Shown here: positions 1-64,000 of the stretch, in pieces
Layout of the letters: the number at the start of each line of letters is the position of its first letter
Position numbering within the stretch: position 1 is the stretch's first letter
Sequence record: MN850564.1
Direction: 5' to 3' (one strand)
DNA: 64,000 nucleotides
Source: Escherichia phage humlepung
Program-made: the position numbers and the translations under genes
The notes under the pieces: model-generated
Seen by the model: only the letters and a program-made list of their open reading frames with translations
Databases searched by the model: none
What the model was told of the DNA's origin: nothing

Positions 1-199
1 CAGGAGCTTTTAAGGCTATGTCAAAGGCTCTTACAAGGCTTTTACATGGTCTTAACAGAGATTTAACAATTTCTTAACAATCCCTACATAGTTATGCTTT
101 TAAGGCACTTGTTAGAGACTTGTTAGCCCCTTGTTAAATCTCTGTTAAGACCATGTAAAAGCCTTGTAAGAGCCTTTGACATAGCCTTAAAAGCTCCTG
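1..199. repeat. Perfect 69-bp inverted repeat (arms 1-69 and 131-199, 61-bp spacer); may extend beyond window start
   Basis: Reverse complement of 131-199 equals 1-69 exactly when read by eye. Confidence 0.8.
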
Positions 200-299
200 T
201 AAAGCCCTATAAAAAGCTTTCTGTATAGTTGGGGTGTAACTACTAGGAAGAGACTTAAAAGAGCTTATAAAGAGCTATAGAGAGCTTTTAAGAGGTATG

Positions 300-1140
300 T
301 TTAAAGAATCACTAAGAGGGAAAGGGAACTATAGACCAAGAGATAGTGACCATGTTAATAGCTTGTTAAAAAGATTAAACACTTGTTAGGAACTTGTTAA
401 TTATCTTAACAAAATAACTCTTAAAAATTAACTTGTTAGCTCTTGTTAGTCATCTGTTAAGATTCTGTAAAGCCTATTCAGCACTTGTTAATTGGTATTG
501 TTACCAATCCCTAGAAAACTGTTACAGCCTTGTTAGTTCTGTTAAGAATCTGTTAAGACCTTTGAAGGGTTGTTAAGAAGATGTGAGAACTGTTAAGAGA
601 TTGTTAAGGATATTTTAAAATTTTGCAAAGGGGGTGTTAAGGAGCTGTTAAGGGCTACCAAGCAGATATACATCCTAATCAGATATTTTTGAGTTCCTTC
701 AAAGACCCTAAAAAATGACTTGATAGTCTTATTTTATAAAAATTTTAAGATTCTGAATAATTACCTATACAGTCTTTTAAAAATACAGGTAATAACAGGC
801 TTATAAGATACCTTGTTAGTACCGTGTTAGACCTTGTGAGATAAGGTCTGTAAAGATATTCCTGTTAAGTTTGTTAAAACAGTCTATATAGAGGCTTAGT
901 AGTACCTAGTGAACACCTATAGAGAGTGTCATAGCTGACATAGAGATTAAGAGGTGTATAGGAGCTTCTAAGAGGGTATAGAGAGATGGTTAAGGTGATT
1001 GTATAGGTTGTTAAGAAGGCTTGTTAGAGGGCTTGTTAGAAGGGTTATACAGAGGGGCTATTAAGACCACTAGATAGTTACTAAGATACTATATAGTACT
1101 ATATAACTATATAGAGAGTAAGATTAAGAGGGTTGTTAAG
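300..1140 (+). repeat. Iteron-like array of YTGTTAR motifs (TGTTAAG / TTGTTAG / CTTGTTA), more than 25 same-strand copies in non-coding DNA
   Basis: Visible repeated heptamers, e.g. 361-470, 480-660, 810-880, 1010-1140; no ORF of 60 aa or more in 1-1248. Confidence 0.75.
1090..1105. repeat. 16-bp perfect palindrome TATATAGTACTATATA
   Basis: Sequence is its own reverse complement. Confidence 0.7.
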
Positions 1141-1202
1141 AAGGATAGATATTTTGTTCACATATGATGGTGACCCAGAGGTTGGGACAACCGATAAAAT
1201 TT

Positions 1203-1240
1203 TATAAAAATAAAAAGCCCCCCCAATTAAGGAGGCTCTT
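1203..1240 (-). terminator. Putative rho-independent terminator for minus-strand gene 1249-1800
   Basis: Imperfect GC stem (agcccccc...ggaggct) followed on minus strand by T-run (plus-strand A-run 1203-1215). Confidence 0.4.
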
Positions 1241-1248
1241 AAGATATT

Positions 1249-1800
1249 TTAAATCAGACTTTCTAAAACTGTTTTTAGTGATGACTTAGTTGTCTGATAA
1301 AAATGAGTGAATCCATTGTTGTTATCGAATATCTGCATCATAACAGCATCTCCCTTGATTGGGTACACTCGGATATCATAGTGAAACCCATTAAAGACAG
1401 CAGAACCATTACAGAATACACTAAAATCATCCACTGAGATATACTCTTCATGACCTGTGATTTTTATACAGACACCTTTGCTCGGCCTCTTAGGGTTGAT
1501 ATCTTCCATAATAGACATACTCTGTCCACCAAGAGATACCATAGTGACCACTTTACGGTTCTTCTGTTTAAAGTACATTTTAACTTTCTGCAAAGTGTCT
1601 TCATAGAACGGATAAGACCTTTCTACAAAGATTCCTTCAAGTGGCTCTTTACCATTTTCAACTTCTCTGTTATGCCGTACTGCAAAGATGATTTGTTCGA
1701 ACCAGTCAAGATTTTCTTCGGAGAGTGCTTCTCGAATATCACTCCAGTCAAGGACTAGGTAGTTACCTTCAACTTCTTTTACATCTTTAAAAACTTGCAT
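1249..1800 (-). CDS. hypothetical protein (183 aa)
   Basis: ATG start with upstream GAAGG RBS; tightly packed in minus-strand operon. Confidence 0.6.
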   Translation of the reverse strand: MQVFKDVKEVEGNYLVLDWSDIREALSEENLDWFEQIIFAVRHNREVENGKEPLEGIFVERSYPFYEDTLQKVKMYFKQKNRKVVTMVSLGGQSMSIMEDINPKRPSKGVCIKITGHEEYISVDDFSVFCNGSAVFNGFHYDIRVYPIKGDAVMMQIFDNNNGFTHFYQTTKSSLKTVLESLI

Positions 1801-1854
1801 ATTCGCTACCTTCTAAGTTTCTACAAAGGGGCTATCAAGTAACCCCTCAAGTTA

Positions 1855-2079
1855 CTACTCAGACTTTTCAGTCTTCTTATCGGATTTCTTACTAGTCTTC
1901 TTCTCAGCTTTCTGTTCAGGTTCCTTCTCAGAAGTTGCCTTGATAACCATATCAAGAAGCTCTGATAAATCACTCTTCAGCAAAGTAACAGGCTGCTCGT
2001 TGTAGAAGTTTTTGTCAAGATAAACTTTGAACTCTTCTATAGAAGGAAATCCAAAAATTGGTACAGGTGTCTTAATCAT
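1855..2079 (-). CDS. hypothetical small protein (74 aa), Lys/Glu-rich C-terminus
   Basis: ORF in operon context. Confidence 0.4.
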   Translation of the reverse strand: MIKTPVPIFGFPSIEEFKVYLDKNFYNEQPVTLLKSDLSELLDMVIKATSEKEPEQKAEKKTSKKSDKKTEKSE

Positions 2080-2155
2080 TACTTAGTCTCTCCATAGGCA
2101 TCTTTTAAGATTGCCTTGTTAATCATTTCAGCGATTGCAAAACGAACACATACAG

Positions 2156-2689
2156 CTATAATTGTAGGTTGCATTCTTTACTTACCTCTTCAAGTTTAAC
2201 TTCAGAGTCCTTAAGTCGTTTCTTATGAACTCTGAACCTCATTAGTGAGATGATAATACCAGCTAAAGGAACAGCATACAAGTACCAAATATCATGTAGC
2301 TTTGCAGTAATCTGTGTAATTGTCAAGTCTTGAGCTATGTAGCTGATTGCTGATACAGCTAGTAATGTTGCTAAGAAGAACACTAGTATCATAACAATAT
2401 TTAGGCAGCCTCTGGCATGATATTCATGCTTAATGCACTTGTTCTTTTCGTCAACAACCCTGTTGTAGTCGTTTGTAAAGTCTCTGTAGAAAGCTTTCAA
2501 GTATTCTTGACTGTAGCCCTCAAAGCAACCTGTACCGTACCAATAATCACCACCAAAATGTGCTATGATACCGGTATCTCCATTCGGTTTGGTTACTCTA
2601 AGAGAAGTATGATGACCAGTCTTCTGGTAATCTATTTTGTATCTTTCTTCGTAAATCATTTCCCAACCCCTCTCAATCGTTTGTTCCAC
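2156..2689 (-). CDS. hypothetical membrane protein (177 aa)
   Basis: Hydrophobic segment LNIVMILVFFLATLLAVSAISYIAQ. Confidence 0.5.
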   Translation of the reverse strand: MEQTIERGWEMIYEERYKIDYQKTGHHTSLRVTKPNGDTGIIAHFGGDYWYGTGCFEGYSQEYLKAFYRDFTNDYNRVVDEKNKCIKHEYHARGCLNIVMILVFFLATLLAVSAISYIAQDLTITQITAKLHDIWYLYAVPLAGIIISLMRFRVHKKRLKDSEVKLEEVSKECNLQL

Positions 2690-2874
2690 TCAAGGTCAAC
2701 AAGCCTTTGCAGGACTTTCCCTCTAGGTGTTACACCTTTTAAATCTGCATCGTAGCAACGGTAAAAGTCACCTTCAGCGTGTTTACCATAGCATTTTCTG
2801 ATATTCTGGCTCCTACGATACTGCTCTAACAGGGACAGTTTGTAGTAGTCTTCAACTGTAGTTAGTTTTTTCAT
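2656..2874 (-). CDS. hypothetical protein (72 aa)
   Basis: ORF; overlaps neighbours by short ATGA-type junctions. Confidence 0.35.
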   Translation of the reverse strand: MKKLTTVEDYYKLSLLEQYRRSQNIRKCYGKHAEGDFYRCYDADLKGVTPRGKVLQRLVDLEWNKRLRGVGK

Positions 2875-3416
2875 TCTTTCACCATAGCGTTTCTGAACTG
2901 GCGTTGTGTTTCTCTTGTAATTTCGTTTGGAGTAAACCCTGCTTTTAGCATATCTCTGAAAAGAACTTCTAAATGGTTCCTCTCAATGATGTAAATGGCA
3001 TTCTGAATAGCTGTTTTGCACTCCTTCAGGTCACTACTAATCTCTTCGCACTTACTGGTAAGCTCTGTGTCAACTTTCTTATAGACTGGCATAACATGTG
3101 CGTAGCAACCCTTATTAGCCTCCATGAAAAATTTAAAAGATTCTTCAGAGTCCTTTAGAGCAATCCCTATAAAGTTTTTGTAAGCGCCTGTGAAAGATAA
3201 TGACTCAATCTCAGCAGTTGAGTATACAGTCCCTGCACACAGTCTTGCAGAAGTACTAAATGTGTGGTTTGGTGTTGTGTCAAAGTCTAAGTTCTTCAGT
3301 GGTCGGAAATAAACTGTACCGTTGTGTGAGATGTGTGTTACAACAGCCTCAACACTCTTTGAAGGATTCTGTTTAACATACAAAATGATTTTATCGTGTT
3401 CTTTCACTTTAGCCAT
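2871..3416 (-). CDS. hypothetical protein (181 aa)
   Basis: ORF in operon. Confidence 0.5.
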   Translation of the reverse strand: MAKVKEHDKIILYVKQNPSKSVEAVVTHISHNGTVYFRPLKNLDFDTTPNHTFSTSARLCAGTVYSTAEIESLSFTGAYKNFIGIALKDSEESFKFFMEANKGCYAHVMPVYKKVDTELTSKCEEISSDLKECKTAIQNAIYIIERNHLEVLFRDMLKAGFTPNEITRETQRQFRNAMVKE

Positions 3417-3488
3417 ATCTACTCTCCAGAAACTAAAAAGGGAACTACCTCTCGATAGCTCCCATCATAATCAATATTATATACTCGG

Positions 3489-4070
3489 TCAAGAGTATTT
3501 TTTAGGCAGCAATGCACTGCGCTTGTTACTCTCTTCACTCAATAGTGCAATGAAGTCATCACTTTTACCTTTCCACGGGCTGAATGAAGGGATATGTTCA
3601 CGGATAGCCTCGATAACCGTCTTAAGTGCCGTGTTCTTCATCCACCAATCAGAATCTGCTGATGCCACCACGTAGTATCCACCGTCATCAGTTAAAATTG
3701 GCTCTGAAATACATGGTGAAATCAAAGTGGTGATGATTGAACCGTTGTTCATGTAATATGTGCGCTTCATAACCTTTTCAAGAAGCTTGTGAAGGTCACC
3801 AAACAGTGTTACTAGTTCTTTGTGGTCAATATCTTTTTCGAGGTTTGCTCGATACTTCAATAGTGCAGCATCAACCTCTCTGTCATTGAACTTGAAATAT
3901 TGAACCTCTTCAACAAGGCAAACACTGATATTGTTGACATTCATAGTCAACTTGCAAACTTTTACAGGAGAGTTGATATTTGGTTGAAAAAGTGCAATAC
4001 AACCTTCAATATTTCCAAAATGTTGGACTAATGTTACTTGTGGAGTAATATTCTGTTGCTCTTCGGACAT
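3489..4070 (-). CDS. hypothetical protein (193 aa)
   Basis: ORF in operon. Confidence 0.5.
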   Translation of the reverse strand: MSEEQQNITPQVTLVQHFGNIEGCIALFQPNINSPVKVCKLTMNVNNISVCLVEEVQYFKFNDREVDAALLKYRANLEKDIDHKELVTLFGDLHKLLEKVMKRTYYMNNGSIITTLISPCISEPILTDDGGYYVVASADSDWWMKNTALKTVIEAIREHIPSFSPWKGKSDDFIALLSEESNKRSALLPKKYS

Positions 4071-4414
4071 TACAGTTTCCTCATTAAATACTTTTTAAGT
4101 TGTGTGTTAGGTTTCTCAAAAACTTCTATAGAAGATATCTTGACAGATTCACCACGCATACCAGTATGTTTGAATATGTAGTACTCTAACATCCCTATAT
4201 ACTTTGCTGGTAAGTCATGCTTGACATATACCGTCACAGAATCTTCAAACTCAACGACCTTTGTACCATCTTTGTAGTTAAACTCTTTAGGATGGTTGTA
4301 GTTGTCTATGTCGTACATTAAAAAGAGTCTTTTACGTTGTAAGTCAAGCTTATTTGTTAAAGACTCTTTGATGTCTGAGAAGTTTTTGTACACTGTGACA
4401 TGGAGCTTACTCAT
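4070..4414 (-). CDS. hypothetical protein (114 aa)
   Basis: ORF, start/stop coupling with neighbours. Confidence 0.45.
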   Translation of the reverse strand: MSKLHVTVYKNFSDIKESLTNKLDLQRKRLFLMYDIDNYNHPKEFNYKDGTKVVEFEDSVTVYVKHDLPAKYIGMLEYYIFKHTGMRGESVKISSIEVFEKPNTQLKKYLMRKL

Positions 4415-4700
4415 CGTTAAACTCTCTGACGAAGAAATAGTTGACTTTGTTATTACCTACCATAAGGTCAAAGCAGGTATTCTCAAAAGGTTTGTTGTAG
4501 GCATCATAAGAAGTATATGTATCAGCTACTTGTTTAGTATTGAGCTTTTTACTCGATGGGTTTAAGAGGCCACCATACAGTTTCTTGATAGCCTCTTCTA
4601 CAACAGACCAGATAATTTCGTCAGTAATTTCTTCGTACAGGTCAAGTTCACGCTCTAGTGAGAAGTCACAAATAGGGAAAACAACCTGTACTTTACTCAT
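4407..4700 (-). CDS. hypothetical protein (97 aa)
   Basis: ORF in operon. Confidence 0.45.
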   Translation of the reverse strand: MSKVQVVFPICDFSLERELDLYEEITDEIIWSVVEEAIKKLYGGLLNPSSKKLNTKQVADTYTSYDAYNKPFENTCFDLMVGNNKVNYFFVREFNDE

Positions 4701-5098
4701 TAACGAATCACCTGTGAGACTTGAATTGCTTCAGTTACTGACAAATCACCCACTTTCTCTTCTTTGATAAAAGTGAAGGTGAGTTCAACAGGCTCTTGCT
4801 CTTCTTGCTCAACTGGAACACCGTTAAGCTCATCAAAGATTGATTGAGTTGTCCAGTCTTCTCCACCATCTGGATAGTGGATTGCGTAAAGAGGGAACTC
4901 TAAATCAAACCAACCAAATACAGGACAACCGTCTTCATCATCTCGTACTCGATGAAGTGTGCTTCCAGACCCTGTAAACTGAAGGAATAAATCTCCGTTG
5001 CACTTGTATATTACTGCGTCGGCAAAACCAATGTCTTCTCGACCATCATGACCAAATGTGTCCACCTTTACTTGGATATCTCTAACATCTTTATTCAT
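4700..5098 (-). CDS. hypothetical protein (132 aa)
   Basis: ORF in operon. Confidence 0.45.
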   Translation of the reverse strand: MNKDVRDIQVKVDTFGHDGREDIGFADAVIYKCNGDLFLQFTGSGSTLHRVRDDEDGCPVFGWFDLEFPLYAIHYPDGGEDWTTQSIFDELNGVPVEQEEQEPVELTFTFIKEEKVGDLSVTEAIQVSQVIR

Positions 5099-5489
5099 AA
5101 AAACCTCTCTCTGCTTGTTCGATTTTTGCTTTTAGAACTTCACACCGTTCAATGTGATATCTGGCTTCATGCTCATGTGTCGCCAAAGTTCTTTCAAGAA
5201 TGGTTTTATAGTAACCTGCAAGTTGCTCTCTTGTCAATGGGTTCTCTGAAATAATATCGAGACCACTTTCACCTAGAGTATTAAACTGTCCATGCTCATT
5301 TACATGGTAAGTTTCAAACTTGAATAAACCATTATTAGCAGACTCAATAGGCGATAGTTCAACCAACTCAACAGTAAACCTTGTATGTACCCTATCTCCA
5401 ACTGTAACAACGTTACTTCCAATGATACGTACAAGCGAGCCGTTACGAGTGTACTTAAAAGTTCCAAAGTCACTAGCCCAAAGCTTCAT
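5091..5489 (-). CDS. hypothetical protein (132 aa)
   Basis: ORF in operon. Confidence 0.45.
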   Translation of the reverse strand: MKLWASDFGTFKYTRNGSLVRIIGSNVVTVGDRVHTRFTVELVELSPIESANNGLFKFETYHVNEHGQFNTLGESGLDIISENPLTREQLAGYYKTILERTLATHEHEARYHIERCEVLKAKIEQAERGFYE

Positions 5490-5540
5490 AGTTTTCTCCT
5501 TAGAAAATAAAAAAGGCTCCCGAAGGAGCCTATGAAGATA

Positions 5541-6005
5541 TTACTTTGGATATACACTGTCAAGATAAATGTCAGCTTCCATTCTACGTCTGTTTTTCAG
5601 TCCGTTTGAAGTGACCTTCTGACCTTTGACTGTAACCTTGTTCCACCACTGCATAGCTTCTGCACAACCTACCTTATTACCAGCATTGTGGCGCTTGATA
5701 AATGTAGAATCCTGCATAGCTGTGATACCGATGTTGTATGTTTCACTTACAAGTGCATCGAACTCATTCTGAGAAGTTGGAACCTTGATGGCTTTGTTCA
5801 CTGCTGCAACGAACTTTTCAACATCTGCGAGAAGATACTGTTCAGCTTGTTCAGCAGTAATTTTCATACCCATCTTAACAGGTTTTCCGTCAATACGGAT
5901 TGTCCCATACCCAATTGTTGGGATTCCGGCAGAGTCTTCGTAAGCCTCTAACTTCAGACCTTCGAAGAACTTAATAGCATCTAAACCTTTTCTTGAGAGT
6001 TGCAT
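5541..6005 (-). CDS. endolysin, T4-type lysozyme (glycoside hydrolase family 24)
   Basis: N-terminal FEGLKLEAYEDSAGIPTIGYG with Glu-9-Asp-6-Thr spacing like T4 lysozyme E11/D20/T26. Confidence 0.85.
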   Translation of the reverse strand: MQLSRKGLDAIKFFEGLKLEAYEDSAGIPTIGYGTIRIDGKPVKMGMKITAEQAEQYLLADVEKFVAAVNKAIKVPTSQNEFDALVSETYNIGITAMQDSTFIKRHNAGNKVGCAEAMQWWNKVTVKGQKVTSNGLKNRRRMEADIYLDSVYPK

Positions 6006-6889
6006 TATGCCTCCCCTGCTGGGTTAACTGTAACTGTCGACGCATTAGATGTTACAGAGCCACCTGCGCCAGTCACTACACAGGTGTAGCTTCCTGCATC
6101 AGCAGTGGTTGCACCTTCTTTGGTGTAAGTTGCAGCAGTTGCGTCTGGGATGACTTCCTCACCTTTCTTCCACTGATAACCTGTCGCACCTGTTGCCACA
6201 ACATTCAGTGTTAAGGTCTCACCTTCAGTGATTTCTTGATTGGTTGGTTGCTGAGTGATTACCGGAAGTGCATTCACAGTAACTGTTGCTGCATCTGAGG
6301 TAACACTTGTTCCACCCTCTCCAGATACAACACAAGTGTATGAACCAGCGTCAGAAGGTGCTACTGACTGTTTTGTGTAAGTTGCAGAATTGGCACTAGG
6401 GATGTCCTCACCATCCTTCTTCCACTGATATCCAGTGGCGTTAGTTGCTAGAATGCTTAGAGTAAGTGTGCCACCCTCATTGACTGTTTGACCTGTCGGT
6501 TGCTGAGTAATTGCTGGTGGCTTAATAGCATCCTTCAACTTAGCATTCAACATTGAGAACGGCTTAACTCTTGCCAACCATTCACAGTAAATTGTGTCAA
6601 CATCTTTACCATTGATGATTGCATACTGCAAATCCATGAAGAAATCAGCAGTTCTCATCTGTGCACCAACACTGTAAAGCAATTCATCACTAAATGGAAC
6701 TTTGCAGTCTGGTTTGTAGTCAAACTTCTCAACTTCTGCAATATCAGCTTCAGGCCAATATGAACTATAGGTAAGTGGTAAAATAGCCTCTTGATATGTT
6801 CTAAAATCATACCTCTTACCAGCCTTTACATTTGCAATGAAACCCTTCACAAAATCTTTGAAGTCTGGGTAAGTCTTTGCTTTAATCAT
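6005..6889 (-). CDS. protein with two C-terminal tandem Ig-like domains
   Basis: Two ~90-aa repeats (TQQPT...GYQWKK...GSYTCVV) typical of Ig/I-set-like folds; N-terminal domain paralogous to 6886-7257. Confidence 0.55.
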   Translation of the reverse strand: MIKAKTYPDFKDFVKGFIANVKAGKRYDFRTYQEAILPLTYSSYWPEADIAEVEKFDYKPDCKVPFSDELLYSVGAQMRTADFFMDLQYAIINGKDVDTIYCEWLARVKPFSMLNAKLKDAIKPPAITQQPTGQTVNEGGTLTLSILATNATGYQWKKDGEDIPSANSATYTKQSVAPSDAGSYTCVVSGEGGTSVTSDAATVTVNALPVITQQPTNQEITEGETLTLNVVATGATGYQWKKGEEVIPDATAATYTKEGATTADAGSYTCVVTGAGGSVTSNASTVTVNPAGEA

Positions 6890-7257
6890 TTCTTTTTAGC
6901 CTCTAAATGTGCGTTTAGTCTAAAATAACCTTTGTGATGCGGAGATACATCACCAACAACAATACCTTTAACCTTATAGCCTTTACCAATTACATACTGG
7001 ATATCCATAAGGAATCTTCCAAGTCCAACAATATGGAACATTGGATATAATAGGTTCTCAGAATCTGGAATATTGATTTCAGGTTTGTAGGTACGCTGTT
7101 CGATTGTTGGTGTAATATCTTCTTCAGGCCATTTGCTGAGTCTCCATGTCAAAGGTGTTGGGATAACATCATTAAGGTTGTACCTTTCACCATTTTGCAC
7201 GGAATTGATATAGGATTGTAGGAAGCAATAAAAGTCTTTTGCACTCTTAGCTTTCAT
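6886..7257 (-). CDS. hypothetical protein, paralog of the N-terminal domain of the 6005-6889 product
   Basis: Shared motifs (KDF...Y..P..YKP...LLY...FLMDIQYVI.GK). Confidence 0.5.
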   Translation of the reverse strand: MKAKSAKDFYCFLQSYINSVQNGERYNLNDVIPTPLTWRLSKWPEEDITPTIEQRTYKPEINIPDSENLLYPMFHIVGLGRFLMDIQYVIGKGYKVKGIVVGDVSPHHKGYFRLNAHLEAKKK

Positions 7258-7280
7258 TAAATATCCTTATAAATAGTTAA

Positions 7281-7296
7281 AGGGGCATCAGCCCCT
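7281..7296 (-). terminator. Hairpin AGGGGCatcaGCCCCT, possible terminator between minus-strand genes
   Basis: Perfect 6-bp GC stem with T-rich tract on minus strand. Confidence 0.35.
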
Positions 7297-7304
7297 ATTC
7301 ACAC

Positions 7305-7895
7305 TTAAGCTTTGGTCTTAAGTAGGTTCTTAAGTTTTTTAAGATTCATACTCTCATCAAACTTAAAACCAAATCCATTGACATAATCAATGAACTCGGA
7401 TTTCTTACTAAGTGACAATGCGTAACTCATATCAAAGTTCTTACTTGTTTCTGCGTCTGGACTAGAGTTCACATCAAATGAAATTTCTGTAGGCTCTTGC
7501 TTACTTTTTCTCATATTATCAACCAACAAACATGTATAGTTTGCTGGATAGAAGTTTACACTACCATCAACGTAGCTGTACTTATTATTATGGATAAGGT
7601 TGGAAAATACCTTAAGGAATGTTTCTGAGTCGTGGCAAACAAGTTTGAATTGGCTGCTCTCTCCAAGCGCAACTAATGAGTACGGACTTTCACTATCAAA
7701 GTCATAATTTAGATTCGATGCCGTCACTGTTACACGCATCAAGTTATTAGCAATAGTCTTCTGTTTAAAAGAATTTTGAACATAGTGAAGACCTCTATCA
7801 CACTGATTGACTAGCTCTTTAAGCAGGTCATTTGCATATGGCGAATTAATTGATACAGAGCCATCACTATTGTAATTAAAACTTACTGTTAACAT
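7305..7895 (-). CDS. hypothetical protein (196 aa)
   Basis: ORF. Confidence 0.5.
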   Translation of the reverse strand: MLTVSFNYNSDGSVSINSPYANDLLKELVNQCDRGLHYVQNSFKQKTIANNLMRVTVTASNLNYDFDSESPYSLVALGESSQFKLVCHDSETFLKVFSNLIHNNKYSYVDGSVNFYPANYTCLLVDNMRKSKQEPTEISFDVNSSPDAETSKNFDMSYALSLSKKSEFIDYVNGFGFKFDESMNLKKLKNLLKTKA

Positions 7896-8122
7896 TTTTC
7901 AGTTCTCCTGCGATTTATAATTTTGCTGCAATAGAGAAACGAAGTAAACTCACTGGAAGAAACTACTAAGTGTTGTTCACTAGATTGAGCCATTGCCCTG
8001 AAATACATTCCAGTCAAAGCATCATAGTGACTATTCTTTCCAATTGAGGTTATATAGCCATGACTCTTTGCAGTTTGATATAAATCTATAATATCTGCGA
8101 TTTCTAATTGGGAACTACACAT
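7889..8122 (-). CDS. hypothetical protein (77 aa)
   Basis: ORF. Confidence 0.35.
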   Translation of the reverse strand: MCSSQLEIADIIDLYQTAKSHGYITSIGKNSHYDALTGMYFRAMAQSSEQHLVVSSSEFTSFLYCSKIINRRRTEKC

Positions 8123-8364
8123 AGATAATCCTCTTGTCTTCTGTAATTTTGAAAGAACAGGTACAGACCAATTTCAGAGGATGAATAGTAGAGTAACTCT
8201 ACCCTTTTTGATTCCTTACAGTGATTGGTATTTTTACCTTTCTTCGGGTTGTTTGATTTTCTCATTAAGTCTCCTTTGTAGAACAAGGCAGACCTACAGC
8301 TTTAAGTAAGATGGTACAGTAATCCATACAACAAGTCAAGAACTATTGCAAGTTAAAAAAGTTG

Positions 8365-8394
8365 TTGACAAAGTACTTGACAAGGTGTAGGCTT
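8365..8394 (+). promoter_or_regulatory. Conserved promoter/operator element TTGACAAAGTACTTGACAAGGTGT (copy 1), -35 TTGACA + 17 nt + TAGGCT
   Basis: Near-identical element at 48838-48861; both sit at minus-to-plus strand switch points. Confidence 0.55.
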
Positions 8395-8514
8395 ATAAAT
8401 ACTTAGAAGATAACTTAAAAGGTTCCTCTAAAAAGGCTATTTAAACAGATATCTTTCTGGATATCTATCTTTTATCTTAAAAGCCTTTTAAGAGGTCTTA
8501 TAAGAGGCATACCA

Positions 8515-8886
8515 ATGAAAAACAGAACAAACAAAGGCCAGTTTAAAAAAGGCCAGTCTGGAAACCCATCTGGAAGACCAAAAGGCTCTCGTAACAAAAG
8601 CTCACTCGTAAAAGCTCAACTGACCATTGATAATTCTGCTGAGTTTGCTGCAAAGTTGTTTGAAGCGATTGTTACAAGGGATGCTGCTAAGCTTGCAGAG
8701 TTCGGGTTAAACACAGATGACGTAACCATCAAGAGTATGATTGAGGTTGGTAAAACTATCTTTACTCACTCAGCAGGTGAGATGAAAGCACTTGCAGCAG
8801 ACACTAAGAAGACTCCTGATAATGGTGGTCAACAGCAGACAGATAACAAACCAACGTTCTCTGCTGTAGCGACTCTCAAAAAATAA
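8515..8886 (+). CDS. conserved phage protein with GQSGNPSGRPKG motif (DUF5681-like by recollection)
   Basis: ATG with AAGAGG RBS; N-terminal basic GNPxGRPKG motif. Confidence 0.55.
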   Translation: MKNRTNKGQFKKGQSGNPSGRPKGSRNKSSLVKAQLTIDNSAEFAAKLFEAIVTRDAAKLAEFGLNTDDVTIKSMIEVGKTIFTHSAGEMKALAADTKKTPDNGGQQQTDNKPTFSAVATLKK

Positions 8887-8898
8887 TTTTAAAAGGTG

Positions 8899-8934
8899 TT
8901 GACAGACTCTATAAAGTTGCTCTAAAGTCTGTCA
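8899..8934 (+). promoter_or_regulatory. Sigma70-like promoter (TTGACA-18-TAAAGT) embedded in 9-bp inverted repeat TGACAGACT/AGTCTGTCA
   Basis: Consensus -35, plausible -10, dyad symmetry spanning the promoter; upstream of 8968 gene. Confidence 0.45.
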
Positions 8935-8967
8935 CATCAAACAACAAATGAGAGAAGAGAGTAAAAT

Positions 8968-10383
8968 ATGAGCGAATTATTTAAACATGCGCACCTTCAT
9001 GCAGGTCGAACTGAAAATGGTGCTGTAAACCATACTTCATCAATGTCTGCTCTTGTAGACTTTTACAAAGCTGCTGGTTCGAGCCGTAGCAATGTAGAAA
9101 TCTTACCAGACCTGTTCTACAAAGCTTTGCGTGAGGATGTTGATGTTGCAGTTCGTATTTTACTGCATATGCGAGATGTACGAGAAGGTATGGGTGAGCG
9201 TAAAGCTTTCCGAACTGTTTTACTTAAAGCAATTGAAGATAAGATTTTAGAACCTACACAGGTTCTTCGCATTATGGATAAGATTGCAGAACTTGGTCGT
9301 TTTGATGACTTCAAAATCTTCGTAGGTACTCGTTTTGAGACAGATGCCTTCAAACATTTAGAAGCAGCATTACTAGACCCTGCAACAGCAGGTTTGGCGG
9401 CTAAGTGGTTACCACGAGTCAAACCACGTCATAAGCAGTTTGTAAAACGTTTCTGCAAGTTTGCCAACTTGAGTGAGAAAGAGTACCGCACACTGTTGTC
9501 TGCACTATCTGATACAGTTGAGCAAAAAATCTCTGCTAATGAGTTTGGTAAGATTGACTACAGTAAGATTCCTTCACTTGCTGCTGCACGTTACCAAAAA
9601 CTGTTTAACCGTAAAGATGGAGAGCGTTACAAAGCTTACATCGAGTCCTTATCAAAAGGTGAGACTAAGATTAACGCTGGTGCTGTTTACCCATACGATG
9701 TGATTAAATCTGTCAAGTATGGTAATGCAGATGTTGCTAATGAGCAGTGGAAAGCACTACCAAACTGGATGGCAGAAGGTGAAAACATCTTGTGTATGTC
9801 TGATGTATCAAGTTCAATGTCTTGGGTGAATTTTGGCTCCATTACTGCTCTGGATATTGGTGTATCACTTGCCTTGTATGTAGCAGAACGCAATACAGGT
9901 TGCTTTAAGAATGAGTTAATGGTTTATTCAACAAACCCTCACTTCATCGAACTGAGTGGTGATTTACGAAACCGTCATCGTCAGGTGATGCGACACGTTG
10001 AATATGGCTCAACTAACTTACAAGCAGCTTTTGACCGCATTCTTGAAACAGGTAAAAGAAACAACTTGACTCAGAAAGATATGCCAAGTAAGCTTATCAT
10101 CTTCTCCGATATGGAGTTCAATCAGGTTGATGGAGCTAACGGTCGTACAAACTTTGAAGCAATTCAGAGTAAGTACAAAAAAGCTGGATATGAGATGCCA
10201 CAACTGGTATTCTGGTACTTAGCAAACCGTAATGGTACTTGCGAAGTATCTGTTAAGGATAACGGTGTAGCAATGGTATCAGGGTTCTCTCCAGCCACTT
10301 TAAAAGCTCTGCTTGGTGGTGAGAAGTTTGACCCAATCAGTGTAATGCTCAAAGCAGTAATGATTGACCGTTATATCTGGTAA
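8968..10383 (+). CDS. Ro60/TROVE-like protein with C-terminal von Willebrand factor A domain (DUF2828-like N-terminus by recollection)
   Basis: MIDAS-like DVSSSMS...T...IIFSDMEFN resembling Ro60 vWA (DVSASM / FTDCETN); N-terminal TENGA...S..ALVDFY motif. Confidence 0.6.
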   Translation: MSELFKHAHLHAGRTENGAVNHTSSMSALVDFYKAAGSSRSNVEILPDLFYKALREDVDVAVRILLHMRDVREGMGERKAFRTVLLKAIEDKILEPTQVLRIMDKIAELGRFDDFKIFVGTRFETDAFKHLEAALLDPATAGLAAKWLPRVKPRHKQFVKRFCKFANLSEKEYRTLLSALSDTVEQKISANEFGKIDYSKIPSLAAARYQKLFNRKDGERYKAYIESLSKGETKINAGAVYPYDVIKSVKYGNADVANEQWKALPNWMAEGENILCMSDVSSSMSWVNFGSITALDIGVSLALYVAERNTGCFKNELMVYSTNPHFIELSGDLRNRHRQVMRHVEYGSTNLQAAFDRILETGKRNNLTQKDMPSKLIIFSDMEFNQVDGANGRTNFEAIQSKYKKAGYEMPQLVFWYLANRNGTCEVSVKDNGVAMVSGFSPATLKALLGGEKFDPISVMLKAVMIDRYIW

Positions 10384-10402
10384 AAAGTTTTAAAAAGGGT
10401 AT

Positions 10403-10431
10403 TGACAATGTGTTTAATACCCTTTAATATG
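10403..10431 (+). promoter_or_regulatory. Sigma70-like promoter TTGACA-17-TAATAT inside inverted repeat AAGGGTATT/AATACCCTT
   Basis: Exact -35 consensus, 17-nt spacer, TAATAT -10; upstream of tRNA array. Confidence 0.6.
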
Positions 10432-10548
10432 TTCTACATAGAAGCGAAATGAGAGCTTTTCTAAGATACTGAAAAATATTTTAAAAAAGTTCTTGACAAC
10501 CACTAAAAAATAATGTTAAAGTGGTTACATAGAGTTTGAAAAGTTTAT

Positions 10549-10625
10549 CTCTGTTTAGCTCAGCTTGGTAGAGCGTTCCGTTTGGGGCGGTAAGGCCGGA
10601 GGTTCAAGTCCTCCAACAGAGACCA
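10549..10625 (+). tRNA. tRNA-Pro (anticodon TGG)
   Basis: 7-bp acceptor ctctgtt/aacagag, D-arm gctc/gagc, T-loop TTCAAGT, encoded CCA. Confidence 0.75.
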
Positions 10626-10632
10626 AATTAAT

Positions 10633-10710
10633 GTTCCAGTAGACAAAATGGTAAAGTCACCACTCTTTCAAAGTGGATATTTGAGGGTTCAAATCCCTTC
10701 TGGAACGCCA
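10633..10710 (+). tRNA. tRNA-Glu (anticodon TTC)
   Basis: Acceptor gttccag/ctggaac, anticodon loop cTTTCaa, T-loop TTCAAAT, CCA. Confidence 0.7.
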
Positions 10711-10715
10711 GTTTT

Positions 10716-10791
10716 GACAGAAGACCAATTACAGCAAACTTAATCTTATTCATCTGAAGGTAAATCGGACAAAGAAGAGATTTGGTCTGGT
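10716..10791 (+). repeat. Structured repeat element copy a (5' GACAGAAGACCA ... 3' TGGTCTGGTC)
   Basis: Member of four-copy family with conserved CAGAAGACC...TACAGCAA...GGTCTGG and covarying flanks. Confidence 0.5.
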
Positions 10792-10801
10792 CATTAAGAA
10801 T

Positions 10802-10878
10802 TGCGGGTATAGAGAAAGGGCGTCTCACATGTCTCATTAGCATGGTATCGGCAGGTTCGACTCCTGCACCCGCCTCCA
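10802..10878 (+). tRNA. tRNA with CAT anticodon (Met or Ile2)
   Basis: Anticodon stem catgt/gcatg, loop cTCATta, T-loop TTCGACT, CCA; 1:72 mismatch. Confidence 0.6.
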
Positions 10879-10882
10879 ATTT

Positions 10883-10946
10883 TGCAGAAGACCGTATTCA
10901 GCAACAAAATACTTTTTGCGGATAAAAGAAAAAACACGGTCTGGCA
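10883..10946 (+). repeat. Structured repeat element copy b (5' TGCAGAAGACCGT ... 3' ACGGTCTGGCA)
   Basis: Same family; flank covariation tGC/GCa. Confidence 0.5.
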
Positions 10947-10955
10947 ATGTATTAA

Positions 10956-11029
10956 GGTTAGGAAGCACATAAGGTATGTGCGGTCGCCTGTTAAGCGAAT
11001 GGCACAGGGTTCGAATCCCTGACTAACCG
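10956..11029 (+). tRNA. tRNA-Asn (anticodon GTT)
   Basis: Anticodon loop ctGTTaa, T-arm caggg-TTCGAAT-ccctg, acceptor 6/7 paired; no encoded CCA. Confidence 0.65.
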
Positions 11030-11040
11030 CAAAATTAAAT

Positions 11041-11128
11041 GTGTCGTTATCCCGTAGATGGTAGCGGTGGGGACTGTAAATCCCTTGTCATTGAGACTCG
11101 GTAGGTTCGACTCCTACACGGCACACCA
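11041..11128 (+). tRNA. tRNA-Tyr (anticodon GTA), type II with long variable arm
   Basis: 85 nt, acceptor gtgtcgt/acggcac, loop ctGTAaa, T-loop TTCGACT, CCA. Confidence 0.7.
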
Positions 11129-11133
11129 ATAAA

Positions 11134-11210
11134 GGCTATGTAGTTTAACTGGAGAAAATACTCCCCTGTCACGGGAGATGATGTGAGTTCAAGTCTCATC
11201 GTAGCCGCCA
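11134..11210 (+). tRNA. tRNA-Asp (anticodon GTC)
   Basis: Acceptor ggctatg/cgtagcc, loop ctGTCac, T-loop TTCAAGT, CCA. Confidence 0.7.
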
Positions 11211-11237
11211 ATTTTGAGAGGGCTATTTAGCCCCTCC

Positions 11238-11272
11238 CTTAAAGAGTTCTTACGAGTATTCTTTAAGGGAGC
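11238..11272 (+). repeat. Hairpin CCCTTAAAG-(agTTCTTACGAGtatt)-CTTTAAGGG
   Basis: 9-bp perfect stem; loop motif TTCTTACGAG recurs at 14277-14286. Confidence 0.5.
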
Positions 11273-11348
11273 AGAAGACCAAATACAGCAAGAATGTATG
11301 AAATTTCAAGCCAATTTAATTTTGAAAATTTAAAACTTGGTCTGGCTC
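11269..11348 (+). repeat. Structured repeat element copy c (5' GAGCAGAAGACCAA ... 3' TTGGTCTGGCTC)
   Basis: Same family; flank covariation GAGC/GCTC. Confidence 0.5.
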
Positions 11349-11354
11349 AACAAA

Positions 11355-11493
11355 TTTACAGAAGGCCGTTTACAGCAAAACTTAAACAATCTATTTCTCC
11401 GGTAAAGAAAAGGCGAAGGTTCGATTCCTTCACTCGGCAGATGTCGAGTTGGTGTAATGGTAGCACTTAAGATGATAAACAACGGTCTGGTAA
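11355..11493 (+). ncRNA. Candidate structured ncRNA (element copy d): terminal stem TTACAGAAGGCCGTT/AACGGTCTGGTAA enclosing tRNA-like T-arm and D-arm hairpins
   Basis: Internal gaagg-TTCGATT-ccttc hairpin with T-loop consensus, acceptor-like hairpin, D-arm-like gtgtAATGGTAgcac; no complete tRNA fold. Confidence 0.3.
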
Positions 11494-11639
11494 TTACCTT
11501 TGTAGATAAGTTATTAAGCTTACTTGTGAGTATGCGACCACAAAGGGTGAATGGGTAAATTCTAGATTTAAACCCAAAAAGGCACATCGCTACAGACCTT
11601 AAGCAAGTCTGGGTAGCTTATCTACAAAGATAATTTAAT

Positions 11640-11715
11640 GGAAGTGTAGCAGAATGGTGATGCGGCAGACTTTTAATCTGACAGGCGATGGGTTCGAATC
11701 CCTCCACTTCTACCA
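11640..11715 (+). tRNA. tRNA-Lys (anticodon TTT)
   Basis: Acceptor ggaagtg/cacttct, loop cTTTTaa, T-loop TTCGAAT, CCA. Confidence 0.65.
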
Positions 11716-11719
11716 ATAT

Positions 11720-11796
11720 GGTTCAGTCGCAGATAAGGTAATGCAAGGGTCTCATAAGCCCTATGAATGTGGGTTCGATTCCCATCTGAACCTCCA
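11720..11796 (+). tRNA. tRNA with CAT anticodon (Met or Ile2), second copy
   Basis: Perfect acceptor ggttcag/ctgaacc, loop cTCATaa, T-arm gtggg-TTCGATT-cccat, CCA. Confidence 0.65.
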
Positions 11797-11797
11797 A

Positions 11798-11873
11798 GCT
11801 GGTATAGTTAAGAAGGTTATAACACTCCCCTGATAAGGGAACATCGGTGGTTCGATTCCACCTACCAGTACCA
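11798..11873 (+). tRNA. tRNA-Ile (anticodon GAT)
   Basis: Loop ctGATaa, T-arm ggtgg-TTCGATT-ccacc, CCA. Confidence 0.65.
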
Positions 11874-11888
11874 ATTTCAATAAAGTTG

Positions 11889-11917
11889 TTGACATTGAGA
11901 TGTGACTACTTTATAGT
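11889..11917 (+). promoter_or_regulatory. Sigma70-like promoter TTGACA-17-TATAGT inside the tRNA region
   Basis: Exact -35, 17-nt spacer, TATAGT -10. Confidence 0.55.
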
Positions 11918-12121
11918 AACCTTAGTTTTCGTTGCGTAGCGTCTATTTTGCAAATTTAAAATAAATGCAAACGACAATGTTTTTCTGGCAGTAGCTTGAT
12001 AGGCTAAACACCAGTGAGGTCTTCCAATCCCTCATCAAAGAATTTGGCGTACTCGCCCACGGTATGATTAATAAGGTGGGCATCTTTAAGGGCTTTCTAA
12101 GAGAGTCTTTAAAGATAATTA

Positions 12122-12203
12122 CGGGGCGTATCTCAGCGGTCTTCTAAACCGCCGTTAACCGAGTAAGTGGAGTATGCGGGTTCGAGTCCTGCCGCCTCGA
12201 CCA
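12122..12203 (+). tRNA. Atypical tRNA-like gene, anticodon stem-loop gcggt-cTTCTaa-accgc (TCT, Arg-like), no recognisable D-arm, 23-nt extra segment
   Basis: 7-bp acceptor cggggcg/cgcctcg, T-arm gcggg-TTCGAGT-cctgc, CCA; only 7 nt between acceptor and anticodon stem. Confidence 0.4.
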
Positions 12204-12346
12204 ATTTAGTTAGCAGATTACTTAGACGACCTTAGCGGGTCTTCCTGTAGGGAGGTGGTCTGTATCTCATGTTTTCCAGAACATGTAAATAATCTGAGAA
12301 GGGGCTTTACAGTGTTGAGATAATACGGTAAGCTTCGAATTATAGT

Positions 12347-12429
12347 ATGGGACGATATTAAGACTCTAAGGCATGAGCAACGGCTTCCAACACCGTTTCA
12401 AAGGGGTTCAACTCCTCCGTCCCATGCCA
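12347..12429 (+). tRNA. Atypical tRNA-like gene, anticodon loop compatible with CCA (Trp) closed by a C-A pair, or 9-nt loop
   Basis: Perfect acceptor atgggac/gtcccat plus CCA, T-loop TTCAACT; D-region irregular. Confidence 0.35.
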
Positions 12430-12442
12430 AAGTCTTATTAGG

Positions 12443-12530
12443 GGTAGGTAGCGGCTAATGGTAGCCAAACTGTCTTGAAAACAGTTGCCACTGTAGAGAT
12501 ACGGTGAGGGTTCGACTCCTTTACTTACCG
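12443..12530 (+). tRNA. tRNA-Ser (anticodon TGA), type II
   Basis: 88 nt, stem actgt/acagt with loop cTTGAaa, long variable arm, T-loop TTCGACT. Confidence 0.65.
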
Positions 12531-12787
12531 CCTAATAAGATTTAAAGCCAAGCTTCATTCGGATGTTGCTTTGGTATACCGCGTGTATTGTTGTACGCAC
12601 TGATAAAGCACCTAGTAGGTGTCACGGAGAAGAGATAATATCAAGCTCTCCAAAGGTTCTAGTCACCGGATTAAACAAGACTATGCAAAGACCTTTTTAG
12701 GTCTTTTTAGAGGGCTTCTAAGGTTATTACAGCTTGTTGTGGAACCTTGTTGCTTAGGTTCTTAGAAGTTCTCTAAAAAGATTTAAT

Positions 12788-12865
12788 GGGAGATTGACGG
12801 TAATTGGTAAACCTACCATCCTTAGAAGTTGGTGTTTGAGGGTTCGAATCCCTTGTCTCCTACCA
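12788..12865 (+). tRNA. tRNA with TAG anticodon (Leu-type anticodon but short, type-I length)
   Basis: Acceptor gggagat/gtctcct with G-U pairs, loop ctTAGaa, T-arm gaggg-TTCGAAT-ccctt, CCA. Confidence 0.5.
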
Positions 12866-12872
12866 AATTAAT

Positions 12873-12948
12873 GCAGGTGTAGCAAAATGGTTATGCGGCT
12901 GACTCTTAATCAGTAAGACGATGGGTTCAATTCCCTCCACCTGTACCA
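12873..12948 (+). tRNA. tRNA-Lys (anticodon CTT)
   Basis: Stem gctga/tcagt, loop ctCTTaa, T-loop TTCAATT, CCA. Confidence 0.55.
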
Positions 12949-12954
12949 GACATT

Positions 12955-13030
12955 GGGGTCATAGTTTATATGGTTAAAATTCGAGTTTTGCAAACTTGGG
13001 AACTGAGTTCAATTCTCAGTGACTCCACCA
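12955..13030 (+). tRNA. tRNA-Ala (anticodon TGC)
   Basis: G3:U70 wobble pair in acceptor (Ala identity element), loop ttTGCaa, T-arm ctgag-TTCAATT-ctcag, CCA. Confidence 0.75.
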
Positions 13031-13036
13031 ATTAGT

Positions 13037-13111
13037 GCATCCATAGTTTAAACGGGAAAATTACAGTCTTCCAAACTGAGGTTGAGGGTTCGATTCCCTC
13101 TGGATGCTCCA
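13037..13111 (+). tRNA. tRNA-Gly (anticodon TCC)
   Basis: Perfect acceptor gcatcca/tggatgc, loop ctTCCaa, T-arm gaggg-TTCGATT-ccctc, CCA. Confidence 0.7.
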
Positions 13112-13117
13112 AACAAT

Positions 13118-13194
13118 GCTGCTTTCGTATAATTGGCTATTACACATCCCTTGTAAGGATGGAAATGCAGGTTCGAGTCCTGTGAGCAGCACCA
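13118..13194 (+). tRNA. tRNA-Thr (anticodon TGT)
   Basis: Perfect anticodon stem catcc/ggatg, loop ctTGTaa, T-loop TTCGAGT, CCA. Confidence 0.75.
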
Positions 13195-13199
13195 ATTCA

Positions 13200-13283
13200 G
13201 AGGTCAAGTGAAAGACCGCTGGTGTCAACTGAAGACCGTAACAAATTCCACGGAGTTGAGTTAGCGGCACAACTTCAGACCTC
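13200..13283 (+). repeat. Stem element AGAGGTC...GACCTCT enclosing a GAAGACCGTAAC motif
   Basis: 7-bp terminal inverted repeat; internal CTGAAGACCGTAACAAA resembles the 5' arm of elements a-d. Confidence 0.4.
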
Positions 13284-13289
13284 TTTCAC

Positions 13290-13364
13290 ACTCGCTTAGT
13301 TTATATGGTAAAACACCACCCTTACAAGATGAAGAAAAAGGTTCAAGTCCTTTAGTGAGTACCA
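13290..13364 (+). tRNA. tRNA-Val (anticodon TAC), tentative isotype
   Basis: Acceptor actcgct/agtgagt, loop cTTACaa, perfect T-arm aaagg-TTCAAGT-ccttt, CCA; anticodon stem has mismatches. Confidence 0.55.
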
Positions 13365-13365
13365 T

Positions 13366-13443
13366 GTTCCAGTATCCCAATTGGCAGAGGATGCAAGCTC
13401 AAACCTTGTATTAGTGACGGTTCGAATCCGTCTTGGAACACCA
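13366..13443 (+). tRNA. tRNA with CAA anticodon (Leu-type anticodon, type-I length)
   Basis: Acceptor gttccag/ttggaac, stem gcaag/cttgt, loop ctCAAac, T-arm gacgg-TTCGAAT-ccgtc, CCA. Confidence 0.55.
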
Positions 13444-13462
13444 ATTTAAAGAGGCTATTTAG

Positions 13463-14020
13463 ATGAGATATTTGAAGTATGCTTCATGGATTTTCCTAGC
13501 TTTACTAGAGCCATTTGCAGCAACCCTAGCAGTCATCTTAGCACCTTTCGTAGTTCCATTCTACAGTGAGAAGAAAGGACACTTACCTTTCGGGTTCAGA
13601 TGGATGGAGACATATGACAACCCAATTGATGGTGATGAAGGTCACGTTAAAAGATGGGCTAATATTAGATGGATTGGTAAACTAGGTGTCTACATGCAAA
13701 GAGTTGGATGGCTCTGGAGAAACAAAGCTTATAACTTCTCTTACCATGTATTAGGAAGAGATGTAAAAGATGTTACTAAGTGGAAAGGTAATATCAACGT
13801 AAGTTCTAACCCTGAAGATAATCAGACTGGTTATCTCCTAATGTGGAACAGGAATGCTTGGGGATTATTCGCTTTTATCCCATCAATTAAAATCTTTGGT
13901 AAACAATTTTACTGGAGAATTTATATTGGATGGAAACTAAAAAGTGTTGTCCCAGAAGAAAGAGCATTCTCAAGGGAAAGAGTTATGTTGGCATTCTTTA
14001 TTCATCCACTGAGAAAGTAA
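13463..14020 (+). CDS. hypothetical membrane protein (185 aa, Trp-rich) encoded inside the tRNA array
   Basis: ATG with AAAGAGG RBS; N-terminal hydrophobic segment. Confidence 0.55.
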   Translation: MRYLKYASWIFLALLEPFAATLAVILAPFVVPFYSEKKGHLPFGFRWMETYDNPIDGDEGHVKRWANIRWIGKLGVYMQRVGWLWRNKAYNFSYHVLGRDVKDVTKWKGNINVSSNPEDNQTGYLLMWNRNAWGLFAFIPSIKIFGKQFYWRIYIGWKLKSVVPEERAFSRERVMLAFFIHPLRK

Positions 14021-14028
14021 AGATTTAA

Positions 14029-14104
14029 AGGGGATTAGTTTACAAGGTTAAAACCTCGGTCTTTGAAATCGAAGAAGTTGGTTCAATTCCAACATCCCCC
14101 GCCA
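14029..14104 (+). tRNA. tRNA-Gln (anticodon TTG)
   Basis: Loop ctTTGaa, perfect T-arm gttgg-TTCAATT-ccaac, CCA; 1:72 mismatch. Confidence 0.6.
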
Positions 14105-14106
14105 AT

Positions 14107-14185
14107 GCTCCATTACTCCAATTGGCAGAGAGGCCAGACTTAAAATCTGTGTTATGTATCGGTTCGAATCCGATATGGAGTACCA
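14107..14185 (+). tRNA. tRNA with TAA anticodon (Leu-type anticodon, type-I length)
   Basis: Loop cTTAAaa, T-arm atcgg-TTCGAAT-ccgat, CCA; D-arm resembles the CAA tRNA. Confidence 0.5.
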
Positions 14186-14190
14186 AATTT

Positions 14191-14266
14191 AGCGGTATAG
14201 CATAACTGGCAATGCAGCAGTCTCTGAAGCTGTCTTATTAAGGTTCAAATCCTTATGCCGCTGCCA
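14191..14266 (+). tRNA. tRNA-Gln (anticodon CTG), tentative
   Basis: Acceptor agcggta/tgccgct, D-stem gcat/atgc, loop ctCTGaa, T-arm taagg-TTCAAAT-cctta, CCA. Confidence 0.55.
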
Positions 14267-14267
14267 C

Positions 14268-14294
14268 TTCTAAGGATTCTTACGAGAGTCCTTA
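14268..14294 (+). repeat. Hairpin with loop motif TTCTTACGAG (second copy)
   Basis: aaggaTTCTTACGAGagtcctt; motif shared with 11250-11259. Confidence 0.45.
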
Positions 14295-14297
14295 AAT

Positions 14298-14373
14298 GTG
14301 GCCTTATCATAAATGGTAATGACCCATGCTGTGAACATGGTCTATACGGGTTCAAATCCCGTAGGTCACCCCA
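14298..14373 (+). tRNA. tRNA-His (anticodon GTG)
   Basis: Perfect anticodon stem ccatg/catgg, loop ctGTGaa, T-arm acggg-TTCAAAT-cccgt, CCA. Confidence 0.7.
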
Positions 14374-14379
14374 ATTTAT

Positions 14380-14455
14380 AGTCCAAGTAGCTTATATGGT
14401 TAAAGCGCGTGTCTGAAAAACATGAGAAGAGGGTTCAAATCCCACTGGACTACCA
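14380..14455 (+). tRNA. tRNA-Phe (anticodon GAA)
   Basis: D-stem gctt/aagc, loop ctGAAaa, T-loop TTCAAAT, CCA; acceptor register uncertain by 1 nt. Confidence 0.6.
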
Positions 14456-14471
14456 ATTTCAAAGGTGCTTA

Positions 14472-15206
14472 ATGAAAGAGATGACAGAACAAGGTAAGGA
14501 GATTTTTAATCTCTTAAAAACCGGTAAAGGGTTTTCTAACCCACTTATTACTGGTGCAGCAGTTCTCGGTGGAACCGTAGCTGCCTCTACATCACTTGTA
14601 AGCTCTATTAGCTCTGTAACAGACCCTACAATGAAGGAGAAGCTTGTTGCTGCTGGACTTACAACAGTCCTTCTAAACAGCTTTACAACAATCCTGACAA
14701 GCACTACAGCAACCACTAAGACCCTAACAGACTACGGTCAAAAGTCTATTGATGAGTTTTCATCACGTATGCAGGTAGCAAAGGGATATTCCAATGTTAT
14801 GGGTGCAGCAGGAGAACAAGTTGGTTGTACACCATTCAGTGGTATTATGGGTGTTGCTACAGAGTATGGTCAAAAAGCTATTGACATGATTAACAGTACA
14901 CTAGATAGTGTTAATGGTGTGTTAAGTGACTTACAAGACGCTATTGATGAGGGTCTTGATACTGTTTCTGATTTAGCTAATCAGGCTGTTAGTAAGATTA
15001 ATGAAGGTATTTCAAAGATTACAGCTTATGCAGATGAAGTTGTGCAGATGATTGAAGAAGAAGCTGCCCTTATTGCAGAGTACCTTAAAACGAATATCAA
15101 TGGGTTCTTAGCAGGTATCTTACCAGACTGGTTTGATGATGCTTGTAAAACTGGTGTAATTGATGCTATTGCAACACCAGAAATGAAGAACGCATTACAG
15201 AAATAA
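14472..15206 (+). CDS. hypothetical protein (244 aa, Ala/Thr/Ser-rich)
   Basis: ATG at 14472 with AAAGG RBS; the track start at 14409 would overlap tRNA-Phe. Confidence 0.5.
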   Translation: MKEMTEQGKEIFNLLKTGKGFSNPLITGAAVLGGTVAASTSLVSSISSVTDPTMKEKLVAAGLTTVLLNSFTTILTSTTATTKTLTDYGQKSIDEFSSRMQVAKGYSNVMGAAGEQVGCTPFSGIMGVATEYGQKAIDMINSTLDSVNGVLSDLQDAIDEGLDTVSDLANQAVSKINEGISKITAYADEVVQMIEEEAALIAEYLKTNINGFLAGILPDWFDDACKTGVIDAIATPEMKNALQK

Positions 15207-15207
15207 T

Positions 15208-15300
15208 GGAAGATTAACCCTAAAAGGTAAGGGAGCAGTTTGCTAAACTGCCAGTAGCTGAGAAATCGGTGTACCAGTTCAAGTCTGGTATCTTCCTCCA
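15208..15300 (+). tRNA. tRNA-Ser (anticodon GCT), type II
   Basis: Perfect acceptor ggaagat/atcttcc, stem gcagt/actgc, loop ttGCTaa, long variable arm, CCA. Confidence 0.7.
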
Positions 15301-15304
15301 ATTT

Positions 15305-15380
15305 GAATCCGTGACAGAAATGGCTATGTGCCTGTCTGCAAAACAGGTTTATAAGGGTTCGAGTCCCTTCGGATTCTCCA
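15305..15380 (+). tRNA. tRNA-Cys (anticodon GCA)
   Basis: Perfect acceptor gaatccg/cggattc, stem cctgt/acagg, loop ctGCAaa, T-arm aaggg-TTCGAGT-ccctt, CCA. Confidence 0.75.
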
Positions 15381-15416
15381 AGTTATTTTACTCTCTCTCA
15401 ATTAAAATAATAATAA

Positions 15417-15478
15417 TGCCCTGCTATAAGTATTCTTCCTTTCGCTACCGAAGAGTATTTTTAGACAGGGCTTTTTTA
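15417..15478 (+). terminator. Long imperfect hairpin (gccctg...cagggc) followed by TTTTTT
   Basis: Inverted repeat plus T-run after the tRNA array. Confidence 0.45.
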
Positions 15479-15542
15479 CAGAGTTATACTTTATAGGAAG
15501 ACTTATACAGTATGTCTCTGACGTACATTGTGGTTTCTCCTT

Positions 15543-15566
15543 GACGGTCTCTGTGCCGTCTTTTTT
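15543..15566 (+). terminator. Rho-independent terminator gacggtctctgtgccgtc + TTTTTT
   Basis: 5-bp GC-rich stem, 8-nt loop, T-run. Confidence 0.5.
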
Positions 15567-15602
15567 AAGGAGAAACATGATTAATTATTTGGAGAAAACA
15601 TA

Positions 15603-15803
15603 ATGAGTGAGACCATTTATAAAGAACTTTATGAAGCTAATAAGAAGCTAGAGTTTATGCAGAATACTATCATGGCAATTGCAGATAGATTATCTGTAGC
15701 AACAGGTATAGATATTAAAGAAGCATCTATGGATGCACTTCTTGATGCTGTTGATGCAAAGTTCGAAGTTAAGAAAGAAGAGACTGCGACAGACTCTGAA
15801 TAA
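15603..15803 (+). CDS. hypothetical small acidic protein (66 aa) upstream of terminase
   Basis: ATG with GGAG RBS. Confidence 0.4.
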   Translation: MSETIYKELYEANKKLEFMQNTIMAIADRLSVATGIDIKEASMDALLDAVDAKFEVKKEETATDSE

Positions 15804-15824
15804 TTCTATTTGCGGAGGCGCTTA

Positions 15825-17426
15825 ATGGACTTAAATGCTGTTAAGCAGAAGCGAGTGGAAGATGTTAGGAAAGTCCTAGCTGGAGAGTTGGGGCTTTCTG
15901 ATGAAGTAAAAGAAATTATCAAATCATTCGGTAAAGACCCCTCTAAATTCCTTCCAACTCAAATTCTGACTTTATTAAGATACACACCAGACCAAGTTAG
16001 GCTTATCTTCAAATTGATGACTGATAAGAACTATGTAGCCCCTCAGCCGGGTTCTCAAGAGGTCTTTTTAAACACTAATGCTGACTTGGTTCTTTATGGT
16101 GGTGCTGCTGGTGCTGGTAAAACTGCTGCATTGTTAATGGACTCTTTAAGATTTATTGAAGACCCTAACTATAATGCTGTATATTTCCGTCGAAATACAA
16201 CACAGTTACAAGGTGGTTTATGGCCTGCTGCAAAGAAACTATTTGGTAAGTTTGGTGGGATTCCCCATGAGCAGAAAATGACTATCACATTCCCTTCTGG
16301 GGCGACTATCAAGTTTACCTATCTAGAACTTGAAAAGCACGCTGAAGGCCATCAGGGTATTGAATACTCAGCTATTTACTTTGACGAAGGTACACACTTC
16401 TCTGCTTCACAGATTTCATACCTACAAACCCGTCTACGTTCTGGTGCTGAAGGTGATTCATACATGAAGATTTCCATGAACCCAGATAGAGACCACTTTA
16501 TTTACGATTGGGTAGAACCATTCTTAGATGAAGAAGGTTACCCAGACCCTGAAAAGTGTGGTCGTATTCGTTGGTATGTAATGAATGATGGTGTGATGGT
16601 TTCTGATTGGGAGAGAGACAAGATTCTTGAAATGTTCCCTCTTGAGATTCCTCAAACATATACATTCATCTCTGGTACGATTGATGATAACCCAATTCTT
16701 GACTTCTTAGAACCAAAATACCGTGGTAAGTTGGAAAACAACACCCCTGTAAACGTTGCAAGACTTCGTTTCGGTAACTGGAAGGCTCGTGCAGAAGGTT
16801 CAAACTATTGGCAAAGACAATGGTGTGAAATTGTTGATTCACTCCCAGAAGATGTATTTGATGTTAGAGCATGGGACTTAGCAGCAACTTTACCATCGGA
16901 GATTAACCCTAATCCAGACTGGACAGCAGGTGTTAAGATGGGTAAATCTAAAAAAGACGGTTGCTATTATATCATTGATGTAGTAAGATTTAGAGATAGA
17001 CCCTCTGGAGTCGAAACACAAATTAATTTGACTGCTGAAAGTGACGGTAAGCGAACTGGTATTTTTATCCCTCAAGACCCAGGCGCTGCTGGTAAATCCT
17101 ACGCAACATCCCTCATCAGGAAACTTGCCGAGAAAGGTTATCGAGCAAGAGCCAAACCAACAAATAAAGATAAAGTTACCCGCTTTGCGGGATTTTCTGC
17201 TGCTTCTGAAGCTGGACTTGTAAAAGTCTTGAGAGGTAGTTGGAATGAAGCTTACTTTCAAGAGCTTGAAGGCTTTTGTGGTGATGGCAAAACTAAAGAT
17301 GACCAAGTGGATGCTACCAGTGATGCTTTCAACAGTCTTAACGAAGTTAAATTATTCAAGCCACCATCAATGGGTGCTCACACAGATTTAGTGAGAGGAA
17401 ACCCATATGAGGGGCTTAGACGTTGA
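15825..17426 (+). CDS. terL: terminase large subunit
   Basis: Walker A LYGGAAGAGKT; start moved to ATG 15825 with GGAGG RBS (track start 15810 is TTG). Confidence 0.85.
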   Translation: MDLNAVKQKRVEDVRKVLAGELGLSDEVKEIIKSFGKDPSKFLPTQILTLLRYTPDQVRLIFKLMTDKNYVAPQPGSQEVFLNTNADLVLYGGAAGAGKTAALLMDSLRFIEDPNYNAVYFRRNTTQLQGGLWPAAKKLFGKFGGIPHEQKMTITFPSGATIKFTYLELEKHAEGHQGIEYSAIYFDEGTHFSASQISYLQTRLRSGAEGDSYMKISMNPDRDHFIYDWVEPFLDEEGYPDPEKCGRIRWYVMNDGVMVSDWERDKILEMFPLEIPQTYTFISGTIDDNPILDFLEPKYRGKLENNTPVNVARLRFGNWKARAEGSNYWQRQWCEIVDSLPEDVFDVRAWDLAATLPSEINPNPDWTAGVKMGKSKKDGCYYIIDVVRFRDRPSGVETQINLTAESDGKRTGIFIPQDPGAAGKSYATSLIRKLAEKGYRARAKPTNKDKVTRFAGFSAASEAGLVKVLRGSWNEAYFQELEGFCGDGKTKDDQVDATSDAFNSLNEVKLFKPPSMGAHTDLVRGNPYEGLRR

Positions 17427-17442
17427 TAGCTAGGTGAGAAGA

Positions 17443-18909
17443 ATGGCAGATATTACAGAAACACAAGAAAGCTTACCACCATTTAGAATGGGTGAAGTAG
17501 GTTCTTTGGGTCTGAAGGTTAAGAATGGAAGAATCTATGAAGAACCTCGTCAGGCACTAAGGTTCCCTGAAAGTATTAAAACTTTCCAATTAATGATGCG
17601 TGACCCTGCTGTAGCAGCATCTGTAAATATTATTAAGATGTTTGTCAGAAAAGTCAACTGGAGATTCGTACCTCCAAAGGGAAAAGAGCAAGACCCTAAA
17701 ATGCTTGAAAGAGCAGACTTCTTTAATTCTTTAATGGATGACATGGAGCATGATTGGGCAGATTTTATTAACTCTGTAATGTCATTCTGCACTTATGGAT
17801 TCTGTGTTAACGAAAAAGTTTATAAGAAGCGTCAGGGTAAAAAAGGAAAGTATCAGTCTAAATTTGATGATGGTCTAATTGGATGGGCTAAATTACCAAT
17901 TAGAAATCAATCAACACTTGATAAGTGGTATTTTGACGAAGACTTTAGAAAAGTTACTGGTGTTAGACAGAATCTGAGAAATGTTTCACATATTGCTGGA
18001 GCAATTAATCTCGGAGAAAGACCACTGACAAGAAAACTTCCACGAGCTAAATTCATGCTGTTTAAGTATGACGATGAATATGGAAACCCAGAAGGTCGTT
18101 CACCATTACTTAATGCTTATGTACCGTGGAAGTATAAAGTGCAGATTGAAGAGTACGAAGCTGTTGGCGTTTCAAGAGACTTGGTAGGTATGCCGAAGAT
18201 TGGTTTACCACCAGACTATCTGGATGAAAATGCAGAACCTGAAAAGAAAGCTTTCGTACAATACTGCAAAACTGTTGTCAATGACATGATTGCTAATGAC
18301 AGAGCAGGTTTAATCTGGCCTAGATATATTGACCCAGACACTAAAGAGGATATTTTTGAGTTCTCATTAGTTTCTAGACAGGGTGCTAAAGCATACGATA
18401 CAGGTTCTATTATTGACAGATATTCCAAGCAGATTATGATGGCATTTATGTCAGATGTTCTTGCTATGGGTCAGTCAAAATACGGTTCATTCTCTCTTGC
18501 AGATTCTAAGACAAGCTTACTAGCGATGTCAGTAGATATTCTGCTGAAGCAAATTAAGAACGTAATTAACCGTGATTTAGTTGCACAGACTTATGCTCTT
18601 AATATGTGGGATGACGAAGAACATGTACAAATCACATATGATGATATCGAAACTCCAGACCTTGAAGCAATTGGTTCTTATATTCAGAAGACTGTTGCAG
18701 TAGGTGCTTTGGAAGTTGACAAAGAGCTATCTAACAAGCTTAGAGAGCATATTGGTCTTCCTCCTGCTGATGAGTCTCAGCCAGTATCTGAAAAGCTTTC
18801 TCCAAATAGCCAAAGCCGCTCAGGAGATGGTTATAAGACCGCTGGAGAAGGTACTGCAAAGACACCTTCAGCGAAAGACCCAAGCACAGCAAATAAGGCA
18901 AATAAATAA
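17443..18909 (+). CDS. portal protein (putative)
   Basis: ~490 aa directly downstream of terminase; ATG 17443 with RBS. Confidence 0.6.
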   Translation: MADITETQESLPPFRMGEVGSLGLKVKNGRIYEEPRQALRFPESIKTFQLMMRDPAVAASVNIIKMFVRKVNWRFVPPKGKEQDPKMLERADFFNSLMDDMEHDWADFINSVMSFCTYGFCVNEKVYKKRQGKKGKYQSKFDDGLIGWAKLPIRNQSTLDKWYFDEDFRKVTGVRQNLRNVSHIAGAINLGERPLTRKLPRAKFMLFKYDDEYGNPEGRSPLLNAYVPWKYKVQIEEYEAVGVSRDLVGMPKIGLPPDYLDENAEPEKKAFVQYCKTVVNDMIANDRAGLIWPRYIDPDTKEDIFEFSLVSRQGAKAYDTGSIIDRYSKQIMMAFMSDVLAMGQSKYGSFSLADSKTSLLAMSVDILLKQIKNVINRDLVAQTYALNMWDDEEHVQITYDDIETPDLEAIGSYIQKTVAVGALEVDKELSNKLREHIGLPPADESQPVSEKLSPNSQSRSGDGYKTAGEGTAKTPSAKDPSTANKANK

Positions 18910-19409
18910 TGGCTGAAGTTATCTCTATTTCAAATGCTACACGAGTGCATTCGTATAGAGGTGTTCTTATTATCACTGACAAATTATCTGTAGAGGCTGG
19001 CTCAAGGGTTAGCCTTTCAGGTTATGTAAGTGATGGTGGAGCCTCTGACGTTTTCACTATTTGTAGGTTACTTGATGCACCAATGAGTGGAAAACCGTTT
19101 ATTTCAGGAAATTGTAGTGAAATTGTTAAAATTCCATTTGACAGTTCATGCCTTTTGGGTGTAAAGTTATATAACTGCGAGAATAAACGTATCAATGTTA
19201 ATAGCATTGAAGCCGCTTTCATTACCCTCGACACTGCATTTCAATCTCCAATGACAGTTAATAAAGAAACAAACAGACTTGAATACATTTTTTCACAAAA
19301 TGATTACAAAGTACTTGTCAAAGGCAAAGTATATGATATGATTGTAAATGTGGTAGATGAATCTGGTAACCATTCAACAGTCCTTAAACAAAAAGTAAGG
19401 TTTAATTAA
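18909..19409 (+). CDS. hypothetical head-module protein (166 aa)
   Basis: ORF; overlapping stop/start with portal. Confidence 0.45.
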   Translation: MAEVISISNATRVHSYRGVLIITDKLSVEAGSRVSLSGYVSDGGASDVFTICRLLDAPMSGKPFISGNCSEIVKIPFDSSCLLGVKLYNCENKRINVNSIEAAFITLDTAFQSPMTVNKETNRLEYIFSQNDYKVLVKGKVYDMIVNVVDESGNHSTVLKQKVRFN

Positions 19410-19741
19410 TGGGAACATTAACTATTGATGGTAAGAATAAAATCCTCGCCACGCTAACCCCAACGACTATTATTTTACACAATGTAGACCCAACGGCAGA
19501 CCCTACAGCAAATAAGGTTACTCAGCCAGTGGCTATTTATTTTTCTGAACCGGATAATGGCTTAATTGCCTCAGAAGACACAGTTAATATTACTGTTCCA
19601 GCTTCTGCAACGGTCTCACACTATAGCTTGTGGGATGCTAACGATAAATGCGTGGCAACTGGTGCTCTTAGCAAACCTCAATTCTTTGCTGAAGAAGGTA
19701 TCTATGTTATCTCTTCAGTCTCTGTAGATTTAAACAAATAG
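19409..19741 (+). CDS. hypothetical protein (110 aa)
   Basis: ORF coupled to neighbours. Confidence 0.45.
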   Translation: MGTLTIDGKNKILATLTPTTIILHNVDPTADPTANKVTQPVAIYFSEPDNGLIASEDTVNITVPASATVSHYSLWDANDKCVATGALSKPQFFAEEGIYVISSVSVDLNK

Positions 19742-19752
19742 GGTGAGTAAAA

Positions 19753-21099
19753 ATGAGTTCGAATATCTTCAGACTTGCTGATAGATTATTCAACCAACCT
19801 TTACTAGCCACTGAATCATTAGCTCACTCAGCAGCAACTTATGTGAATAACAGATTGCTGGGTGATGTCCAAGCAGCAGTAAACTTTGATAAACCCAAAG
19901 GTGAAGCAAGAAGTCTTTTAAAAGTGAAAGATGACATTGCTATTATCCCTATTATGGGTGGTTTAACCCATCGTATGACATTCATTGATGCAATGTGTAC
20001 AGGTGGATTAAGCTCTTATGAAGGTTTGCGTAGAGGCTTTGACGAAGCTTTAGCAGATGAGTCAATCAAGACTATTGTTCTGCACATCGATTCTGGTGGT
20101 GGTGAAGCTTCAGGTTGCTTTGAATTAGCACGTCACATTATGGCTTCAAGAGGCCAAAAGAAAATTATTGCTTATGTAGATGAGTTCGCTTGTTCCGCTG
20201 CATACGCTCTTGCATCTTCTGCTGAAGAAATTATTGCATCACCAGATGCAGATGTTGGTTCTATTGGTGTAATTATGGTTCATCAGGAATTAACTAAGGC
20301 ATTTGAAAAGAATGGCGTAACAATTAACGTCATCAAAGCTGGTGAGTTTAAAGGGATGGGTTCACCATTCCAAGCACTCTCAGAAGAAAGCAAAGAAAGA
20401 CTTCAAAAGAGAATTAATGATACCTACGCAACCTTTACAGGTTTTGTAGCTGAATCTCGTAATCTCTCTGAAGAAGCTGTAAAGAATACTGAGGCGAATG
20501 TTTATTCTGCTCAGGAAGCTCTTGAACTTGGTTTAATTAACTCAATCATGTCTCAAGATGATTTCTTAAATTACTTACAAGGTTCTGAAGAGGCTCCTGT
20601 AAGTTTAAACGTTAACAATTCAGGTGAAGAAATGACTGAACAAGAAAAGCAAGAACTAGAAGCTTTGCGTCTTCAGGTTGCTCAAATGAAAGCTAAAGAA
20701 CAGGAATCTGCTTTGTCAGATTTGACTAATAAGATTTCTGCTTCTGCTGAAGCTTTTGGATTTGATGCAAAAGAAGCTGCAACGACTATTTTAGGTGCTG
20801 GTCTTGATAACCCTCTGAGTGTTCTGTTTATGAATGCTATGGAAGGTGCTAACCAGAAACTTAATGAAACTATCGCGTCCCATGCTTCTGCAATGGAAGA
20901 AAAAGAATCAGAAATTACCAAGCTGAAAGAAACTGCTGGTGCTGTTCTTGAACATTCTAATGCTATGGAAGAAATGGGTAATGACGGCGAAGCTGATTTG
21001 GTTGAAGAAGAAAAAGAACCAGCTAAGAATGCTTCCGAAGACACCGCTGAACAACGCAAACTGGCTCTCCAGAATGCTCTAAAATCTCTTATCAAATAA
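19753..21099 (+). CDS. prohead protease (S49/ClpP-like) fused to Ala/Glu/Lys-rich scaffold-like C-terminal domain
   Basis: N-terminal region resembles S49 peptidases (lambda C-like); C-terminal half is helical and low-complexity. Confidence 0.7.
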   Translation: MSSNIFRLADRLFNQPLLATESLAHSAATYVNNRLLGDVQAAVNFDKPKGEARSLLKVKDDIAIIPIMGGLTHRMTFIDAMCTGGLSSYEGLRRGFDEALADESIKTIVLHIDSGGGEASGCFELARHIMASRGQKKIIAYVDEFACSAAYALASSAEEIIASPDADVGSIGVIMVHQELTKAFEKNGVTINVIKAGEFKGMGSPFQALSEESKERLQKRINDTYATFTGFVAESRNLSEEAVKNTEANVYSAQEALELGLINSIMSQDDFLNYLQGSEEAPVSLNVNNSGEEMTEQEKQELEALRLQVAQMKAKEQESALSDLTNKISASAEAFGFDAKEAATTILGAGLDNPLSVLFMNAMEGANQKLNETIASHASAMEEKESEITKLKETAGAVLEHSNAMEEMGNDGEADLVEEEKEPAKNASEDTAEQRKLALQNALKSLIK

Positions 21100-21110
21100 G
21101 GAACACAATA

Positions 21111-21488
21111 ATGGCATATCAAGGTTTTACTAAGTTAGGTAACAGAGAACCTCTGAATGATATCATTCTTTGGGAACAGATTACACCAACAGGCCACTCT
21201 CGTAAAGAGTACACTCCAGTTGCTTCAACAGAATACCGCGTAGGTGAAGTTCTGAAAGCAGATGGTACTAAGGTACAAGCTGGAGAAGAAGCCCAAGCAG
21301 ACTCTGTATGTATCGTTAATTTCTACGCAGACCTGCAACTGTCTTATCATGGTCAGTTGAAAGTGGTAGGTATCCACCGTGATGCAGAACTGAAAGACCT
21401 GCTAACTCTTGAATCAAGCGTTGATGCTACTGAAGTCAAGAAAGCTCTGGCTGCTAAAGGTATTGATTTCGTACCAACTGGCCTGTAA
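21111..21488 (+). CDS. putative head decoration or accessory protein (125 aa)
   Basis: Position between protease/scaffold and major capsid gene. Confidence 0.35.
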   Translation: MAYQGFTKLGNREPLNDIILWEQITPTGHSRKEYTPVASTEYRVGEVLKADGTKVQAGEEAQADSVCIVNFYADLQLSYHGQLKVVGIHRDAELKDLLTLESSVDATEVKKALAAKGIDFVPTGL

Positions 21489-21521
21489 TAACAATAATAA
21501 GACATTCTGGAGAATTTTACA

Positions 21522-22628
21522 ATGTTGACTAATTCTGAAAAAAGCAGATTTTTCCTTGCTGACCTGACTGGTGAAGTCCAGTCTATCCCTAATACTTATG
21601 GGTATATTTCCAACTTAGGTCTGTTCCGTTCAGCACCAATCACCCAAACTACTTTCCTTATGGACTTGACTGATTGGGATGTTAGCTTGCTTGATGCGGT
21701 AGACCGTGATAGCCGTAAAGCAGAGACTAGCGCACCTGAGCGTGTTCGTCAAATCAGCTTCCCAATGATGTACTTCAAAGAAGTTGAAAGCATCACTCCT
21801 GATGAAATTCAGGGTGTACGTCAGCCAGGCACTGCAAACGAACTGACTACTGAAGCTGTAGTACGTGCTAAGAAGCTGATGAAGATTCGTACCAAGTTCG
21901 ATATTACTCGTGAGTTCCTGTTTATGCAAGCTCTGAAGGGTAAAGTTGTTGATGCTCGTGGTACTCTGTACGCTGACCTGTACAAGCAGTTCGACGTTGA
22001 GAAGAAGACTGTTTACTTCGACCTTGACAACCCTAATGCTGACATTGACGCTTCTATTGAAGAACTGCGTATGCACATGGAAGACGAAGCTAAGACTGGC
22101 ACTGTAATCAACGGTGAAGAAATTCACGTAGTTGTTGACCGTGTATTCTTCAGCAAACTGGTTAAGCATCCTAAGATTCGTGACGCTTATCTTGCACAGC
22201 AGACCCCACTGGCTTGGCAACAGATTACTGGTTCTCTGAGAACTGGTGGTACTGACGGCGTTCAGGCTCATATGAACACCTTCTACTACGGTGGTGTTAA
22301 GTTTGTCCAGTACAACGGTAAGTTCAAAGACAAGCGTGGTAAGGTTCACACTCTGGTTAGCATTGACAGCGTAGCAGACACTGTTGGTGTTGGTCATGCT
22401 TTCCCTAACGTAGCTATGCTGGGTGAAGCTAACAACATCTTCGAAGTTGCATATGGTCCATGTCCTAAGATGGGTTACGCAAATACACTTGGTCAGGAAC
22501 TGTATGTATTCGAATACGAAAAAGACCGTGACGAAGGTATTGACTTCGAAGCTCACTCTTACATGCTGCCATACTGTACTCGTCCTCAGTTGCTGGTAGA
22601 TGTTCGCGCTGATGCTGAAGACAAATAA
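21522..22628 (+). CDS. major capsid protein (putative)
   Basis: 368 aa, strongly biased codon usage (CTG, CGT, GGT), position after protease/scaffold. Confidence 0.65.
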   Translation: MLTNSEKSRFFLADLTGEVQSIPNTYGYISNLGLFRSAPITQTTFLMDLTDWDVSLLDAVDRDSRKAETSAPERVRQISFPMMYFKEVESITPDEIQGVRQPGTANELTTEAVVRAKKLMKIRTKFDITREFLFMQALKGKVVDARGTLYADLYKQFDVEKKTVYFDLDNPNADIDASIEELRMHMEDEAKTGTVINGEEIHVVVDRVFFSKLVKHPKIRDAYLAQQTPLAWQQITGSLRTGGTDGVQAHMNTFYYGGVKFVQYNGKFKDKRGKVHTLVSIDSVADTVGVGHAFPNVAMLGEANNIFEVAYGPCPKMGYANTLGQELYVFEYEKDRDEGIDFEAHSYMLPYCTRPQLLVDVRADAEDK

Positions 22629-22649
22629 TATTCTTAAGGAGGGTTATGA

Positions 22650-23099
22650 ATGTGTTATACAGGCGACCCAGCCAATAACCCTCTTGATAGAGTAAGAATC
22701 CTCTGCACAGACACCAATAATGATGAAATTCTTATTGAGCAGTCTGTGCTAGAGTGGTTCTATCTAGAATCTGGAAAGGATGAAAAGAAAGCAGCCATCA
22801 AAGCTCTTAAATATTTACTCTTTCAAGTAGCCAAGATGGGAGATGAGAAGGTTGGTGGTGTTTATTTACGTAACTCTTCCAGATTCAAGTCTCTGAAAGC
22901 TGTTTATGACGACCTTGTTAAAAGCTCTGTTTCAGGACTACCCTATGCAGGTGGTATTAATCAGTGTGATATTGACATGCGTCGTCAGAATCCTTGCTCT
23001 GTCAAGAAATACACAGAATATGGTGATGCTGCCAGATACGAAGGCAGAGATTACTGCAACCGTGTTAATGGCGTATTTATTATCGAGCGAGATGAATAA
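22650..23099 (+). CDS. hypothetical head-tail joining protein
   Basis: ATG 22650 with AAGGAGGG RBS. Confidence 0.45.
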   Translation: MCYTGDPANNPLDRVRILCTDTNNDEILIEQSVLEWFYLESGKDEKKAAIKALKYLLFQVAKMGDEKVGGVYLRNSSRFKSLKAVYDDLVKSSVSGLPYAGGINQCDIDMRRQNPCSVKKYTEYGDAARYEGRDYCNRVNGVFIIERDE

Positions 23100-23581
23100 T
23101 GGTTAAAAGGGTTATTCACCCCGCTAGAGCAAAATTAGTCGGGGCTATGAAGAACTTGCAAACGGCTAATGCTCAAGTTGGGTATTTTCAAGAACAAGGT
23201 CAACATAGCTCTGGTTTTTCTTATCCTGCTTTAATGTATTTACAAGAAGTTATTGGGGTTCCTTCAGCTTCTGGTAAAGTATATCGTAGGTTGTTTGAAA
23301 TCACTATGATGCTAAACAAACAGACCTTGTTAGAGCAGACTAAGAAGAATCTATATAAGCAACTTAGCAGTCTCAACACAGACCCTTCAGATACCTTAGA
23401 AGCATTTGCAAAGAATGCTCAAAAGGCAATTAAAAGGGGCTTTGGTAATTCTGCTATCCTCCCTCCTAACGCACCTTCCACAGTCAAGAAAAAAGGCTTT
23501 AACGCACCTCTTGTTGAGACAGGTGACTTAAGAGATAACCTTGCTTATAAAATTTCTACTAAGAAGGGTATTAAGAAATGA
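23099..23581 (+). CDS. hypothetical structural protein (160 aa)
   Basis: ORF with overlapping start/stop. Confidence 0.45.
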   Translation: MVKRVIHPARAKLVGAMKNLQTANAQVGYFQEQGQHSSGFSYPALMYLQEVIGVPSASGKVYRRLFEITMMLNKQTLLEQTKKNLYKQLSSLNTDPSDTLEAFAKNAQKAIKRGFGNSAILPPNAPSTVKKKGFNAPLVETGDLRDNLAYKISTKKGIKK

Positions 23582-23979
23582 GACTCTTAAACAGACACAG
23601 CTTTGTAGTAAAGCGTAAAGTCTCTGAAGACGGTTATTATAATGATGATGGTGATTGGGTAGCTTCACAAGATATTGTAGAGGTTAACTGCAAAGGTAAT
23701 ATCCAACCATATATCAAAGGTTCTGTAAAGAATGGTACACAGATTGCTTTACCGGAAGGTATCAGGCTTACCGATACAAGAATCCTGTATACCACATATA
23801 AACTTAGAACTTCAGATGATGTAGAGTGGAATGAGTCTGATATTGTTATGATTGATGGTCATGAGTATGAAGTATTTATGACTATGGATTGGTCACAGCA
23901 ATTAGCCCATACGTCCCATTATGAATATATCATTATTAGAAGGGATAAAATGAATGCAGTTAGAAACAGCAGAACTTGA
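23578..23979 (+). CDS. hypothetical structural protein (133 aa)
   Basis: ORF. Confidence 0.45.
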   Translation: MRLLNRHSFVVKRKVSEDGYYNDDGDWVASQDIVEVNCKGNIQPYIKGSVKNGTQIALPEGIRLTDTRILYTTYKLRTSDDVEWNESDIVMIDGHEYEVFMTMDWSQQLAHTSHYEYIIIRRDKMNAVRNSRT

Positions 23980-24553
23980 AAAAGGTCTAGTTAGAACCTT
24001 AGTGGATGTTATTGGTCACAGACTAGCTCGTGATAAAAATAATAGGCCAAACGTAATTAGAGCTTACCCTTCTGATAACTCAAATGACAAAGGTTTAAAA
24101 CCTGACCAGCCATTTATCACCGTATATTGTCAAGATGCTGCAACACCTTATGGTTGGGTTCTTGATAAGTTTGTTGAGGATGATGTAGTTTGCTACAGAA
24201 TTGCTTTTCAGATTCCAGTATTAATTACGGTGAATGGTAAAGGTGCTCACAGTATTATGCTTGAGCTTAAACAACGATTAGAGATGAGTTCAGTCAGAGA
24301 TTTAATCCTTGAAGAAACAGGAGCTACAGTACTAGACACTGGAGCTATCCCGAATGACTATACTTATCTCAATACAGATTTCGAAAATTCTGCACCTCTT
24401 GTTGTAACTCTTGTAAAAAACTCAGTCCTGAAGGATGAACGTGGAAGTATTATTGAGCGTGTCATTGTTGATGGTGAGTTGGTTTATGAAGAAGGACAAG
24501 AGCCACCAGAATATACTATCCATCTAGATGTAGACTCCAAAGGGGTAAAATAA
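23954..24553 (+). CDS. hypothetical structural protein (199 aa)
   Basis: ORF. Confidence 0.45.
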   Translation: MQLETAELEKGLVRTLVDVIGHRLARDKNNRPNVIRAYPSDNSNDKGLKPDQPFITVYCQDAATPYGWVLDKFVEDDVVCYRIAFQIPVLITVNGKGAHSIMLELKQRLEMSSVRDLILEETGATVLDTGAIPNDYTYLNTDFENSAPLVVTLVKNSVLKDERGSIIERVIVDGELVYEEGQEPPEYTIHLDVDSKGVK

Positions 24554-25906
24554 ATGTGGAATCCAATTGTTAATGTAGATATTACATTGAACACCGCAGG
24601 AACTACAAGAGAAGGTTTTGGTTTGCCACTATTCTTAGCTTCAACAGATAACTTTGAAGAAAGAGTACGTGGTTACACTTCCTTAACTGAAGTTGCTGAA
24701 GATTTCGATGAGAATACTGCTGCATATAAGGCTGCTAAACAACTTTGGAGTCAGACTCCTAAAGTAACTCAGCTTTATATCGGTAGACGCGCTATGCAGT
24801 ACACTGTATCAATTCCTGATGCCGTTACCGAAAGTACAGACTACTCAATTACTGTAGCTGTTGGCGGTGGAATTTCTCAACCATACCAGTACACAGCACA
24901 AGATTCAGACACTGCTGAGGTAGTGTTGCAACAGTTTAAAACACAGATTGAAGCTGACCCAACAATCAAAGATAAGGTTTCTGTGAATGTAACTGGTAGC
25001 AATGGCTCTGCCACAATGATTATTACCAAAGCTGGTGATAATGACTTTGTGAAAGTAACAACCACAGCACAGACTGTATATATTGCAAGTACAACTGCTG
25101 ATACAGCAGCAACTGCTCTGGCAGCTATAGAAGCTTACTCTACTGACTGGTATTTCATTGCAGCAGAAGACAGAACTCAACAGTTTGTCTTAGCAATGGC
25201 TTCTGAGATTCAGGCTCGTAAGAAAATCTTCTTTACGGCTAACTCCGATGTAACAGCCCTACAAGGTACAGAATTAGCCAGTGCAAATGATGTTCCAGCA
25301 CAGCTTGCTAAGAATATGTACACTCGTACAGTTTGCTTGTGGCATCACGCAGCAGCAGAAGATTATCCAGAGATGGCATACATTGCTTATGGTGCTCCAT
25401 ATGATGCAGGCTCAATTGCTTGGGGTAATGCTCAGCTAACTGGCGTAGCAGCTTCTCTACAACCACCTAATCAGAGACCTCTGACAAGTATTCAGAAGTC
25501 TGCTTTAGATGTACGTCACTGTAACTTTATTGACCTTGATGGTGGTGTTCCAGTGGTTCGTAGAGGGATTACTTCTGGTGGGGAATGGATTGATATCGTC
25601 CGTGGTGTTGACTGGTTAGAATCAGACCTGAAAACTTCTCTGAGAGACTTGCTAATTAACCAGAAGGGTGGTAAGATTACTTATGATGATACTGGTATTA
25701 CCCGTATTCGTCAAGTCATTGAAACCTCTCTGCAAAGAGCAGTCAACAGAAACTTCCTGTCATCTTACACAGTTAATGTTCCTAAAGCCTCTCAAGTTGC
25801 TTTAGCAGACAAGAAAGCACGTATCCTGAAAGATGTTACCTTCGCAGGTATCTTAGCAGGGGCTATCTTGGATGTTGACTTGAAAGGTACAGTGGCTTAC
25901 GAATAA
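24554..25906 (+). CDS. putative tail sheath protein
   Basis: 450 aa immediately upstream of a small tube-sized gene and a terminator; assignment by position only. Confidence 0.4.
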   Translation: MWNPIVNVDITLNTAGTTREGFGLPLFLASTDNFEERVRGYTSLTEVAEDFDENTAAYKAAKQLWSQTPKVTQLYIGRRAMQYTVSIPDAVTESTDYSITVAVGGGISQPYQYTAQDSDTAEVVLQQFKTQIEADPTIKDKVSVNVTGSNGSATMIITKAGDNDFVKVTTTAQTVYIASTTADTAATALAAIEAYSTDWYFIAAEDRTQQFVLAMASEIQARKKIFFTANSDVTALQGTELASANDVPAQLAKNMYTRTVCLWHHAAAEDYPEMAYIAYGAPYDAGSIAWGNAQLTGVAASLQPPNQRPLTSIQKSALDVRHCNFIDLDGGVPVVRRGITSGGEWIDIVRGVDWLESDLKTSLRDLLINQKGGKITYDDTGITRIRQVIETSLQRAVNRNFLSSYTVNVPKASQVALADKKARILKDVTFAGILAGAILDVDLKGTVAYE

Positions 25907-25921
25907 TAGAGGTAAATTGGA

Positions 25922-26368
25922 ATGGCTATGTATCAGCAATATTCCCCTAAAGACGTTGTATGTAGCTGGAACGGCATTGCTATTGAAGGCTTTGCTCCAG
26001 ACTCATTCTTGCGTCTACAGAGAACATCACCACTTGTGACACCAGTTGTTGGTGCAGGTGGTCAGGTTGCTCTGACACGAAATGCAGACAAGACAGGTAC
26101 TATTGAGATTGAGCTAATGCAGACTTCTCTCTCTAACCAGATGCTTTCTGCAATTCAAGCTAAACAAGACAATATGGAACTTGAAGAAGATATCTCTTCT
26201 AACTTCGTAATCTACGACCCATCAGGCTCTGTTCTGGCAACTGGTATTAACGCTTGGTTGCAGGAGTTACCACAGATTGAACTTGGTCGTGACCAGAACT
26301 CTAAAACTTGGATTTTTGGTTGTGAGAAGTTAGACTACACTTCTACAATTCCAGCGTCAAGTGTTTAA
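25922..26368 (+). CDS. putative tail tube protein
   Basis: 148 aa, followed by strong terminator. Confidence 0.4.
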   Translation: MAMYQQYSPKDVVCSWNGIAIEGFAPDSFLRLQRTSPLVTPVVGAGGQVALTRNADKTGTIEIELMQTSLSNQMLSAIQAKQDNMELEEDISSNFVIYDPSGSVLATGINAWLQELPQIELGRDQNSKTWIFGCEKLDYTSTIPASSV

Positions 26369-26380
26369 TAAATCCTATAA

Positions 26381-26412
26381 GGGGGAGACTTTAAAAGGTC
26401 TTCCCCTTTTTT
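26381..26412 (+). terminator. Rho-independent terminator ggggagac-tttaaaag-gtcttcccc + TTTTTT
   Basis: GC-rich stem and T-run after the putative tube gene. Confidence 0.6.
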
Positions 26413-26440
26413 GTTTCTTTTAAAGTATTAAGGAATCACA

Positions 26441-26839
26441 ATGAAAACAGAATCTAGAGTAATTAATGGTAAGAAAGTAAATATCGTTCTGCTTGGGGCA
26501 AGAGATGGTATTAAGATGTCTATGAAGTTGGGTAAGATTGTTGTCCCAACCTTTGCACAGATGCTATCAAGTCTGACTGACAAGGGTAAGAAAGAAGCTC
26601 CAATGGTTCCATTTAAAGAACTTGTTGAAGCTTGTTTTGACAGAATTGAAGAAATTAACCTTGAAGAGATGGCTACCCTGCTGTTTCAAGGGGCAACTGT
26701 TGATGACTTCCCACTTAATATTGATACGTACTTCCAAGCAAACTACGGTGAGTTTATTGATTACTTAGCATTTGCGCTGGAGGCAAACTTCGGAAGTTTT
26801 TTCGAAGCAAGCATTTTCAAAAGCCTAACTTCTCAGTAA
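26441..26839 (+). CDS. putative tail assembly chaperone
   Basis: Small gene directly upstream of tape measure gene. Confidence 0.35.
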   Translation: MKTESRVINGKKVNIVLLGARDGIKMSMKLGKIVVPTFAQMLSSLTDKGKKEAPMVPFKELVEACFDRIEEINLEEMATLLFQGATVDDFPLNIDTYFQANYGEFIDYLAFALEANFGSFFEASIFKSLTSQ

Positions 26840-26841
26840 AC

Positions 26842-27080
26842 ATGGGTAACACTCTACAGACACCACTAACTGATGCTGCTGTAGAGGCAACCTATGAAGA
26901 AGCAGACGAGATGAAATTTGTGCTTGCTATTTATGGTATGGAAGGGTGTAAAGAAACACTTGACCAACTCTTTGCTATGACATTCTCTGATTTATTATCA
27001 TTGAGACAATTTCTTGAGATTCAGAGGTCGTATAAAGAGGAAATTGCTTACAACGAACTTAGAAGAGCAGGAAAAATGTA

Positions 27081-27081
<1 letters not shown>
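26842..27081 (+). CDS. putative tail assembly protein (79 aa)
   Basis: Small gene between chaperone and tape measure. Confidence 0.35.
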
Positions 27082-35079
<7,998 letters not shown>

Positions 35080-35081
35080 TA

Positions 35082-36230
35082 ATGGCAGTAGGTGAAATTC
35101 AAATTAGTGCCTTGCCTCAAGCAGCCTTACCAATTGACCTTAGTGATATCTTCCATCTTAAACAAGGTATCGAGGATAAAAGATGTACTCTTGAGCAATT
35201 ACTTGCTCCACACTCAAGCCTAAGAAATAACCCTCATGGTGTTACTAAGACACAAATTGGTTTAGATAACGTTATTAATGCTCTCCAGTTAGTCGCTGAA
35301 AATAACTTATCAGACATTGTTAATGTAGCTGAGGCAAGAGCAAATCTACAGATTATGTCTTCAGAAGAGGTTAATAATCTTATTCAACAGCATATTGATG
35401 ATAAGAGCAACCCACACAATACTACTAAGGCACAGGTTGGGTTAAGCAATGTTCAGAACTGGGTGACATCTAACCTTTATAATGAGGATGCGGATAAGTA
35501 TGCTACAGCAAGAGCAGTAAATAACTTGTACAAGGCTGTTCAGGCTTCTTATCCAGTAGGTACTATCCATCTTTCTATGAATCCTGCAAACCCCTCTACA
35601 TATTTAATTTGTGGAGGTACTTGGGAGTTAGTCTCAAAAGGGAGAGCACTTGTAGGTTATGATAGTGATTCTAGGCCAGTTGGTTCAACGTTTGGTTCAC
35701 AGACTACTGCATTGACGGTTAATAACATCCCTGCACATACCCACTCAGTGTATGTCACTGGTGGTGGTCACACTCATGGTGCAACGGCCTCTATCAGTGC
35801 TTTTGATTATGGCACTAAAGGGACTACAACGTTTGACTACGGAACCAAGACCGTATCTACTTACGACTATGGCAACAGAACAACAAGTGCCGCTGGCTTA
35901 ACACAAACAACATTCATTAACCGTGGCTATGCTGATGGTGGCTGGAGAGGTTTATCGGTTGAGGGGGCAAGCTATGACCCAAGAGCTACGTTGACAACAG
36001 CTAACAACCACACTCACTCTGTAGCAATTGGTGCGCATAATCATACGGTTGGTATTGGTGCTCACAGCCATTCTGTTGCAATTGGTTCCCACAGCCACTC
36101 AGCAACAGTAACAGTAACCGGAGCAGGTGAGCATTCGCACTCTGGCACAACTGGTCCAACTGGTTCTGGTCAAGCATTTAGTGTTGAACAGCCATCCTTC
36201 GTATTGTATGTATGGCAGAGAACAGCTTAA
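35082..36230 (+). CDS. tail fibre protein with C-terminal His-x-His repeat domain
   Basis: Repeats HTHS/HNHT/HSHS and C-terminal ...FVLYVWQRTA shared with 36277-38616 product. Confidence 0.6.
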   Translation: MAVGEIQISALPQAALPIDLSDIFHLKQGIEDKRCTLEQLLAPHSSLRNNPHGVTKTQIGLDNVINALQLVAENNLSDIVNVAEARANLQIMSSEEVNNLIQQHIDDKSNPHNTTKAQVGLSNVQNWVTSNLYNEDADKYATARAVNNLYKAVQASYPVGTIHLSMNPANPSTYLICGGTWELVSKGRALVGYDSDSRPVGSTFGSQTTALTVNNIPAHTHSVYVTGGGHTHGATASISAFDYGTKGTTTFDYGTKTVSTYDYGNRTTSAAGLTQTTFINRGYADGGWRGLSVEGASYDPRATLTTANNHTHSVAIGAHNHTVGIGAHSHSVAIGSHSHSATVTVTGAGEHSHSGTTGPTGSGQAFSVEQPSFVLYVWQRTA

Positions 36231-36239
36231 TTTCTTTAC

Positions 36240-36260
36240 AGGGGCTGTATAGCCCCTTTT
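36240..36260 (+). terminator. Terminator hairpin aggggctgtatagcccct + TTTT
   Basis: Perfect 7-bp stem and T-run between the two tail fibre genes. Confidence 0.55.
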
Positions 36261-36276
36261 AAGAGGAAAATTTATA

Positions 36277-38616
36277 ATGGCAGATTACAAGTTGAGTGAA
36301 TTAAACTCAATCGACACAATCCGTTCAGACGACCTTCTCCATGTCAGGGTTAAAAAGAGACCTGAAATGTTAGGTGATGAAGACCGTCGAATGACCTATC
36401 AAGACTTCTTAGCGTCTTTTAAACTAGAAAGATTTGTTCAGATTGCTGGTAGCACTATGACGGGTGACTTAGGAATTGTCAAGTTACTTTATGGTGGTAA
36501 GGCAGTATTTGACCCTACAGACTCTTCTGAGATTACTATGGGGGATGTTTTAAAGGCTTTTAAAATCAATGCAAACGGTCTTAAACTAACTATTGCAGAT
36601 GCTTCAAGGTCTGCAACTGTTTATCATACTCTGAATAAGCCAAGCCCTAATGAACTTGGGATGAGAACTAATGAAGAGAATGACGCAAGATATGCAAGGT
36701 TGGCTGTTACAAACACATTTAACTCTAAACAGACCATTGTAGCAAATGGGGAACAGTTAACACTAAGGTCTCCTGTGAGTGGGGATAGAGCATACTCTGC
36801 TATTGTAGGTAGGGATGCAAGTAATGAAAAAACTTGGGCTATTGGGAACCTGATTAGGGGTAGTCTTGATGTTCAAATCGAGAGTAAACTAGGTTCCATC
36901 CTCACTCTAGGCACGGCTGCTTCTTTTAATAGGTCTTTATCAATCAATGGTCAAGTGCAACCTTCTGACTTCTCTAACTTGGATGCAAGATACTTCACAC
37001 AGACAGCAGCTAATCAGAGATTTGCACAGCTAGTTGGCAATAACACCTTCAGGGGTATTAACAATTTTGTAGGAGAGTTCAATATCACCAGAGATAACGC
37101 TGTGCTAGTCATTAAGAATGCCACTGCTGCAACTGGACTATACTTGCTGGGGCAGAAGGCTGATGGGACAAACAAGTTCTACTTAGGGACTGATAACTCT
37201 GATTCTGCAGTCAACCTACATAACTACACCACGAGTACAACTATCTCTTTGTCAAATGTGATTACCACTACTAAGACTGTGAAAATCACTGGTCAAGTTC
37301 AGCCTTCAGATTGGGCTAACATTGACTCTAGATACATTCCAGCAGCAACATTAAGTACAATTGCAAGAACTAATGCAAGTAACACGTTCACTGCAAAGCA
37401 GGTTATTAACACTAATGGTGAAGCTCTTGTGTTACAAGGAAAAACAACCGCCGCACTTTACATTAGGGGTAAGGACTATGATGGAACGAATAGGTGGTAT
37501 GTTGGCAATGATGACGGTAGTGACACTGTTAGTTTGTATAACTATAAAACTGGTAAAAACCTAAGCATTGGTTCCGAAGTATCAATTAATGCAAACTTAG
37601 TAATTGGTGGTCAAGTACAACCTAGCAACTTCACAAACTTTGATGCAAGGTATTACGGTAAAGCCGAAGCCGATTCAAAGTATTTCTGGTCAGCATTCAG
37701 AGCTTCGAAGACCGAGGCTGCTGGTGGTGTGGCTTGGGACCAACCATCAGGAATCTATCTTGAGACAAAATCTAGCGGGCAAAACCGTTTAGTCTTGCAC
37801 ATGGCCTCTAATGCGAAAGCCCTAACACCATCTGCACAATTAAGATTTGAATCGAAAAATGGTGGGATGTGGTACAGGTCAGCCAGAGACACACTTGGCT
37901 TTGAGGTTGAATGGTCTAAGGTTTACACTGAAGCTCAGAAACCTACCCCTTCAGAGATTGGTGCATACACTAAAGCTGAAACTGACCAGAAGATTGCAGA
38001 AGCAATTAGTGACTCTACAGACCTGAATAAAATCTATCCAGTAGGTATTGTGACGTGGTTTAACAGTAATGTTAACCCTAATACAGCACTGCCTGGCCTA
38101 ACTTGGACGTATCTGAAGAATGGTGTTGGTAGGACTATTAGAATTGCAGCAGCAAATGGTTCAGATGTTGCTACAACTGGTGGTTCAGATTCTGTAACGT
38201 TAGCTGTTGGTAACTTACCTTCGCACACGCACAGTTTTTCTGCGACTACCTCATCGTTTGACTACGGAACAAAAAACACTAACACGACTGGTGCTCACAC
38301 TCACTCTGTAAGTGGCTCTACTTCATCTGCTGGTAACCACAACCATTCCATTTCGTGGATTGGTCAGAACTCTACACACTACTCTGGTGGTGGTGGTGGT
38401 AGTATTGGTGTAGGACCGGGTTACACCGATGTTAACGGTGCTCACACCCACTCCGTAAGTGGTACTGCCGCTTCTGCTGGTAACCATGCTCACAGTGTTG
38501 GTATTGGTGCTCACAGTCATACAGTAAGTGGTAACACTGGTGGTACAGGTTCTGGTTCAGCATTTAGTGTTACTAACCAGTTCTACAAGTTAATGGCTTG
38601 GGTGAGAACTGCTTAA
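36277..38616 (+). CDS. long tail fibre protein with C-terminal His-x-His repeat domain
   Basis: 779 aa; internal GQVQPS(D/N)F repeats; C-terminal HTHS...HAHS...HSHT repeats ending KLMAWVRTA. Confidence 0.65.
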   Translation: MADYKLSELNSIDTIRSDDLLHVRVKKRPEMLGDEDRRMTYQDFLASFKLERFVQIAGSTMTGDLGIVKLLYGGKAVFDPTDSSEITMGDVLKAFKINANGLKLTIADASRSATVYHTLNKPSPNELGMRTNEENDARYARLAVTNTFNSKQTIVANGEQLTLRSPVSGDRAYSAIVGRDASNEKTWAIGNLIRGSLDVQIESKLGSILTLGTAASFNRSLSINGQVQPSDFSNLDARYFTQTAANQRFAQLVGNNTFRGINNFVGEFNITRDNAVLVIKNATAATGLYLLGQKADGTNKFYLGTDNSDSAVNLHNYTTSTTISLSNVITTTKTVKITGQVQPSDWANIDSRYIPAATLSTIARTNASNTFTAKQVINTNGEALVLQGKTTAALYIRGKDYDGTNRWYVGNDDGSDTVSLYNYKTGKNLSIGSEVSINANLVIGGQVQPSNFTNFDARYYGKAEADSKYFWSAFRASKTEAAGGVAWDQPSGIYLETKSSGQNRLVLHMASNAKALTPSAQLRFESKNGGMWYRSARDTLGFEVEWSKVYTEAQKPTPSEIGAYTKAETDQKIAEAISDSTDLNKIYPVGIVTWFNSNVNPNTALPGLTWTYLKNGVGRTIRIAAANGSDVATTGGSDSVTLAVGNLPSHTHSFSATTSSFDYGTKNTNTTGAHTHSVSGSTSSAGNHNHSISWIGQNSTHYSGGGGGSIGVGPGYTDVNGAHTHSVSGTAASAGNHAHSVGIGAHSHTVSGNTGGTGSGSAFSVTNQFYKLMAWVRTA

Positions 38617-38695
38617 TCCCTTGTTGACTGATTGTTAAGATGGTGTTAATATTCTTTATGGGTATTCTCACCATCTTGGCTGATGAGGTGATTAA

Positions 38696-38890
38696 ATGCC
38701 TACAATCCTAGCAATTCTTCTAAAAAATCTAGGTAGCTTCTTCTGGAAACTCATTTTATCCCTTCTAAGTGAATACATGATTGAGAAAGTGTTCTTTAAG
38801 CTTGCAAGATACCTTGCGAGTAAGACAGACACACCTATTGATGATGAGTTCGTAGATAACTTAGAAAAAGCTTTTAAGGGAGAGAAATAA
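38696..38890 (+). CDS. small hydrophobic protein (64 aa), possible holin-like or fibre-assembly protein
   Basis: ATG with GAGGTG RBS; N-terminal hydrophobic segment. Confidence 0.35.
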   Translation: MPTILAILLKNLGSFFWKLILSLLSEYMIEKVFFKLARYLASKTDTPIDDEFVDNLEKAFKGEK

Positions 38891-39262
38891 ATGAAGTGGC
38901 TAGAGGAAGCTTTTAAAAATAATATTGGTGCAATTGTAGTTGGTATTTTTAGTGTTATCGGAATGTATACCACTATGCAGGTTTCAAGTGGTAAACAAGA
39001 AGTGTCTGTCACAACAAAGTTACAGCAGTTGGATAATTATTCCAAAAGTAACTATTCAGCTATTCGTGATTTACAGTCTGACATGAGACTGATTCAGCTA
39101 GGGATGGAGAACCAGAAAGTTCAGTTAGAGAATGTTAAGGGTGAAAACGCAAAACTTACCAAAACTCTTGATAAATTCTCTGACAGTGTGAACAATCTGG
39201 CTCAATCAGTATCAGCCTTGCAAGCTATTACTGAGAAGAACACAAAGAATACTGAAAAATAA
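38891..39262 (+). CDS. membrane-anchored coiled-coil protein (123 aa), possible i-spanin-like
   Basis: N-terminal transmembrane segment IGAIVVGIFSVIGMY then helical Gln/Leu-rich region. Confidence 0.35.
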   Translation: MKWLEEAFKNNIGAIVVGIFSVIGMYTTMQVSSGKQEVSVTTKLQQLDNYSKSNYSAIRDLQSDMRLIQLGMENQKVQLENVKGENAKLTKTLDKFSDSVNNLAQSVSALQAITEKNTKNTEK

Positions 39263-39267
39263 AGTTT

Positions 39268-39295
39268 AAGGCTCCTTTTTACGGGAGCCTTTTTT
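39268..39295. terminator. Bidirectional terminator ggctcc-tttttacg-ggagcc flanked by A-run and T-run
   Basis: Sits between convergent genes ending at 39262 (+) and 39299 (-). Confidence 0.6.
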
Positions 39296-39298
39296 GTT

Positions 39299-40198
39299 TT
39301 ACTTACCTACTGACAGAGGTGCTTCAATCTTCCCTGCATGTTGGTAGTTGTTAATGCCGCCAATAAAATCACTTGCAGTAAGATGTTTTAAGTCACTTAA
39401 AGTGTTAAGTGGTACACCAATCTCAAAAGTAGGTGCATGGAACTCTTCGTTGTTCATCAGTTCATAAACCTGCTTCATATGATTCTGATAAATCTGAGTA
39501 TCCCCAAAGACACCTATCAAGTATCGTGGAGTGTACCCAGTCATCTTACAAAGAACTTCCAGAATAAAACCATAAGACGCAATATTAAACGGAAGTCCTA
39601 AAAAGGTGTCTACAGAACGTTGATACCATTGTAAGTCAACTTCACCTTCGTTGGTGATATAAATCTGAAACAGAACATGACAAGGTGCTAAAGCCATTGA
39701 GTTTGCTGCAATATCTGCTGCATTCCAAGCATTAACAAGCATGTAACGGTCTGTGATATCACCTTTCATCTTCGTTACTAAGGTTTCTAACTGGTCTACA
39801 ACACAACCATTATGACCTTCAAAGTTTCTCCACTGAACCCCGTAGATTCTACCACCTGCATCTTCTAACCAGTCTTGTTCAGAGGAATAATTAGAGCTTA
39901 ACCAGCGTTTAAAATCATCTGACCAGATAGTCCAGCGTTCTCCATCATTTTCACCCCAAGTACGATAACGGAGTTCACCAAGTTTATTCTCACCATTCAG
40001 GAACCATAAAGCTTCCCCAATAACTTGCCGTGTAAACACCTGTTTAGATGTTAAGAGTGGAAAACCAGTACGCATGTCAAAACGAAACTGTGGTGGAGCA
40101 AATGCAGAGATAACATCTCCAGTTCGTGTAGTACGCAGTTCGCCAACAGATAAAACATGGTTCAGGATATTTTTGTAACTCAAATCAGCTTGTGACAT
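39299..40198 (-). CDS. thyA: thymidylate synthase
   Basis: Active-site region ALAPCH and overall ThyA-like sequence; 299 aa. Confidence 0.9.
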   Translation of the reverse strand: MSQADLSYKNILNHVLSVGELRTTRTGDVISAFAPPQFRFDMRTGFPLLTSKQVFTRQVIGEALWFLNGENKLGELRYRTWGENDGERWTIWSDDFKRWLSSNYSSEQDWLEDAGGRIYGVQWRNFEGHNGCVVDQLETLVTKMKGDITDRYMLVNAWNAADIAANSMALAPCHVLFQIYITNEGEVDLQWYQRSVDTFLGLPFNIASYGFILEVLCKMTGYTPRYLIGVFGDTQIYQNHMKQVYELMNNEEFHAPTFEIGVPLNTLSDLKHLTASDFIGGINNYQHAGKIEAPLSVGK

Positions 40199-40199
40199 A

Positions 40200-40745
40200 T
40201 CAAAAGTGTCCTTTTACTTGTGGAACATAAATTTCAAAGGTTGCTTTACCATCATCTGAGGGTCTTGACTGCACCTTTGCAAATACACGGTTATCATACA
40301 GCTTATCAAAGAAGTTTTCAAAAGGTAAATACACAGTGGCTTCTTCAGTAACTTTATGGAAAACTGTATGAAAAACTACACCAGCATACGGTAAAGCATT
40401 GACAAGAACACCTGCACCACCAATTACAAAAACATCTTCATCAATAGAGCTATCAAGATACTTCAAAAATGCTCCAAAGGATTCTTTACTGGCCTTAGCA
40501 TACATTACATCATCTTTGTCAAAATCTATGCCTAAGTATGGTACAGGATTTGTTAAGATGAGGTTTGCACGTTCTGGTAAAGGCTTACTCCCCAGAGTCT
40601 TAAAAGTCTCATTACCCATGACTACTAAGTTGTTTTTAGTGAGTCTCTTAAACTCTTGCATATCTTGCTTATGTCGAGGCCACGGCATACCAGTTGGAGT
40701 ACCAAATTCACCGTTTTCACCACTTGCAAATATTAGCTTAATCAT
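40200..40745 (-). CDS. folA: dihydrofolate reductase
   Basis: N-terminal MIKLIFASGENGEFG...MPWP and VVMGNETFKTL motifs typical of DHFR. Confidence 0.9.
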   Translation of the reverse strand: MIKLIFASGENGEFGTPTGMPWPRHKQDMQEFKRLTKNNLVVMGNETFKTLGSKPLPERANLILTNPVPYLGIDFDKDDVMYAKASKESFGAFLKYLDSSIDEDVFVIGGAGVLVNALPYAGVVFHTVFHKVTEEATVYLPFENFFDKLYDNRVFAKVQSRPSDDGKATFEIYVPQVKGHF

Positions 40746-41002
40746 TTTGTAAACCCTTTCTTAATGAACCAGTTGATGACACTCTTCACAACTTTACTAC
40801 GATGGTAGATAAAATGTGGAGAGGGTTGGTATGAACCATAAGCCCAGAAAGCGATAATTTCATTACACCCTGTGCATCGGGTACTTTCTTCAGCAATATG
40901 ACCGTTGACTATTTCACTTACCTCACCTTGTAAGTCTGTACACCCACAATGTGGACAACGGATAGGTGTTCCATCAGACTCATAGCAGTGTTCAATTTTC
41001 AT
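40742..41002 (-). CDS. small Cys-rich zinc-ribbon protein (86 aa)
   Basis: CPHCGC...CTGC motif pairs. Confidence 0.45.
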   Translation of the reverse strand: MKIEHCYESDGTPIRCPHCGCTDLQGEVSEIVNGHIAEESTRCTGCNEIIAFWAYGSYQPSPHFIYHRSKVVKSVINWFIKKGFTK

Positions 41003-41518
41003 CTATTTAACCTCAAAAACTGGTTCAAGAACCAATATAAAGTCTACACAGTCATCTTCTTCATCCAGAATACCATCAAAGTTCTTAGGAACGAAGTCGA
41101 AGAGGCTCATAACAAAACAGTCAGAAGTGACCTTGATAGTTCCTCCCATGTTCTCTACAGTTAACACTGTACGACTTTCTTTTACCTCCCTTAGAAGATT
41201 ACCCACAAAGTCATCTAAGAAGTACTTCATCAATGACTTAAAACCTTTAGGATAATCTGTACCAGAGTATGTTTCAATCTGTGGTACAAGCTTAACATTT
41301 ATACTAGTCTTTGTTAAGAACGTTTTAGAGAACATGCTATCAGGTAGCTTACAAACAGTCTTTCCAGTACCTTCATGTTCAATCTCAACAAAACCAGCTT
41401 CATCGCCACATGTAACTATTTTAAAAGATGCTTCATTCTCATAATGTGAAGCCATAAACTTTTTAAGCATCTCTTTAAGGAAATCTGCATGAGCATCTTG
41501 TAAGAAGATATCAATCAT
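41003..41518 (-). CDS. hypothetical protein (171 aa)
   Basis: ORF. Confidence 0.45.
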   Translation of the reverse strand: MIDIFLQDAHADFLKEMLKKFMASHYENEASFKIVTCGDEAGFVEIEHEGTGKTVCKLPDSMFSKTFLTKTSINVKLVPQIETYSGTDYPKGFKSLMKYFLDDFVGNLLREVKESRTVLTVENMGGTIKVTSDCFVMSLFDFVPKNFDGILDEEDDCVDFILVLEPVFEVK

Positions 41519-41531
41519 AGTTAATCACCTA

Positions 41532-41891
41532 TTATGGGAACAAGCACTTAATGTCGTCGTTTTTGAAAACAAAACTCGTGTAGTTATGACCATCAACATC
41601 CAGCCAAACAGCCTGAACATCCACACCATCAAGATTCTGGTAAAGCTCTTTGATGAAGTGGTCTTTCACAATCTGACTGCTAGTTGTCTCCAGCTTAATG
41701 TTTGAGATTGCTGAACCTACAGCCATATAACCCATGACACGTTTCTTCTCAGTATGCTTAATCTTACCATCTTTGTAAGCCATAATGAGATTGGAAAGAA
41801 TCTTCACACCGTAGTACTTTTCAAGGTGAGTAGGTGCACCATAAAAGCCTAATGCGAAGTTTTCAGAGTGGATGATGTTTTCACGTTTCAT
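41532..41891 (-). CDS. hypothetical protein (119 aa)
   Basis: ORF. Confidence 0.45.
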   Translation of the reverse strand: MKRENIIHSENFALGFYGAPTHLEKYYGVKILSNLIMAYKDGKIKHTEKKRVMGYMAVGSAISNIKLETTSSQIVKDHFIKELYQNLDGVDVQAVWLDVDGHNYTSFVFKNDDIKCLFP

Positions 41892-41892
41892 A

Positions 41893-42222
41893 TTAATCTG
41901 CCAACCTTAAATTGAAATTAACACCAAATTTTTCACACACTTCCAACATATACTCAAGAGAGACATTGCCAGTGAGATGGATTATGTTGGATACGCGAGC
42001 CTGAGAGATACCACAAATTTTAGCAACTTGCTCTTGAGAAAGACCTCTGGATTTAATCTCTCTCTTAAAACGATGTGCAACGAAGTCTCTCATTTCGTCT
42101 ACACCCATTGGACAAATATAACTCTCCATTTCAGCCTCTCTATCAGCCTCCCAATCATCTTGTGGAGCATAAGGGTCAAAAGCTTCATTCATCTTTCTTC
42201 TTCCGTTTGCGTGAAGTGTCAA
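41893..42222 (-). CDS. helix-turn-helix DNA-binding protein (XRE-like)
   Basis: LSQEQVAKICGISQARVSNIIH resembles an HTH motif. Confidence 0.5.
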   Translation of the reverse strand: MTLHANGRRKMNEAFDPYAPQDDWEADREAEMESYICPMGVDEMRDFVAHRFKREIKSRGLSQEQVAKICGISQARVSNIIHLTGNVSLEYMLEVCEKFGVNFNLRLAD

Positions 42223-42397
42223 TCAATGAATCTATGTTTGTAGCCCTAACCTTTTCACGTTCATCGTTAAGATAATCATCAAGAGCCTTTTCAATCTGTG
42301 AATCATCTTGGCAGATAACTGTAAAGACTGTAAAGCCATCTGTATCATCAATTATCTTACCATAACCGCTTCTGGGATGTAACTTTTTAAGAGCCAT
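42185..42397 (-). CDS. hypothetical protein (70 aa)
   Basis: ORF. Confidence 0.35.
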   Translation of the reverse strand: MALKKLHPRSGYGKIIDDTDGFTVFTVICQDDSQIEKALDDYLNDEREKVRATNIDSLIDTSRKRKKKDE

Positions 42398-42398
42398 A

Positions 42399-42782
42399 TC
42401 AAATACCTGTGCAGCTTCTGTTTTCTAAGAAATACTCAACACCATACATAGCTTTTTGCATCAAATCTTCTTTAAACTGGATACGGTGGTTGAGCATAGC
42501 TTGTACATCAATATCGTCATGGTGTTTCTCTTTAATATTTGCAGATTGCAGGAAATACTCTGCAAGAACACGATACTGGTAGTCAGTTACCTTATCAGTC
42601 ATCTCTGTCAAAGACTCTTCAGAGATTGGTTTAAGTAGCTCACCATTAGCCAGAGCAACACCTTTTACAATCTGGCAAGTATCTTCTGGAACACCTGACA
42701 AGTCCACATTTGGAAGTTCTGTTGCATTGACTGGTAAATTCATTGTCATAACCATTGCAGCAGCTAATAAAATCTTTTTCAT
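42399..42782 (-). CDS. secreted/periplasmic protein with N-terminal signal peptide (127 aa)
   Basis: MKKILLAAAMVMTMNLPVNA signal-like N-terminus; GAGGT RBS. Confidence 0.5.
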   Translation of the reverse strand: MKKILLAAAMVMTMNLPVNATELPNVDLSGVPEDTCQIVKGVALANGELLKPISEESLTEMTDKVTDYQYRVLAEYFLQSANIKEKHHDDIDVQAMLNHRIQFKEDLMQKAMYGVEYFLENRSCTGI

Positions 42783-42828
42783 AATGACCTCAAAGTTATA
42801 TTAAATTTTGTATTACGTTGAGTATAAA

Positions 42829-42875
42829 AATAAGCTATAACACCTGACTTGTCAACAGATTTTATAGCTTATTTG
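42829..42875 (-). promoter_or_regulatory. 13-bp inverted repeat (AAAATAAGCTATA / TATAGCTTATTT) with TTGACA in the loop on the minus strand; promoter or terminator
   Basis: Minus strand reads TTGACA-17-TATTTT; hairpin followed by T-rich tract. Confidence 0.4.
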
Positions 42876-42894
42876 GCAGATTTTTTATAAGGCT

Positions 42895-43130
42895 ACTGCC
42901 ATCCTTCCATACTATACCCTACCAAACCGTACCTAACCTCACCCTACCGAACCGAACCGTACCTCATTAAAAGACCCTCTTTAAAGACCTTTTAAAAAGG
43001 TAAGTCTCATTTTAATGTAGCTGAGACTAACTACCCATACCAAACAGCACCGCACTATGCCTTACCCCACCTCACCGAGCCTCGCCCCACATCACTTAAA
43101 AACCCTTTTCAAAGACTCTTAAGTGATGTT
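42895..43130. repeat. G-depleted (plus strand) low-complexity tract with degenerate ACCCTACCRAACCGTACCT repeats and an 11-bp inverted repeat (43089-43099 / 43119-43129)
   Basis: Strong strand compositional skew; tandem ~25-nt units at 42916-42966; ACATCACTTAA / TTAAGTGATGT palindrome arms. Confidence 0.55.
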
Positions 43131-43343
43131 GGTGAGTACCCGTTGGTTTATGCTGCTCAGTATACTCACCAAATTTTCTATGTCAACAACTTTTTATAAA
43201 AAAGTTCTGATAGCTATATGTGTCACGAAACAAAAGATTGTAAACAAGACACCCATTGCAAAAGATGTGTCCAAAAGCTTACTTGCAACGTATGACAATA
43301 CAAAGACAACCAGTATAAACAGAATGACTGTACTGAACATAGT

Positions 43344-44444
43344 TTACTCATAATCCCTAATAACTAGCCCGACAGGGAACTGTAAAGAACCCTTACGAGT
43401 CATCTTCTGGAACTGTACCGTTAAAGGCTTCCCGATAAACTCTTCAGGATGCTCAGCAAGATACTGTTTCTTCTCATGAGTAGTCTTCCATGATACATCT
43501 ACAAAGACGTTAGGAAGAGTCTCTACAACGAACTTACCATGACCACGTTTATCAGTCTTTACACCAGTCACTTTAAACTCTTCAGTGTGCATCTTCTTGT
43601 GCTTAATCAAGAAGTATGAACGGTGACCACACTCATAGAAAGATTCTTCAGAGATTGAACGGTACATTGCACCTTCAAACTTAGCTTCAACCCACTTATC
43701 ATGAGCTTCATCAAATTCTTCCCAAGAATTTACACGACGAGACTTAACAGGAACAACTTTACAGCCATCTCTAAAGTCATTCAATGGTGAAGTCTCAATA
43801 ATATCTCTACGCTCAGGCCACGTCTTAGTGCTGTCACAGATATCGTACCAGTAGAACTGGAGTAGATGTCGGTCTGGATTGTCAGCATTTTTAATCATAG
43901 ACACAATATCTTCTAAGTCCCAACCATGAGCATAAATCTCACCATCAAAGTCTTCGACTTGTGGATGCAATTTAAGCAACAAAAGCAAATCTGGGATTAG
44001 TTCTGCTGGGACGTTGTAAATAGTATTCTCACGAGAATAAGCCGTGAAGCTAACTAAATCAGCATCTCTTGAGATTCTACAACGTACACCATCAAGTTTT
44101 GGTTGAGCATCAGCAGGGAACTTCAGATACTTTGCATGACTAACCTTTGCAGCATCATGAGCAAGCTGTACACCTACCTTCTCAGTATTCTGTGCAGACT
44201 CTTTTGTGTAAGCATAACCTTTACGGTCAACTTGCTTTTTATACTTAGCAGCAACTTCAAAGAGAGCTTGCTGTTCAGCGTTACGCTCATTCTTTTTACC
44301 GATGTTCTTAGGCTCTGCTGTATACTCTTCAAACATCATCTTGCCATTCTCTTTACCATAGGTTGTAATAACTTTGTCACCTACAGCAACACATGACCAG
44401 ACGTTGAAGGAACCATCTTTATTTTGTTTGTACAGAATTGTCAT
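43344..44444 (-). CDS. ATP-dependent DNA ligase
   Basis: Adenylation motif KLDGVR (KxDGxR); start placed at internal ATG with GAGGT RBS (alternative start 44480). Confidence 0.7.
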   Translation of the reverse strand: MTILYKQNKDGSFNVWSCVAVGDKVITTYGKENGKMMFEEYTAEPKNIGKKNERNAEQQALFEVAAKYKKQVDRKGYAYTKESAQNTEKVGVQLAHDAAKVSHAKYLKFPADAQPKLDGVRCRISRDADLVSFTAYSRENTIYNVPAELIPDLLLLLKLHPQVEDFDGEIYAHGWDLEDIVSMIKNADNPDRHLLQFYWYDICDSTKTWPERRDIIETSPLNDFRDGCKVVPVKSRRVNSWEEFDEAHDKWVEAKFEGAMYRSISEESFYECGHRSYFLIKHKKMHTEEFKVTGVKTDKRGHGKFVVETLPNVFVDVSWKTTHEKKQYLAEHPEEFIGKPLTVQFQKMTRKGSLQFPVGLVIRDYE

Positions 44445-44637
44445 TTTTAACCTCTGAGTGATACCAAGTATTGCAAGCATTACATGCGTAAAGCTCTAAG
44501 TCATTTTTATCTGGTTTGTGGAAACAGTTTGACCCACAACGACACCGGAATAGCTTACCATCAACACGAAGAATGAATGTTTCAAGCTCACCATCTTCTG
44601 TAAGAACTGCGTTCTTAAATTTATCTTCTACAGTCAT
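44419..44637 (-). CDS. small Cys-rich protein (72 aa)
   Basis: CRC...CNAC motif; ORF. Confidence 0.4.
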   Translation of the reverse strand: MTVEDKFKNAVLTEDGELETFILRVDGKLFRCRCGSNCFHKPDKNDLELYACNACNTWYHSEVKNDNSVQTK

Positions 44638-44840
44638 TTTCTCTTACCACCAATCTCTACGTCGATAACTTGAACATCGCCAGCAACATCAAACTTATGA
44701 ATGATGCTTTCCACAGTGTAAGTCCAACCCTCAATGCGAACCAACTCACCTTCTCGTGGGACGATTGGATTACGTTGAGCTACGGTTGTAGTGGAGTGAA
44801 CAACATCATAACAATAGATGTAGTTTACTAAGACTTCCAT
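44634..44840 (-). CDS. hypothetical protein (start trimmed to avoid 89-nt overlap)
   Basis: Internal ATG with GAGGT RBS just downstream of the lipoprotein gene stop. Confidence 0.35.
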   Translation of the reverse strand: MEVLVNYIYCYDVVHSTTTVAQRNPIVPREGELVRIEGWTYTVESIIHKFDVAGDVQVIDVEIGGKRK

Positions 44841-44850
44841 CGTGAAAACC

Positions 44851-45120
44851 TCACTCAATAACCGTAGTGTGTGATTGACCATTTTTGCCATAGCTATAAG
44901 ATGTTGTTGTTTGGGAGTTTGGACATCTGACAACAACAATATCTCTGCTTATAGCATCACCATGTAACTTGTATACTTTGCAATCTTGCATCTCTGGTGG
45001 GAGACTGTAAGAAGCATTTTTATCTTCATAAGAAGGGTTGCAGCCAGATAGAAAAACAACACCAAGCGCAATTACTGCTTTCCACATAATACTTCCCCAG
45101 AGACTGTACATTTTCTTCAT
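44851..45120 (-). CDS. small lipoprotein (lipobox LSGC)
   Basis: N-terminal hydrophobic signal ending in LSG-C. Confidence 0.5.
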   Translation of the reverse strand: MKKMYSLWGSIMWKAVIALGVVFLSGCNPSYEDKNASYSLPPEMQDCKVYKLHGDAISRDIVVVRCPNSQTTTSYSYGKNGQSHTTVIE

Positions 45121-45350
45121 AGCAACTCCAGAATATCAATACGTTCGCCCTTAAGGACTCCAGTACGGTCTCTTGCAATCTTGCCGTCAACAATAAGGAT
45201 ATGTGCAGCCCTTAAAGAGTCACTATTAAAAGCTTTTACGAACTTACTAGGCATCACTACAATGGGCATCTCCTGAATCAACTCTGGAGTATAGCAATTG
45301 TCGTGAAGTTGCTGAATAACGTCTGCAAGTGTCATTTTTGATGTCTCCAA
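45117..45350 (-). CDS. hypothetical protein (77 aa)
   Basis: ORF. Confidence 0.4.
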   Translation of the reverse strand: METSKMTLADVIQQLHDNCYTPELIQEMPIVVMPSKFVKAFNSDSLRAAHILIVDGKIARDRTGVLKGERIDILELL

Positions 45351-45541
45351 TACTCAATGTCAATAAGTTCTTGTGCAATGCTTTTAAGGTTACCTTTCAA
45401 GAAAACCTTCTCAGAACCTGAAAGAGATGAATTGTCAATTAACCTGTTCATTCTCTCAAACAACTTCTGCTTACGATTTTTGATAGTCTCCTTTGAAGCA
45501 CCTTTCATCATTGCTGCATGGGTTCTTCCACGATGGCTCAT
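45332..45541 (-). CDS. hypothetical basic protein (69 aa)
   Basis: ORF. Confidence 0.35.
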   Translation of the reverse strand: MSHRGRTHAAMMKGASKETIKNRKQKLFERMNRLIDNSSLSGSEKVFLKGNLKSIAQELIDIEYWRHQK

Positions 45542-45592
45542 AATCCCTCCTATACAAGATGTAGTATAAGGTACTCTTCCCTGAGCACCTTG

Positions 45593-46096
45593 TCAACTTA
45601 GTTTTGCAAACTCTCCGTGGAGTTTAATAGCAGCTTCACAGTAAGCTTTATGGGCTTCTTCTGGTGTGTCAAATAAACCAAGTGATGTCCTTTTACCTCT
45701 GCATGTTATAGCTGCCCTCCACTTATTGCAGTCTTTAAAGTAATGTACACCCTTGTAACCTGATTTGTTAGTCGTCTGCTTTACCCTATTTTGAGCATTT
45801 CCGTATTTATCAGTCTCCCTAAGATTAGAAATGTGATTATTACTTCTGTTACCATCAATGTGGTCTATCATCTTAGTGGGTTTGTAACCATGTTCGAACC
45901 ACCAAACGAGGTGATGAATTTTTATTACGACATCTTTGAATTTAAGTACTTTGTAACCGTAAGCATCAGCACCTCCTGCAATCTGCCCAGCTTTAGCTTG
46001 TCTATTCCTGTCATACTTGTTGTAGAAGACCCCTTTGTCGGGGTCGTAAATAAAATTATCCTTGTAGTCTTGAAGTGTTAGTGTACGGCGTACCAT
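45593..46096 (-). CDS. HNH homing endonuclease with AP2-type DNA-binding domain
   Basis: HNH core HHLVWWFEHGY...IDHIDGNRSNNHISNLR; C-terminal YKGV...LGLFDTPEEAHKAY AP2-like segment. Confidence 0.75.
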   Translation of the reverse strand: MVRRTLTLQDYKDNFIYDPDKGVFYNKYDRNRQAKAGQIAGGADAYGYKVLKFKDVVIKIHHLVWWFEHGYKPTKMIDHIDGNRSNNHISNLRETDKYGNAQNRVKQTTNKSGYKGVHYFKDCNKWRAAITCRGKRTSLGLFDTPEEAHKAYCEAAIKLHGEFAKLS

Positions 46097-48777
46097 GTCT
46101 TACCTACCTTACCAGTGCCTGTAACAAGCGTCTTACTCTTTAATCCAAGATTTTTTGATGCTTGACCATACATTCTATCAATAATCTCCTTAACATCAGG
46201 TACATCTTTGGTTGGAACCTCTAAAGAGACCTCATCGTGGTAACTACAGACCCACCTAGCACCAATAGCTGGCTTCCTACCATTTAGAACTGTAAGCTTG
46301 CGCTCTGTTAACTCCCTGTTAGCCAAGTTAATACCCTCATTCTGCACCTGCGCCTCACTGCCCATAAGTGTGTAATTCAATAACTTATGTGGAGATTTAC
46401 ACCATAACCACGCCCCAGCAACCTTGATATAGCCACCTTTTGCAATTGCAGAAGTCTTTCCGAAAACCTCTTCAAGTGCTTTCTTAGTTGCTTTGAAGTC
46501 TTCCTCTAGTCTATCAAGCAGCTTTTTAATCTTAGGTAGACGCACAAAGTAAGTTTGTTTAGTCAATGCACCCTCTTCCGTAGATGATGCCTTGATAGTT
46601 TTTGCAAACTTCTCGTCTCCGGCTCCAAATAACAGGGCGTAGATGCCATTTTTGCTCTTCTTACGACCTTTTGTAATCTCGTGGAGAAGTTCCTCATCCT
46701 GTGTCTCCCTGCAACGAACAATATCCTCTTCTTTGTTAAGACCAAAGTAAATACTGTTCAGTGTATGCGCATCAGTCCCTGTGTAGACTTCATAGAGGTC
46801 ATTTTCAGCATCATAACGCAGATACTTGTCAGTTTCTGGGTTAAGATACTTGTCAAGATGTTTACAGTAGTATCTACCATCATCTTGCTTAGTGAACTCT
46901 ACTGACTCTTTACCCTCAGTTACCGCTTTAGTGAAGTCTTCATCACCCATAAAGTTACAAAGAAGAACTAGCTGGGCTGAGTTTTGGTCTACGGAGATGA
47001 TATCTGTACCATCTTCACAAGTCCACACCTCCCTCATAGGTGCTCCATAGACAGCAGCACCAGACGGTACGTTTACAATACCATATTGTGTCATACGTCC
47101 AGTTGAAGTGCCAAACACCATTGCACCAGCACTAAGGCGACCATCAGGACGAATCTGGTTCAACCAACCTTTTTCATCATCCTTTGAGTTCTCAATAGTT
47201 CTGCGTCGGTGCATCAAAGTATAGTACTTAGCAATCTTCTGTCCAAGCTCACCTTCAATCGTATCATAAGATGATTCAGTAAGTTTTGGTGAAGTACGGA
47301 TTAAGCAAGGTTCAAGCAAATCTGTGTATTTCTTCACAGACCAGTTATGCTCGATGTACTGTACACCTTCATGTTCAACATAACTCAAACCACACCGCTC
47401 AACCATTTCCTGCCACTTAGGATGCTTTGTAATCATCTTTTTATTGTCTTTGAAACGACAAACTTTGATAGGGCGACCATCTGAGTCTTTCTTGTAATTC
47501 CAGTCATCTGGAATCCAACCAACTGATTTCAAGTAGTCTTTAACAACTGCTACCTGAGTCATACGAGAAACTTCAAACTCAATTGGTGTATATGGTGCAT
47601 CAATCAAACCTGTGTAGCGACTTGACTCAAGTTCAAAGTGATTGACAACGTGACTGTTATAGTACTTCACAGTCTTGACTGTTTTTACTGGTTTCCAGTC
47701 TTTGCATTTTTTGCCAATCTTTGCATTCAACTCGTTGCAGATTGCACGAGCATCCTTCATCGCTACAAAACCCTCTTTGTACTCTTCACCAGTTACAGAG
47801 TTGGTTGGTGTATAGCAATTTCTCTTTTCAATGTTAAAAATCTTTGTAGTTGGCTTACCAAATGGTTTGATTTCATAAGTCTGCATCTCACCATTACGTA
47901 CCTGCTGACGATACTTTGTCTTAGGGTACTTGGTAATTCTCTTCAGTCCATCTGCATGACCAAATGTTTCAACATACTCATTCCAAGCTTTTGCAAACTC
48001 TTCTCCAGTGACTTTACCTTTGGTCTTAATAGTTGGAGGAAGATGTGGTTCAACCTCTGAAGCAAGTTCATTAGTCAATTTGTCAAGCTCCTTTACATGG
48101 AACTCCATAAGCTCCTTATCAGCTTTCCAACCATTGATAGCTTGCTGGCTCATCCAGAAAGATGTCTCTTTAGCTCGCATGTAAGTCTCATAAGTGTCTA
48201 TACCACACTTCTTAAGCTTGAGATACTCGTTATCAAGTGCCCGTTTAGTTTTGGCATTAATACGGATATCTTCTACAACACGAGTGAAGATTTCTGCATT
48301 CCACACACCCCAATGTTCAATCTCTGGTTTACGGACACCAACACGAGCACCCCATGCAGCCAAACCATGAGCACCTTTATAACCCTTTGGGGTTGGCCTA
48401 TCCATCCACTGAACACGAGACTGGATAAGAGAGTCCTGAAAGAAATTACTCCACGGTTTACACTTTGGATTATCAAAGTTCCATAAATCAGGTGCAATGT
48501 GATTGAAAACCCACCAGTCATAACCGAGACCATTATGGATGCAAAGACGTTTTGCCTTTAACGCAAATTCAACACCTTCACGTAAACCACCTTTGATGTA
48601 CTTAGTGTACTTGTGACCGAGGATAGGCTCATCTGTAAAGACCCATACAGGTGGCTCTTCATCGTCAGATTTATAGTCTGCAAAGGCCATTACGTGAACT
48701 TTAGTGAACTCAAGGAGTAAACCATCAGTTTCTGTATCACCAACCAAATGTAAGTTTTTAAAATCTACGTTTTCCAT
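46078..48777 (-). CDS. DNA polymerase, family A, with 3'-5' exonuclease domain
   Basis: Exo motif GDTETDGL, Pol A motif C-like HDEVSLEV; start at MENVDFKN with AGGGAG RBS (track start 48807). Confidence 0.85.
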   Translation of the reverse strand: MENVDFKNLHLVGDTETDGLLLEFTKVHVMAFADYKSDDEEPPVWVFTDEPILGHKYTKYIKGGLREGVEFALKAKRLCIHNGLGYDWWVFNHIAPDLWNFDNPKCKPWSNFFQDSLIQSRVQWMDRPTPKGYKGAHGLAAWGARVGVRKPEIEHWGVWNAEIFTRVVEDIRINAKTKRALDNEYLKLKKCGIDTYETYMRAKETSFWMSQQAINGWKADKELMEFHVKELDKLTNELASEVEPHLPPTIKTKGKVTGEEFAKAWNEYVETFGHADGLKRITKYPKTKYRQQVRNGEMQTYEIKPFGKPTTKIFNIEKRNCYTPTNSVTGEEYKEGFVAMKDARAICNELNAKIGKKCKDWKPVKTVKTVKYYNSHVVNHFELESSRYTGLIDAPYTPIEFEVSRMTQVAVVKDYLKSVGWIPDDWNYKKDSDGRPIKVCRFKDNKKMITKHPKWQEMVERCGLSYVEHEGVQYIEHNWSVKKYTDLLEPCLIRTSPKLTESSYDTIEGELGQKIAKYYTLMHRRRTIENSKDDEKGWLNQIRPDGRLSAGAMVFGTSTGRMTQYGIVNVPSGAAVYGAPMREVWTCEDGTDIISVDQNSAQLVLLCNFMGDEDFTKAVTEGKESVEFTKQDDGRYYCKHLDKYLNPETDKYLRYDAENDLYEVYTGTDAHTLNSIYFGLNKEEDIVRCRETQDEELLHEITKGRKKSKNGIYALLFGAGDEKFAKTIKASSTEEGALTKQTYFVRLPKIKKLLDRLEEDFKATKKALEEVFGKTSAIAKGGYIKVAGAWLWCKSPHKLLNYTLMGSEAQVQNEGINLANRELTERKLTVLNGRKPAIGARWVCSYHDEVSLEVPTKDVPDVKEIIDRMYGQASKNLGLKSKTLVTGTGKVGKTWYAVH

Positions 48778-48837
48778 TTTTACTCCCTCTAAAATCATTA
48801 ACCTCATACATTACTGCAAAAAATTATAAAAAGCAAG

Positions 48838-48867
48838 TTGACAATGTACTTGACAAGGTGTTAATCT
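48838..48867 (+). promoter_or_regulatory. Conserved promoter/operator element TTGACAATGTACTTGACAAGGTGT (copy 2)
   Basis: 23/24 identical to 8365-8388; lies in divergent intergenic region. Confidence 0.55.
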
Positions 48868-49034
48868 TTGCGAAGTGGGTTTTTACTTAAAAGGTCACTT
48901 AACAGTTTAACTATACAGATACTTTAAAACTCTTAAAAGATTATTTAATAGCTTTTAAAAAGCTTTAAAGTATAACGTATAGAATACGTTAAGATAAAAG
49001 ATTAAAACTTAATAGTTACTTAAAAGAGGCTTAC

Positions 49035-49457
49035 ATGCAGAAAATGTTTGTTCACCCAGACATAGCTGACTTTGTTAGAGCTTTGCAGAAGTTGGAAGAA
49101 CTTGACATTGCTGCTCAGCGGGAATATGCTCACCATCACAGGAGAATGGTTGATATACAACATGAAATAGAGTTGTCTGAAAACTATGAAGATGACTTAA
49201 AATGCTCTGTATTTGAGCATATGAAAGATGTTGCTACAGCGAGACGTAAAGCTAAAGACACAGTTGCTTTACTAGATTCTCTTAAAAAGAGGTTGCAAAG
49301 TGGTACAGACCTGTGTAATCTAGCGTCACTGATTAACGATGTTGAAACTTCTTGGGATAGGCACTATTATCCACGTTCTGAAAAGACACTTGACTTTTCT
49401 TCATCCGAAAACTTAAAATGTTCTAGAAAGAAACTTAACCAACTGAGAGAGAAATAA
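49035..49457 (+). CDS. hypothetical protein (140 aa)
   Basis: ATG with AAGAGG RBS. Confidence 0.5.
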   Translation: MQKMFVHPDIADFVRALQKLEELDIAAQREYAHHHRRMVDIQHEIELSENYEDDLKCSVFEHMKDVATARRKAKDTVALLDSLKKRLQSGTDLCNLASLINDVETSWDRHYYPRSEKTLDFSSSENLKCSRKKLNQLREK

Positions 49458-49458
49458 T

Positions 49459-50259
49459 ATGAATATCGATGTAGAAAAGATGCTTGAAGAGAAAGGTGTT
49501 GATGAAGCATTCTTAATCAATGCCGTAGAAAGCATGGCTATGATTCTTCGTGGTAATAACTACACAGAACAGTTTATGCCTGCAAGCTATAACTTGCCTG
49601 AAGACAAGTCTGATAACGGTGCTTTTGCAGAACAGGTTAATATGATGTTGACAGACACTACACTTGCTCTGGCATCTATTGCGGTTGGTGTTGATGCACT
49701 TGCTGAGTTCATTTTTTATGAAATGCAAAAGAATGACTATATCAGGATGTCAGACGAAGATAAGGAACTGTTGCTGACTAAGGACACTGATTTCATTATT
49801 GATACGCTTATCTCATCAACGAGTGCTGTTATGGCTGTTCTTGAGAAGCGTATGGAAGAGAAACTTTCACGATATGAAAAACTTGATTGGGGCGTAGAAG
49901 AATTAAACCCACGAATCAAAGAGATTATCCAGCAAACTAAAGAGTCTTTGGAAGAAGCTGTTGAAAATGACTCTGTAGCTGACATTGAACCACTTCAGGT
50001 GAAAGTTGCACTGATGATTCCAGCTATCTCTACGATGATGAATATCGTTGCACTAATCCAACTGTCACAGATGATGGGTGTGAGTATTGAGTTCATTGAG
50101 GAAATGACTGGTGGCGTTAGTATGCAAGCAATCAATGATGTTCTGGTGAGCATTGGTGCTTCAATCATTGAAGAGAAGCTGCGCATTAACTTTGGTGATG
50201 ATTTTGTGAAGCAAATCTCAGCTATGGCTGAAAAAGAGTCTGCTGACCAACTGCACTAA
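49459..50259 (+). CDS. hypothetical acidic protein (266 aa)
   Basis: ORF. Confidence 0.5.
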   Translation: MNIDVEKMLEEKGVDEAFLINAVESMAMILRGNNYTEQFMPASYNLPEDKSDNGAFAEQVNMMLTDTTLALASIAVGVDALAEFIFYEMQKNDYIRMSDEDKELLLTKDTDFIIDTLISSTSAVMAVLEKRMEEKLSRYEKLDWGVEELNPRIKEIIQQTKESLEEAVENDSVADIEPLQVKVALMIPAISTMMNIVALIQLSQMMGVSIEFIEEMTGGVSMQAINDVLVSIGASIIEEKLRINFGDDFVKQISAMAEKESADQLH

Positions 50260-50277
50260 GTCTTTATAAATCTTACA

Positions 50278-50301
50278 AGCCTCCTTAGTTGGGGGCTTTT
50301 T
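50278..50301 (+). terminator. Terminator hairpin agcctcc-ttagttg-ggggct + TTTT
   Basis: GC stem and T-run. Confidence 0.5.
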
Positions 50302-50320
50302 AGTAATTAATGGAGATAAA

Positions 50321-51064
50321 ATGAGTAATATTATAGCATTTACTGGAAAGGCGCGTTCTGGAAAAGACACCTCATGTTCTATTGTGAAGAACATCTTAGA
50401 GGATGAGCACGGCTACAATGTTGCAGTAATGGCCTTTGCAGACAACCTTAAACTATCTGCATCAAAGATATTTGACTTGACTTGGAATGACCTGTACGGT
50501 GAAACTAAAGAGACTCCGCAGGTATTTGACTTATCATATCATGAACTGATGTTTAAAGTTACGGAAGCTATGGAGTTCACCTTCAGGGATGAACGTTACC
50601 ATATGGACTTCAAGCTTATGTCAGAGTTAACCGGACGATTAATCATGGAGCTTAAGAAGGTTGCTAAACCGACTCTATTGACACGTCTGGGGTTTAGTAA
50701 AAAGTATAAATTCTCATCAAGACAAATTCAACAGATTTGGGGTACTGAAGTTGTCCGTAAAGTAATGGGCGACAAGTTCTGGTCTAAAGACCTTGAAAAA
50801 AGAATGGTTAGATTCCATGAAATGTGCTCACTTAGAAATCAATATGGTTTTGTCTTAATCAGTGATTTAAGATTTGACTCTGAAGCTGAATGGCTGAGTA
50901 GATTTGCACACCAAACTATTGAAGTAAAAAGAGACAATGTGGACAAAGTTTCATCACATGTTTCAGAAAATGGGATTTCTACAAAATATGAGCGTGACAT
51001 TATTCATAATAATGGTACTCTTGCAGACCTTGAGAACAAGCTAAGAGCCATCATTAAAGTTTGA
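50321..51064 (+). CDS. deoxynucleoside monophosphate kinase (T4 gp1-like), putative
   Basis: P-loop FTGKARSGKDT resembles T4 Dnk VKRSGKDT. Confidence 0.6.
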   Translation: MSNIIAFTGKARSGKDTSCSIVKNILEDEHGYNVAVMAFADNLKLSASKIFDLTWNDLYGETKETPQVFDLSYHELMFKVTEAMEFTFRDERYHMDFKLMSELTGRLIMELKKVAKPTLLTRLGFSKKYKFSSRQIQQIWGTEVVRKVMGDKFWSKDLEKRMVRFHEMCSLRNQYGFVLISDLRFDSEAEWLSRFAHQTIEVKRDNVDKVSSHVSENGISTKYERDIIHNNGTLADLENKLRAIIKV

Positions 51065-51273
51065 AAGAGATAATGAAGATGAGAGTAAAAGACAATTTTA
51101 AAGTTATTGACCACCGTTTAGTGGAACTCTCATCTCTTTCCAATGAGGTAATGATTGAACGTCTTAAGAGAGTTGAATCACGAAGGAAAGAGATTGCAGA
51201 TGAAATTCATGAACTGGACAAGATTGAAAATGGATTGAAGGCAGAACTACAACGAAGAGGTGCTAATGTCTAA
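51061..51273 (+). CDS. hypothetical coiled-coil protein (70 aa)
   Basis: ORF. Confidence 0.4.
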   Translation: MKEIMKMRVKDNFKVIDHRLVELSSLSNEVMIERLKRVESRRKEIADEIHELDKIENGLKAELQRRGANV

Positions 51274-53251
51274 AGGTCGTAAATTGAAAGAGGCTGGTCA
51301 GTTTGTTGGTCATTGCGCATGTCCACGTTGTGGTTCATCAGATGCTGGTTCAATCTATCACCATGACGATGATTCTTATTCAATGACTTGCTTTAGTTGT
51401 AACAAAGGTTTCCCAGAGTGGGATTTTGATAAAGGACAAATCGTGAGCACTTATTCTACTGGTTCAGACAATAAAAACCGTACTTTCCGTGGAATGGATT
51501 TAGACGATGTGAAAGAAAACCTTGAAGCAATGGACTTAAAGGACAGGAAGATTCCTGCAAAAGTCCTTGAACGCTTAGGTATCAAGGTTGACATTGACAG
51601 TGACGGTGAAATTGATGCGCACTTCTATCCAACTTACAAACGTAATGAAGATGGTAAGCTAGAACATGTTGGCTACCGTGTTCGTCACCGTTACCCAGAA
51701 GACCATCCAAAAGAGCACCTACGTGGTAAGCTAAAAGACTTTTCAGGTGGTGTTGGAGACATTAAAGGTGAACTGGCAATGTTCGGTTCATGGATTGCTC
51801 CAGAAGGTGGTAACCGTCTATTCATCTGGGAAGGTGAGATGGAATGTGCGACAGCAATCTATATGACCTCTCTTGCGATTAAAGACAAGTCTCGTCGTAA
51901 GAATTACTGTCACGTATCTGTTCCATCAGGTGCAAACATCAAGTCTATCAAAGACAACTATCAGTACATTACATCATTTGATGAGATTTACTTGTGCTTT
52001 GATAACGATGAAGCAGGTGCTAAAGCTACCAAAGAGGCTGCTGGTATTCTCCCTATTGAGAAGGTTCGTTTATTCCAGTATCCAGAAGGTGTAAAAGACC
52101 TTAACGAGTGGTGGACAAAGTTCTATAAAGAGAAAGATACAGTTCTGGAAGGATTTAAGCAGCGTATCTACAATGCACCTCGTTACTGTCCTGCTGGTAT
52201 CAAGAACTTCGCAGATGGTTTTGAGGCAATGAAGAATCGTGGTCAGATTCCATTGATTCCTTTCCCAGAATCTTTCGGAGATTTGAACAGACTGACTTAT
52301 GGTGGTTATGGTTTAGGTGAGATTACAACTCTGGCAGCACCATCTTCAGTGGGTAAATCTGCATACACTCGTGAAATGATTTATACTGCTTGGAAAGATA
52401 CCGATTATAATATTGGTGTAATTCCTGTAGAAGATACCTATGAAGAGTTGATGGAGATGCTTTGTGCAATCCACCTGAGCAAGCAGATTTCTGAGATTCC
52501 TTATGATGAACGTGATTGGGATGAATTGAAGGAGGCACATGCAGAACTATCTAAAGGTCGTCGTATCCACATCGTAGACCATCAAGGGGCAATTGACCAA
52601 GATAACTTACTGGAGTTTGTTGACTATCTTGTTAATAGCTTAGACTGTAAGATTATTATTCTTGACCCTATTACGTTGGCTCTGTCACGTTCAGATACGG
52701 ATGAAGAGGAAGTTTTGTCTGAGCTATTGCGTCGTTGCAAACGCTACCAGTATGCACAAGTGAACGTCTGTCACGTTCGTAAGAGTGCAGGTGGTCAGAA
52801 GGCTAACTCTGAAGGTGGGGATATCTCTGAAGAGGATATTAAAGGCTCTGGTGCGTATTTCCAGATTTCTATGAACAACATTCTGTTAATGCGTAACAAG
52901 GTTGACCCAGACCCTGTTAAGAAAAACTTGACAAAAATCAAGCTAACTAAATGTCGTCGTCACGGTAAGTCGACGGGTATTGCTGGTCATACTTGGTACA
53001 ATCCAGATACAGGACGCCTCATCAAAGCATCTGGTTGCGGAGTTGACATTGATGGTGCAGCAGAAAATATTCGCCAACAGTTTGGTATTGGTGAAGCTGA
53101 AGACCATTACGATGACTCTTTGCCACATTATGAGGATGAAGTGTTTGACCGTGAGACTGGTGAAGTCTATACTGAAGAGCAGCGCCAAAGCTCAACGATT
53201 CCACCTGTATTAAGTGAGGATGCAGATGACTGCCCATTCGAAACTGAGTGA
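51266..53251 (+). CDS. bifunctional DNA primase / DnaB-like helicase (T7 gp4-like)
   Basis: N-terminal zinc finger CPRCGS...CFSCNKG; helicase Walker A AAPSSVGKSAYT; ATG 51266 with GAAGAGG RBS. Confidence 0.8.
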   Translation: MSKGRKLKEAGQFVGHCACPRCGSSDAGSIYHHDDDSYSMTCFSCNKGFPEWDFDKGQIVSTYSTGSDNKNRTFRGMDLDDVKENLEAMDLKDRKIPAKVLERLGIKVDIDSDGEIDAHFYPTYKRNEDGKLEHVGYRVRHRYPEDHPKEHLRGKLKDFSGGVGDIKGELAMFGSWIAPEGGNRLFIWEGEMECATAIYMTSLAIKDKSRRKNYCHVSVPSGANIKSIKDNYQYITSFDEIYLCFDNDEAGAKATKEAAGILPIEKVRLFQYPEGVKDLNEWWTKFYKEKDTVLEGFKQRIYNAPRYCPAGIKNFADGFEAMKNRGQIPLIPFPESFGDLNRLTYGGYGLGEITTLAAPSSVGKSAYTREMIYTAWKDTDYNIGVIPVEDTYEELMEMLCAIHLSKQISEIPYDERDWDELKEAHAELSKGRRIHIVDHQGAIDQDNLLEFVDYLVNSLDCKIIILDPITLALSRSDTDEEEVLSELLRRCKRYQYAQVNVCHVRKSAGGQKANSEGGDISEEDIKGSGAYFQISMNNILLMRNKVDPDPVKKNLTKIKLTKCRRHGKSTGIAGHTWYNPDTGRLIKASGCGVDIDGAAENIRQQFGIGEAEDHYDDSLPHYEDEVFDRETGEVYTEEQRQSSTIPPVLSEDADDCPFETE

Positions 53252-53321
53252 TAGTTATAAAAGAGAGGGGTTCACACCCTTCTTTGAAGAAAAAAGTTTA
53301 AATAAATTTCAGGAAGAGTGT

Positions 53322-53350
53322 TTGACAAAGATTGATAGATTCTATAGAAT
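53322..53350 (+). promoter_or_regulatory. Sigma70-like promoter TTGACA-17-TAGAAT
   Basis: Exact -35 and 17-nt spacer. Confidence 0.55.
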
Positions 53351-53503
53351 GCTCCTCATGAAATGCGATGGAGAGGTTGAGATAAAAGAAGATTTTCACC
53401 AGAGCATGATTACAGTCATCATTGCGCTGCCTCAGCATAATATTAGTTGGCTGTTTATAATTAAAGAAAATGTGTTTGAATATCAAGTATATCGGAGAAT
53501 ATC

Positions 53504-53653
53504 ATGAAACACTCTAAAGCATTTGAAAAAGTTTTTGGGGATTCCTTAAAAGCCACTGCTGGAAAACCAGCAAAATACTATGAAGAAAAACGTGTAAGAA
53601 CTGGAAAAACTGCACGTAAAGCAGCTTCTAAAGATAAGCACAACTTCCAGTAA
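53504..53653 (+). CDS. small basic protein (49 aa), possible
   Basis: ATG with GGAG RBS; Lys-rich; below ORF-track size cutoff. Confidence 0.3.
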   Translation: MKHSKAFEKVFGDSLKATAGKPAKYYEEKRVRTGKTARKAASKDKHNFQ

Positions 53654-53660
53654 TTAGTAT

Positions 53661-53689
53661 TTGACAATAGAGTATCAACAAACTAGAAT
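53661..53689 (+). promoter_or_regulatory. Sigma70-like promoter TTGACA-17-TAGAAT upstream of SSB-like gene
   Basis: Exact -35 and 17-nt spacer. Confidence 0.55.
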
Positions 53690-53725
53690 TGGTACTCTTC
53701 ATAAATTGAGATAGAGGTTTAAATA

Positions 53726-54583
53726 ATGTCTAAAGTTGTTAAAATGAAAGCTCCGGTAGAGAAATACAATGGTACTGAACGCCAAACTCTGCGATACCTG
53801 CTGAAAGATGTCTGGTTTTATTACCTGAACACTTCACCACGTCCGGGAAAAGGTAAGTCTATTGATAAGAAATTCCCAGGCAAAGACTGTAACTACAGCG
53901 TATCAATTCTGGCAGAAGACGGTAACAAACTGTTTAAAGAGTTTACTAAGTCTAAGAAAAATCCAGAAGGCTGGGATAAAGTCACTACTGAAGCAGTTGA
54001 TGCAGATGACTTCGAAGAGAAGTTTGGTTGTAAACCACCTTTTGAAGCAGACACTTACTACATCTTGAAAGTAAGTCGTGCAGCAGCTTATAAAGATGGT
54101 GCTGTATGGACAGCTAAACAGTCATTCCCTGTGATGCTGATTGAAGAAGTAAATGGTAAGCGTGTAGCTGTTAAACAGCCGATGAAGAAAATCAAAGCTC
54201 AAGCATCTGATAAACATGAAGATGACAAGAACTATGATGTAATTCATCCAGATATTGCAGTCGGTAACGGTTCTTTTGGTAGTGTGATTCTTTCTACTCA
54301 CTTCTACACTTTTGAGAACAATGTTCTGACAAAACCTATTCAGGAACAGTTTATCATTGATACTCTTGTACCTTACACTGGTGGTAACGGTGCTAACGGT
54401 GAACCTGAACTGGATGAAGACGAACTGGCTATGCTTGGTCTTGATGGTGTCGAAGATAACGGTGAAATCACTGAAGAAGATGCAACAGACCATAAATCTT
54501 CGAATGAGTCTGATGATGGTGATGATGAAGATTTGCCAGACCCAGATGACGAAGAAGATGAAGACTTCGATACAGAAGACTAA
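53726..54583 (+). CDS. single-stranded DNA-binding protein (T7 gp2.5-like), putative
   Basis: Highly acidic C-terminal tail DDGDDEDLPDPDDEEDEDFDTED; replication-module context. Confidence 0.55.
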   Translation: MSKVVKMKAPVEKYNGTERQTLRYLLKDVWFYYLNTSPRPGKGKSIDKKFPGKDCNYSVSILAEDGNKLFKEFTKSKKNPEGWDKVTTEAVDADDFEEKFGCKPPFEADTYYILKVSRAAAYKDGAVWTAKQSFPVMLIEEVNGKRVAVKQPMKKIKAQASDKHEDDKNYDVIHPDIAVGNGSFGSVILSTHFYTFENNVLTKPIQEQFIIDTLVPYTGGNGANGEPELDEDELAMLGLDGVEDNGEITEEDATDHKSSNESDDGDDEDLPDPDDEEDEDFDTED

Positions 54584-54602
54584 TCTCTAAAAGTTACTTT
54601 AA

Positions 54603-54629
54603 AGCCCTGTACTTAGTATGGGGCTTTTT
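54603..54629 (+). terminator. Hairpin agccc...gggct + TTTTT
   Basis: Stem and T-run after SSB-like gene. Confidence 0.4.
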
Positions 54630-54645
54630 CATATGGAGAGCCATA

Positions 54646-55686
54646 ATGGAGAAGTACACATTAACAAAGCTTCCCGATTCAGTTACACATGTTTTTATTG
54701 ACTCTGACAGTATTGCCTATAAAGGTGCTTGTGTAGTTGAGAAAGCAAAGTATAAATATGTCAATAAACTCACAGCAGAAGAGTCTGAGCCATTTGATAA
54801 TGCGAAAGATGCTGCAAGATGGTTAGCAGACCAGAGAATCCTTGTGGAAGAGCTTGGCCTGACATTTAATGAAGATGAATGGGAAAGGCAGACTTGGAAA
54901 GAAGCTAAGAGTGAAAAAGAAGCTATCATGGCTACTCAACAGGTTCTTCAGGAATGGCTTAAGGTTGTTGGTAAAGAGAGAATTTGGGTAGGTTATCTAA
55001 CAGAGAAAGGTGTGCATAAGCATAAAGACATTAAAGGTCTTGAGCACCAATATCAAGGTAACCGTAAAGATGCTGTCACACCAACACACTTAGTTGCTTG
55101 TCGTGAGTATCTTCTGTCAAGACCAGAGTTCAAACTAATTCTTGATGGATTTGAAGCCGATTCTATCGTTATTGCTAAAGCTGAAAAGATGGGTAAAAAG
55201 GCTGCCTTGATGAGTATTGATAAAGACCTTCGTCAAGCTGAAGGGACTTACTGCATTGATATGACCTATGAAAAGTCACCTTTGATTTTCATTGCTGACA
55301 ACAACGTAGGTGAAATTTGGGATTGCCCAATAAAATCGACACCAAAAGCTAAGAAGACAGTTGGGGTAGGTTTTAAATTTCTTTGTTACCAAGCTGTGGC
55401 TGGTGATAATGCTGATAATTATTTTGGTTTAAAGGGCGTTGGTAAGGCTACTGTAATGAAAGCACTTGAAGGTAAAACCACCTACAAAGAGTGTCTTGAT
55501 GCAATTTATGAGCTTTATGCTAAGAAAGAGTCATATACTTATGTCTCGTGGGATGGCCAAACAATTACCAGAACACCTTTAGAGTTAATGCAGCAACACT
55601 TTTTCTTAGCTTATCAGGAAAGAAACAAGAAAGACGATTTCACTTTTAAGAAATATAATTGGGAGCCGTGTATGAATGAAGATTAA
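54646..55686 (+). CDS. 5'-3' exonuclease / flap endonuclease (FEN, RNase H-like)
   Basis: H3TH-like motif AGDNADNYFGLKGVGKATVMKAL. Confidence 0.7.
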   Translation: MEKYTLTKLPDSVTHVFIDSDSIAYKGACVVEKAKYKYVNKLTAEESEPFDNAKDAARWLADQRILVEELGLTFNEDEWERQTWKEAKSEKEAIMATQQVLQEWLKVVGKERIWVGYLTEKGVHKHKDIKGLEHQYQGNRKDAVTPTHLVACREYLLSRPEFKLILDGFEADSIVIAKAEKMGKKAALMSIDKDLRQAEGTYCIDMTYEKSPLIFIADNNVGEIWDCPIKSTPKAKKTVGVGFKFLCYQAVAGDNADNYFGLKGVGKATVMKALEGKTTYKECLDAIYELYAKKESYTYVSWDGQTITRTPLELMQQHFFLAYQERNKKDDFTFKKYNWEPCMNED

Positions 55687-56173
55687 AGGATTTGGCAATT
55701 GCCCTACCTATGGTCATTGGGTATCTTTATGTGGGGAAGTTGACCCCACTAAACATTTTGGTTTTGTCTATTTAGTGTACTGCAAAAAGACTGGACAGTA
55801 TTATTTGGGTAAGAAACAGTTTAATAGCGTGACCAAAAGAAAAGTTGCTGGTAAGACTCGGAAGAAGATAGTCACTAAGGAAAGTGATTGGCTGACTTAC
55901 GAGACTTCTTCTGAGTATATCAAAAAAGATATTGAGAGCTTTGGAAAAGAATCTTTTGACTTTTACATTATTCAGACCTACTACACAAAAGGTGGCCTAG
56001 TCTATGGTGAAGCAAACCTTCAACATAAATTCGATGTAATGACAAAAAGGATTGACTCGAAGCTCAGACTCTTCTACAATGCCAATATTGCAGCAATTAA
56101 GTTTATTACTAAAGAAACTTATGAAGATGCTGAAAAAAGAATCCATAAGGTAATGAAAGCAAATTGTGCTTGA
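55676..56173 (+). CDS. GIY-YIG-like endonuclease, putative
   Basis: N-terminal GFVYLVY...TGQYYLGKK resembling GIY-(10)-YIG. Confidence 0.45.
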   Translation: MKIKGFGNCPTYGHWVSLCGEVDPTKHFGFVYLVYCKKTGQYYLGKKQFNSVTKRKVAGKTRKKIVTKESDWLTYETSSEYIKKDIESFGKESFDFYIIQTYYTKGGLVYGEANLQHKFDVMTKRIDSKLRLFYNANIAAIKFITKETYEDAEKRIHKVMKANCA

Positions 56174-56194
56174 TAACTATTGAGAGAGAATAAA

Positions 56195-56443
56195 ATGTTT
56201 AACAAAAGTAAAGCTGTGAGTCATGTAGCAAAAGTTGACAGCAAGATTGAAGAACTTGAGCGCATCCTTGCAAATGCTAGAGAGTCAATAATTAAAGAAG
56301 TTGAAGCTGTTGAGTCTCAAATGCAGCACCTAATGCTTAAACGTCAAGAGCTACGTGAACATCTAGAATATATTGAAACACGAGAGCTAAAGGTTAACAA
56401 ATATTTTAAGGAGTCCGAATGTTTAACTCAAGAGAATCAGTAA
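56195..56443 (+). CDS. hypothetical coiled-coil protein (82 aa)
   Basis: ATG 56195 with GAGAGAG RBS (track start is TTG). Confidence 0.4.
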   Translation: MFNKSKAVSHVAKVDSKIEELERILANARESIIKEVEAVESQMQHLMLKRQELREHLEYIETRELKVNKYFKESECLTQENQ

Positions 56444-57174
56444 AAAACTGGAACCTTCGTTGTGGAAACACTCAAAAGCAACCTTACAGTGATGAGTATT
56501 GGGAATCTTTAAAATCTCAATCTCTGTGTATGCTTGAAGAAGCAAAAGAGCTTGTAAAAGCAATTGAAGAGAAAGACCCCATTGAGACACTGGATGCTCA
56601 GGCAGATTTGCAATATGTTCTTGACGGCTTGATTTATCTGTCACAACATGACCATAACGGTGCTATGAAAGCTGTTTGCCGTAATAATGACCTGAAGTAC
56701 ACAGATGACTATGAAGAAGCTTTAAAACGTCTTGCAGACATTGAAAAGCGTACTGGTCAAGAGTGTATTATCAGAATGTCAGTAGTTGATGGTAAAGAGT
56801 GGTATGCTATTGTTCGTGCAGCCGATGGGAAGATTATGAAGCAATCAAATCTCCCTAAAGTACAGCTTGGTGAATACATTGTAGAACTTGAAAGCCAAGA
56901 ACTTTTTGTGGTAGTATCTGAGACATGCGTTATCTGCAAAGGTATTGTAGGTAGCTTAAAGGATTTGGGTGTAGATGGTTTTGTAGAAGTTAATCCAATT
57001 ACCTCTAAAGCAGATAAAGACTTCTGTAAAGAGAACGGACTATGGATTGCAGATATTGTCTACTATGATGGTGAGCAGTTCCATGTAACCTCATACCCGA
57101 AACTGAATTATGATGCTAATAACCTGAAGTGCTGGTTAAAAGGGGTTGGTTATAATGGATTCACAGAACATTAA
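56419..57174 (+). CDS. hypothetical protein, weak resemblance to MazG-like pyrophosphohydrolase
   Basis: EEAKELVKAIEE...DLQYVLDGLIYL helix pattern; AAGGAG RBS. Confidence 0.4.
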   Translation: MFNSRESVKNWNLRCGNTQKQPYSDEYWESLKSQSLCMLEEAKELVKAIEEKDPIETLDAQADLQYVLDGLIYLSQHDHNGAMKAVCRNNDLKYTDDYEEALKRLADIEKRTGQECIIRMSVVDGKEWYAIVRAADGKIMKQSNLPKVQLGEYIVELESQELFVVVSETCVICKGIVGSLKDLGVDGFVEVNPITSKADKDFCKENGLWIADIVYYDGEQFHVTSYPKLNYDANNLKCWLKGVGYNGFTEH

Positions 57175-57478
57175 TAAAGAGGGTGTGGCTCAGAAGAGCC
57201 ACTTCTCAAACTACAATATTTCTATGACGGTGTTTATGAATGACCCGTTACTAGAAAAATATGGTGAGACTCCAGATACACTTCTGGACAATGAACAAGT
57301 TTTAAAAGCAGTCCTGTACAAATACGGTATTGATATTGAGAAAGAGTATTCTTTTGAAATCTGCCAACACAGAAACACTTTTGGTAAAGTTGTGATGGCT
57401 CCACTCTTTATGGGCGTAGAAAGGACTGACTATGGCTGGTTGTATCTGAAAAGAAACTTGGAGAAATACCGTGTCTAA
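57155..57478 (+). CDS. hypothetical protein (107 aa)
   Basis: ATG 57155 with RBS. Confidence 0.4.
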   Translation: MDSQNINKEGVAQKSHFSNYNISMTVFMNDPLLEKYGETPDTLLDNEQVLKAVLYKYGIDIEKEYSFEICQHRNTFGKVVMAPLFMGVERTDYGWLYLKRNLEKYRV

Positions 57479-57806
57479 AGCAAAAAAGCTATCTTATGAT
57501 GACATTATCTCAGGTGCTAAGTTAGGTGTTGATAGTATCGGACAAGATGTTAAGCACGGAGACACAGTCATGTACTGTGATGACCGAAGAGGTAGAAGTG
57601 CAATCTTGTTTGGAAGAATTGTTTGCAAGATGAGAGGTAATTACGTTGTTGCAGACATGGATGTGAACGTTACACAAAAACTTGAAACAATTATGGATGC
57701 TAGCGCACCATCATGGTTCCTAAATTGTATGCACACCTCGTCAGTCACAAAAGTAAGTGATAAGTTTTACGATATGTGGCAGAATGAGCAAATTTTCAAG
57801 ATTTAA
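57471..57806 (+). CDS. hypothetical protein (111 aa), GTG start
   Basis: GGAG RBS 7 nt upstream of GTG. Confidence 0.4.
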   Translation: MSKAKKLSYDDIISGAKLGVDSIGQDVKHGDTVMYCDDRRGRSAILFGRIVCKMRGNYVVADMDVNVTQKLETIMDASAPSWFLNCMHTSSVTKVSDKFYDMWQNEQIFKI

Positions 57807-57812
57807 ACTATG

Positions 57813-57834
57813 GAGCCTCTTCGGAGGCTCTTTT
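57813..57834 (+). terminator. Terminator gagcctc-ttcg-gaggctc + TTTT
   Basis: Perfect 7-bp stem with tetraloop and T-run. Confidence 0.6.
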
Positions 57835-57852
57835 CATCTGTAGGATTCAAAA

Positions 57853-60087
57853 ATGATTAAGACAATTAAAAAATCAAACGGTACAGTAGTAAGCTTTGAC
57901 CCAGAAAGACTGAATAAGTGGGCATCATGGGCAGATAAACGTGGGATTATCTGGTCAGAAGTCACTATGGAAGCCATGAAACGTGTCTATGAGGGTTGCA
58001 CTACAAAAGAGATGCACCAAGCCATGATTGATGTTTGTGTTGATAAACAAACTCAAGAGTACTCAGATATGGCTGGACGACTGCTTTTGGGTATTATCTA
58101 CAAAGAAGCCTTTGGAGGCTTTACTAAGGTTCCTACGCTGGTTACCTTCGTTAAAAATATGGAGAGAGCAGGACTTTGGGAGAAGATGGATTATTCACAG
58201 GAAGAGCTTGAATACCTGCAAGGTTACATCGTACACTCAAAAGATATCTCTTACGGTTATGCAGTCTTGAAACAGTTCAGAGACAAGTATGGTATCCGTG
58301 ATATTAAAACGGGAAGACTTTTTGAGTCACCACAATTTATGTTTATGGGTATGGCTATGAAAGCTTTTGAGAAGCAACCAAAGCACCGTAGACTGCAAGA
58401 TGTTATCAAGCTGTACACTTATCTATCTGACCTGAAGATTAATGCTCCCACACCTTATTTAAACGGTTTAAGAGCTACTAAATCAGGTTATGCGTCATGC
58501 TGTTTGATTAAGGCGAATGATACTGCTGAATCTCTAGGTATTGCTGCAAAGGTTGCCTATGACATGACCACAAAGCAAGCTGGTATTGGGATGCTGATGG
58601 AGACTCGCACTATTGGTGATGGCATCCGTCAAAATACTATTGAACACATGGGTAAGCTGCCTTATTATAAGCTTGTACGTTCATCTGTAGAGGCAAACAA
58701 ACAGAAGAGTCGTGGTGGTTCAGCTAATAACTTCTACACTGCTCTAGACCCGCAGATTGAAGATTTACTGCGTTTGAAGCACCCTACAACGGTTCCTTCT
58801 AAACGTATTAATGAGATGGACTACTCATTCGGCACAAACGATTATTTCTGGCAGTGTGTTCAGTATGATACAGATTGGTTGCTATTCTCTTACAAAGATG
58901 CACCAAAACTCTATGACATGTTCTACACAGCATCTGCTGATGAGTTTGCTATGGCAGTTGGTCACGCAGTACATACAGGAGTTAAGCACAGACGAGTAAA
59001 GGCTCGTGAAATTGCTAAGCTGTTTATTCAACAGCGTTATGCTACAGGTCGTGTGTATCCATTCTTCACTAACAATGCAAACACACATACACCATTTAAA
59101 GAACCATTGAAGATGTCAAATCTTTGTATGGAAATTGTATTGCCAGTGTATGGTTTTGAGAAAGAGACAGACCTTTACAGAGACGATGCTGTGAAAGAGG
59201 ATGGTGAGGTGGCTCTTTGCTTCCTAGCTAGTTTGGTTGCAGGGAGAATTTCAGAAGATGAATACGCTGACGTTGCTTATTATGCTCTTGCAATGGTTGA
59301 CTCCGTTATTGACCTTATGGATTATCCGTATCCGTCGATGCGTAACCATGTTCAGAAGCGTCGTTCTGTTGGGATTGGCCTTACAAATGTGGCTCATTAC
59401 CTTGCGAAGAACTACGTGAACTACTCTTCACGAGCAGGTAAAACGAAACTTCATGAACTTGCAGAGATGCACTCTTACTATCTGCATGAAGCCTCTCTGA
59501 GACTTGCTAAAGAGCGTGGCGTTCCAGAGTACATGAAGTTCACTAAGTATCCTGAAGGCTGGGTTCCTCCAAAGACAGCTAACAAGAAGATTGATGAAAA
59601 GCATGATGCAAAACTACGATATGATTGGGATGACTTAGCACAACGTATCAAAGAAAATGGTGGAATCCGAAACTCTGTATTAGAAGCTTACATGCCTAAT
59701 GAGAGTTCTTCACTAGCAACTAATACGACAAACGGCTTGTACCCAATTCGTGACTTTATTTTAACTAAAAAGTCTGCAACCGGTAACGTACTGTTTATTG
59801 TTCCAGATTATGAAGAACTGAAGTATGTCTATGAAATTGCTTGGGATATTGACACCTTTGATATGATTGATTGTTATGCAATTGTTCAAAAGTTCACTGG
59901 TCAGGCTATCTCTTCAGACTTCTATGTTGACTATGCAAAGTCTAAGAAGGTATCATTGGCTCAAGCTTTGAAGTACATGATTTATGCCAACTCGGTAGGT
60001 ATGAAAACCATGTACTACCTTAACAGTCGCATTGGTGTAGGTAAATCTGCACTGCAAGATGCTTATTGCGAGGGTTGTGGTGTTTAG
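57853..60087 (+). CDS. nrdA: ribonucleotide reductase class Ia large subunit
   Basis: 744 aa; N-terminal ATP-cone-like region; catalytic-site signature SNLCMEIVLP. Confidence 0.9.
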   Translation: MIKTIKKSNGTVVSFDPERLNKWASWADKRGIIWSEVTMEAMKRVYEGCTTKEMHQAMIDVCVDKQTQEYSDMAGRLLLGIIYKEAFGGFTKVPTLVTFVKNMERAGLWEKMDYSQEELEYLQGYIVHSKDISYGYAVLKQFRDKYGIRDIKTGRLFESPQFMFMGMAMKAFEKQPKHRRLQDVIKLYTYLSDLKINAPTPYLNGLRATKSGYASCCLIKANDTAESLGIAAKVAYDMTTKQAGIGMLMETRTIGDGIRQNTIEHMGKLPYYKLVRSSVEANKQKSRGGSANNFYTALDPQIEDLLRLKHPTTVPSKRINEMDYSFGTNDYFWQCVQYDTDWLLFSYKDAPKLYDMFYTASADEFAMAVGHAVHTGVKHRRVKAREIAKLFIQQRYATGRVYPFFTNNANTHTPFKEPLKMSNLCMEIVLPVYGFEKETDLYRDDAVKEDGEVALCFLASLVAGRISEDEYADVAYYALAMVDSVIDLMDYPYPSMRNHVQKRRSVGIGLTNVAHYLAKNYVNYSSRAGKTKLHELAEMHSYYLHEASLRLAKERGVPEYMKFTKYPEGWVPPKTANKKIDEKHDAKLRYDWDDLAQRIKENGGIRNSVLEAYMPNESSSLATNTTNGLYPIRDFILTKKSATGNVLFIVPDYEELKYVYEIAWDIDTFDMIDCYAIVQKFTGQAISSDFYVDYAKSKKVSLAQALKYMIYANSVGMKTMYYLNSRIGVGKSALQDAYCEGCGV

Positions 60088-60142
60088 TTTTAATAACTAT
60101 GAGGGTCGTAAAAGACCCTCTAAAAATAACTTTGGAGAGACC

Positions 60143-60400
60143 ATGAAAGATTTAATAGAAAAACATGAGCGACCTATATACTTGCTCCACAAGCCTCGGA
60201 AAACGATGTACTATGTGAGTAGCACAGACATGATGATAAAACAAAAGGATGACTCATGGGTTGCTGGTATCTCTTACATCTCTACAGCAGATGGTAAAAT
60301 CTACGCAAGACCTTATGAGATGTTCAATGAAGAAAATTGGGAAGTTTTAGACAGAAAACAAGCCTTAGAAATGATAAAGAAAGGAGAAATCACACTATGA
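60143..60400 (+). CDS. hypothetical protein (85 aa) between nrdA and nrdB
   Basis: ATG 60143 with GGAGAG RBS. Confidence 0.4.
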   Translation: MKDLIEKHERPIYLLHKPRKTMYYVSSTDMMIKQKDDSWVAGISYISTADGKIYARPYEMFNEENWEVLDRKQALEMIKKGEITL

Positions 60401-61470
60401 TTAACCAGCACCCAATCTTTTTAGGTGGTGAGAGAAAAACTTTTGACTCACTTAATAAGCACTACCCAAAAATCTTTGAACTTTATAAACAACAAAAAGC
60501 ACAAGACTGGTCAGAAGATGAGTTCCCTTTTGAGCAATCACGTCTTGATTTTGAGAGTGTGCCAGCATCAATGTCAGGTGTAATGCTTGAGATTCTTAAG
60601 TGGCAGTGGGAAGCAGATACCCAAGTTGCTAAGAGCTTGGCATTCGCCTTTGCACCATTCATCTCTGATGATATTTATGCAACTGCAATTATGAAGCAGT
60701 CTGAGATTGAAAACCTACATGCTCTAACTTACTCGGAGATTGTAAGGCAATGTATTAAAAATCCTGAAACAATCTTAGATGAGATTAACCAGAACGTTGC
60801 TGTACAAGACCGATTAAAAACTGTGAATCGTGTTCTTGAAGAATTACTAGATGAAGGTATAAACTACCGACTGAGTTATGTCCGTGGCTCACTTCTGGAC
60901 AAAGACCCTTTACACTTCCATAAAGTGATTCTGAAAGGTCTATTTGCAGTGACTGCACTGGAAGGTATATCTTTTATGGCATCCTTTGCATGTACTTTTG
61001 CACTTGATGCTCAAGATAAATTTCAGGGTATTGCTCAAGCGGTACAGAAAATTATGCTTGACGAAATCCTTCACACTAAAATTGATATTGAAGTTTTAAA
61101 AGAAACTTTAAGAGATGATGAGTGGCAGAAAGCTTTTCAACAAATTCTTCCAGAGATTAAAGTAATCTTAGATGAAGTAGTTGAAAGTGAAGAGAAATGG
61201 TCGTATTATATCTTCTCCGAAGGACGTGCTGTAGTTGGCTTAAATACAAAGCTTCTTCATGAGTGGGTTTACTATAATGCTGCCCCGCTGTATGACATGT
61301 TTGGCATTCAAAGAGATTTTGTAGCTCCTAAAGAACCACCTTTGAAGTACATGATTAAGAAGATGGAAATTGATAAAGAGCAGAATGCTAATCAGGAGCA
61401 ACAGAACGGTGCGTACCTGTTGAATACTGTTGTAGACGATTTGAATAGTGGATTTTTAGAGGTTCCTTAA
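60397..61470 (+). CDS. nrdB: ribonucleotide reductase class Ia small subunit
   Basis: ALEGISFMASFACTFAL...DEILH matches NrdB iron/radical-site region; ATG 60397 with AAGGAG RBS. Confidence 0.9.
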   Translation: MINQHPIFLGGERKTFDSLNKHYPKIFELYKQQKAQDWSEDEFPFEQSRLDFESVPASMSGVMLEILKWQWEADTQVAKSLAFAFAPFISDDIYATAIMKQSEIENLHALTYSEIVRQCIKNPETILDEINQNVAVQDRLKTVNRVLEELLDEGINYRLSYVRGSLLDKDPLHFHKVILKGLFAVTALEGISFMASFACTFALDAQDKFQGIAQAVQKIMLDEILHTKIDIEVLKETLRDDEWQKAFQQILPEIKVILDEVVESEEKWSYYIFSEGRAVVGLNTKLLHEWVYYNAAPLYDMFGIQRDFVAPKEPPLKYMIKKMEIDKEQNANQEQQNGAYLLNTVVDDLNSGFLEVP

Positions 61471-61712
61471 TGACTTATGTAATTTACTCCAAAACTGGAT
61501 GCCCTCAGTGTGAGACTGCAAAGAATTTTGCAAAAGCTCGTGGTATTGACCACGTTGTGAGAATGTTAGGGCAGGATTATGAGCTATCAGACCTGATGGA
61601 TATTGCACAGATGCCAGTTCGTCAGATGCCATTCATCATGAAAACTGATGGACAAAACCTAAAACCTGTTGGTACGCTACAGAATTTTATGGCAGAGGTG
61701 AATAATGCTTAA
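61470..61712 (+). CDS. glutaredoxin/NrdH-like redoxin
   Basis: CPQC active-site motif in 80-aa protein directly after nrdB. Confidence 0.7.
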   Translation: MTYVIYSKTGCPQCETAKNFAKARGIDHVVRMLGQDYELSDLMDIAQMPVRQMPFIMKTDGQNLKPVGTLQNFMAEVNNA

Positions 61713-61911
61713 ACGCCTTTGGGAAGGTTTGGTTGTTGATGCACCAGCTATTGTGATTGGTATGCTTATTGTTAACCTATTTACTGACTTTGAACAAGGT
61801 TCATTGTTTGGAGCCATGTTACTATGGGTTATCTTTGAAATATTAGAGATACAGTTAGGTATCACTGAAAAACTAAGAGAACTCTTTGCGAAGTTTTCTA
61901 AAAAGATTTAA
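61705..61911 (+). CDS. small hydrophobic protein (68 aa)
   Basis: ORF with hydrophobic core. Confidence 0.3.
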   Translation: MLKRLWEGLVVDAPAIVIGMLIVNLFTDFEQGSLFGAMLLWVIFEILEIQLGITEKLRELFAKFSKKI

Positions 61912-61918
61912 AATGAAA

Positions 61919-61940
61919 GGGTCTCTTCGGAGACCTTTTT
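61919..61940 (+). terminator. Terminator gggtctc-ttcg-gagacc + TTTTT
   Basis: Stem-tetraloop and T-run. Confidence 0.55.
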
Positions 61941-61959
61941 AGCATGTAAAGGGGCAATA

Positions 61960-64000
61960 ATGAACAAAGTACAGATTATTAAAAAGAATGGCTCACTCGA
62001 AGAACCTGATATCAAAAAAGTTTTAGCAGCAGTCACAAAGTCAGCTAATAGGGTTGGGTATAAAGAACTTCCATCAGATGTTACCCAAGCTCTTGAGTCA
62101 GCATTTATGAGGATTCTGGTAAAATCTACTAAGCAGAATAATTTACTCATTTCAGTAAATGATATTCACAGTATTGTTGAAGGTGCTTTGGCAGAAGTCA
62201 ATCACGAGATTTATGAGTCTTACTCAACATATAGAAATTACCGTAAAGAGGTTGCTCAAAATTGGGATGAACTCTACCAGAAGACCAAAGATACACTCTT
62301 CTTAGGTGACCGAGAAAACGCTAATTTTGACAGCAGTTTAATTTCTACAAAAGGCTCAATTATTCGTGGTTACCTGACTAAAGAAATCTTTAAACAGTAC
62401 CACCTAACACCAGAGGAACTTGAAGCCATTGAAAAAGGGTTTATCTATATCCATGATTTAAGAGACCTGATTTTTGGTGGTATCAACTGTTGCTTGTTTG
62501 ACATTGGTAAAGTGCTGAAAGGTGGCTTTGAAATGTCTGGCATTGAATACTGTGAACCGAAGTCTGTACTGTCAGCCTTACAGGTTATTGGTGATGTAGT
62601 TCTTTCAGCAACTGCACAGCAATTTGGTGGCTTTACTTTAGCAGAGATTGATAAGGTACTTGTACCGTATGCTAAGAAGTCTCTACGTTACCATGCTGAA
62701 AAAGCAACAGCTTATGGTATTCCTAAAGAACATTACCACAACTATGTCATGGAGCAGCTACAGATTGAATTAACTCAAGGTTTTCAGTCTCTTGAAATGA
62801 AGCTCAATACTGTGCCTTGTAGCCGTGGTGATTTTGCATTCACAACTTTGACATTCGGGTTACTTGACTCAGATATGTCTAATGAAGATAACCGACTGCA
62901 ATACATGATTGCAAGCACTCTCCTAGATGTTCGTATGAATGGACAAGGTAAGAGCAAGAAGCCTGTTGTATTCCCTAAACTGGTTTATATTTATGACCAG
63001 AAGAGACATAATGAGAATATCTGTCAAGGCCACCTGTACAGTAAAGCTATTGAGTGTTGCTCTAAAGCTATGTATCCAGATTTCTTAAGTGTATCTGGAC
63101 ATGGTGCTGTAGCAGAGGCTTTTGAGCATTCTGGTAAGGTAATTTCACCGATGGGTTGCAGAGCCTTCTTATCTCCATATCTTAATGAGGAAGGAGAAGA
63201 GTTCTACGTTGGTCGTGCTAACATTGGTGCTGTATCTTTGAACTTACCAATGATTTACCAGTATTCTAAAGAGAATGGTTTAGATTTCTGGAAAGAGCTT
63301 GATAAGTACCTAGAGATGATTCGCAGCTTCCACAAGAAACGTTACGAAATGATTGCTAATATGCCAGCAAGTTCTAACCCTCTTGCATTCACACAGGGTG
63401 GTCTGTACAAAGGGAATAAGAAACCTACTGACAGGGTTGGTTGGGATATTGTGAAGTCCTTCACAGCTTCTTTTGGGGTTACTGCGCTTGATGAGCTATC
63501 TGTTCTTGCTGAAGGTAAACGACTTCATGAAGTCGGAAGCTGTAGTTTTGCATACGATGTTCTGGAATACATCAACATGAAAACTGAAGAGTTTAAAAAT
63601 GAAGATGGCTTCTTATATGCAGTCTATGGCACTCCAGCAGAATCACTTTGTGGAACTCAGCTAAAACAGTTCAGAGATATGTTTGGCGTTATTAAAGGTG
63701 TCTCTGACAAGGAATACTTTACAAACAGTTTCCATATGAATGTTGCAGCAGACATCTCACCATTTGAGAAGCAGGACTTAGAAGAGCCATTCTTCCATAT
63801 CTGTAGAGGTGGTAGAATCCAGTATGTAAGGGTAGCTAACCCAGAAAACTTAACAGCACTTAAAAGTTGTATTACCAGAGGGATGTTGAAGGGTTTTTAT
63901 CAGGGACTTAACTTTGACTTAGCAATCTGTGAACATTGTGGTAACAGACCAAAGGCTGATGTTGAAGAATGTGAGGTTTGCCATTCACATGATATCTCTG
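61960..64000 (+). CDS. nrdD: anaerobic ribonucleotide reductase (class III), 3' end beyond window
   Basis: Open frame to window end; N-terminal ATP-cone-like region; C-terminal CEHCGN...CEVCH zinc ribbon. Confidence 0.75.
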   Translation, partial: MNKVQIIKKNGSLEEPDIKKVLAAVTKSANRVGYKELPSDVTQALESAFMRILVKSTKQNNLLISVNDIHSIVEGALAEVNHEIYESYSTYRNYRKEVAQNWDELYQKTKDTLFLGDRENANFDSSLISTKGSIIRGYLTKEIFKQYHLTPEELEAIEKGFIYIHDLRDLIFGGINCCLFDIGKVLKGGFEMSGIEYCEPKSVLSALQVIGDVVLSATAQQFGGFTLAEIDKVLVPYAKKSLRYHAEKATAYGIPKEHYHNYVMEQLQIELTQGFQSLEMKLNTVPCSRGDFAFTTLTFGLLDSDMSNEDNRLQYMIASTLLDVRMNGQGKSKKPVVFPKLVYIYDQKRHNENICQGHLYSKAIECCSKAMYPDFLSVSGHGAVAEAFEHSGKVISPMGCRAFLSPYLNEEGEEFYVGRANIGAVSLNLPMIYQYSKENGLDFWKELDKYLEMIRSFHKKRYEMIANMPASSNPLAFTQGGLYKGNKKPTDRVGWDIVKSFTASFGVTALDELSVLAEGKRLHEVGSCSFAYDVLEYINMKTEEFKNEDGFLYAVYGTPAESLCGTQLKQFRDMFGVIKGVSDKEYFTNSFHMNVAADISPFEKQDLEEPFFHICRGGRIQYVRVANPENLTALKSCITRGMLKGFYQGLNFDLAICEHCGNRPKADVEECEVCHSHDIS

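Follow-up and report, generated by a model that had tools for sequence, protein, structure and literature searches.

The tRNA cluster of Escherichia phage humlepung raises the question of how a gene is to be read that carries a leucine anticodon but that lacks the long variable arm of a normal bacterial tRNA-Leu. Three such genes occur in the window, which is the whole 64,000-nucleotide stretch of sequence record MN850564.1 that was analysed. The earlier note on this DNA started from the premise that bacterial tRNA-Leu is normally type II whereas these three are of type I length, and this is broadly right, as the E. coli genes leuV/P/Q, leuZ, leuW, leuX and leuU are 85-87 nt long with a variable arm of 13-15 nt. 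We consider it quite probable (roughly 80%) that the three genes encode working phage leucine tRNAs in which the long variable arm is gone but every other leucine mark is retained. This reading draws on gene structure, conservation, the Leu-type body of the tRNAs, a match to codon usage and the occurrence of short Leu tRNAs in many other phages, all of which come from the present analysis.

Structure of the three short tRNA-Leu genes

The source phage is Felix O1-like (Ounavirinae), and the layout of its tRNA cluster is common to Felix O1, Si3, Moogle, SUSP1 and phiEa21-4. The Si3 cluster also holds a chimeric Leu gene. The features of the humlepung cluster are as follows.

10549..15380, plus strand: tRNA cluster, 24 genes, all on the plus strand with small ORFs between them (ARAGORN, Rfam)
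11041..11128, plus strand: tRNA-Tyr(GUA), internal control, 88 nt, 15-nt variable arm kept (ARAGORN)
12122-12200: damaged Arg-like tRNA gene without a D arm (Rfam profile search)
12443..12532, plus strand: tRNA-Ser(UGA), internal control, 90 nt, 20-nt variable arm kept (ARAGORN)
12788..12865, plus strand: tRNA-Leu(UAG), type I, 78 nt including the encoded CCA (ARAGORN; Rfam 40.0 bits)
13366..13443, plus strand: tRNA-Leu(CAA), type I, 78 nt including the encoded CCA (ARAGORN; Rfam 44.0 bits)
14107..14185, plus strand: tRNA-Leu(UAA), type I, 79 nt including the encoded CCA (ARAGORN; Rfam 47.5 bits)
15208..15300, plus strand: tRNA-Ser(GCU), internal control, 93 nt, 21-nt variable arm kept (ARAGORN)

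Weak Rfam tmRNA and miRNA matches within the cluster were discarded, being far under their gathering scores.

ARAGORN reproduced exactly the coordinates and the anticodons (TAG, CAA and TAA) that had been given for the three Leu genes in the earlier note, with a length of 75-76 nt without CCA. With Rfam RF00005 all three fold as ordinary cloverleaves (E values of 1e-6 to 1e-8), and all three score above 29 bits, the curated gathering threshold that was used to decide membership. The variable regions parsed from the ARAGORN structures are UGUUU (5 nt) in tRNA-Leu(UAG), AUUAGU (6 nt) in tRNA-Leu(CAA) and GUUAUGU (7 nt) in tRNA-Leu(UAA), and the gap between the anticodon stem and the T stem in the Rfam alignment is just 5-7 nt in each of them. 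A type II tRNA has a variable arm of at least 13 nt that forms a stem-loop, which loops of 5, 6 and 7 nt do not provide. The three genes instead fit the definition of a type I tRNALeu, namely a Leu anticodon together with an approximately 5-nt variable loop that keeps nucleotide 48, given that their loops of 5-7 nt end in U48. A refolding that would create a long arm or change the anticodon, which the earlier note had named as grounds for dropping its description, was looked for, and no refolding of the three Leu genes did either. The short-armed Leu genes are real, far beyond what chance would produce.

The tRNA-Leu(CAA) gene has a G1-C72 pair, A73-CCA, a 3-bp D stem, an 11-nt D loop (CAAUUGGCAGA) and the anticodon loop CUCAAAC. 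The tRNA-Leu(UAA) gene has G1.U72, A73-CCA, a D stem of 3 bp with the same 11-nt loop, and the anticodon loop CUUAAAA. The shared D region that had been noted earlier is real, but the string quoted for it was slightly too long: cccaattggcagagg is exact in tRNA-Leu(CAA) alone, tRNA-Leu(UAA) reads tccaattggcagaga at this site, and the string common to the two D regions is ccaattggcagag. The tRNA-Leu(UAG) gene has G1.U72, A73-CCA, a D loop AAUUGGUAA with A14, A15, G18, G19 and A20a, the anticodon loop CUUAGAA (A37), a U30.U40 mismatch and the variable loop UGUUU (U48). Its D arm is irregular, requiring either a 3-nt connector or an additional loop base. Homologues of 77 nt with 81-84% identity in slur09 (T5-like) and GEC_vB_MG (rV5-like) suggest a third way of reading this arm, in which a normal U8-G9 connector would be followed by a D loop with one extra base. 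Among cluster members of type I length this gene also scores lowest in Rfam, and its position 37 is A, as opposed to G in the CUN readers of the host; these irregularities count against reading it as a working leucine tRNA. The Rfam frame for tRNA-Leu(UAG), with a start at 12789, a 6-bp acceptor stem and a U discriminator, was dropped in favor of the ARAGORN frame, which has 7 bp, A73 and CCA as do all of its neighbours.

Leucine identity elements and proposed decoding

[quoted passage not shown] Identity positions were read from ARAGORN-anchored segments, used in place of a MAFFT alignment that covered nine Leu tRNAs of Ounavirinae but offset the acceptor strands by one column. All three phage genes contain A73, U8, A14, A15, G18G19, A20a, U48 and the T loop UUCGAAU. 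Specifically, an examination of the determinants for an E. coli-type LeuRS located A73 followed by CCA, the bases of A15:U48 (which presumably form the tertiary Levitt pair in three dimensions), G18G19, A20a, U8:A14 and T-loop U54, U55, C56 and A58 in every one of them. In the short Leu tRNAs compared, position 15 covaries with position 48, giving either A:U or G:C. [quoted passage not shown]

The resemblance to the host readers leuW (UAG), leuX (CAA) and leuZ (UAA) covers the anticodons, A73, A15:U48, the AAUYGGUAG D loop and the 3-bp D stem, and the G1.U72 of tRNA-Leu(UAG) and tRNA-Leu(UAA) is likewise found in E. coli leuZ and leuU. However, there are several differences. [quoted passage not shown] The tRNA-Leu(CAA) gene also has C38, unlike the A36A37A38 motif cited in PMC9976931, which counts against the leucine reading.

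[quoted passage not shown] A looser form was present in 46 of the 62 Leu and 19 of the 498 non-Leu tRNAs of this sample and within the window in the three Leu genes only. The tRNAscan-SE 2 isotype models score the corresponding tRNAs of Mooglevirus Sf14 highest as Leu (PMC12482277), and the humlepung tRNA-Leu(CAA) has exact copies in the other sequenced Moogleviruses. The suggestion in the earlier note that these are phage-specific Leu isoacceptors thus gains support from the E. coli LeuRS identity set, from the anticodon-independent signature and from the Sf14 isotype scores.

Codon usage points the same way. Among leucine codons in 68 window ORFs the shares are TTA 26.4%, TTG 13.6%, CTA 11.6% and CTG 14.4%, as compared to roughly 13, 13, 4 and 50%, respectively, in E. 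coli. A comparison with codon usage had been proposed as a check, and the phage indeed uses the A/T-rich codons UUA, UUG and CUA heavily, in agreement with the three anticodons, which are also those of the host single-copy minor genes leuZ (UAA), leuX (CAA) and leuW (UAG). In NrdA, TTA, TTG and CTA codons fall on Leu-majority columns in 17 of 24 cases and other Leu codons in 25 of 33, with all six kinds of Leu codon alike falling on Leu or Ile/Val/Met columns.

If the three genes are working leucine tRNAs, then they would be transcribed along with the phage tRNA cluster, with the CCA already encoded, and would be charged by the LeuRS of the host (E. coli or Salmonella). This enzyme would read A73 together with the core shape given by A15:U48, G18G19, A20a and the D-loop/T-loop contacts, and would ignore the anticodon and the long arm. 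The charged tRNAs would decode UUA, UUG and CUA, plus further CUN codons through wobble, which the AT-rich phage uses far more than does the host, whose readers are single-copy minor tRNAs. We propose that the arm is expendable in Leu but has to be kept in Ser and Tyr, LeuRS being the only one of the three synthetases that can dispense with it. Its loss may also shield a fast-evolving phage tRNA from being taken for a tRNA-Ser or a tRNA-Tyr. Expression, charging by the host LeuRS and a benefit of arm loss are all features that we infer from sequence.

Conservation and distribution of the short form

More than 250 records of Felix O1-like phages contain the three Leu genes at 97-100% conservation, annotated as tRNA-Leu, and the short form is retained throughout Ounavirinae. 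The tRNA-Leu(UAG) gene is 100% identical in SUSP1, tRNA-Leu(CAA) is 100% identical in both Moogle and SUSP1, and tRNA-Leu(UAA) is 97-100% identical in these two phages. [quoted passage not shown] Where orthologues have diverged, three base pairs in the anticodon stem of the Si3 copy of tRNA-Leu(UAG) have changed in a compensatory manner, and the phiEa21-4 copy of tRNA-Leu(CAA) keeps the D arm and has acceptor, anticodon and T stems that are altered yet fully paired.

Short Leu genes of 74-79 nt with the same architecture, annotated as tRNA-Leu, are present in slur09, GEC_vB_MG, Moogle and phiEa21-4 and in phages of Mycobacterium, Streptomyces, Klebsiella, Cronobacter and Enterococcus. These genes are 80-100% identical to some gene of the window or to a Moogle-type tRNA-Leu(UAG), but they differ in their hosts and in their sets of anticodons (for example, AAG in phiEa21-4). 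The architecture recurs in hundreds of phage records. In a quasi-random sample of viral contigs the short form accounted for 17 of 62 Leu tRNAs versus 0 of 40 Ser and 0 of 16 Tyr, such that about one-quarter of the Leu tRNAs lack the textbook long arm and Ser and Tyr tRNAs never do. The idea that every coliphage Leu gene is short is ruled out by T5, whose gene at the equivalent position is a type II Leu. A short Leu gene is also found as a chromosomal singleton in many Actinomycetota. Our literature searches found no paper that treats phage tRNA-Leu without a long arm as a general trait. The short Leu arm is an under-described but ordinary phage trait that is not peculiar to humlepung, and as genes these tRNAs are nothing new, with individual copies already annotated as tRNA-Leu in hundreds of phage genomes. 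Their novelty is lowered further by the wide occurrence of short Leu tRNAs among phages and by the earlier work on such a tRNA in Streptomyces.

The Streptomyces coelicolor type I tRNALeu(CAA) is charged by its own LeuRS, with good charging of a type I tRNALeu requiring a minimum of five variable-loop nucleotides including position 48 (Fan et al. 2019, PMC6614811). As a point against charging of the phage tRNAs in E. coli, it was not charged by E. coli LeuRS, which is described as type II-only and of which the C-terminal domain touches arm nucleotides 47f-47i in a crystal (cited in PMC6614811). [quoted passage not shown] In contrast, the Streptomyces tRNA has C48 and is encoded by a chromosomal gene, whereas the window tRNAs have U48 and are encoded by phage genes; moreover, the Streptomyces LeuRS is unusually long, while the window tRNAs must work with an enterobacterial LeuRS. 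Judging from these sequences, C48 in place of U48 may account for the failure of E. coli LeuRS on the Streptomyces tRNA. Animal mitochondrial type I tRNALeu, which obtains leucine identity via A73 and A14 (PMC9976931), has a similarly short variable loop but is floppy and degenerate, is served by a dedicated mitochondrial LeuRS and has no evolutionary link to the phage genes.

Alternative explanations and wider meaning

A different reason for the missing arm would be selection to escape host defence, and the earlier note had likewise listed variants that escape host anticodon nucleases. In this case the genes would still encode Leu tRNAs, spared by nucleases that target the arm or the anticodon loop, such that decoding survives cleavage of host tRNA-Leu. 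A retron HEPN nuclease does give tRNA-Leu fragments cut at U33, the anticodon loops of the phage are unlike those of the host (CUUAGAA versus UUUAGGU for UAG, with C32 in all three), and short Leu genes turn up repeatedly in enterobacterial phages of groups that are not related to one another. There is also a parallel in the T5 tRNA-Tyr, which resists retron-Eco7 via an altered variable loop and is likewise a phage type II copy that differs from the host in the variable region; however, the arm of this tRNA is altered and not removed, and its anti-defence role is experimental whereas the short Leu is known here from sequence. Literature searches gave no example of a nuclease directed at the variable arm of tRNA-Leu and only precedents that concern other tRNAs, and the authors of the Sf14 study considered escape from nucleases improbable in these phages (PMC12482277). 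Retention of a type II Leu by T5 also argues against escape, as does the chromosomal singleton of Actinomycetota where no phage-defence logic applies, and loss of a dispensable arm accounts for the Leu-only pattern without defence. We regard defence escape as unlikely. Somewhat broader is the proposal that arm removal is an adaptive and repeatedly evolved phage strategy, yielding Leu decoders that are invisible to arm-recognising nucleases and that cannot be mistaken for SerRS or TyrRS substrates in any host. This is doubtful, but if true then enterobacterial LeuRS would efficiently charge type I tRNALeu given A15:U48, which would contradict the published view that among prokaryotic enzymes only the Streptomyces LeuRS handles both types.

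The genes could also be decaying or non-translational tRNA-like elements that are uncharged, being either passengers in a mosaic cluster or in a non-decoding role. Damaged members do exist, such as the D-armless Arg-like gene and the chimeric Leu of Si3, Rfam gives the three Leu genes lower scores than any other cluster tRNA of type I length, and one type I tRNALeu is not charged by E. coli LeuRS (PMC6614811). This is nonetheless very improbable given near-perfect cross-genus conservation above that of several neighbouring tRNAs, compensatory stem changes, intact CCA ends and tertiary-pair bases, and an architecture that is the same throughout hundreds of phage records. A switch of identity, in which another synthetase charges these tRNAs and UUA, UUG or CUA is partly read as another amino acid, is scarcely credible. 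The type I shape is unusual among bacterial tRNA-Leu, and natural CUN reassignments via altered tRNAs, as occur in yeast mitochondria and some yeasts, provide a precedent. [quoted passage not shown] The earlier note had listed tRNAs of another identity with Leu anticodons as an option, and the lack of foreign identity marks together with NrdA UUA, UUG and CUA codons on Leu-conserved columns speaks against it.

According to the only biochemical study of bacterial type I tRNALeu (PMC6614811), such tRNAs are not charged by E. coli LeuRS. Type I tRNALeu from coliphages and Salmonella phages, with the complete identity set of E. coli, make this conclusion cheaply testable. They also have potential uses as compact leucine tRNA scaffolds and as probes of the true requirements of LeuRS.

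The three short tRNA-Leu genes and their cluster

Positions 12400-14500 match more than 200 Felix O1-like phages (hosts E. coli, Salmonella, Shigella and Citrobacter) at 97-99% identity, which indicates that the window is a segment of a Felixounavirus (Ounavirinae) genome. Those records already annotate the three tRNA-Leu genes at the same places, and the Felix O1 genome paper lists the genes as Leu without remarking on how they are shaped (PMC3185647). They belong to a cluster of 24 tRNA genes called by ARAGORN on the plus strand (10549-15380), and are named here by anticodon.

Short tRNA-Leu genes called by ARAGORN, with scores from the Rfam tRNA model RF00005 (threshold 29 bits)
12788-12865, plus strand, tRNA-Leu(tag), 78 nt including encoded CCA, 40.0 bits
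13366-13443, plus strand, tRNA-Leu(caa), 78 nt including encoded CCA, 44.0 bits
14107-14185, plus strand, tRNA-Leu(taa), 79 nt including encoded CCA, 47.5 bits

In the ARAGORN structures the anticodon-to-T-stem stretch is 5, 6 and 7 nt in Leu(tag), Leu(caa) and Leu(taa), respectively; it measures 15 nt in tRNA-Tyr of the cluster, and the two tRNA-Ser have 20 and 21 nt. By these lengths the Leu genes are type I (short variable loop) and the Tyr and Ser genes of the same operon type II (long variable arm). The E. coli K-12 genes leuV/P/Q, leuZ, leuW, leuX and leuU, in contrast, are 85-87 nt with arms of 13-15 nt. The earlier note's description of short, type-I-length genes with TAG, CAA and TAA anticodons is thus borne out, and refolding, which might have revealed a long arm or other anticodons, still gives ordinary short-loop cloverleaves with both ARAGORN and the Rfam model, where all three align above threshold. 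All three genes exist at the stated positions, and type I is the right reading. In each of the four Ounavirinae genera examined, every Leu gene is short and the Ser and Tyr genes are long.

The explanation that fits best is that these are ordinary tRNALeu isoacceptors encoded by the phage, of a short-armed type found widely among phages. This was one of the explanations offered in the earlier note, and it is favored by the Leu-type bodies and the match to codon usage. Short-armed tRNALeu has already been characterized in Streptomyces, so the kind itself is known; the sole point of wider interest is the putative charging of such short tRNAs by enterobacterial LeuRS.

Leucine identity and decoding

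E. coli LeuRS depends on A73, A15:U48, G18G19 and A20a of the D loop, and D-loop/T-loop contacts, whereas the anticodon and long arm are dispensable and armless tRNALeu variants are still active (reviewed by Giegé and Eriani, PMC9976931). All three window genes have A73, U8, A14, A15, G18G19, A20a, U48 and a UUCGAAU T loop. Positions 8-26 of Leu(caa) and Leu(taa) have the exact E. coli tRNALeu layout (20 nt, 3-bp D stem, 13.22 mismatch, N-AAUUGG-YAG-A loop), and the G1.U72 of Leu(tag) and Leu(taa) is likewise present in E. coli leuZ and leuU. We took this D arm with A73 and U48 as an anticodon-independent Leu signature and scored it on 560 sequence-distinct, parsable tRNAs out of 570 found in an independent viral-contig sample, where it occurred in 32 of 62 Leu tRNAs versus none of the 498 others. 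Within the window only Leu(caa) and Leu(taa) have the signature, and only the three Leu genes have a looser form of it. Isotype scoring by covariance models is available at one remove, as the Leu model scored Leu_TAG, Leu_CAA and Leu_TAA of Mooglevirus Sf14 best in a published tRNAscan-SE 2 analysis (PMC12482277). The window's Leu(caa) is 100% identical to those of the Moogleviruses compared (Moogle, Sf13 and Sf19) and its Leu(taa) 97% identical to that of Moogle, but the Sf14 Leu_TAG score may not apply to Leu(tag) because Moogle's Leu(UAG) differs from the window's. Judged by sequence, the window genes are leucine-type in body, beyond the anticodon.

The alternative that these are tRNAs of another identity with Leu anticodons is disfavored by the Leu marks in all three bodies and by an alignment of the window's NrdA with 41 homologues (48-59% identity). 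Specifically, 17 of 24 TTA/TTG/CTA codons and 25 of 33 CTT/CTC/CTG codons are at Leu-majority columns, with exceptions that are mostly Ile, Val and Met, so that this small sample (24 + 33 codons) gives no sign of reassignment to another amino acid.

We also made the comparison with phage codon usage suggested earlier. In 68 window ORFs (39.3% G+C) the Leu codons are TTA 26.4%, TTG 13.6%, CTT 28.2%, CTC 5.8%, CTA 11.6% and CTG 14.4%, compared with about half CTG and only about 4% CTA in E. coli. The phage anticodons match the host single-copy genes leuZ, leuX and leuW rather than the multi-copy CAG gene. This anticodon set and codon usage fit ordinary codon compensation, already proposed for TTA by Whichard et al. 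in the Felix O1 genome paper (PMC3185647).

Comparison with relatives gives signs of function. In Moogle and SUSP1, which represent other genera, the counterpart of Leu(caa) is 100% identical and that of Leu(taa) 97-100%, versus 76% for the neighboring tRNA-Ala and 79-81% for tRNA-Thr. Si3 Leu(tag) has three consecutive anticodon-stem pairs changed on both sides (CCAUC/GUUGG to CCUCG/CGAGG), and in phiEa21-4 Leu(caa) the D arm is retained, with acceptor, anticodon and T stems that have diverged but are fully paired. Leu(tag) is irregular. In the ARAGORN drawing, 3 nt separate its acceptor stem from a 3-bp D stem that is closed by a C.U pair; the Rfam frame begins one base later, which shortens the acceptor stem to 6 bp and makes U the discriminator. 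Homologues in T5-like slur09 and rV5-like GEC_vB_MG (UG-AUG-GAAUUGGYAUA-CRU) instead suggest a normal U8-G9 connector, a C11.C24 mismatch and a D loop enlarged by a single U. These homologues share the U30.U40 mismatch, and pair 29-41 covaries, with G-C in both of them and A-U in the window. Position 37 is A, where E. coli CUN readers have G.

Occurrence of the short form, charging and loss of the arm

An IMG/VR scan for Leu anticodon loops followed at type I spacing by a GGTTCGAATCC T arm gave at least 120 matches, and ARAGORN called a tRNA-Leu of 73-79 nt at 89 of the 120 listed (at least 89). The loci of the matches listed hold at least 131 short Leu genes (at least 127 distinct sequences), of which 118 of 131 have A73 and 113 of 131 have U48. 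In a second viral sample, picked by a pattern lying 3' of the variable region, which makes it blind to arm length, short forms made up 17 of 62 Leu, 0 of 40 Ser and 0 of 16 Tyr tRNAs, and all 17 have A73 and U48; the resulting 27% is a rough figure, as some long Leu genes may be host genes beside prophages. Leu(tag) has more than 250 BLAST records at 80-90% identity, including 77-nt homologues (81-84%) in slur09 and Salmonella phage GEC_vB_MG. T5, however, retains an 85-nt long-form Leu(UAG), so that short Leu genes are frequent but not universal in phages. Bacterial assemblies also contain them, mostly as single genes in Actinomycetota and in a few cases in large arrays (22-34 tRNAs). Among these bacterial loci (L244-L363, e.g. 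L261, L264, L297, L300 and L318), short tRNA-Leu(CAA/UAA) genes belonging to one sequence family, GCCCCGGUAGCCCA.CGG.AGAGGC...GGUUCGAAUCC, are singletons in many Actinomycetota, the streamlined genomes of Ca. Planktophila and Nanopelagicaceae among them.

The chief evidence against working phage leucine tRNAs charged by the host comes from Fan et al. 2019 (PMC6614811). They showed that S. coelicolor has a type I tRNALeu(CAA) which the organism's single LeuRS charges, and that its variable loop needs at least five nucleotides, position 48 among them. In their hands E. coli LeuRS charged type II tRNA of Streptomyces and left type I uncharged, and ScoLeuRS is given as the only known prokaryotic LeuRS charging both. 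That Streptomyces substrate, however, has C48, and the Streptomyces short Leu genes in our scan have G at the position numbered 15, whereas the window genes carry the A15:U48 pair reportedly needed by E. coli LeuRS. The phage tRNAs may thus be adapted to enterobacterial LeuRS. Fan et al. do not mention phages, and theirs was the only paper with the phrase 'type I tRNALeu' in the literature searched. No description of phage short-armed tRNALeu was found there either, which is weak evidence of absence as only a minority of subscription journals was covered.

Bacterial TyrRS works on type II tRNA. So does SerRS, for which arm size is the major identity element (PMC9976931). With LeuRS independent of the arm, the restriction of short forms to Leu needs no special selection. 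In E. coli tRNALeu, C2-G71 is an antideterminant against SerRS (PMC9976931); Leu(tag) has G2-C71 and Leu(caa) U2-A71, and in armless tRNAs drift at this pair would presumably carry no mis-serylation risk. Escape from host tRNA nucleases, raised in the earlier note for anticodon nucleases, is a minor rival account of arm loss. The variable arm is a real target in at least one type II tRNA and a retron HEPN nuclease yields tRNA-Leu fragments, but these are cut at U33, no arm-directed nuclease for tRNA-Leu was found in the literature searched, and in the Sf14 study escape was considered unlikely for phages of this group (PMC12482277).

Exchanges and irregular genes in the cluster

Two unrelated short alleles with 63% identity occur in the Leu(UAG) slot (Moogle L008 3426-3502 versus window 12788-12865). 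The window type has G9 and is related to T5-like and rV5-like phage genes; the Moogle type has A9/C13 and is related to actinophage genes, with relatives (74-83% identity, nearly all annotated tRNA-Leu) in Mycobacterium, Streptomyces, Klebsiella, Cronobacter, Enterococcus and Pseudomonas phages. Some phages named Felix O1-like carry the Moogle type as well, so this tRNA has been swapped as a cassette. Si3 tRNA-Leu(taa) (L002 4001-4079) is a chimera with its first 24 nt from Leu(caa) and the remainder from Leu(taa), and its acceptor stem no longer pairs completely; the deletion between the shared D arms also removed a DUF7338 ORF and tRNA-Gln(UUG).

In the window Leu(caa) and Gln(UUG) flank the DUF7338 ORF (13463-14020, plus strand, 185 aa; some records call it a membrane protein or holin), and Moogle has tRNA-Arg(ACG) in its place. 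A DUF7217 ORF (14472-15206, plus strand, 244 aa) is embedded after Phe. Directly upstream of the cluster is a 471-aa DUF2828 and DUF7788 ORF (8968-10383, plus strand), called 'RNA-binding protein' in RefSeq relatives and also next to tRNA genes in Si3, Moogle and SUSP1. ARAGORN structures are irregular for tRNA-Met(CAU) (10802-10878; U1.C72 mismatch, 3-nt connector), tRNA-Gln(UUG) (14029-14104; A1.C72), tRNA-Phe(GAA) (14380-14455; 3-nt connector) and tRNA-Asn(GUU) (10956-11030; encoded CCA incomplete).

A tRNA-like gene at 12122-12200 (plus strand; RF00005 31.7 bits, missed by ARAGORN) occupies the slot of a normal tRNA-Arg(UCU) in Moogle and SUSP1. It retains a 7-bp acceptor stem, the anticodon arm GCGGU-CUUCUAA-ACCGC, a T arm and CCA, but just some 7 nt stand where the D arm should be, and about 23 nt separate the anticodon and T arms. 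It is a pseudogene or else an Arg(AGA) tRNA lacking the D arm; an AGA-reading tRNA was noted as expected yet missing in the Felix O1 paper. A partial match at 11382-11432 (plus strand; 22 bits, below threshold, model positions 7-64), within a predicted minus-strand ORF (11330-11587), may be a tRNA remnant.

Follow-up and report, generated by a model that had tools for sequence, protein, structure and literature searches.

The closest described system is that of Escherichia phage JohannRWettstein (Bas63), in which the short (gp26) and long (gp27) tail fibres have been characterized by cryo-EM (Sci Adv 2025, PMC12609058). Both Bas63 fibres consist of a gp37-like collar, an HxH needle, and a head, with seven and six di-histidine motifs, respectively, and they share a type of N-terminal baseplate-binding domain whose attachment sites have been described (PMC12609058). 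The N-terminus of the short fibre is a baseplate-binding domain on wedge 2A, and the N-terminus of the long fibre docks on a platform trimer; gp25 is the T4 gp9-like platform, which is borne by wedge 1 (PMC12609058). The tip topology came from AlphaFold models fitted into low-resolution density, and the density of the fibres was too poor for side chains, so HxH-metal sites were not seen directly in any Felixounavirus (PMC12609058). A two-fibre locus has also been reported in the sister genus Mooglevirus, where gp52 and gp53 of Shigella phage Sf14 were described as "two long tail fibers" (Commun Biol 2025, PMC11821841). That study noted a domain resembling the gp10 C-terminus as well as a distal tip of the gp37 type, and it reported that chaperone homologues were absent (PMC11821841). 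The structural reference for both systems is the tip of T4 gp37, a homotrimer with seven iron atoms, in which the H929A/H931A mutation is lethal; it forms a needle stiffened by iron, and the far end of this needle binds LPS or OmpC (PMC6957217). The same source provided the gp37 domain boundaries (D10 and D11) and the collar-return segment used here, and it states that the collar fold of T4 gp12 is related (PMC6957217).

A pair of fibres with gp37-like HxH tips is therefore already known, and the Bas63 cryo-EM study covers all the points raised by the first-pass annotation of the present locus. The arrangement is ordinary, and our analysis adds little beyond the published Bas63 and Sf14 descriptions. 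The gain is a set of residue-level boundaries for the collar, the ascending and descending needle, the head, and the collar-return tail in both fibres.

Gene order of the fibre locus

The locus was analysed within a 64-kb stretch of DNA, hereafter the window, which covers all but about 20 kb of the genome. The window was placed in Felixounavirus (Ounavirinae) by 235 matching records, almost all of which were Felixounavirus, and the nucleotide identity of the fibre locus to Escherichia phage Andreotti was 98.9%. The replication module of the window phage was Felix O1-like. The fibre genes and the baseplate genes before them lie on the plus strand. Baseplate wedge 2 (32448..33917, 489 aa; Pfam Baseplate_J, E=5e-16) and baseplate wedge 1 (33920..34777, 285 aa; phrog_4017 'baseplate protein', E=2e-175) correspond in length and position to Bas63 gp23 and gp24. 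They are followed by a 100-aa long-fibre platform protein (34777..35079; phrog_4141), which is the orthologue of Bas63 gp25 with 99% identity, and then by the short-fibre and long-fibre genes. The next ORF encodes 64 aa and belongs to phrog_402, a phrog of no known function, and its counterpart in Mijalis bears the annotation putative cytoplasmic membrane protein. A 123-aa ORF (phrog_4038), annotated as a holin in Andreotti, comes next, and td/frd follow on the opposite strand. The full order through td/frd was the same in the window, Andreotti, Bas63, Felix O1, Z31, and Sl26, and the synteny from the wedges to the holin-like ORF was common to Andreotti, Bas63, Felix O1, Z31, Sl26, Mijalis, and Sf18. 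In a promoter and terminator scan of positions 34600-39400, sites were no commoner than expected by chance, and no terminator was found between the two fibre genes. The single convincing element was the bidirectional terminator that follows the holin-like ORF at 39268-39291.

Domain architecture of the two fibres and comparison with T4

It is very likely that the products of the two genes are the short and long tail fibres of a Felixounavirus myophage, that these fibres are old paralogues, and that both carry a receptor-binding tip of the gp37 type. The two ORFs had exactly the coordinates and lengths given by the first-pass annotation, and its proposal of two receptor-binding proteins on one scaffold was supported and agrees with the cryo-EM description of the near-identical Bas63 orthologues.

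The short-fibre gene (35082..36230, 382 aa; phrog_2097 'tail fiber protein', E=2e-128) is the orthologue of Bas63 gp26, with 97.9% amino acid identity to that protein and 99.5% to the Andreotti protein. Its first 154 residues (35082..35543) comprise the N-terminal baseplate-binding region and two NPHxxTKxQ(I/V)GLxNV repeats, and residues 1-50 were 94-100% conserved across Felixounavirus and Mooglevirus. The collar, at about aa 155-218 (35544..35735), aligned with residues 811-881 of T4 gp37 D10; it scored 65.7 bits against Pfam Gp10_C (cut-off 27), and phmmer matched it to 2XGF and to T4 gp10 chains. The ascending needle (aa 219-262; 35736..35867) contains HxH motifs at 219 and 230 together with (F/Y)DYGTK repeats, and it is followed by a His-poor head segment (aa 263-309; 35868..36008). 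The descending needle (aa 310-355; 36009..36146) carries five HxH boxes. The C-terminal segment (aa 356-382; 36147..36227), ending in FVLYVWQRTA, aligned with T4 gp37 1010-1026, where the T4 chain rejoins the collar, with R and A invariant, and W378, R380, and A382 were at least 90% conserved in 20 sequences.

The long-fibre gene (36277..38616, 779 aa) matched phrog_4277 over its full length with 1264 bits and is the orthologue of Bas63 gp27. Its product was 98.5% identical to its Andreotti counterpart and 70.2% identical to Bas63 gp27. The N-terminal baseplate-binding region (aa 1-140; 36277..36696) was 90-100% identical within Felixounavirus. The shaft (aa 141-480; 36697..37716), with three gp37_trimer repeats (Pfam PF20744, E=3e-49), was highly variable, with 38-78% identity between phages; 10 of the 13 differences from Andreotti were located in aa 367-464. 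The next domain, gp37_C or Mu gpS-like (aa 481-584; 37717..38028; Pfam PF12604, E=1e-14), contains a phmmer match to the Mu tail fibre S structure 8JU3 at aa 483-574 (E=9e-18). The collar (aa 585-649; 38029..38223) aligned by phmmer to 2XGF from chain residue 23 and was 95-98% conserved within Felixounavirus; its Pfam Gp10_C score of 23.1 bits was under the cut-off of 27. The ascending needle (aa 650-690; 38224..38346) has HxH motifs at 650, 674, and 688, in register with T4 H883, H915, and H929. The head segment (aa 691-722; 38347..38442) aligned with the T4 tip subdomain 932-959. The descending needle (aa 723-750; 38443..38526) has HxH motifs at 723, 737, and 746, and a Pfam Phage_fiber repeat was located at aa 742-754. 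The C-terminal segment (aa 751-779; 38527..38613), ending in YKLMAWVRTA, was 97-100% conserved within Felixounavirus. A single-sequence AlphaFold2 model of the tip (aa 575-779) had a mean pLDDT of 36 and a pTM of 0.17, values too low for the model to be used.

In total, the short fibre contains seven HxH motifs (starting at aa 219, 230, 310, 319, 328, 337, and 351) and the long fibre six (aa 650, 674, 688, 723, 737, and 746). In 20,000 shuffles per protein, the mean number was 1.0 for the short fibre and 0.35 for the long fibre, and the observed counts were never reached; no other window ORF of at least 100 aa contained more than two. These results agreed with the multiple C-terminal HxH repeats and the (Y/F)xLxxWxRTA ending that had been claimed for both products. 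The counts of seven and six are the same as in Bas63, and the locus also shares its gene order and orthologous genes with that phage. The differences from Bas63 are in the long fibre, whose shaft was 40-53% identical over aa 141-470 and whose head segment was 81% identical, with HHxH (H692, H693, H695) in Bas63 and NHNH here. The fibres of the Moogleviruses Sf18 and Mijalis were more distant, with 69-71% identity for the short fibre and 53% for the long fibre. The Sf14 locus is likewise that of another genus with other heads, and the receptor-binding-like domain of its shorter fibre lies mid-fibre, not at the tip (PMC11821841).

The solved T4 gp37 tip 2XGF was matched by phmmer with the long fibre at E=3e-17 and with the short fibre at E=4e-14, and each tip was about 37-43% identical to gp37 over aligned columns. 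The collar, the in-register HxH boxes, the FDYGTK motif, the VGIGAHxHxV box, and the C-terminal ...R.A all aligned, and both tips displayed the collar homology that relates gp10, gp11, gp12, and gp37. Against the seven T4 boxes used for register (883, 915, 929, 966, 980, 989, and 998), the long fibre matched six and lacked the last. The short fibre matched five; it differs from gp37 in that it is without two ascending boxes and has two boxes found in short fibres only. The kinship of the HxH repeats with the iron-binding boxes of gp37, suggested by the first-pass annotation, was thus borne out. In the comparison with gp37 and gp12 that it also called for, the gp12 half was the weaker: no gp12 chain was among the PDB matches at E<=1 for either fibre protein. 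T4 gp12 carries one HxH metal site. The short fibre was rejected as a gp12 orthologue because it has no gp12 sequence match, and the word "short" refers to length only.

The T4 fibre is built from four proteins (gp34-37), of which gp37 is the distal one and depends on gp38, whereas here there is one protein per fibre. No homologues of T4 gp34, gp35, gp36, or gp38 were found in the 64-kb window, where tblastn with gp38 gave no match below E=0.7. As the gp38 chaperone is required by T4 gp37 and absent from the window, folding must differ somehow. The resemblance to fibres of the Mu gpS or P2 gpH type is confined to long-fibre aa 483-574, and there was no tail-fibre assembly chaperone gene among the ORFs downstream of the long fibre; the resemblance is thus at the domain level only.

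In both tips, HxH boxes flank a variable middle segment on both sides, and T4 1010-1026 is the counterpart of the C-terminal tail in the alignment. This layout is consistent with an out-and-back topology, in which the chain would leave the collar, run out along a thin trimeric needle to a small distal head, and come back along the needle, and the (Y/F)xLxxWxRTA segment would end the chain by rejoining the collar. In T4, the HxH boxes of three chains provide six histidines per iron ion and stiffen the needle. By analogy, both fibres would be trimers, and metal sites, seven in the short fibre and six in the long fibre, may stiffen their needles. From the Bas63 structure, we expect wedge 2 to be the attachment site of the short fibre and the 100-aa platform protein, encoded immediately upstream of the fibre genes, to be that of the long fibre.

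Variability and exchange of the head segments

A segment-wise identity comparison indicated that the head is the least conserved segment of the fibres. The short-fibre head was 26-34% identical to those of other short fibres, while its flanks were 57-100% identical, and in the window phage it replaces two ascending HxH boxes of other short fibres (HTH to RTT and HSH to INR). The long-fibre head was 16-81% identical between phages. The type of head also tracked the isolation host. The short-fibre head of the window phage was present at 100% identity in 32 phage records, almost all with E. coli K-12, DH5a, or C as isolation host, and the Felix O1-type head was found in 86 records, 80 of which were Salmonella phages. 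Low conservation and host tracking together count for the head as the specificity element. Bas63 and Felix O1 have been reported to depend on LPS (PMC8594841), and the variable head is the likely LPS contact.

The alternative is that the long fibre is the sole receptor-binding protein and that the short fibre is a brace or trigger along the sheath, with a head conserved for docking. The short-fibre head of Bas63 lies against the sheath at ring 10, between domains D2 and D3 (PMC12609058), so that its conservation could partly reflect docking instead of receptor binding, and among the 32 phages with the identical short-fibre head the long-fibre tip was more variable. However, the head type separates phages of K-12-type E. 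coli from those of Salmonella, the Salmonella-type head is also carried by a T4-like gp37 and a P2-like fibre, for which there is no Felixounavirus sheath to dock on, and the short fibre retains the complete gp37-type tip architecture. We therefore regard the brace role as unlikely and retain the reading of two receptor-binding fibres.

The distribution of head types differed between groups of phages. In Felix O1 and most Salmonella Felixounaviruses, the two fibres carry one and the same head, GGRYGGDSIGGK.RVQVSGT.QVSS, which was also present on the T4-like gp37 of Lv5cm and on the P2-like gpH of STYP1. The window phage has two different E. coli-type heads on its short and long fibres; since these heads are unrelated, the virion probably offers two specificities, each at a different reach length. 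In a blastn comparison of the short-fibre gene with Felix O1, identity broke at 35852-36042, between the FDYGTK and VGIGAHSH boxes, which are DNA repeats common to both fibre genes. On balance, we favour the interpretation that the head is a portable cassette, bounded by FDYGTK and (V/A)GIGAHxH, that moves between paralogous fibres and between phage families, and that Felixounaviruses thereby switch the number of their specificities. If this is true, exchange between the paralogues lets these phages alternate between a single specificity held at two lengths and a pair of specificities.

Modular fibre exchange is long established, and we did not find exchange of a head cassette between the fibres of one virion stated in the literature examined. 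A recombination model based on conserved boxes ("His boxes") was reportedly proposed for T-even gp37/gp38 by Tetart et al. in J Mol Biol in 1998. The present locus resembles that model in that conserved boxes coding for GxHxH flank variable specificity segments. It differs in that the exchange would take place between two paralogous fibres within one non-T-even phage and in that it would cross families, with the same head in Felixounavirus, Tequatrovirus, and Peduovirus. As a side observation, head segments appear to be swapped as cassettes between conserved sequence boxes. For engineering, aa 258-320 of the short fibre and aa 691-722 of the long fibre are natural swap units for redirecting phages of the Felix O1 type from Salmonella to E. 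coli or the reverse, and the conserved boxes flanking the heads are usable junctions.

Relationship between the two tips

The two tips share a common module, which begins at the YPVG motif of the collar. The first-pass annotation had recognized this module but understated its extent, which is roughly 226 aa in the short fibre and 193 aa in the long fibre. With composition-adjusted statistics, BLASTP gave E=2e-14 for the alignment of aa 157-382 of the short fibre to aa 587-779 of the long fibre; the identity was 31% by BLASTP and 44% over aligned columns. In Smith-Waterman alignment compared with 500 shuffles, the z-scores were 17.9 (whole tips), 10.7 (last 120 aa, the alignment that had been proposed as a check), 10.1 (collar by itself), and 15.3 (last 35 aa); the scores of the tip, the collar, and the C-terminus were reached by 0 of 500 shuffles. 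The two C-termini are thus significantly similar. The N-terminal similarity between the fibres was weak (z=3.6, with the score reached by 2 of 500 shuffles) and insufficient for claiming sequence homology of the baseplate-binding domains.

A tree of the tips placed the short-fibre and long-fibre tips in separate clades across Felixounavirus and Mooglevirus, and Kolesnikvirus had the short-fibre tip and a different second fibre gene. The sequences indicate that the short and long fibres are old paralogues. The first-pass annotation had offered a recent host-range duplication as another explanation; in that case one fibre tip would have been duplicated in tandem, and the copies would be young and barely diverged. 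The fibre genes are indeed adjacent on the same strand with a common tip architecture and C-terminal tail, and Salmonella relatives carry the same head segment on both fibres, which indicates that material does move between the two genes. However, the identity between the tips is no closer than that of either to T4 gp37 (37-40%), and the separate clades and the Kolesnikvirus tip without a partner argue against a young origin. In addition, DNA similarity between the two genes was confined to boxes of 15-50 nt, and the short-fibre head of the window type was never found twice per genome (43 records, one place each). For the window phage, the tip tree and the limited DNA similarity refuted a recent duplication, which we consider highly improbable, and the reading as old paralogues is kept. 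That the similarity is a composition artefact of Gly/Ser/Thr/His-rich, low-complexity C-termini has next to no probability: the needle is repetitive and compositionally biased, and tblastn with the 39-aa long-fibre head, which has a GGGGG run, gave no matches, probably through the low-complexity filter, but this explanation was refuted by the composition-keeping shuffles, which never matched the observed score even for the non-repetitive collar, and it also conflicts with the BLASTP significance after composition adjustment and with the independent match of each tip to the solved structure 2XGF.

The two fibre genes and their common C-terminal tip

The short-fibre ORF (35082..36230, + strand, 382 aa) and the long-fibre ORF (36277..38616, + strand, 779 aa) were separated by a gap of 46 nt. 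The short fibre contained seven HxH motifs, starting at aa 219, 230, 310, 319, 328, 337 and 351, and the long fibre contained six, starting at aa 650, 674, 688, 723, 737 and 746. Shuffled proteins gave a mean of 1.0 motif for the short fibre and 0.35 for the long fibre, and the observed count was reached in 0 of 20,000 shuffles. All other long ORFs in the window had at most two HxH motifs each. The short fibre ended in ...FVLYVWQRTA and the long fibre in ...YKLMAWVRTA. These results confirmed the positions and the HxH-rich C-termini reported in the first-pass annotation, which had also proposed that the two C-termini share a repeat module and had named their last 120 aa for alignment.

BLASTP aligned aa 157-382 of the short fibre with aa 587-779 of the long fibre at 31% identity (E=2e-14). 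Because the C-terminal region is compositionally biased, Smith-Waterman scores were also set against 500 shuffles. The comparison gave z=10.7 for the last 120 aa, z=17.9 for the whole tips, z=10.1 for the non-repetitive collar alone and z=15.3 for the last 35 aa, and the observed score was reached by 0 of 500 shuffles in all four cases. The similarity was significant by both measures; the proposed module is confirmed, and it extends beyond the 120 aa mentioned there.

Both tips matched the solved structure of the T4 gp37 tip (2XGF), the long fibre over aa 581-758 (E=3e-17) and the short fibre over aa 146-352 (E=4e-14); the short fibre also matched T4 gp10. The Pfam domain Gp10_C was found in the short-fibre collar with 65.7 bits (cut-off 27) and scored below threshold in the long-fibre collar (23.1 bits). 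In the long fibre, Pfam further identified three gp37_trimer repeats, a Phage_fiber repeat and a gp37_C domain at aa 481-581, which also matches the Mu fibre S (8JU3). In T4 gp37, the collar D10 comprises residues 811-881 plus 1010-1026 and the needle D11 residues 882-1009, with its tip at 932-959; seven iron atoms are present, and the H929A/H931A substitutions are lethal (PMC6957217). Alignment to these published boundaries placed the collar at aa 155-218 of the short and aa 585-649 of the long fibre, followed by the ascending needle (aa 219-262 and 650-690), the head at its far end (aa 263-309 and 691-722), the descending needle (aa 310-355 and 723-750) and the collar-return tail (aa 356-382 and 751-779). 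The (Y/F)xLxxWxRTA tail aligned with T4 residues 1010-1026, which belong to the collar domain. The R and the final A of this tail were invariant between the fibres and T4, and its W, R and A were at least 90% conserved among 20 fibres.

Six of the seven HxH boxes of T4 gp37 were retained in the long fibre and five of seven in the short fibre, which had two additional boxes that occur in short fibres alone. Most other short fibres carried nine boxes; in the window, the two head-adjacent ascending boxes were lost, with HTH replaced by RTT and HSH by INR. From the T4 homology and the Bas63 structure, we infer that each fibre is probably a trimer and that the HxH boxes are metal-binding: each box would hold a single metal ion between its three HxH pairs, which would make the needle stiffer.

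Published orthologues and the age of the pair

The cryo-EM structure of phage Bas63 has shown gp26 as a 430-Å short fibre bound to wedge 2A and gp27 as a 630-Å long fibre on the gp25 platform trimer, which the authors called a T4 gp9 homologue (PMC12609058). Identity to the Bas63 proteins was 97.9% for the short fibre, 70.2% for the long fibre and 99% for the platform. The same two fibres, without chaperone homologues, have been described in Sf14, from a sister genus (PMC11821841). The two-fibre finding is therefore real but already known. In the 64 kb of the window, taken from a genome approximately 20 kb longer, no gp38-like chaperone was found. Public annotation was inconsistent: in the Bas63 record MZ501086 (L003:2501-6050), the label 'long tail fiber protein' is on the 382-aa protein and 'tail fiber protein' on the 784-aa protein, so that the names run opposite to those in the cryo-EM paper.

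A recent duplication, suggested as one origin of the pair, was contradicted by the sequence comparisons. The short and long tips were only 44% identical over aligned columns, and each was 37-40% identical to T4 gp37 on the same basis. Neighbour joining separated the tips into two clades, one with the short-fibre tips from Felixounavirus, Mooglevirus and Kolesnikvirus and the other with the long-fibre tips. DNA common to both genes was limited to boxes of 15-50 nt, coding for FDYGTK, GAHTHSV, VGIGAHSH and TGSGxAFSV. The Erwinia phage Omen (Kolesnikvirus; L007:4542-10495) kept a short-fibre orthologue with a gp37-like tip and six HxH motifs, and had three different tail or fibre genes at the long-fibre position; the short fibre is thus conserved more widely than the long one. 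In Citrobacter phage BSwM KMM2 (L006:3261-5636), the long fibre was split just upstream of the collar into CDSs of 596 aa and 189 aa; either a frameshift or stop codon interrupts the gene there, or the sequence contains an error.

Variable heads and their probable exchange

The head, which probably touches the receptor, was the least conserved segment, with identities of 26-34% in the short fibre and 16-81% in the long fibre. Within the genus, identities of 70-100% were the rule for anchors, collars and tails. Head type tracked isolation host. The short-fibre head of the window recurred at 100% identity in 32 records, and E. coli K-12, DH5a or C had been the isolation host for almost all of them. 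The Felix O1-type head occurred in 86 records, of which 80 were Salmonella phages. The two heads of the window phage are unrelated to each other, and two specificities are therefore likely. As for the suggestion of two receptor-binding proteins on one scaffold, the common gp37-type tip and the described Bas63 orthologues support it.

The head GGRYGGDSIGGK.RVQVSGT.QVSS was present between His boxes on both fibres of Felix O1 (L011:711-4276), Sl26 (L009) and most Salmonella Felixounaviruses, and the search located it at 145 places in those 86 records. The same head was found, again between His boxes, in gp37 of the T4-like Salmonella phage Lv5cm (L012:987-3773) and in the fibre of the P2-like Salmonella phage STYP1 (L013:1456-3273). 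Compared with Felix O1, nucleotide identity of the short-fibre gene broke at 35852-36042 (aa 258-320), exactly between the FDYGTK and VGIGAHSH boxes. Since these boxes are also DNA repeats common to both fibre genes, the break suggests that the head is exchanged as a cassette.

By its closest relatives, the window backbone is also a mosaic. The best match of the replication module (39001-64000) was Salmonella phage Felix O1 (96.1%), that of the structural module (10001-35000) was the E. coli phage momo (98.0%) and that of the fibre locus was Andreotti (98.9%). For these three regions, no collection record reached 99% identity. The shared heads, the break at the boxes and the mosaic backbone are consistent with fibre-tip exchange at conserved boxes, a long-known idea.

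Gene order and further observations

The 3.5-kb fibre region was 98.9% identical to Escherichia phage Andreotti and matched 235 phage records, almost all from Felixounavirus, the genus of Felix O1-like myophages within Ounavirinae. Of the 13 aa differences between the long fibres of the window and Andreotti, 10, including a 1-aa indel, clustered at aa 367-464 (37375-37668), in the third of the shaft's gp37_trimer repeats, a pattern that resembles either local diversification or a small patch acquired by recombination. Upstream of the fibres lay the genes for the baseplate wedge proteins and for a protein of 100 aa. Downstream followed ORFs of 64 aa and 123 aa, the latter holin-like, and then a bidirectional terminator, with thymidylate synthase and DHFR beyond it on the opposite strand; the same order was observed in Bas63, Felix O1, Z31, Sl26, Mijalis and Sf18. 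The terminator was a strong hairpin at 39268-39291, between the holin-like ORF and the convergent thymidylate synthase gene, and no terminator was found between the short- and long-fibre genes.

The 207-aa central spike ORF (31406-32029) had no PHROG match at E<=1e-5 and carried H188-T-H190-H191 near its C-terminus. H188 and H190 correspond in position to the HxH proposed as an iron site in the Bas63 puncturing apparatus (PMC12609058). The 147-kb record named 'Staphylococcus phage SA1' (GU169904) was observed to hold Felix O1-like sequence. Finally, a cluster of 24 tRNA genes for 18 amino acids was located at 10549-15380 on the + strand, with more than one gene for Met (two), Lys (two), Leu (three), Gln (two) and Ser (two).

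Follow-up and report, generated by a model that had tools for sequence, protein, structure and literature searches.

Described systems with which the protein analyzed here can be compared include Llp of phage T5 and the Cor proteins of phages T1, phi80, and N15; all are small phage lipoproteins with a mature part of approximately 60 residues and a conserved pair of cysteines. Llp and Cor act on the TonB-dependent transporter FhuA from its periplasmic face (PMC9586334). Their genes adjoin those for receptor-binding or tail-tip proteins (PMC9586334; T1 and T5 contexts), whereas the gene described below lies within the replication block of a myovirus reported to bind LPS. The conserved cysteines of Llp and Cor are located near both ends of the mature chain, with Llp containing a Cys11-Cys58 disulfide (PMC9586334), whereas those of our protein are positioned at the base of a predicted hairpin. 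At position +2, Llp and Cor carry Ser and our protein carries Asn, both being sorting residues of the outer-membrane type.

Two further groups of proteins are relevant for comparison. The o-spanins, e.g., lambda Rz1, T4 PseT.3, and Felix O1 ORF7, are likewise small phage lipoproteins of the outer membrane with conserved periplasmic cysteines; however, they form proline-rich extended chains, in contrast to the folded beta domain predicted here. A functional analogy is provided by Sp and Imm of T4, small envelope proteins of a virulent myovirus that impose a receptor-independent block after adsorption. Neither of them is a lipoprotein: Sp is helical and soluble in the periplasm, and Imm resides in the inner membrane. 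In what follows, we compare these systems with a lipoprotein gene found in a 64-kb stretch of phage DNA (the window).

Gene structure and genomic setting

The window derives from a Felixounavirus, i.e., a Felix O1-like phage. Its part from 40 to 64 kb is 96% identical to Felix O1, and the 4 kb surrounding the gene are 94–96% identical to the Escherichia phages momo, tootiki, and skuden and to Salmonella phage Felix O1. In the latter, the ortholog is ORF91 (Felix01p170, NP_944949), annotated as "hypothetical protein." The window sequence contains a minus-strand ORF of 89 codons that runs from an ATG at 45120 to a TGA at 44853..44851, exactly the reading frame that the initial annotation had described. 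The ATG of Met1 (45120..45118) overlaps the TGA (45119..45117) of an upstream 72-aa gene (ORF at 45117..45335/45350) in the form ATGA, which suggests that the two genes may be translationally coupled. Features of the locus are listed in the table.

Features of the lipoprotein locus, with positions in the window
Feature	Position	Strand	Basis
Prolipoprotein CDS, complete, 89 aa from Met1	44851..45120	minus	Sequence and ORF reading
GGAG, Shine-Dalgarno-like, 5 nt 5' of the Met1 ATG	45126..45129	minus	Direct sequence reading
Predicted signal peptide, residues 1-26; charged K2, K3, K14; core AVIALGVVF	45043..45120	minus	Sequence
Alternative start Met12; 78-aa precursor MWKAVIALGVVFLSGC...	45085..45087	minus	Start of most relatives
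Lipobox L24-S25-G26-C27, codons cta tct ggc tgc	45040..45051	minus	Sequence and family Cys column
Predicted mature lipoprotein, 63 residues; linker of ~12 residues CNPSYEDKNASY, then conserved core	44854..45042	minus	Conservation and AlphaFold2
Cys47 (mature Cys21), invariant, before strand beta2	44980..44982	minus	Alignments and both models
Cys66 (mature Cys40), invariant, within invariant R-C-P-N-S, at the end of beta3 or just beyond it	44923..44925	minus	Alignments and both models
Bidirectional terminator closing the leftward block	39268..39291	both	Promoter/terminator scan

Translation may begin at either of two methionines. Homologs of 78 aa (P0004, P0005, P0007, P0008, and P0010) begin with MWK or MLK, corresponding to Met12 of the window protein, and both starts lead to an identical mature product. 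The window allele has a signal peptide extended by 11 residues at its N-terminus, an extension common to LMP34 and ESCO49.

The gene forms part of a tightly packed and partly overlapping leftward block that extends from DNA polymerase to thymidylate synthase. The block begins with DNA polymerase (48807..46078), which is followed by an HNH homing endonuclease, two small genes, the lipoprotein gene, two further small genes, and DNA ligase (44480..43344), with dihydrofolate reductase and thymidylate synthase, assigned by correspondence with Felix O1, located further left of the ligase. Soluble proteins of 72 and 68 aa are encoded immediately on either side of the lipoprotein gene, and the block also encodes, at a distance of 2 kb, a second exported protein (127 aa, Sec-type signal). 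A scan for promoters and terminators showed no enrichment in either, and its sole useful element was the terminator at the end of the block. The tail-fiber ORFs, on the plus strand, end at 38616, which places the lipoprotein gene 6 kb away, on the minus strand, and past this terminator. The initial annotation had placed the gene among early genes; such a status would follow from position alone, i.e., from its location alongside the genes for the polymerase, ligase, dihydrofolate reductase, and thymidylate synthase.

Lipoprotein signal, protein family, and predicted domain

The N-terminus, MKKMYSLWGSIMWKAVIALGVVFLSGC, carries positive charge at its start, followed by a hydrophobic core without charged residues and by the lipobox L-S-G-C. 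The charged start and core read MKKMYSLWGSIMWK-AVIALGVVF, and the 10 residues before the cysteine are free of D, E, R, and K. We applied a PROSITE PS00013-type rule, i.e., no D/E/R/K in the six residues before the box, K or R in the first seven residues, and the cysteine at position 15-35; the precursor conforms from either candidate start, with the cysteine at position 27 from Met1 and 16 from Met12. The lipobox also fits the pattern [LVI][ASTVI][GAS]C with the cysteine at position 15-35. Cys27 (codon 45042..45040) is the predicted diacylglyceryl-modified residue and would be residue 1 of the mature protein. When all six frames were screened by regex and hydropathy, this was the only ORF of the 64-kb window with a lipoprotein signal. 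One independent annotator gives the Sf17 ortholog a PROSITE PS51257 flag, and UniProt names several relatives "Lipoprotein." The lipoprotein attachment-site model LPAM_1 matches 15 of 80 family members. The LSGC signal peptide of the initial annotation is thus borne out by the rule and by the cysteine column of the family, which all but one of 150 aligned sequences (149) fill. The initial annotation had also noted several cysteines in the mature part; additional cysteines are indeed present, but there are two, Cys47 and Cys66, rather than several. Taken together, it is highly likely on sequence grounds that the gene product is a lipoprotein.

In bacterial lipoproteins, residue +2 is the established determinant of membrane sorting; the rule is validated for Enterobacterales only and is modulated by residue +3. 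Asp at +2 is the classical signal for Lol avoidance and retention in the inner membrane. In the window protein residue +2 is Asn, and the mature N-terminus in Ounavirinae is C-N-P, which predicts sorting to the outer membrane in Enterobacterales. The mature N-termini of relatives in other genera read C-D-A (Asteriusvirus), C-D-N or C-D-A (Certrevirus), and C-D-G (Eneladusvirus), and Asp at +2 also occurs in the Aeromonas homologs. For the enterobacterial relatives, this Asp predicts retention in the inner membrane. If the +2 rule holds, the combination of Asn here and Asp in relatives implies that the domain can work from either membrane, which would favor a target in the periplasm proper.

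Profile comparisons assign the protein to PHROG 902, with a match to phrog_902 at E 2.4e-17 over residues 11-87; the function label of this PHROG is "unknown." The same PHROG was matched by all 80 aligned relatives, and an HMM built from the family itself scored the window protein at 108 bits. Pfam family PF16225 (DUF4884) is listed for every homolog returned in a precomputed table. Our own hmmscan of the window protein and its relatives against Pfam-A gave no PF16225 match, so the label, which we regard as probable for this family, derives from that table only. With a threshold of E≤0.001, a profile search of 1.84 billion representative proteins recovered 659 family members (clustered at 50% identity), of which 105 reached E≤1e-10; almost all have a length of 75-100 aa. 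The lipobox regex was matched by 138 of the 149 best members, with the remainder carrying near-variants, and boxes of the form L[ATVS][GA]C dominate in the alignment. Three cysteines, the lipidated one and two more, are invariant across the family. The longer among the 149 members differ by variable C-terminal tails only and carry no added domains. The conserved core reads Y-x-L-P-x-E-[LM]-x-D-C-K-[IV]-Y ... V-V-R-C-P-N-S-x-T-T-T-x-Y-x-x-G-K, and the window protein displays each hallmark of the family, namely the three cysteines, LPxELxDCK[IV]Y, VVRCPNSxTTT...GK, and a length within 75-100 aa.

The family is widely distributed, with tblastn locating it in 586 phage records. Its members occur in Ounavirinae (Felixounavirus and Mooglevirus), Vequintavirinae (Certrevirus), the jumbo genera Asteriusvirus and Eneladusvirus, T4-like Straboviridae of Aeromonas, the T4-type Acinetobacter phage Acj61, and T5-like Demerecviridae of Vibrio. 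Hosts of these phages include Escherichia, Salmonella, Klebsiella, Cronobacter, Yersinia, Erwinia, Aeromonas, Vibrio, and Acinetobacter, and the domains of at least six phage lineages share approximately 30-45% identity. No neighboring gene was conserved between lineages when Ounavirinae, Straboviridae, Demerecviridae, and Asteriusvirus were compared, and metagenomic members reside in runs of small unidirectional ORFs without Pfam matches, as is typical of early regions of phages. With the exception of one "Cor" label, database names of members are all "hypothetical," "lipoprotein," or DUF. Literature searches on Felixounavirus lipoproteins, the PHROG, DUF4884, and exclusion or transcriptomes of Felix O1 found no functional data. 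Scans of the protein and 80 relatives against Pfam-A, NCBIfam, and PADLOC returned matches at the level of the signal peptide only (LPAM_1, LptM, EexN, PqiC, TrbK, and Rz1-like); we rejected the Bor, colicin-lysis, and entry-exclusion families, which have no similarity to the mature domain. The window protein is thus an ordinary member of a large, functionally uncharacterized family of phage lipoproteins.

The mature domain was modeled with AlphaFold2, both from the full-length protein (80 sequences; pLDDT 73.5) and from the mature part (35 sequences; pLDDT 62.4). The two models agree on a linker followed by five beta-strands in the same strand order, and both place Cys47 and Cys66 at the base of one predicted hairpin. 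These residues may therefore form a disulfide, as inferred from the models. In line with this, an even number of cysteines in the mature part, as expected for an oxidizing compartment, was found in 132 of 149 members. The mature part contains four prolines among its 63 residues and has no C-terminal transmembrane segment. Foldseek searches against the PDB yielded nothing at E≤0.001 (best E 2.0), and the family profile matched the PDB sequence set through signal peptides only. Matches in BFVD were confined to members of the family, named "Lipoprotein" or uncharacterized.

We identified one bacterial locus, in Hylemonella gracilis, through a pattern scan of 185,579 species genomes; the scan used a single stringent peptide pattern, VVRCPNSxTT, such that this count is a lower bound. 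This homolog belongs to an island whose insertion site is a truncated comM-like Mg-chelatase gene, and it adjoins an HTH control protein and a candidate defense pair, PDC-M68A/B, with Lamassu/ABC-3C-like domains. The presence of this copy among defense genes fits a phage-exclusion benefit to the cell, although as a single locus it provides a hint only.

There is a negligible probability that the ORF arose by chance or represents a functionless gene in decay. Pairwise Nei-Gojobori analysis of the mature region gave dN/dS values of 0.05-0.24 against four Felixounavirus orthologs, with one other pair (L011 vs L012) at 0.42 at low divergence; in comparisons with Mooglevirus, synonymous sites were saturated and dN was 0.05-0.13. 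This low dN/dS indicates that the gene is real and under purifying selection. Frameshifted versions do occur in some metagenomic relatives (P0012 and P0013), and the existence of these copies suggests that the gene is dispensable in some lineages. Beyond the mostly low dN/dS, however, synteny is kept across Felixounavirus and Mooglevirus, the 659 representatives share the three invariant cysteines, and 100 shuffles of the window produced a mean of only 0.03 lipoprotein-signal ORFs. The conservation data effectively refute a chance or decaying ORF.

Comparison with receptor-blocking and lysis lipoproteins

The initial annotation had proposed that the protein blocks the phage's own receptor in the manner of Llp and Cor. 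In this form of lytic conversion, a lipoprotein in the inner leaflet of the outer membrane would bind and disable the receptor, preventing both superinfection and the loss of progeny on cell debris. The general format is shared, i.e., a beta-rich mature lipoprotein of approximately 60 residues from a virulent phage, with a conserved cysteine pair and, here, Asn at +2. In addition, 4 of 80 family members weakly match the Cor PHROG (best E 7.8e-5), and one public record calls the Asteriusvirus homolog "Cor superinfection exclusion protein." This label is consistent with a weak match to the Cor PHROG (E 0.0046) that spans the signal peptide and approximately 30 residues. However, the window protein itself has no match to the Cor PHROG, and a profile-profile comparison (hhalign) of mature parts only, against relatives of T1 Cor together with T5 Llp, gave a probability of 0.4% (E 0.15, 10 columns). 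Full-length matches cover the signal peptide and, for Llp, additionally a short stretch near the first cysteine; the family profile touches the PDB chain of T5 Llp at residues 1-18 only. We also considered a remote homology through the motifs P-x-D-I-K-C-E-A-Y-Y and L-P-x-E-L-x-D-C-K-I-Y, which was lost once signal peptides were removed. The disulfide topology also differs, with the cysteines at mature positions 21 and 40 of 63 rather than at the termini, and the gene is separated from the tail-fiber genes by distance, strand, and the bidirectional terminator. Moreover, LPS, and not a protein receptor, is the reported target of Felix O1 and of Felix O1-type phages (PMC8594841). The family spans phages with unrelated hosts and receptors, unlike a receptor blocker that co-evolves with its target, and the Asp at +2 of enterobacterial relatives does not match a mode of action that depends on placement in the inner leaflet of the outer membrane. 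We therefore find no support for an own-receptor blocker at the level of mature homology, disulfide layout, locus, or receptor, and consider this function very unlikely. This lipoprotein may nevertheless act in superinfection exclusion in a broad sense. A practical value of the comparison lies in the correction of "Cor" annotations that are driven by signal peptides.

A role in lysis, which we consider quite unlikely, would make the protein an extra o-spanin-like component of the outer membrane or a periplasmic regulator of lysis timing, e.g., a membrane-tethered, antiholin-like binder comparable to T4 RI. O-spanins are the most frequent kind of small phage lipoprotein, and weak matches to a spanin PHROG were recorded for 3 of 80 members, while the Hylemonella homolog matches phrog_456 at 1.7e-5. 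Relatives with Asp at +2 would be located in the inner membrane, the site of holin action, and Felix O1 carries rIIA and rIIB. Against this, Felix O1 already encodes a canonical spanin pair at 5.3-5.8 kb, in which the gene for the i-spanin ORF6, with its N-terminal transmembrane segment, overlaps that for the o-spanin ORF7, with lipobox MSGC; the pair lies outside the window. No adjacent or overlapping i-spanin partner was present in any lineage examined, and the mature part, beta-rich and with few prolines, does not resemble the proline-rich unstructured type of o-spanin. For these reasons, i.e., the separate Rz/Rz1 pair of the genus, the lack of an i-spanin neighbor, and the beta-rich domain, we rejected an o-spanin identity; a u-spanin identity was rejected for lack of a transmembrane segment at the C-terminus. 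If the protein regulated lysis, its presence in a bacterial defense island would also be hard to explain.

Proposed role in the infected cell

We tentatively propose that the protein, tethered to a membrane, binds a conserved component of the envelope in the periplasm, with receptor-independent exclusion as the most plausible outcome. In line with established lipoprotein biology, Sec would export the precursor and Lgt would lipidate Cys27, after which signal peptidase II would cleave the chain and the cysteine would be N-acylated. Since residue +2 is Asn, Lol should then carry the lipoprotein to the outer membrane and place it in the inner leaflet. The mature part would comprise a short flexible linker and a small five-stranded beta domain pinned by a periplasmic Cys47-Cys66 disulfide, as suggested by the invariant cysteines, the even cysteine counts, and the position of Cys47 and Cys66 flanking a hairpin. 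With 63 residues, this domain appears too small for an enzyme and probably acts by binding; the absence of domain fusions and the restriction of length variation to C-terminal tails likewise argue for a binder rather than an enzyme. The target may be an envelope or periplasmic component conserved across Gammaproteobacteria, not the phage's own surface receptor. This is suggested by the occurrence of the same core motif across Ounavirinae, Certrevirus, Asteriusvirus, Eneladusvirus, Straboviridae, and Demerecviridae, in phages of eight or more host genera, and by the lack of a neighbor gene conserved between lineages. The protein would thereby protect the infected cell against later phage attack independently of the receptor. 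Such interference would occur after adsorption, for example during penetration by the tail tip, digestion of peptidoglycan, or passage of DNA, as with T4 Sp and Imm rather than T5 Llp.

Much of the same evidence is shared with an alternative, unlikely in our estimate, in which the protein takes over an envelope function unrelated to exclusion by inhibiting or redirecting a conserved host process in the periplasm or outer membrane. Candidate targets range from a peptidoglycan hydrolase or a protease to a sensor of envelope stress or a defense located in the envelope, and the outcome would be an infected cell that is kept intact and productive. A target conserved across genera, the periplasmic location, the binder-sized domain, and the placement among replication genes are all consistent with such a takeover, as is the encoding of the 127-aa exported protein in the same block. 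However, nothing singles out a particular target, and scans of family libraries yielded no matches of the MliC/PliC/Ivy type or to immunity proteins beyond signal peptides. The copy in the bacterial island also weakly favors a benefit to the cell over a benefit to the phage.

If the favored role as a binder conferring exclusion extends to the family, DUF4884/PHROG 902 would represent a new class of receptor-independent periplasmic effectors, present in many lineages of virulent Gram-negative phages, that provides broad cross-phage exclusion and is occasionally co-opted by bacteria into defense islands. We regard this generalization as doubtful at present. In such a class, the small disulfide-locked beta domain, anchored in either membrane, would bind a conserved part of the envelope; this could be the machinery with which incoming phages penetrate peptidoglycan or deliver their DNA, or an enzyme of the host envelope. 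With 659 clusters in at least six lineages, PHROG 902 is among the more widespread families of phage lipoproteins without an assigned function. Felixounaviruses are widely used in typing, biocontrol, and therapy of Salmonella and E. coli, and a phage protein that alters the envelope could affect the design of cocktails via cross-exclusion between phages. The DUF4884 annotation also extends to Bacteroides, with BT_3183 as an example, and a DUF4884 protein appears in the genome table of the 49.9-kb coliphage Henu8 (PMC12210894).

Divergence and apparent dispensability of the lipoprotein gene

The lipoprotein gene of humlepung and its Felix O1 orthologue show a synonymous divergence of 0.77, despite flanks that are approximately 95% identical between the two phages. 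The humlepung allele carries an 11-residue N-terminal extension, and its closest match is the allele of phage LMP34 (98.9% amino acid identity). The presence of a diverged gene within conserved flanks, together with the affinity to LMP34, suggests that this allele was acquired through a recombination swap. Two metagenomic relatives of the protein (P0012 and P0013) are frameshifted, yielding products of 64 aa that have lost the half of the domain containing the RCPNS motif; judging by these frameshifts, the gene appears to be dispensable in some Felixounavirus lineages.

Coordinates of the lipoprotein family members and neighboring features
Feature	Location	Strand	Details
Lipoprotein gene	window 44851..45120	-	
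Lipoprotein gene, Felix O1	L001 4612..4869		
127-aa protein, Felix O1 ORF87	window 42399..42782	-	phrog_4332, unknown function
48-aa ORF, very hydrophobic	window 43194..43340	-	MFSTVILFILVVFVLSYVASKLL...FTIFCFVTHIAIRTFL
HNH/AP2-type homing endonuclease	window 45593..46096	-	Between DNA polymerase and small-gene run
Bacterial homologue	L005 5983..6261		Hylemonella gracilis NZ_AEGR01000062
Asteriusvirus homologue, EcMJ_513	L015 2501..2752		Escherichia phage vB_Ec-M-J
Family member with intact lipobox	L024 10001..10255		JGI 3300047323, 2.23-Mb contig; also L025

Other genes of the leftward replication block

The ORF87 product begins with MKKILLAAAMVMTMNLPVNA, followed by TE, which looks like a Sec/signal-peptidase-I signal; this would make it a second exported protein of the block, beside the lipoprotein. 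The 48-aa ORF may encode a small membrane protein; apart from it, the 560 nt that separate ORF87 from the DNA ligase gene are empty. An ORF of this length is listed at the matching position in UAB_Phi87, and none is annotated there in Felix O1. The homing endonuclease is also found in Felix O1 and PMBT20, and is absent at this position from ESCO49, Sf17, ESh21, and UAB_Phi87. Since the ligase is annotated as two pieces in several relatives, this region is a hotspot for mobile endonucleases.

Homologues beyond the Felixounaviruses

A single stringent pattern (VVRCPNSxTT), searched over 185,579 species genomes, detected the Hylemonella gracilis gene as the sole bacterial homologue, a count that is a lower bound. 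The island in which it resides is located at a comM-like gene that is truncated. Next to it are genes for an HTH control protein and for a secreted member of the endonuclease/exonuclease/phosphatase family, as well as the candidate defense pair PDC-M68A/B (Lamassu/ABC-3C-like). EcMJ_513 is publicly annotated as a ‘Cor superinfection exclusion protein’; this is an apparent over-call, the similarity being weak and centered on the signal peptide. The 2.23-Mb metagenomic contig has a GC content of 24–30%, and most of its genes lack a Pfam match, although ankyrin repeats are encoded, as are a dUTPase and a Cys-tRNA synthetase; in appearance it is closer to a giant virus, or to an unusual symbiont, than to a phage.

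Follow-up and report, generated by a model that had tools for sequence, protein, structure and literature searches.

The 167-aa open reading frame (ORF) that follows the DNA polymerase gene of Escherichia phage humlepung is likely to be a free-standing HNH-AP2 homing endonuclease gene, situated in the spacer that separates the polymerase gene from the following transcription unit. The ORF lies on the minus strand of a 64,000-nt stretch of the phage genome (MN850564.1), which was analyzed at its full length and is referred to as the window. The original prediction, made from the letters of the window, had already read the gene as a free-standing homing endonuclease, and this reading is supported by the optional presence of the gene among related phages, by a precise empty site, by the mosaic borders of the locus and by intact catalytic residues. 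The features on which the argument draws are collected in Table 1.

Table 1. Features of the polymerase-endonuclease locus, with positions in the window, in the order in which they are read on the minus strand.
Feature	Position	Strand	Remarks
Family A DNA polymerase gene, uninterrupted in the window	46078..48807	minus	ORF of 909 aa
Unoccupied group I intron site in polymerase motif B (..NGIYA/LLFGAG.., slash at the site)	46615..46652	minus	Intron-less allele
Variable cassette: polymerase gene, final ≈500 nt; endonuclease gene, initial ≈420 nt	45670..46590	minus	Boundaries approximate
Shine-Dalgarno-like AAGGTAGG inside the polymerase coding sequence	46103..46110	minus	6–10 nt upstream of the endonuclease ATG
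Endonuclease start, overlapping the last polymerase codons and TAA	46078..46096	minus	19 nt; polymerase TAA at 46078–46080
HNH-AP2 endonuclease ORF, allele A	45593..46096	minus	167 aa; ATG start; equals Felix O1 ORF95/NP_944955
GC-rich hairpin GACCCC-N6-GGGGTC	46028..46045	minus	Perfect; 51 nt into the ORF
HNH (beta-beta-alpha-metal) nuclease core, aa 56–109	45770..45931	minus	Pfam HNH_3 and alignment with I-HmuI (1U3E)
Codons of the catalytic motif	D78, 45863–45865; H79, 45860–45862; N91, 45824–45826; N100, 45797–45799	minus	
C-terminal AP2 DNA-binding domain, aa 112–161	45614..45763	minus	Pfam AP2 and matches to plant AP2/ERF structures
Last 22 endonuclease codons (EEAHKAYCEAAIKLHGEFAKLS)	45596..45661	minus	Near-identical nucleotides in alleles A, B, C and D
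Conserved intergenic element TTGACAAGGTGCTCAGGGAAGAGTACCTTATAC, right border of the insertion site	45564..45596	minus	Single-copy in the 64-kb window

Identity of the gene and previous annotation

The window belongs to a Felixounavirus, and the region is 96–98% identical to Felix O1 and to the E. coli felixounaviruses pinkbiff, momo and skuden. The endonuclease is 99.4% identical in amino-acid sequence to ORF95 of Felix O1 (NP_944955), which is annotated as 'HNH endonuclease', is located at the corresponding place and overlaps the polymerase gene by the same 19 nt. There is no material difference between the two, and they are effectively one gene. This form of the endonuclease, referred to as allele A, is found with at least 95% amino-acid identity in 17 GenBank records, the next best match having 48%. 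The endonuclease is already annotated in Felix O1 and in 16 other GenBank records, and the finding is thus known at the annotation level.

The genome paper on Felix O1 counts six copies of HNH homing endonucleases and no introns (PMC3185647), and 'Bacteriophage Felix 01' is among the sources of HNH-AP2 endonucleases in Magnani et al. (2004), as these are cited in PMC4237383. A search of the literature for a polymerase intron in Felixounavirus or for the activity of this endonuclease returned nothing specific, the nearest reports being of 'two introns' listed as ncRNAs in phage SPJ41 and of HNH regions that vary between genomes. Both the biochemistry of the endonuclease and the population-level picture of the locus are undescribed in the literature searched. 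Staphylococcus phage SA1 (GU169904) and Campylobacter phages A132 and A126 (MG065664 and MG065668) contain Felixounavirus polymerase, endonuclease or intron sequence with 96–98% identity; these records are probably mixed or mis-assigned assemblies.

Domains and catalytic residues

Analysis with Pfam showed that residues 60–98 of the ORF match the HNH_3 profile (PF13392; E 9.7e-12, 44.8 bits against a curated cut-off of 24.8) and that residues 112–161 match the AP2 profile (PF00847; E 1.9e-10, 41.3 bits against a curated cut-off of 33.3). Both matches exceed the curated thresholds and hence are not due to chance. The ORF is also matched by PHROG 99 'HNH endonuclease' with an E of 7e-63. A sequence search of the PDB aligned residues 56–109 with the HNH homing endonuclease I-HmuI (1U3E, E 3.6e-4) and residues 111–162 with plant AP2/ERF domains. 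In the I-HmuI alignment the endonuclease residues D78, H79, N83, N91 and N100 stand opposite D74, H75, N79, N87 and N96, which we take to be the metal ligands and the general base. A single-sequence AlphaFold2 model had a pLDDT of 38.7, which is too poor for a fold search.

Judged by these defining features of its sequence, the ORF belongs with the HNH_3 and HNH-AP2 endonucleases. The HNH core and the AP2-type DNA-binding domain that had been predicted are both found above the profile cut-offs, and the residues of the catalytic motif (D78, H79, N91 and N100) are intact when aligned with I-HmuI. The endonuclease is a separate ORF with its own ATG, in a frame different from that of the polymerase gene, and no paralogues of it were found in the 64-kb window.

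Occupancy of the site among related phages

A set of 59 IMG/VR loci containing the polymerase C-terminus was collected, and the Felixounavirus loci among them were classified. With Felix O1, bumzen, tootiki and the window, which were classified alongside, the sample comes to 32 loci. Allele A is present in six of these and the site is empty in 12. The other 14 loci hold different HNH-AP2 alleles at the same spot, 37–48% identical to A. They comprise allele B and its variants (seven loci; 43–48% amino-acid identity to A, with the variants 73–84% identical to B), allele C (five loci; 37–40% identical to A), allele D (one locus; about 40%) and allele E (one locus; about 40%). Pfam was run on one representative each of B, C and D, while the variants B' and B'' as well as E were assigned solely from their tblastn similarity to A and B. 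All three representatives scored above the HNH_3 cut-off; those of B and C were also above the AP2 cut-off, and that of D reached 28.2 bits against the required 33.3.

The empty site consists of the polymerase stop, TTAGTA and then TTGACAAGGTGCTCATGGAAGAGTACCTTATAC...AGGAGG...ATG, the ATG being that of the next gene. The polymerase gene and the next gene are only 61 nt apart in VpaE1 as recorded in GenBank. All alleles are placed exactly between the polymerase stop and the conserved TTGACA, and the TGA stop of allele A overlaps this TTGACA. The gene is thus not universal among related phages. A division into six loci with A, 14 with other alleles and 12 without any, combined with an exact site, is what one would expect of a free-standing homing endonuclease gene.

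The border element starts with the TTGACA, contains an imperfect inverted repeat (AAGGTGCTC/GAGTACCTT) and lies ahead of the next gene in all relatives, whether or not they have an endonuclease. That it could be a repeated phage promoter was rejected, as it is single-copy in the 64-kb window; the spacing within the element is unfit for a standard sigma-70 promoter. The gene directly downstream (69 aa, 45332–45541, minus strand, PHROG 5180) is optional too: five empty-site loci (L009, L013, L014, L019 and L024) lack it, and in three other empty-site loci a different small gene is inserted before it.

Mosaic structure of the polymerase 3' end

The window was compared with allele-B phages (bumzen and L027) in sliding windows. 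The polymerase gene has 93–100% identity to these phages from 48807 to about 46590, the stretch from 46560 to 45680 has only 40–80%, and from 45679 onward the identity is again 88–100%. In the alignment with bumzen, mismatches begin at 46547. The final 22 endonuclease codons, which four of the alleles share almost unchanged, are probably the right-hand homology arm for allele replacement.

The polymerase end linked to allele A has 67–72% nucleotide identity to every other polymerase end in the sample, and is about as distant from them as the polymerase ends of other genera. When the 160 C-terminal residues of the polymerase were used as a tblastn query, exactly 17 GenBank records had at least 98.8% identity, and the next best match had 79%. 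These 17 records are the same as those with allele A at 95% amino-acid identity or more, and the linkage between the endonuclease and its polymerase end is complete. In a neighbor-joining (NJ) tree of 1400 nt of upstream polymerase sequence, the A and B phages form one tight clade in which the A phage L006 stands beside a B phage, although this non-monophyly of A depends on the short branches of the tree. The 3' end of the polymerase gene gives a different tree, with A and B on separate long branches. The endonuclease alleles are also shuffled with respect to the polymerase ends, as in L034, where a C endonuclease is joined to a B-type polymerase end, and in L008/L011.

These comparisons show the locus to be a hot spot of recombination, in agreement with the published generalization that nuclease genes mark exchange boundaries between phages, with AP2-associated HNH genes often being found beside DNA polymerase genes (PMC10448857). 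The original prediction had also proposed an insertion next to a conserved target gene. The endonuclease gene does lie beside the polymerase gene, but the adjacent ≈500 nt are the least conserved part of the latter and travel with the endonuclease.

A second variable patch is found just downstream (44851–45170, minus strand). It includes an 89-aa ORF (44851–45120, PHROG 902) that has a signal peptide with an LSGC lipobox and encodes a putative lipoprotein. In L027 this ORF is replaced by a segment with 30–46% identity, and the upstream end of the ORF, around 45083–45140, shows alignment indels in bumzen, L021 and L017.

Overlap with the polymerase gene and expression

The ORF upstream of the endonuclease gene matches the Pfam profile DNA_pol_A through profile position 380/381, so the polymerase is complete and ends at its natural C-terminus. 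The 909-aa ORF starts three codons (48799–48807) before the annotated start of the Felix O1 polymerase (906 aa), and the real start is probably the second ATG. The endonuclease gene follows directly downstream and shares 19 nt with the polymerase gene, the TAA stop included, both as predicted. Its ATG is made by the codons ACA-TGG (Thr-Trp), which are specific to the polymerase end linked to allele A. A consensus scan of the gene's strand near the start found neither a sigma-70-like promoter nor an intrinsic terminator for the endonuclease gene. With no promoter found there, the endonuclease is probably expressed from the polymerase transcript by translational coupling.

The GC-rich hairpin in the 5' part of the ORF has a dG of −12.8 kcal/mol and a z-score of −4.3. 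All five endonuclease alleles in the comparison (A, B, C, D and E, each represented by one locus) keep it, with different flanking codons. The hairpin codons CCC and GGG account for 3.8% and 7.6% of the Pro and Gly codons, respectively, in the long ORFs of the window, and the joint expectation for the four rare codons of the hairpin is about 1.3e-4. A hairpin scan showed that the motif also marks further HNH copies elsewhere in related genomes.

The mobE gene of T4 is a promoterless free-standing HNH gene in which a hairpin 27 nt into the ORF works as a weak terminator (PMC2790892). By analogy, we propose that the hairpin of allele A may be an attenuator or a weak internal terminator. The mobE hairpin has a U-tract, however, whereas the hairpin of the window, 51 nt from the ATG, is poor in this respect (UUCUACAAC) and coincides with a conserved DPxxGV peptide motif. 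The terminator role is for these reasons only an analogy.

A group I intron in the polymerase gene of relatives

Many relatives of the phage carry a group I intron in the polymerase gene. It sits between the equivalents of 46635 and 46634, 555 nt before the polymerase stop. In tootiki, which has allele A, the polymerase is annotated as two CDSs, and the gap between them is a group I intron (L003, 4383–4660) that matches Rfam RF00028 with 61.3 bits against a gathering score of 50 (E 1.2e-14). The intron is found in about 96 phage records with at least 90% identity and in 88 with at least 95%. Some of the introns have an extra ≈530 nt encoding a protein with an Endonuclease_7 domain; in VpaE1 (L013/L092) this ORF is split into ORFs of 101 and 78 aa. 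The intron-bearing alleles have synonymous changes around the splice sites, TATGCG/T ... TATTGTTCGGGGCTGG as against TACGCCC/TGTTATTTGGAGCCGG (slash at the splice site). An Rfam search of the window for RNA families found no intron, only tRNAs. There are 23 tRNA genes at the Rfam gathering threshold (10549–15377, plus strand), as expected for a Felix O1-like genome.

That the gene of the window is an intron-encoded homing endonuclease was rejected, as the intron of the relatives lies well upstream and, where it has an ORF, this is of the Endonuclease_7 type, and as the window is intron-less. A strict dependence of the endonuclease on the polymerase intron was rejected too: the intron co-occurs with alleles A, B and C as well as with empty sites, and is absent from the window. 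It is present in three allele-A phages (tootiki, fBSPA4 and fKMPT1), while 14 of the 17 allele-A records, the window included, are without it.

The endonuclease might still act as a helper of the intron, cutting near motif B and thereby mobilizing the ORF-less intron in trans, which would add to the homing explanation. The wide distribution of the intron, extending to allele-A phages, is in line with such a role, as is the left edge of the mosaic (46547), which is only ≈90 nt from the intron site at 46634/46635. Among the records listed, ORF-less introns co-occur with downstream HNH-AP2 genes and introns with the Endonuclease_7 ORF occur mostly with empty sites, but this trend is confounded by relatedness, and the mixed occurrence described above speaks against an obligatory association. 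MobE of T4 is known to mobilize the nrdB intron (PMC2790892). The intron-less site of the window is, however, identical to that of the allele-B phages, so an enzyme cutting there would cut its own genome. We therefore regard a helper role as unlikely.

Selection on the endonuclease

The allele-A copies are all full length. Their pairwise pN/pS values are 0.04–0.17, and 33 of the 40 variable sites among them are third codon positions. The low pN/pS, together with the intact catalytic residues, indicates that the protein is being maintained, and on these substitution patterns the endonuclease is under purifying selection.

This bears on the question of whether the gene could be an immobile passenger, acquired once with a foreign polymerase 3' end by ordinary recombination and now inherited vertically in the Felix O1 lineage with no homing. 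The carriers of allele A are indeed all close relatives (92.8–98.2% identical over a 2.1-kb query), the absolute linkage of allele A with its polymerase end is what descent predicts, and the 32-locus sample includes no empty-site phage with an A/B-type backbone. Yet a useless selfish gene should decay, and the copies are intact, with a pN/pS of about 0.05 and the catalytic residues kept. The site is also dynamic, with at least five alleles besides empty sites, and alleles have been shuffled against polymerase ends (L034 and L008/L011). A passenger of this kind thus seems improbable.

Domestication, either as a nuclease that excludes co-infecting relatives by cutting their polymerase gene or as a protein that regulates the TTGACA element through its AP2 domain, would agree with the strong purifying selection, with a gene that ends exactly on a conserved promoter-like element and with the observation that homing-endonuclease-like nucleases can be co-opted (Barth et al., PMC10448857), but it is highly improbable, since 12 of the 32 loci have no gene at all and others have alleles of 37–48% identity, so that no conserved phage function depends on the gene, and since, in mechanism, excluding competitors and homing are one activity. 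A terminase-associated HNH protein (a packaging factor like gp74 of HK97) was rejected, as the neighbors are the DNA polymerase gene and small ORFs and the gene is optional.

A model for the spread of allele A

As a free-standing homing endonuclease gene, which is the reading we prefer, allele A may spread in the following way. The promoterless gene would be read from the polymerase mRNA, with its ATG 19 nt before the polymerase stop and behind AAGGTAGG, and the conserved GC hairpin 51 nt into the ORF would limit its expression. During co-infection with a relative that does not have allele A, the AP2 domain and the N-terminal region would bind a long asymmetric site. This target is most probably in or next to the 3' ≈500 nt of the recipient polymerase gene, or at the junction of the polymerase stop and TTGACA, a location that is taken from the mosaic boundaries alone. 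The single HNH site would then nick or cut the recipient DNA.

The HNH enzyme I-HmuI is a nickase. The monomeric HNH enzyme MobE is a nickase as well, and shows co-conversion (PMC2790892); going by these two characterized relatives, the endonuclease of the window would be expected to nick its target. Repair would copy the donor between two homology arms, the left one being the polymerase gene upstream of about 46590 and the right one consisting of the TTGACA element and the ≈70 nt at the 3' end of the endonuclease gene, and allele A would be transferred together with its own polymerase 3' end (co-conversion). Immunity of the donor would come from its polymerase 3' end, in which about 30% of the positions are different.

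Common descent could account in part for the presence of the cassette in the 17 allele-A records. The divergence of ≈30% in the polymerase end is far above the few immunity polymorphisms typical of homing endonuclease genes in T4, and as a sequence distance it implies an import from an unsampled lineage, not a simple co-conversion between close relatives.

The model might be extended further, although we put this forward as a doubtful possibility. The locus could be a multi-allelic battleground where at least five HNH-AP2 alleles replace each other, each moving as a cassette with the ≈500 nt of the polymerase gene and using as its landing pad the ≈70 nt that the alleles share at the end of the endonuclease gene. 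Such a contest would drive the divergence of the polymerase C-terminus, the endonucleases would mobilize the ORF-less intron in trans in the manner of MobE or I-TevIII, and the hairpin would set the level of expression.

Relation to known systems

Members of the HNH-AP2 family resemble the gene of the window in having an N-terminal HNH and a C-terminal AP2 domain, in being free-standing and in being found often beside DNA polymerase genes. I-HmuI of Bacillus phage SPO1 shares with the window protein the HNH_3-type core, with a residue-for-residue D-H...N...N motif, and in SPO1, as in the window, it is a DNA polymerase gene that is involved. I-HmuI is encoded inside a group I intron and has a helix-turn-helix C-terminal domain, unlike the free-standing gene of the window with its AP2 domain, and outside the core the similarity between the two proteins is undetectable by sequence. 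Bonocora and Shub are said to have described in 2009 a free-standing HNH gene beside the DNA polymerase intron of the T7-like phages phiI and W31.

The T4 gene mobE (nrdA/nrdB, PMC2790892) is likewise a free-standing HNH gene beside an essential DNA-metabolism gene and has no promoter of its own. Further likenesses are the hairpin in the 5' part of the ORF, the co-conversion of flanks and the group I intron that some phages have in the neighboring gene. MobE-class enzymes differ in having a zinc-finger DNA-binding region (PMC10448857) where the window protein has AP2, and the activity of MobE is demonstrated, whereas that of the window protein is predicted. The IPA-HNH domains of ICP1 (PMC10448857) have no match to Pfam HNH_3, in contrast to the window protein.

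F-CphI and the psbA intron of cyanophage S-PM2 (PMC6083498) are another parallel, as a free-standing endonuclease gene there adjoins a gene with an ORF-less group I intron, which in our case is present in some relatives. The window differs from these collaborative homing pairs in having no intron, and cutting at the intron site finds no support here.

Implications

The annotation of a split 'DNA polymerase' in many relatives in reality reflects a group I intron. As recombination mosaics, the spacer and the final ≈500 nt of the polymerase gene are unsuitable for Felixounavirus phylogeny or typing. As a textbook selfish element, the endonuclease gene would have little significance of its own beyond annotation. 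The locus, with its several alleles, its empty sites and an intron nearby, is on the other hand a convenient natural system for the competition between endonuclease alleles; its carriers grow on E. coli K-12, and the phage is used for Salmonella diagnostics and biocontrol.

Follow-up and report, generated by a model that had tools for sequence, protein, structure and literature searches.

SegE (205 aa) and SegD (223 aa) of phage T4 are nucleases of Pfam family PF19835 that carry a C-terminal DNA-binding half, and the seg genes of T4 have a patchy distribution within the T-even phages. The catalytic domain of I-TevI (PDB 1LN0/1MK0) depends for its targeting on a linker, a zinc finger and an HTH, and the I-TevI gene lies in an intron. 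In phage T7, entry points are created or branches resolved by an endonuclease, and resection is the task of the gene 6 exonuclease/FEN. T4 endonuclease II (EndoII, DenA) shows that a phage GIY-YIG nuclease consisting of the catalytic domain alone can bind DNA as an oligomer (PMC2764454).

We analysed a 64,000-nucleotide stretch of DNA from Escherichia phage humlepung (MN850564.1), referred to below as the window. The window is a Felixounavirus; 4.3 kb around the nuclease ORF share 99.9% identity with Shigella phage JK55 and have matches in 258 phage records. What is new here is a fixed, domain-only nuclease that is coupled to an exonuclease gene across phage families. The gene pair and the signals that belong to it are the following.

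54646..55686, plus strand: FEN / 5'-3' exonuclease gene, 346 aa, the conserved upstream partner (phrog_107 exonuclease, E 8e-66).
55661..55665, plus strand: GGGAG, Shine-Dalgarno-like, 10 nt upstream of the nuclease ATG and within the 3' end of the FEN gene (from the sequence).
55676..56173, plus strand: SegE-type GIY-YIG nuclease, domain-only, 165-aa ORF, pI 9.5 (ORF list, Pfam, PHROGs).
55676..55686, plus strand: overlap of the nuclease start and the FEN stop, 11 nt (read from the ORFs).
57812..57831, plus strand: terminator-like hairpin after orf111 (consensus scan only).

The nuclease ORF opens with ATG and closes with TGA. Its overlap with the end of the FEN gene, already proposed in the initial annotation, is real and likely reflects translational coupling. 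The window FEN is homologous to the PF02739/PF01367 FENs that lie upstream of related short nucleases (E 2.4e-16, local FEN profile). Downstream, the hairpin is likely the 3' end of a transcription unit comprising FEN, nuclease, orf87 and MazG; phage Mijalis has an annotated terminator at the matching place. An hmmsearch of all 345 stop-to-stop ORFs in the window matched only the nuclease ORF, revealing no paralogs there.

The sole Pfam match of the nuclease is PF19835, SegE_GIY-YIG (E 2.7e-27), covering residues 21-138 and profile positions 10-123 of 123. At 95.9 bits the match far exceeds the gathering score of 25, so the GIY-YIG endonuclease suspected at the outset is confirmed as a family assignment, with activity predicted. 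PHROGs places the protein in phrog_447 (E 2.6e-47), with weaker matches to homing-endonuclease families, and NCBIfam returned nothing significant. A profile search of 1.84 billion cluster representatives yielded 2210 relatives at E<=1e-3. The best 150 of these, 30-60% identical to the query, make up our alignment, and every one of them matches PF19835. When the nuclease profile was compared with T4 SegE, hhalign gave a probability of 96.7% (E 4.5e-10). The AlphaFold model shows the GIY-YIG alpha/beta fold, and its best PDB matches are to the I-TevI catalytic domain, which is 13-15% identical to the nuclease; confidence in the model is low at residues 125-139 (pLDDT <50), a stretch that includes N135. 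Searches of PDB sequences with the protein and with the profile gave no relevant match, and a search of the available literature on PF19835 or on the GIY-YIG/FEN gene pair in phages found nothing. The structural scores being modest, the GIY-YIG assignment is carried by the sequence evidence, which places the nuclease in the SegE_GIY-YIG family (PF19835) of the GIY-YIG superfamily, with cleavage as its predicted activity.

Within the ORF the following elements were located.

55709..55726, plus strand: Y-G-H-W-x-S segment, residues 12-17, N-terminal, predicted to form an extra beta-strand (alignment, model).
55760..55816, plus strand: GIY...YIG core, residues 29-47, with G29, Y32, Y43, G45 and K47 invariant in the 150 relatives.
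55823..55882, plus strand: basic beta-hairpin insertion NSVTKRKVAGKTRKKIVTKE, residues 50-69, which includes R62 (model, alignments).
55889..55912, plus strand: W72, Y75 and S78, invariant, with S79 nearly so at 128/150 (150-relative alignment).
56009..56011, plus strand: E112, codon GAA, invariant in 150/150 (sequence, alignment).
56078..56080, plus strand: N135, codon AAT, in an F-Y-N motif, invariant in 150/150 (sequence, alignment).
56123..56164, plus strand: C-terminal helix, residues 150-163, all that follows the catalytic domain (model).

The GIY segment reads G29-F30-V31-Y32 and the YIG segment Y43-L44-G45. Ten residues separate the invariant Y32 and Y43, and the N-terminus thus has the GIY-(10-11)-YIG pattern that had been read from it initially. 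Altogether ten residues are invariant in the alignment (G29, Y32, Y43, G45, K47, W72, Y75, S78, E112 and N135). T4 SegE and SegD share with the nuclease the F-V-Y...Y-I-G-K and Y-x-G/S-S-G/S motifs, a helix with a conserved Gly, the E, and Y-Y-N. The W72-S79 segment aligns with Y-x-G-S-G of T4 SegE and with H40-S-S of I-TevI. Two elements set the nuclease apart. The N-terminal GHW strand, in which W15 is present in 148 and H14 in 122 of the 150 relatives, is absent from T4 SegE and SegD. Likewise, both T4 proteins lack the basic hairpin, which comprises about 20-27 residues when compared with them; residues 50-69 are also missing in I-TevI. We regard this hairpin as a candidate DNA-contact element.

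Judged from motif order and spacing rather than from a residue-level alignment with I-TevI, E112 would be the counterpart of I-TevI E75, the Glu that binds metal; the AlphaFold model fits this, placing E112 in the helix that comes behind the third strand. N135 aligns to the YYN motif of T4 SegE, and its putative equivalence to I-TevI N90 rests on motif order. The initial annotation had called for a catalytic Arg and a catalytic Glu downstream of the motif, and while E112 supplies the Glu, the Arg can be assigned only tentatively. R62 is invariant in 18 Ounavirinae-type sequences and was paired with I-TevI R27 in a low-confidence hhalign, but across the family its column holds N in 57, R in 44 and K in 6 of the 150 relatives with 22 gaps, and the segment is absent from T4 SegE and SegD. 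I-TevI R27 has no securely aligned counterpart in the nuclease. The position of the invariant K47 is occupied by His in SegE and SegD, and K47 may substitute for the canonical catalytic Arg. An unplaced Arg would suit a catalytically dead remnant that is kept for its overlap with the FEN reading frame or for regulatory signals, as would a promoter-like site that lies within the 3' part of the nuclease gene. Such a remnant is very improbable, given that ten residues, the Glu and the Asn included, stay invariant over 150 relatives of 30-60% identity, and that purifying selection acts over the whole length of a gene that shares only 11 nt with FEN.

The protein ends 19 residues after the domain, in what is predicted to be a single helix. 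By comparison, 96 of the 150 relatives have tails longer than 30 aa; NUMOD3 occurs in 41 of the 150, an I-HmuI NUMOD-like domain in 6, and HTH domains in several. These long relatives have the classical homing-endonuclease build, a catalytic domain plus a DNA-binding module. In the nuclease itself Pfam finds no domain besides PF19835 at E<=10, and it finds no NUMOD3 or HTH in the C-terminal tails of five orthologs (the window protein and four others). We considered a vestigial NUMOD3 in the C-terminal helix, at which an hhalign consensus hinted, and rejected it on the result from these five tails. The 87-aa ORF downstream was likewise considered as a split-off DNA-binding half and set aside; it gave only weak coiled-coil-type matches and phrog_4442, a family of unknown function. 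The nuclease is therefore a catalytic domain only, to which the GHW strand, a Lys/Arg-rich beta-hairpin and one C-terminal helix are added. It lacks the DNA-binding half of SegE and SegD and, unlike I-TevI, has no linker, zinc finger or HTH for targeting and no intron around its gene.

We examined how the gene is distributed in the Ounavirinae. By tblastn, the nuclease is found at 60% identity or more in 296 phage records and at about 51% in four Pectobacterium phages, and the neighbouring FEN is found in 301 records. All 226 megablast matches cover at least 80% of the nuclease query, and about 300 genomes yielded no allele that lacks the gene. The genes stand in a shared order of primase-helicase, SSB-like gene, FEN, nuclease, small ORF, MazG-like gene and RNR, which is common to Felixounavirus, Suspvirus, Mooglevirus, Kolesnikvirus and the unclassified Arno162. 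Across five lineages, identity of the nuclease tracks that of FEN, primase-helicase and NrdA. Relative to the window, an Erwinia phage shows 63% for the nuclease, 54% for FEN, 69% for primase-helicase and 57% for NrdA; the nuclease and FEN are 51% and 52% identical in Arno162, and 87% and 89% in SUSP2. Pairwise dN/dS of the nuclease, taken at unsaturated distances, is 0.04-0.09, comparable to the 0.06-0.13 of FEN. Together these results show that the nuclease is a fixed, syntenic and vertically inherited core gene of the Ounavirinae under strong purifying selection, in contrast to the patchy seg genes of T4.

A sporadic element does occur at this place, and it is another gene. In adrianh, Mijalis and others, a gene for an HNH_3+AP2 endonuclease sits exactly between FEN and the nuclease; the adrianh-type HNH is present in 43 records, and other records have a different HNH at the same junction. 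In the window the junction is empty. The sporadic element of the FEN/nuclease junction is thus the HNH-AP2 gene and not the nuclease.

These data bear on the proposal, made in the initial annotation, that the nuclease is a second mobile endonuclease of the replication module. The proposal is not supported: there is no DNA-binding module, the gene occupies the same locus in essentially all relatives, it diverges together with its neighbours, and it is under purifying selection. None of three marks of a homing endonuclease (a targeting module, sporadic presence, a phylogeny discordant with the flanks) was found, and the nuclease is probably not a currently mobile homing endonuclease. A refined version of the same idea is that an active, free-standing Seg-like homing endonuclease swept to fixation, recognises a site in or near FEN through its basic hairpin, and persists by excluding nuclease-less competitors in mixed infections. 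The characterised members of the SegE family are indeed T4 homing endonucleases, and homing endonuclease genes typically lie beside conserved replication genes. Moreover, long NUMOD3/HTH relatives and short ones are interleaved on the tree, with 28 state changes over 150 tips. Synonymous divergence is also locally raised around the junction, where dS between the window and adrianh is 0.30 at the nuclease and 0.007 in MazG; this rise, however, is better explained by insertion of the HNH gene at the junction. We nevertheless consider the homing explanation unlikely. It must do without a targeting module and without an empty allele, and even at 51% identity the gene has diverged in step with its flanks. 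Furthermore, a dN/dS of 0.04-0.09 over saturated synonymous distances is unlike the decay of a fixed selfish gene; since decay would be expected after fixation and the nuclease is kept over saturated synonymous divergence, its presence is probably not the outcome of a mere selfish sweep.

The pairing with an exonuclease extends beyond the Ounavirinae. Close relatives of the short form lie directly behind a 5'-3' exonuclease gene, their start overlapping its stop, in the Naomviridae and in about 25 contigs from uncultured viruses. The cultured exonuclease-linked representatives outside the Ounavirinae are the dU-DNA roseophages DSS3_VP1 and DSS3_PM1 (Naomviridae), in which the order is polymerase, 5'-3' exonuclease, nuclease homolog, primase-helicase and RNR. 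The synteny of this module was noted by those who described the Naomviridae, and the small nuclease gene went unmentioned (PMC8323127). We scanned IMG/VR with a degenerate DNA pattern for YIGKKQF, a sample biased to proteins with exactly that motif, and obtained 80 loci, 74 of them with a SegE-like ORF. In this sample, 24 of the 35 upstream neighbours examined are 5'-3' exonucleases (PF02739/PF01367), and 18-20 of 32 downstream neighbours are gp4-type primase-helicases. By the local FEN profile, a FEN adjoins 27 of 59 short forms as against 2 of 16 long forms.

A JGI viral contig encodes a 132-aa homolog, 52% identical, which follows a Cas4-domain exonuclease with an overlap of 8 nt. The replication module of this contig differs, having a family A polymerase, a short MazG and a class II RNR. 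The association with an exonuclease has therefore outlasted replacement of FEN by a non-homologous exonuclease of Cas4 type. Because the pairing persists next to this non-homologous gene, a shared DNA target, as the homing explanation would have it, is unlikely.

A rough NJ tree places the proteins of the Ounavirinae together with the Naomviridae-like and Cas4-linked ones in a single contiguous group, with a few FEN-adjacent cases elsewhere, and the exonuclease link requires 6 Fitch changes on it. A single clade holds most of the exonuclease-linked cases, so the association may have only a few origins and could in part reflect inherited synteny. Roughly half of the short forms are not adjacent to an exonuclease. 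Among these are the widespread cyanomyovirus homologs of 146-155 aa, which have a conserved place downstream of nrdA, nrdB and talC; 327 Synechococcus-phage records hold the homolog and 377 hold T4-type NrdB, a figure that serves as a rough yardstick only.

We put at about 60% the probability that the nuclease is a domesticated protein of homing-endonuclease ancestry that would partner the exonuclease in phage replication or recombination; we infer this last step, along with nuclease activity, substrate and link to the exonuclease, from sequence and gene order only. The ancestor would have been a Seg-like homing endonuclease whose sequence-reading module was lost or never present, and the phage would have retained the nuclease because it profits from it. 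Translated jointly with the exonuclease, the nuclease would bind DNA without reading sequence, by means of the basic hairpin and possibly by oligomerisation or through the exonuclease itself, and it would nick or cut branched DNA with little sequence specificity. From these entry points the exonuclease may resect in the course of replication, recombination or concatemer processing. GenBank annotates neither a Holliday-junction resolvase nor any further core endonuclease in a relative that is 98% identical; this absence, one of annotation only, is compatible with the proposed role. The replication module of the window resembles that of T7 in its gp4-type primase-helicase, family A polymerase and FEN. 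The likeness of nuclease plus FEN to the T7 pair of gp3 and gp6 would be one of function, by analogy only, as the fold of T7 gp3 differs from that of the nuclease.

A wider and more tentative proposal, which we consider possible though doubtful, is that the short SegE-type clade as a whole is a dedicated partner of 5'-3' exonucleases and a core factor of the Ounavirinae, the Naomviridae and many uncultured phages. Recruited from homing-endonuclease stock into phages with T7-like replication modules, the clade would carry out nicking or branch cutting, the job done elsewhere by T7 endonuclease I or T4 endonuclease VII.

The company that the gene keeps also invites comparison with T4 EndoII. The nuclease would then nick the host chromosome, and FEN would degrade it to nucleotides for the MazG/RNR/dNMP-kinase pathway. 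Like EndoII, the nuclease is a small phage GIY-YIG protein with no separate DNA-binding domain. It is encoded, as DenA is, in a nucleotide-metabolism cluster, here joined with replication genes; denA adjoins nrdB in T4, and the cyanomyovirus homologs lie downstream of nrdA-nrdB. Pairing with a 5'-3' exonuclease would fit as well. The phenotype of related phages speaks against this role. Plasmid DNA is released intact and transformable by SUSP1 and SUSP2, and the two phages were reported to have no endonucleases that degrade host DNA (PMC5241400). SUSP2 spares plasmids and yet has the 87%-identical ortholog at the nuclease locus, so degradation of host DNA after the manner of EndoII is contradicted for the clade of the window nuclease. 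A relationship to T4 EndoII was also looked for and rejected, with an hhalign probability of 0.5% and an hmmsearch E of 0.03 in a 7-sequence search, that is, no detectable similarity to DenA. Finally, Felix O1-like phages are not known to carry a DNA modification that could protect their own genomes, a further point against a nuclease aimed at the host chromosome. In all, we find host-chromosome degradation improbable.

Slightly less probable still is a role in counter-defence or in conflict between elements, in which the nuclease would destroy nucleic acid of the host or of a satellite, on the model of ICP1 Odn against PLE or of the proposal for Bas63 gp77 against retron Ec67. Domesticated GIY-YIG/T5orf172 nucleases with counter-defence roles are documented (PMC8263062, PMC10055350, PMC11482910) and set a precedent, but these precedents carry targeting domains. 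PADLOC defence models gave no match for the nuclease. Its position in a replication operon and its coupling to exonucleases across families and hosts argue for housekeeping. Bas63 gp77, the GIY-YIG anti-retron factor (PMC11482910), is a different and unrelated gene: the ortholog of the window nuclease in that phage is bas63_0057, and gp77 is bas63_0077, which shows no similarity to the nuclease and no Pfam match.

Public records already hold annotations of the gene, some of them wrong. The window nuclease is 100% identical to a protein of phage warpig annotated as "GIY-YIG homing endonuclease", and its relatives in GenBank carry the labels "GIY-YIG homing endonuclease", "NAD synthetase" and "hypothetical protein". 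The proteins labelled "NAD synthetase" in phrog_447 and RefSeq (from Felixounavirus, Kolesnikvirus, Naomviridae and cyanomyoviruses) belong to the same family as the window nuclease. We searched for the domain that this label implies, and neither Pfam nor NCBIfam shows an NAD synthase domain at E<=10. Hundreds of Felix O1-like genomes label the gene in one of two ways, "homing endonuclease", which overstates mobility, or "NAD synthetase", which is wrong; some Felix O1-like phages are used in biocontrol and typing of Salmonella and E. coli.

In its present state the finding is a sound re-annotation together with a testable hypothesis, and not a surprise; an exonuclease partnership established by experiment would raise its significance. 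If the partnership with FEN is true, it would bear on how SUSP-type "superspreader" phages come to release intact plasmid DNA despite the nuclease that they encode. It would also fill an apparent gap in Felix O1-like phages, in which no debranching or nicking endonuclease is annotated, and would be a clear example of how the nuclease of a selfish element becomes domesticated for the core DNA metabolism of a phage.

The junction between the FEN gene, which encodes a 5'-3' exonuclease, and the nuclease gene (window 55670-55690) is empty, with no HNH gene between the two. Many relatives carry an HNH_3+AP2 endonuclease gene at this junction, overlapping both flanking genes, as in the following comparison loci:

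L002:2956-3471, HNH gene at the FEN/nuclease junction of phage adrianh
L009:4504-5004, HNH gene at the same junction in another relative
L017:5523-6014, HNH gene at the same junction in a third relative

The adrianh-type HNH was found at the junction in 43 records, and a different HNH lies at the same point in others. The junction HNH is the sporadic, and probably mobile, element of the FEN/nuclease locus, and the empty junction of the window may be its homing site. Comparison of the window with adrianh (window 55676-57174 against L002) gave a synonymous divergence of 0.30 for the nuclease gene and 0.19 for FEN, and of just 0.007 for the MazG-like gene, ~300 bp farther along. This step in synonymous divergence points to a sharp recombination boundary adjoining the HNH insertion site.

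The initial annotation suggested that the nuclease would be a second mobile endonuclease, implying a first. That first endonuclease is probably an ORF directly downstream of the DNA polymerase gene:

window 45593-46096, minus strand, 167-aa ORF with HNH and AP2-like motifs
window 46078-48807, minus strand, DNA polymerase gene

The ORF is annotated as an HNH homing endonuclease in Shigella phage JK55 and shares 38% identity with the adrianh HNH at the FEN/nuclease junction.

Two further features were observed around the nuclease gene:

window 53726-54583, plus strand, gene located after the primase-helicase and before FEN, for a 285-aa protein whose C-terminal tail is acidic
window 56052-56080, plus strand, sigma-70-like promoter match (TTGACT, 17 nt, TACAAT)

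The 285-aa protein occupies the position of an SSB; its sole match is phrog_3877, of unknown function, and it is kept across Ounavirinae at 43-100% identity. The promoter match (10/12, in a region whose match total is at shuffled-sequence level) falls inside the nuclease gene, in its 3' portion, and precedes the 87-aa ORF.

Bas63 gp77 (bas63_0077, L004:7949-8464) is a GIY-YIG-domain protein reported to counter retron Ec67 (PMC11482910). It gave no Pfam match at E<=0.01 and shows no similarity to the window nuclease protein; its ortholog would be expected past the end of the window.

Across Felixounavirus, Kolesnikvirus, Naomviridae and cyanomyoviruses, RefSeq records have passed on the name 'NAD synthetase' for members of the phrog_447 family. 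Neither Pfam nor NCBIfam places an NAD synthase domain in the nuclease protein, so the name is apparently a misannotation.

Short homologs of the nuclease were located in other phages:

L011:3420-3887, cyanomyovirus homolog, Syn9 gp202
L012:3441-3881, cyanomyovirus homolog
L015:5178-6399, homolog and the exonuclease gene before it in JGI 3300037502 contig Ga0310151_0000723; the homolog is 52% identical to the window nuclease

Upstream of the Ga0310151_0000723 homolog, and overlapping it by 8 nt, a Cas4-domain (PD-(D/E)XK) exonuclease stands in place of FEN; apparently a non-orthologous exonuclease has displaced the partner FEN in this contig. The cyanomyovirus homolog, domain-only at 146-155 aa, is found in most Synechococcus-phage records, at a constant place downstream of nrdA, nrdB and talC. 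In the cyanomyoviruses, as a second lineage, the short SegE-type nuclease looks fixed, not mobile.
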